From a virus: a DNA stretch of 5,463 nt. The stretch lies in the IMG/VR virus record IMGVR_UViG_3300011982_000240, positions 1-5,463 of that record; one strand, given 5' to 3'. Under the pieces are notes generated by a model. The model ran no database searches, was not told the origin of the DNA, and saw nothing but the letters and a program-made list of their open reading frames with translations. Positions 1-5,463 of the stretch are shown here, piece by piece (position 1 is the stretch's first letter; every line of letters starts with the position of its first letter). Position numbers and translations under genes: made by a program.

Positions 1-2
1 TT

Positions 3-662
3 CTGAACATCATTAAGATCTAAATAAGTACAATTAATATAAGCTAACTTTTTAGGGTCATATGATTTATAAAAAGACGTATAACGAGGGATAAAAGTAA
101 ATTTAAGACCACCAAACAACAACGGATAAAATTCATACGTATCTGATAACGTTGATGTACCATCCGCACATTCCTTAATTGTTATCTTTTTAGAAATTCT
201 CCTGGCAACAGAAAATACTCTTAAACAATTAGAAAGTAAATACATTTCATCAGTTAAATTTCTAAGCTTTAAATCAATATCAAACGTTTGAGAAAACAAA
301 TAAATCTTAAGTTTATATTGTCTCTGGTATTTAAAAAAATCTCTTACCTGTGGTTTGAAATTTTTAAAATCTCGATTGTCCCAGATCATACCTACTTCAT
401 CAATTAAAACAGTCGAGTTAGGCTCAAAAGTCATATTTCCGATATCATCCGTATTAAAAAGATATGTACTTGGAATTTCTACCGTTGAATATACTTTACG
501 TTTTTTCTTTAACTCTCTTAAAGCAATCTTCGTAAGTGTAGTTGTCTTTCCACTCCCCTTTTTCCCAAAAATCATAATGAGCTTATAAGGGTTAACATAT
601 TTATCTGTAAGCTTTAGAAACAAGAACATTGATAAAATCAAAATTAAAATAAATTTAATCAT
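3..662 (-). CDS. Zot / pI-like P-loop NTPase (filamentous-phage assembly ATPase), N-terminal 220 codons; the C-terminus lies beyond the left edge
   Basis: Absent from the ORF track because it runs off the window. Hand translation of the reverse complement from ATG 662..660 gives an unbroken frame: MIKFILILILSMFLFLKLTDKYVNPYKLIMIFGKKGSGKTTTLTKIALRELKKKRKVYSTVEIPSTYLFNTDDIGNMTFEPNSTVLIDEVGMIWDNRDFKNFKPQVRDFFKYQRQYKLKIYLFSQTFDIDLKLRNLTDEMYLLSNCLRVFSVARRISKKITIKECADGTSTLSDTYEFYPLLFGGLKFTFIPRYTSFYKSYDPKKLAYINCTYLDLNDVQ. Walker A is GKKGSGKT (nt 543..566). Walker B is VLIDE (396..410), followed by W-x-x-R and a KIYLFSQ-x-x-DID block, the layout typical of the Zot family. The start overlaps the upstream stop as ATGA. 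An alternative start at M30 (575..573) would place the P-loop at the extreme N-terminus, as in classical Zot, but it has no SD. Confidence 0.85.
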   Translation of the reverse strand, partial: MIKFILILILSMFLFLKLTDKYVNPYKLIMIFGKKGSGKTTTLTKIALRELKKKRKVYSTVEIPSTYLFNTDDIGNMTFEPNSTVLIDEVGMIWDNRDFKNFKPQVRDFFKYQRQYKLKIYLFSQTFDIDLKLRNLTDEMYLLSNCLRVFSVARRISKKITIKECADGTSTLSDTYEFYPLLFGGLKFTFIPRYTSFYKSYDPKKLAYINCTYLDLNDVQ

Positions 663-796
663 TGCATTAACCTTTTAGTAAAAAACGAAAATAAACAATC
701 AACTAATACAAAGCAAAAGAAAATAACAACAAAATTAGATGTATAAATCATCTTAATAGCATTGATAACAAAATTAACAATTAAACTAATTTCCAT
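659..796 (-). CDS. 45-aa hydrophobic small protein (below track cutoff), translationally coupled to the ATPase gene
   Basis: Hand translation gives MEISLIVNFVINAIKMIYTSNFVVIFFCFVLVDCLFSFFTKRLMQ. It has one predicted TM segment and a basic C-terminus. Its TGA (661..659) overlaps the ATPase ATG (662..660) as ATGA. There is no SD directly upstream; the nearest (AAAGGTGGGAG, 821..831) sits on the far side of the terminator hairpin. Confidence 0.45.
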   Translation of the reverse strand: MEISLIVNFVINAIKMIYTSNFVVIFFCFVLVDCLFSFFTKRLMQ

Positions 797-822
797 AAAA
801 TAAAGGGAGCTTAACAGCTCCC
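797..822 (-). terminator. Rho-independent terminator immediately after the second coat-like gene
   Basis: On the minus strand the sequence reads GGGAGCT-GTTA-AGCTCCC (7-bp stem at 816..822 / 805..811, 4-nt loop) followed by TTTATTTT (804..797). It starts 10 nt after the stop codon at 833..835. Confidence 0.6.
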
Positions 823-832
823 ACCTTTCTAC

Positions 833-1024
833 CTAGTTTCGAGAGAGCAAACGACCAAATATACCGATAGCGCCACCGACAACCAAGAAACCTACTGTAA
901 GTAACAAAAGCGGAGTACTTGTTATCGTACTTGCGATTGTACCTACATGTGCAAAAATCGCATTAGCAATTAAAGCAATTGACTTTAACAATTCGACCAT
1001 AGGGTTAACAGCTTCACCTCCCAT
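833..1024 (-). CDS. Major-coat-like small membrane protein, paralog B (63 aa)
   Basis: Track ORF MGGEAVNPMVELLKSIALIANAIFAHVGTIASTITSTPLLLLTVGFLVVGGAIGIFGRLLSRN. It has a strong SD (AGGAGG-TTTGT-ATG). The architecture matches inovirus major coat proteins: an amphipathic N-part, a Gly-rich TM helix and a basic C-terminal tail (R..R). A terminator follows the gene. It is a paralog of 1038..1205. Confidence 0.7.
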   Translation of the reverse strand: MGGEAVNPMVELLKSIALIANAIFAHVGTIASTITSTPLLLLTVGFLVVGGAIGIFGRLLSRN

Positions 1025-1037
1025 ACAAACCTCCTAA

Positions 1038-1205
1038 CTAATTTCTAGATAATAAACGACCGAAAATTCCAACAGCACCACCAACAACCAAGAAACCTAC
1101 TGTAAGTAGTAATAATGGTGTTGTAGTGATTGTTGTAGCGATTGTACCGACATACTTAAAAATTTCTGCAGCAACAAGAGCAATACTAGCAAGTAACGCT
1201 TCCAT
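1038..1205 (-). CDS. Major-coat-like small membrane protein, paralog A (55 aa)
   Basis: I trim the track ORF (1259 start) to ATG 1205..1203, which is preceded by GAAAGGGGGAAAGT: MEALLASIALVAAEIFKYVGTIATTITTTPLLLLTVGFLVVGGAVGIFGRLLSRN. The track's 18-aa extension overlaps the preceding 49-aa ORF in another frame and has no SD. Confidence 0.7.
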   Translation of the reverse strand: MEALLASIALVAAEIFKYVGTIATTITTTPLLLLTVGFLVVGGAVGIFGRLLSRN

Positions 1206-1218
1206 ACTTTCCCCCTTT

Positions 1219-1368
1219 CTATGACTTATTAGAAGTGCTATTAACCACCAAATTAACAATTAAGGCAATAACACTGAATAAGACGAATATACTCAATAAC
1301 CAAGATGAAATAACAATAGCTAACCAATCAGACATAAGCTTAAAGATAAAATTAACAACTTGTATCAT
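1219..1368 (-). CDS. 49-aa hydrophobic small protein (below track cutoff)
   Basis: Hand translation gives MIQVVNFIFKLMSDWLAIVISSWLLSIFVLFSVIALIVNLVVNSTSNKS. The SD is GGTGG-TAAGAA-ATG. Its ATG (1368..1366) overlaps the upstream TGA (1367..1365) as ATGA. Confidence 0.55.
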   Translation of the reverse strand: MIQVVNFIFKLMSDWLAIVISSWLLSIFVLFSVIALIVNLVVNSTSNKS

Positions 1369-1511
1369 TTCTTACCACCTACCCAAAAGAGAGTAGATTG
1401 AAGAATATTAAAAGCAACAAGAACAATCACAGTAAGAACAACAACACTAAGAAATTGACTAAGAAATGGATAATCATTTTTTCCCAGGAACACCATAACT
1501 TGATCTATCAT
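1365..1511 (-). CDS. 48-aa hydrophobic small protein (below track cutoff)
   Basis: Hand translation gives MIDQVMVFLGKNDYPFLSQFLSVVVLTVIVLVAFNILQSTLFWVGGKK. The SD is AAGGGGG-TTTGTAAG-ATG. Its ATG (1511..1509) overlaps the upstream TGA (1510..1508) as ATGA. It has one TM segment and a KK tail. Confidence 0.55.
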   Translation of the reverse strand: MIDQVMVFLGKNDYPFLSQFLSVVVLTVIVLVAFNILQSTLFWVGGKK

Positions 1512-1870
1512 CTTACAAACCCCCTTAACATTTTGAACAAACAATAAACAGAAACAATAAACGAAACAAACAAGTAAATATAATCTAAATTCCGATACAC
1601 ATTAGACATTGCATTAAAACGGATATTAGAAGCATTAGTTATATAACGTGTCTGTGATGTATATCCGTTAGTCCAGTAATAACTAGCGTACACACTAGGT
1701 GATAAAGTTATAATCGTGTGATTATAATTTTTATCTTTATATAAATAAATATGTCCAGAAGAAGTATTAGTTAAATCTTTGTCATTTATAAACTTTACTC
1801 TGTCACAATCTACAAAATAAGTACCGCCCTGGTCACCATCAAATGTAACTGTGCATCCTGTATCACTCAT
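1508..1870 (-). CDS. 120-aa C-terminally anchored protein of unknown function (candidate minor virion or assembly protein)
   Basis: I trim the track ORF from its GTG at 1879 to ATG 1870..1868, which follows the SD AGAGGTGA. The product starts MSDTGCTVTFDGDQGG and ends LDYIYLFVSFIVSVYCLFKMLRGFVR. The soluble N-domain is rich in Y, N and T, there is no signal peptide, and there is a single C-terminal TM. The start overlaps the upstream stop (ATGAGTGA, 1863..1870). Confidence 0.65.
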   Translation of the reverse strand: MSDTGCTVTFDGDQGGTYFVDCDRVKFINDKDLTNTSSGHIYLYKDKNYNHTIITLSPSVYASYYWTNGYTSQTRYITNASNIRFNAMSNVYRNLDYIYLFVSFIVSVYCLFKMLRGFVR

Positions 1871-2063
1871 CCTTATCACCTCTGAAAGTATGCCCCTGTG
1901 AACGACTAGGAACAGCCATCAACGAACGAATAAGAACTCCGAATATCAACACACTAAGTGCAATCCAACCTAATGTAACACCATTGAAAATCTGAGCCTT
2001 ATCAAAAATAAAATCTACAAATTTAAAATAAATTTGAAACAATAACTCTAAAGCTTCAGCCAT
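1863..2063 (-). CDS. 66-aa single-TM small protein
   Basis: I trim the track ORF (2096) to ATG 2063..2061, which lies 7 nt after the SD GGGAGA (2076..2071): MAEALELLFQIYFKFVDFIFDKAQIFNGVTLGWIALSVLIFGVLIRSLMAVPSRSQGHTFRGDKDE. The upstream gene's TGA (2067..2065) sits 1 nt before this ATG. Confidence 0.6.
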   Translation of the reverse strand: MAEALELLFQIYFKFVDFIFDKAQIFNGVTLGWIALSVLIFGVLIRSLMAVPSRSQGHTFRGDKDE

Positions 2064-2064
2064 A

Positions 2065-2280
2065 TCAATTTCTCCCAAGAATAAATAAAATAACATAGAT
2101 ACTAATAGCGGCTAAAACAAAAGGAATCAAAATCATAGGCATTAGAGCTACACTATTAGTAAGAAATAAAACAAATGATGGCAACTTAGAAATAAGATTA
2201 ACAAGTGAAGAAATAGCATTAAAAATAAATGTAAGAAGAGAACCAAGCGTATCAACAAACGTTTTAAGAAAATCTAACAT
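2065..2280 (-). CDS. 71-aa polytopic hydrophobic protein (pVI-like by size, hydrophobicity and position after the adsorption-protein gene)
   Basis: Track ORF MLDFLKTFVDTLGSLLTFIFNAISSLVNLISKLPSFVLFLTNSVALMPMILIPFVLAAISIYVILFILGRN. The SD AGGTGA lies inside the end of the upstream gene. It has two to three hydrophobic segments and a GRN tail. Confidence 0.65.
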   Translation of the reverse strand: MLDFLKTFVDTLGSLLTFIFNAISSLVNLISKLPSFVLFLTNSVALMPMILIPFVLAAISIYVILFILGRN

Positions 2281-2283
2281 ATA

Positions 2284-3342
2284 TCACCTATTTCTAAGTT
2301 TACCGATTAAAACTAATGCAATTCCTAACGTAAGACAGAACATCAAAACATGCTCGAATGGTGTATTAACAACAAGCTTAGTATACGTATCAGAGACAAA
2401 CTTCATAGAATTAATAAACTTTGAATTTGTGAATAACTTAGGCTTAGTATCAATCTTACCTAGATTGTTATTTAAATCATTACTAAACTGTTGTTCTGTA
2501 TCATGAAGCTGATTAGATGATTCATCAAACTTAGAACGAGTGTTATCAACTAAACCTAAAGACTCTTTTAACTTTGGATCATTAGCATAACCACCCATCA
2601 ACGCTATAAGCTCATCGAACTTTTTAACTGTCGTAGCCTTAAAATCATTAATCGCACTAACTGAAGATGTAGGAAGTCCAAAACGAGAACGCTCCAGATC
2701 TGTTAACTGCTTTTCCTGTTTCAAAAGTACAGGAACAACAATCAAATCAGTAACACCTGCTAAATCAGGAAAATCAATGGAAAAAATACGTTCACCAGGC
2801 TTAAAGCGATAAGCATAATGGAACATAGGAGTACTAGAAGCAGACATAACATATTGAGCAAATAACAATTCAACATTACTTATAACTCCTTTCGTCTCAC
2901 GCCCTATATAGACGCTAGACCAAATTTGACGACTAGATAAAAATTCTAAATATACATAATTATCGTAATCGCTGAACGATAGAAAAGACTTTGGATCATA
3001 CGTACCTGTATAGCGCCAATTTCCACTAATAGATGGAAGTTGAGCTACAAATCTATCTGTAGAAGTAGCAACTTGTGTACCTGTTTGAATAAATCTACAT
3101 GTAAAACCTGATGTAACAGTTGACTTAGAATCACAATACAATGAATAAGTAGCTCCCTGTATCGTCTGACCTGAAACCCCTACACCTGTAGCATGATTAG
3201 ATAAACCCTTAGAATCAAAATAAGCATATGCATCTATAGAATCAAACGGAATAACATAACCGTCGTTATCTGCAAAAACAGGTAGAGAAACAAGTTCAAT
3301 ACCTATTAATAACGCTAACGTAATAACAAATATCCTTTTCAT
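2284..3342 (-). CDS. 352-aa secreted, C-terminally anchored protein; candidate pIII-like adsorption / minor coat protein
   Basis: The signal peptide is MKRIFVITLALLIGIELVSLPVFA, with cleavage expected before DNDG. A large soluble body follows, with an N-half that looks beta-rich and a polar, probably helical segment around residues 210-330. There is a single C-terminal TM, FEHVLMFCLTLGIALVLIGKLRNR. The SD AAAGGG lies 7 nt upstream. I recognise no sequence family. Confidence 0.7.
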   Translation of the reverse strand: MKRIFVITLALLIGIELVSLPVFADNDGYVIPFDSIDAYAYFDSKGLSNHATGVGVSGQTIQGATYSLYCDSKSTVTSGFTCRFIQTGTQVATSTDRFVAQLPSISGNWRYTGTYDPKSFLSFSDYDNYVYLEFLSSRQIWSSVYIGRETKGVISNVELLFAQYVMSASSTPMFHYAYRFKPGERIFSIDFPDLAGVTDLIVVPVLLKQEKQLTDLERSRFGLPTSSVSAINDFKATTVKKFDELIALMGGYANDPKLKESLGLVDNTRSKFDESSNQLHDTEQQFSNDLNNNLGKIDTKPKLFTNSKFINSMKFVSDTYTKLVVNTPFEHVLMFCLTLGIALVLIGKLRNR

Positions 3343-3359
3343 TTCTCTACCCTTTCAAA

Positions 3360-3509
3360 CTACTTAACACCTTCAATAATGAACTTTGACTCTTTAGTTA
3401 CGTACGTTTCTAGAGTGTAACCATTCTTGAACGTAATAACCATGACATCATACGGATTACCAGCTTTACTAGTTTTCTGTACAAAATTAATCTTTACAAA
3501 CTGTTCCAT
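3360..3509 (-). CDS. 49-aa soluble small protein (below track cutoff); candidate ssDNA-binding (gV-position) protein, function unproven
   Basis: Hand translation gives MEQFVKINFVQKTSKAGNPYDVMVITFKNGYTLETYVTKESKFIIEGVK. The SD is strong (AAAGGTGG-TAAC-ATG). There is no TM segment, and the alternating pattern suggests beta strands. It lies between the rep/regulator genes and the structural genes. Confidence 0.5.
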   Translation of the reverse strand: MEQFVKINFVQKTSKAGNPYDVMVITFKNGYTLETYVTKESKFIIEGVK

Positions 3510-3524
3510 GTTACCACCTTTCTA

Positions 3525-3542
3525 ATAAAAATAGTACCAATA
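3525..3542 (-). promoter_or_regulatory. Copy 2 of a conserved 18-nt intergenic motif; possible extended -10 promoter for the 49-aa ORF and structural operon
   Basis: The minus strand reads TATTGGTACTATTTTTAT, matching 3795..3812 at 16 of 18 positions. It contains TGg-TACTAT about 20 nt upstream of the SD and ATG at 3509. Confidence 0.35.
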
Positions 3543-3563
3543 TTTTTATGCATGTAATGTATG

Positions 3564-3773
3564 TTATGCGATTTTAATTGATTCCGAAAAATCAATAATC
3601 GCACAATACAATAAATTTAACTTTGAAATAGACAATTCATAATCAAATACATCATCTTTCATAAACTTAGAAAACGCTGATTGATTAATGCCTAAATCTT
3701 TAAGAAAAGAATTAAACTTAATGTATTTCTTACACGTAGCGAAGTACGAACGATAGTCCGACTTCGTTAACAT
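3564..3773 (-). CDS. 69-aa small helix-turn-helix DNA-binding protein (putative transcriptional regulator)
   Basis: Track ORF. The segment FLKDLGINQSAFSKFMK has the helix, short turn, recognition-helix pattern of small XRE/Cro-like HTH proteins. The SD is strong (AAGGAGGT-ATCAATTT-ATG). Confidence 0.6.
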   Translation of the reverse strand: MLTKSDYRSYFATCKKYIKFNSFLKDLGINQSAFSKFMKDDVFDYELSISKLNLLYCAIIDFSESIKIA

Positions 3774-3794
3774 AAATTGATACCTCCTTACACC

Positions 3795-3812
3795 ATAAAT
3801 ATACTACCAATA
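3795..3812 (-). promoter_or_regulatory. Copy 1 of the conserved 18-nt intergenic motif; possible extended -10 promoter for the HTH gene
   Basis: The minus strand reads TATTGGTAGTATATTTAT and contains TGg-TAGTAT / TATATT. A possible -35 (TTTACT) lies 17 nt upstream of TATATT, inside the rep 3' end. Confidence 0.35.
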
Positions 3813-3817
3813 AAAAA

Positions 3818-4678
3818 TTAAGTAAATAAGAAATCAATTTTTTTCATCTCTTCATCTGTTAAGAATACAGTCTGTTCCTTAAAACCTACCTGGAATTGCT
3901 TTTTTGAATCAAATTTGAACTCTGTTATATCTTTTCCATCGACAATATGAGCAATGATAGAAAGTACATAAGTGTTACTATGAAGCATTGTAGCAACTTT
4001 CGGTAAATTTAAATTCCTGGAATGCATTATCTTTTTACGACCAAATAAACGACTATCAATATCTTTGTACAAATACTTACAGACATAAAGAGCAACGTTA
4101 AAGCGATCATCAGCAAGCTTTAAATCAAATGCAGACGTGAAACCATATTTCCAATATTTGACATCATACATCTTTTTCTTTTCGTTTTGAACTGGGAGTA
4201 ACTCCCCCCCTACTTCGAGATTAGACAACAAATGATAGTGAACAGCTCCCCTCTTCTGAAACTCTGGCACGCACAAATAAGAAAAATCCGAGAAAATTTG
4301 TCTAATAGAAGTTAACCAGGAATTGAAACATTTATTTGCATAATCAATATCCTTTACGTTATCTGCAAATGTAAGAGTTAAAAAAGATTTCCAAATATCT
4401 TTATTTTCATAAGCCAAATCAATAACGAGTTTGCGACTTCTAAACAAGTTATCGAAACGACAAGACCCAAACTTATCACGTTCTTTTTTTGAGCAATGAG
4501 TAACAACAGAAATTTCTGCAGAATTTTTTGAAAAATTTTCACAATCTTGAAACTGTTCAAAACCACTTTCAACTTTCTGAATCGCAGAATCATAATCACG
4601 TATGATTAACTTACCATCAGAATATAACGTTAATCTTGAGTCATAATACTTAACAACTTGACTTCTTTCACATAGCAT
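3818..4678 (-). CDS. rep: HUH-superfamily rolling-circle replication initiator (phiX174 gpA / phage CRI-like Rep with two catalytic tyrosines)
   Basis: Track ORF, 286 aa. Motif I is FLTLTF (4367..4384). Motif II is the HUH sequence HYH, in AVHYHLL (4232..4240, checked as CAC TAT CAT). Motif III is YVCKYLYK (4064..4087, checked), with Y-x-x-x-Y spacing as in phiX174 gpA (YVAKYVNK). The SD is GGGGGG-TCT-ATG. Confidence 0.9.
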   Translation of the reverse strand: MLCERSQVVKYYDSRLTLYSDGKLIIRDYDSAIQKVESGFEQFQDCENFSKNSAEISVVTHCSKKERDKFGSCRFDNLFRSRKLVIDLAYENKDIWKSFLTLTFADNVKDIDYANKCFNSWLTSIRQIFSDFSYLCVPEFQKRGAVHYHLLSNLEVGGELLPVQNEKKKMYDVKYWKYGFTSAFDLKLADDRFNVALYVCKYLYKDIDSRLFGRKKIMHSRNLNLPKVATMLHSNTYVLSIIAHIVDGKDITEFKFDSKKQFQVGFKEQTVFLTDEEMKKIDFLFT

Positions 4679-4692
4679 AGACCCCCCAAAAA

Positions 4693-4721
4693 ATTATATT
4701 TGATACAATCGAGACTTTGAA
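4693..4721 (-). promoter_or_regulatory. Possible sigma-70-type promoter for rep
   Basis: The minus strand reads TTCAAA (4721..4716), 17 nt, TATAAT (4698..4693). One caveat applies: the -10 ends only 14 nt before the ATG, so the transcript would start at or inside the G6 SD. Either the leader is very short or this is not the real promoter. Confidence 0.3.
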
Positions 4722-4759
4722 TAGTGAGGCTTATATCAAGTAAAGGAAGCCTCACTATT
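4720..4759 (-). repeat. Perfect 13-bp inverted repeat with a 14-nt loop; candidate replication-origin (nick-site) hairpin
   Basis: The arms are AATAGTGAGGCTT (4720..4732) and AAGCCTCACTATT (4747..4759). The loop at 4733..4746 reads CCTTTACTTGATAT on the minus (coding) strand. The hairpin lies about 40 nt upstream of rep, and its distal arm abuts the putative -35. Confidence 0.5.
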
Positions 4760-4804
4760 TTGTTGCGGCAGAGATAGCCGAATCTTGCGCGCTACCGCTT
4801 GCCT

Positions 4805-4873
4805 AATCTTTAAAAAAATTGCTAAAGCACTATGATAAATTTTTCCGAATTTATCATTATTTTTTTAAAGATT
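4805..4873. repeat. 69-nt nested inverted repeat forming a long interrupted hairpin; candidate packaging signal, complementary-strand origin or terminator
   Basis: The outer arms are 15-bp perfect: AATCTTTAAAAAAAT (4805..4819) and ATTTTTTTAAAGATT (4859..4873). The inner stem is 10 bp (4832..4841 / 4848..4857, ATGATAAATT / AATTTATCAT) with the loop TTTCCG. It starts 1 nt after the stop of the 4875..5177 ORF. Confidence 0.55.
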
Positions 4874-4874
4874 T

Positions 4875-5177
4875 CTACAGAAAAACAATAGGTGCCGCAG
4901 ATTGAAGATCATCAAAAAGCAAAATTTGAAAGAAATCAACAGGGTAATCTCTATATGTATAAACAGAATAATGATGGCAAGAAAAATAACTAGACTGTTT
5001 ATAATGTTCTAAAAGTAATCTTAAATCTCTATTCCCAAACATACAGTACATACATTCATTGTCAGAAGAAGTAACAACAACAATAGAATCACTTAATAAA
5101 TTCAAGTGCTGTAAATGCTTAACTAAACTGCCAATATTAGAATATTTTTCTAAAAAACCTTTATCTTCGAAAATCAC
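4875..5177 (-). CDS. Hypothetical 100-aa protein (104 aa if started at GTG 5189); no ATG start available
   Basis: Track ORF. A frame open for over 100 codons in roughly 30% GC DNA is unlikely by chance. The SD AGAAGGTGG (5194..5186) is followed after 8 nt by GTG 5177..5175, which I prefer over the track's GTG at 5189 because that one lies inside the SD. It contains C-x2-C (C46, C49 in track numbering) and C71-H72-H73. Confidence 0.5.
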   Translation of the reverse strand: MIFEDKGFLEKYSNIGSLVKHLQHLNLLSDSIVVVTSSDNECMYCMFGNRDLRLLLEHYKQSSYFSCHHYSVYTYRDYPVDFFQILLFDDLQSAAPIVFL

Positions 5178-5221
5178 AAATAACACCACCTTCTAAAAAA
5201 ATAATATCCAAACGAAACATA

Positions 5222-5314
5222 ACGCTTAATTTTAGGAGCAAAAAACAAAAGAATCATAAGAATATGATATAAAATCGAAAATAAGGGCAAAAATAAGCGC
5301 ATTAAGGGCTTAAT
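5222..5314. promoter_or_regulatory. Cluster of short iterons and palindromes in the non-coding region upstream of the 100-aa ORF
   Basis: Tandem repeats AAAATAAGGGC (5278..5288) and AAAATAAGCGC (5290..5300) have a 12-nt period. The palindrome ATTAAG-GG-CTTAAT lies at 5301..5314. An inverted partial copy, GCTTAAT, lies at 5224..5230. A second palindrome, ATCATA-AGAA-TATGAT, lies at 5253..5268. Confidence 0.35.
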
Positions 5315-5318
5315 CATT

Positions 5319-5462
5319 CTAAACATGAGTATGAGTACATCCTTTCTTTTTTGACGCTCCTGTGCGACTGCGTGGGCGCACAGAGCGTTTCACAAATTCA
5401 ACAAGAGAAATAAAAGCAATCTTAAATTTATCTAATAACCACTTCCAGGAACTTAAATAACG
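5319..5462 (-). CDS. Possible 3' end (47 codons) of a gene entering from the right edge
   Basis: This is the only minus frame open from the edge: ..RYLSSWKWLLDKFKIAFISLVEFVKRSVRPRSRTGASKKKGCTHTHV, with the stop at 5321..5319. I roughly estimate a 5-10% chance of this arising at random, so support is weak. The GC-rich hairpin at 5354..5388 lies inside it. Confidence 0.3.
   Translation of the reverse strand, partial: RYLSSWKWLLDKFKIAFISLVEFVKRSVRPRSRTGASKKKGCTHTHV
5354..5388. repeat. GC-rich imperfect hairpin (12 bp with one bulged C)
   Basis: The arms are ACGCTC(C)TGTGCG (5354..5366) and CGCACAGAGCGT (5377..5388), with the loop ACTGCGTGGG. It is the strongest GC stem in the window. The T-run precedes it on the plus strand, so an A-run follows it on the minus strand, and it is not a canonical terminator in either direction. 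Confidence 0.5.
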
Positions 5463-5463
5463 T

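Follow-up and report, generated by a model that had tools for sequence, protein, structure and literature searches.

A hairpin upstream of rep in a small filamentous phage as the probable core of its plus-strand rolling-circle origin

The window, by which we mean the whole 5,463-nt stretch of DNA that was analysed, carries every sizeable ORF on its minus strand. These ORFs include one for a Zot-type assembly ATPase (Pfam Zot/AAA, phrog_25712), two for small coat-like proteins, one for a 352-aa candidate adsorption protein, and the rep gene. Because the Zot ORF leaves the window at position 1 and is taken up again in frame from position 5463, the window is probably a complete circle of ~5.5 kb (5.46 kb), and the replicon is a small filamentous phage. 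Its nearest published genomes are those of the faecal 'bajarodino' and 'Dulem' inoviruses, which are distant relatives only. A single sizeable intergenic region, 202 nt in length, was found in the window; its fold contains two robust hairpins (z -5.9), one of which lies closely upstream of rep. The rep gene and the features of this region are as follows, in order of ascending coordinates.

3818..4678, minus strand: rep, encoding a 286-aa HUH rolling-circle initiator (Rep), with an RBS, GGGGGG, ahead of it at 4687 to 4682.
4693..4721, minus strand: promoter-like site for rep, with -35 TTCAAA (4721 to 4716), a 17-nt spacer and -10 TATAAT (4698 to 4693).
4715..4732, minus strand: 3' arm of the candidate origin hairpin, AAGCCTCACTATT, followed by CAAAG; the window version of a family-wide 3' box (consensus GTAGTCTCATAACTCAAAC).
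4733..4746, minus strand: the 14-nt loop CCTTTACTTGATAT, which holds the conserved core TACTTGATA (4742 to 4734).
4747..4759, minus strand: 5' arm of the candidate origin hairpin, AATAGTGAGGCTT, a perfect complement of 4720-4732 that co-varies with the 3' arm in ~20 relatives.
4778..4803, minus strand: GC-rich block GGCAAGCGGTAGCGCGCAAGATTCGG, just 5' of the candidate origin hairpin.
4805..4873, minus strand: long AT-rich hairpin with interruptions, which follows immediately on the stop of the upstream ORF (4875).

The hairpin next to rep had been described in a first-pass annotation as a perfect 13-bp stem with a 14-nt loop at 4720-4759, and every one of these values proved exact. Read on the plus strand, AATAGTGAGGCTT occupies 4720-4732 and AAGCCTCACTATT occupies 4747-4759, and the 13 bp are 100% complementary. 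On the gene strand the hairpin is located upstream of rep, its end lying 42 nt ahead of the start codon (ATG). No other perfect hairpin in the window with a loop of up to 20 nt is as long, and of 100 dinucleotide shuffles just one reached a 13-bp stem. Folded as single-stranded DNA, it gave -15 kcal/mol (z = -5.6), and none of 200 shuffles was equally stable. The loop contains the 9-mer ACTTGATAT, present as a single copy in the window (minus strand, 4741 to 4733) and, as the annotation had also stated, on the strand of all the genes, which in inoviruses is the packaged and nicked strand. The likeness to phiX174 drawn in the annotation was borne out by the database record: the rep_origin feature at position 4306 of NC_001422 reads CAACTTG/ATATTAATAAC (here and below, a slash within an origin sequence marks the nick), and the 9-nt core ACTTGATAT is identical, the cleaved G/A step included. 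The chance of such a match had been put somewhat too low at a few percent, as dinucleotide shuffling of the window produced at least one copy of the 9-mer in 24 of 200 cases (~12%). The 9-mer match by itself is not significant; its context is.

Part of that context is the protein encoded next to the hairpin. Judged from its sequence, Rep is a gpA-type HUH protein and a clear member of PF23343 (REP_ORF2-G2P), which it matched at E 1.4e-16 with 61 bits against a cut-off of 27.8; it also matched phrog_3419, 'rolling circle DNA replication initiation', at E 5e-23. Among the matches listed, PF23343 was carried by 120 of 120 homologs. The same Pfam search gave no match of Rep to PF05840 (Phage_GPA), to Rep_1 (PF01446) at E <= 0.1, or to PF05144 and PF05155, the M13 gpII families. 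The gpA of phiX174 is itself above the PF23343 threshold (E 6e-8), with Phage_GPA (PF05840) at E 6e-62, and an hhalign comparison of Rep with phiX174 gpA (E 1.9e-5, probability 78%) aligned all three catalytic motifs, so that the gpA-like character claimed for Rep in the annotation holds. In Rep these motifs are FLTLTF, HYH (H147-Y-H149) and Y198-V-C-K201-Y202, and FxTLTF, H147-Y-H149 and Y198-x-x-K201-Y202 are invariant in an alignment of 20 Rep sequences. The two-tyrosine motif YVCKY, likewise noted from the outset, is embedded in ALYVCKYLYKD, both Y198 and Y202 being among the invariant residues. An AlphaFold (AF2) model of Rep had a mean pLDDT of 79; searching folds with this model returned weak matches only (best E 0.05), the top ones being HUH nucleases (SIRV1 ORF119, Helitron and AAV Rep), and a sequence search of the PDB with Rep detected no solved structure. 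With Rep as the query, tblastn found inoviruses and plectroviruses, including Ralstonia phage Rs551 and the bajarodino and Dulem viruses.

Related loci were then compared, drawn from IMG/VR, GTDB genomes, metagenomes and exact-protein look-ups; 12 loci came from the metagenome scan and the remainder from exact-protein look-ups, and samples with close relatives include SRR959136 and ERZ28634828. The close clade of the window comprises ~20 distinct sequences, in which Rep aligned near full length at 41-94% identity. In all ~20, the corresponding position upstream of rep was occupied by a hairpin with TACTTGAT in its loop; the loops were 6-22 nt and the stems 6-15 bp long, the shortest stem of 6 bp occurring in two relatives (L121 and L138). 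When 20 sequences of the window clade were aligned, TACTTGATA did not vary. Because the MAFFT alignment of the hairpins placed the 5' arms in two registers, which would cause miscounting, base pairs were counted with a register-aware script; the register of one relative, L135, whose stem is 9 bp, lies outside those that the script allows. Two-sided compensatory changes were found at at least seven stem positions. For example, GAGGCTT paired with AAGCCTC is replaced by GAGTTATAT with ATATAACTC, by GTGTGGTAT with ATACCACAC, or by TTATGTGGCTTAT with ATAAGCCACATAA. A conserved loop on a co-varying stem, as the first-pass annotation had envisaged for related elements, is what the relatives have: the core is conserved and strand-specific, and the stem co-varies.

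Beyond the close clade, at least 874 Rep homologs were found. In this wider family, TACTTGATA was present on the rep strand in 47 loci and occurred three times on the other strand. In an unbiased count over 103 distinct loci, ACTTGAT was the commonest 7-mer upstream of rep by number of loci; it lay on the rep strand in 71 of the 103 and on the opposite strand in 10, and was present in 3 of 87 loci in a downstream control. A second clade has AACTTGATTATAACCACACATC, and a third group, mostly Patescibacteria, has AACTTGATTATAACCACACATCTAA ~35 nt ahead of the rep ATG. An ungapped alignment of 45 sites revealed a block of ~32 nt surrounding the core, cTaT-TACTTGATA-GTAGTCTCATAaCTCaAAC, the window counterpart of which is formed by the 3' arm together with the bases that follow, TAAGCCTCACTATTCAAAG. 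The 3' box of this block is a candidate Rep recognition sequence. A position matrix trained only on other loci (L007-L116) ranked the window loop site first of 10,926 positions, with a score of 24.9 (z 6.2) versus 0.8 for the runner-up.

The stem itself was less widespread than the block. Some loci have a simple hairpin like that of the window; in others the stem also encloses an inner GC-rich hairpin, as in atgagactac-[GGGTGTGAAACACCC]-TACTTGATA-gtagtctcat; and the Patescibacteria group has no hairpin. The enclosing stem, formed by the 3' box and its upstream complement, beat shuffles in only ~25% of 67 distinct loci, so the hairpin is limited to the window lineage and a few others and is not required family-wide. 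The block was still conserved in loci without the 5' arm. What is conserved as a unit is the linear core together with the 3' box, and the hairpin is one way to present it.

In 37 distinct loci of the 'Bacilli' group, a sister clade, the block lies within the rep reading frame. It is always read in the same frame, which is open through to the catalytic core, and its coding version reads (L)LLDSSLI(T/S). The leucine right after the selected pattern is encoded by CTC in 34 of 34 cases, and elsewhere in those genes CTC makes up 3% of leucine codons; this bias indicates a constraint on the DNA and not on the protein alone. The window block is non-coding, its frames reading TAC TTG ATA TAA and ACT TGA. 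Retention of an element in coding and non-coding contexts alike marks it as a cis-acting DNA site. The 5' coding part of rep in one large clade would contain the origin, one stretch of DNA serving two roles, which is a better supported reading than the common ancestry of origins considered further below. It is also the smaller claim of the two.

The surroundings of the hairpin are conserved as well. In 17 close relatives, the order is an AT-rich hairpin, a small hairpin and a T-run, the GC block and the candidate origin hairpin, continuing on its 3' side with TTCAAA and an nATAAT box, then GGGGGG and the ATG. The promoter-like site of rep, a consensus match only, was the best match in the region (10/12); across these 17 relatives its -35 TTCAAA is invariant and its -10 is nATAAT-like. 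The -35 overlaps the foot of the hairpin (the 3' arm) by 2 nt. This overlap suggests autoregulation by Rep, as reported for RepU, a pUB110-type plasmid Rep that silences the adjacent rep promoter from the double-strand origin (dso) (PMC5703833). The GC block is near-invariant (GGCAAGCGnnAGCGCGCAAGnnTCG) in the 17 close relatives, with varying flanks, and the centroid fold gave it no stable structure; possible roles are those of a second site bound by Rep or of a part of the origin for the minus strand. The AT-rich hairpin at 4805..4873 includes two perfect inverted repeats, one of 15 bp and one of 10 bp, and the centroid fold computed for the intergenic region kept it; in relatives its position is conserved and its sequence covaries, making it a candidate packaging signal and/or terminator. 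An Rfam search of the window returned no match. Two other places had been named beforehand as possible nick sites, a GC-rich island and iterons at 5222..5314. The latter turned out to be just one two-copy 11-nt repeat and the GC island is conserved within the close clade only, so both look weaker than the hairpin as a nick site.

Taken with the structure of the element, its conservation and covariation, the strand-specific core, the type of Rep and the likeness to mapped origins, we consider the hairpin to be the core of the plus-strand (double-strand) rolling-circle origin, with a probability of about 0.8. For a cruciform to extrude spontaneously, a 14-nt loop is large, and this counts against a hairpin origin. 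In the mechanism that we propose, Rep would recognise TACTTGATA and the 3' box. Since in the window lineage the 3' box can pair with its upstream complement, the core would be presented unpaired in the loop, either on the supercoiled replicative form or on a displaced single strand. Y198 or Y202 would cut the gene strand, most likely at G4737/A4736, whereupon Rep would keep the 5'-phosphate link and the free 3' OH would serve as primer for the host polymerase. One round later, the second tyrosine would cut the regenerated site and the circle would be resealed, in a phiX174-like manner. Rep at the origin would probably also repress its own gene, as the rep promoter abuts the hairpin.

The nick is predicted at G4737/A4736 on the minus strand (ACTTG/ATAT), a position derived from the phiX174 and pC194 sites, and to which we give somewhat better than even odds; most of the remaining weight goes to the neighbouring bond. 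If the element is the origin but is cut one nucleotide further 5' (TACTT/GATA, T4738/G4737) or elsewhere in the loop, the M13 register would be the guide: in the matrix, M13 TCTTTAATAgtggactc and TACTTGATAgtagtctc line up gap-free, the M13 nick follows CTTT (CTTT/AATAGTGG), and Rs551 has no A after the G (TACTTGTAGTA). We regard such a shifted cut as rather unlikely, because the catalytic motifs and the Pfam family of Rep are common to gpA, which cuts at CAACTTG/ATA, and not to M13 gpII (PF05144), and because the closest DNA match, pC194, is cut at CTTG/ATA. A one-base gap would reconcile the phiX174 and M13 registers. Separately, a nick at the 5' foot of the hairpin, where AAAATAGTGAGG resembles f1 TTTAATAGTGGAC, was considered and rejected; this arm merely complements the 3' box and is absent in most relatives.

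The 2-nt overlap of the 3' arm with the -35 of the best promoter-like site, together with the silencing of rep promoters from the dso reported for pUB110-type Reps (PMC5703833), would also fit a hairpin that is mainly transcriptional, either an operator of the rep promoter or a terminator of the upstream gene, with its nick-site likeness a coincidence. This is very improbable, however, given that the hairpin has no T-run or terminator-like site, that the loop sequence itself is invariant and not the stem alone, and that the core is conserved inside the rep coding sequence and in the absence of a hairpin. TTGATA was tried as a -35 box and discarded, there being no -10 partner at 16-18 nt. An operator role is in any case compatible with an origin role and does not exclude it. 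Nor do we give more credit to a minus-strand origin or a packaging signal in place of a nick site. A stable hairpin on the packaged strand, in the only sizeable intergenic region, is what such signals would look like, and in Ff phages they are intergenic hairpins too; yet they rest on structure and not on a loop sequence shared with the phiX174, pC194 and M13 nick sites, relatives that have no hairpin still carry the motif, and the hairpin at 4805-4873 and the conserved GC block are available for those roles. An accident of an AT-rich genome, in which the loop of a palindrome came to hold the phiX174 9-mer much as 12% of shuffles hold it somewhere, is effectively refuted by the stem covariation, the strand-specific enrichment of ACTTGAT over 103 loci and the independent matrix match, besides the statistics of hairpin length.

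A nick site with a CTTGATA core in a hairpin loop, beside a gpA-like Rep, is what a specialist would expect. What goes beyond expectation is the breadth over which the core is conserved, its location inside rep in one clade, and the likeness to the Ff origin despite an initiator of another family. We found no description of this motif in these phages in the literature, and we know of no mapped origin for any member of this Rep group, whose more than 870 Rep homologs include many in prophages of Bacilli, Erysipelotrichaceae, Mollicutes-like and Patescibacteria genomes. The contigs of L133 and L139 likewise suggest copies integrated in a host. For widespread uncultivated filamentous phages of gut and groundwater, our analysis predicts an origin, with the nick placed to within one nucleotide, and a recognition block of ~32 nt. 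These could be used as a search pattern for origin annotation and, possibly, in vectors that produce single strands in these hosts. The link between the phiX174 and pC194 nick sites has long been noted; the recurrence of the same core with a third Rep family, with and without a hairpin and in coding and non-coding contexts, extends it. More tentatively, ACTTGAT and the 3' box could represent one ancient origin that was co-inherited with gpA-type Reps in filamentous phages, phiX174-like microviruses and pC194-type plasmids, although we hold this to be unlikely as it stands. The filamentous-phage hosts concerned would be Bacilli, Patescibacteria and Ralstonia. Such an origin may survive even in Ff phages, the gene II protein of which is from a different Pfam family; if so, gpII either took over a pre-existing gpA-type origin or is itself a highly diverged relative.

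Among the phages with related Reps, bajarodino virus 42 carries, 74 nt upstream of rep, an 8-bp hairpin with a TACTTGAC loop, and its architecture, GTGAACCT-cTACTTGACtaa-AGGTTCAC, is the same as that of the window. In Ralstonia phage Rs551, CCCC-TACTTGTAGTAATAACACTT is found upstream of rep, TACTTGTAGTAATAACACTT coming after a GC hairpin. No such motif was present upstream of rep in the Spiroplasma phage SpV1-C74 or in bajarodino virus 41, and the records of the PF23343 phages compared (Rs551 and the bajarodino viruses) carry no origin annotation. Nick sites in hairpin loops are also those of pMV158, geminiviruses, circoviruses and Ff phages; here, the covarying stem is a property of the window and ~20 relatives and not of the whole family.

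Ff phages share the genome type of the window and, like it, have an intergenic region with several hairpins upstream of the replication gene. The Ff nick lies in a loop beside an 8-bp stem, GAGTCCAC with GTGGACTC, the counterpart of which in the relatives of the window is GAGACTAC with GTAGTCTC. M13 TCTTTAATAgtggactcttgttccaaact is in register with the family sequence TACTTGATAgtagtctcataactcaaact, and the M13 stem GTGGACTC is aligned with GTAGTCTC. The M13 core, however, is CTTTAAT versus CTTGAT here, with the nick mapped at CTTT/AAT (PMC11765958), and M13 gpII belongs to other Pfam families, PF05144 and PF05155. The matrix described above gave its top rank in M13 (12,814 positions) to the plus-strand origin, in register, and its top rank in phiX174 (10,772 positions) to the origin there, but the margins were small (z ~4.0-4.2, and 4.0-4.1 for M13, versus 3.7-3.8 for the runner-up), and a matrix of the flanks only, without the core, found no known origin, those of phiX174 and M13 included.

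FxTLT, HxH and YxxKY, as well as PF23343, are common to the window Rep and phiX174 gpA, and in the phiX174 origin, CAACTTG/ATATTAATAACACTATAGACCAC, the 9 nt identical to the window are followed downstream by a CACTAT element that both share. Outside the core the likeness is weak, the core and CACTAT being all that is common. The origin of the phiX174 type (Microviridae, Bullavirinae) is 30 nt long, with an AT-rich spacer and a binding sequence downstream. That of phiX174 is free of hairpins and located within gene A, whereas that predicted for the window is intergenic and in a hairpin loop; it is the sister clade that resembles phiX174 in having the block inside rep. The window phage is filamentous and phiX174 is icosahedral.

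At the DNA level, the closest known origin, as judged by alignment, is the dso of plasmid pC194 rather than that of phiX174. Local alignment of the window element did not hit the origins of phiX174, M13, pUB110 or Rs551, but in pC194 its best match anywhere was the dso, at 24 of 31 nt (shuffled-query p 0.04), with window CTTCCTTTACTTGAT-ATAAGCCTCACTATT aligned to pC194 CTTTCTTATCTTGATAATAAGGGTAACTATT. The ungapped matrix found neither the pC194 nor the pUB110 dso, because a one-base gap is needed. We take the pC194 nick to be CTTG/ATA. As read from the pC194 ori sequence (PMC7072734), CTTGATA is likewise located between short inverted repeats, CTTAT and ATAAG. The stem of the window is far longer (13 bp), and its replicon is a phage, pC194 being a plasmid. 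In the pC194/pUB110 family, the origin lies upstream of rep and adjoins the rep promoter, and RepA of pC194 uses one tyrosine and a glutamate (PMC5703833); the window Rep, by contrast, has two tyrosines (YxxKY) and no Rep_1 match. Inovirus Reps have been assigned to five HUH clusters and have often been exchanged with plasmids (Kazlauskas et al. 2019, PMC6668415), an exchange that fits the resemblance of the window element to the origin of pC194.

The origin block (the conserved ACTTGAT-containing, predicted nick-site core plus its 3′ box) was compared across the collected loci of Rep relatives. In a sister clade, termed "Bacilli", the block TACTTGATAGTAGTCTCATA falls inside the rep ORF, toward its 5′ end, in 37 distinct loci among L008-L113; in the window, the same block is non-coding. 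One such locus is listed here.

L041 1264-2199, motif at 1322: example of the origin block inside rep.

In all 37 loci the block is read in a constant frame, translated as (L)LLDSSLI. This reading has a fixed, rare leucine codon, CTC. Because the block lies in rep, in one frame and with this codon fixed, the same DNA, as judged from these sequences, is both origin and coding sequence.

On contigs of GTDB genomes (L037-L116), Rep relatives occurred in gut Bacilli, Erysipelotrichaceae and Mollicutes MAGs; many Patescibacteria MAGs (Falkowbacteria, Magasanikbacteria and Saccharibacteria) also carried them. Several MAGs named "Gammaproteobacteria" or "Muribaculaceae" carried phages of types shared with the Patescibacteria and Bacilli groups, suggesting binning or labelling errors in these names.

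Further features of the window are as follows.

1-662 and 5330-5463, minus strand: Zot-type ATPase ORF.
833-1024 and 1038-1205, minus strand: pair of small ORFs arranged in tandem.
4778-4803: GC-rich block GGCAAGCGGTAGCGCGCAAGATTCGG.
4805-4873: long interrupted AT-rich hairpin with perfect stems of 15-bp and 10-bp.

The Zot-type ORF leaves the window at position 1 and resumes in frame at 5463 for about 45 more codons, which encode a hydrophobic stretch plus a basic tail. Since the frame continues across the ends, the window is probably a complete circular genome opened within the Zot-type ORF, so that the "GC island" (5340-5390) is probably coding. As for the "iterons" mentioned in the first-pass annotation, a single pair of 11-nt direct repeats, AAATAAGGGCA and AAATAAGCGCA, 12 nt apart (5279-5301), was recovered, and there is no larger repeat family. 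The tandem ORFs share a C-terminal half, ...TPLLLLTVGFLVVGGA(I/V)GIFGRLLSRN, and look like duplicated major-coat-type proteins.

The GC-rich block was nearly invariant across 17 close relatives, and no stable fold was found for it; in more distant relatives its place is taken by a hairpin, also GC-rich, immediately 5′ of the core (GGGTGTGAAACACCC, GGCGAAGCC, GGGGCGCGCGCAGCGCGCCCC). The block may act as the minus-strand origin or as a second site for Rep. The AT-rich hairpin lies directly past the stop of the 104-aa ORF; in relatives, a small hairpin that covaries and a T-run come after it. It is a candidate packaging signal and/or terminator.

Candidate attachment sites were located in the window and in three of the collected loci.

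Window 3549-3575, gene strand AAATCGCATAACATACATTACATGCAT.
L133 3560-3600 and 9100-9135.
L139 and L140, about 2370-2400.

L133 lies on a 153-kb bacterial contig with an integrated close relative, both junctions of which share AAATCGCATAACATACATTAT. The host-side sequence, TCGCATAA-CATACA-TTATGCGA, is a perfect dif-type palindrome adjoined by a Xer-type tyrosine recombinase gene. Phage copies also occur as a tandem pair on one 162-kb contig. These positions appear to hold a phage attachment site imitating a host dif site. Because no integrase is carried by the phage, the host Xer system is probably used for integration.

In this probable use of host Xer without an integrase of its own, the window phage resembles CTX-phi, which integrates via the host Xer system. 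The doubling of the "Bacilli" clade origin as coding sequence has its likeness in phiX174 and pT181, where DNA serves as origin and coding sequence at once.
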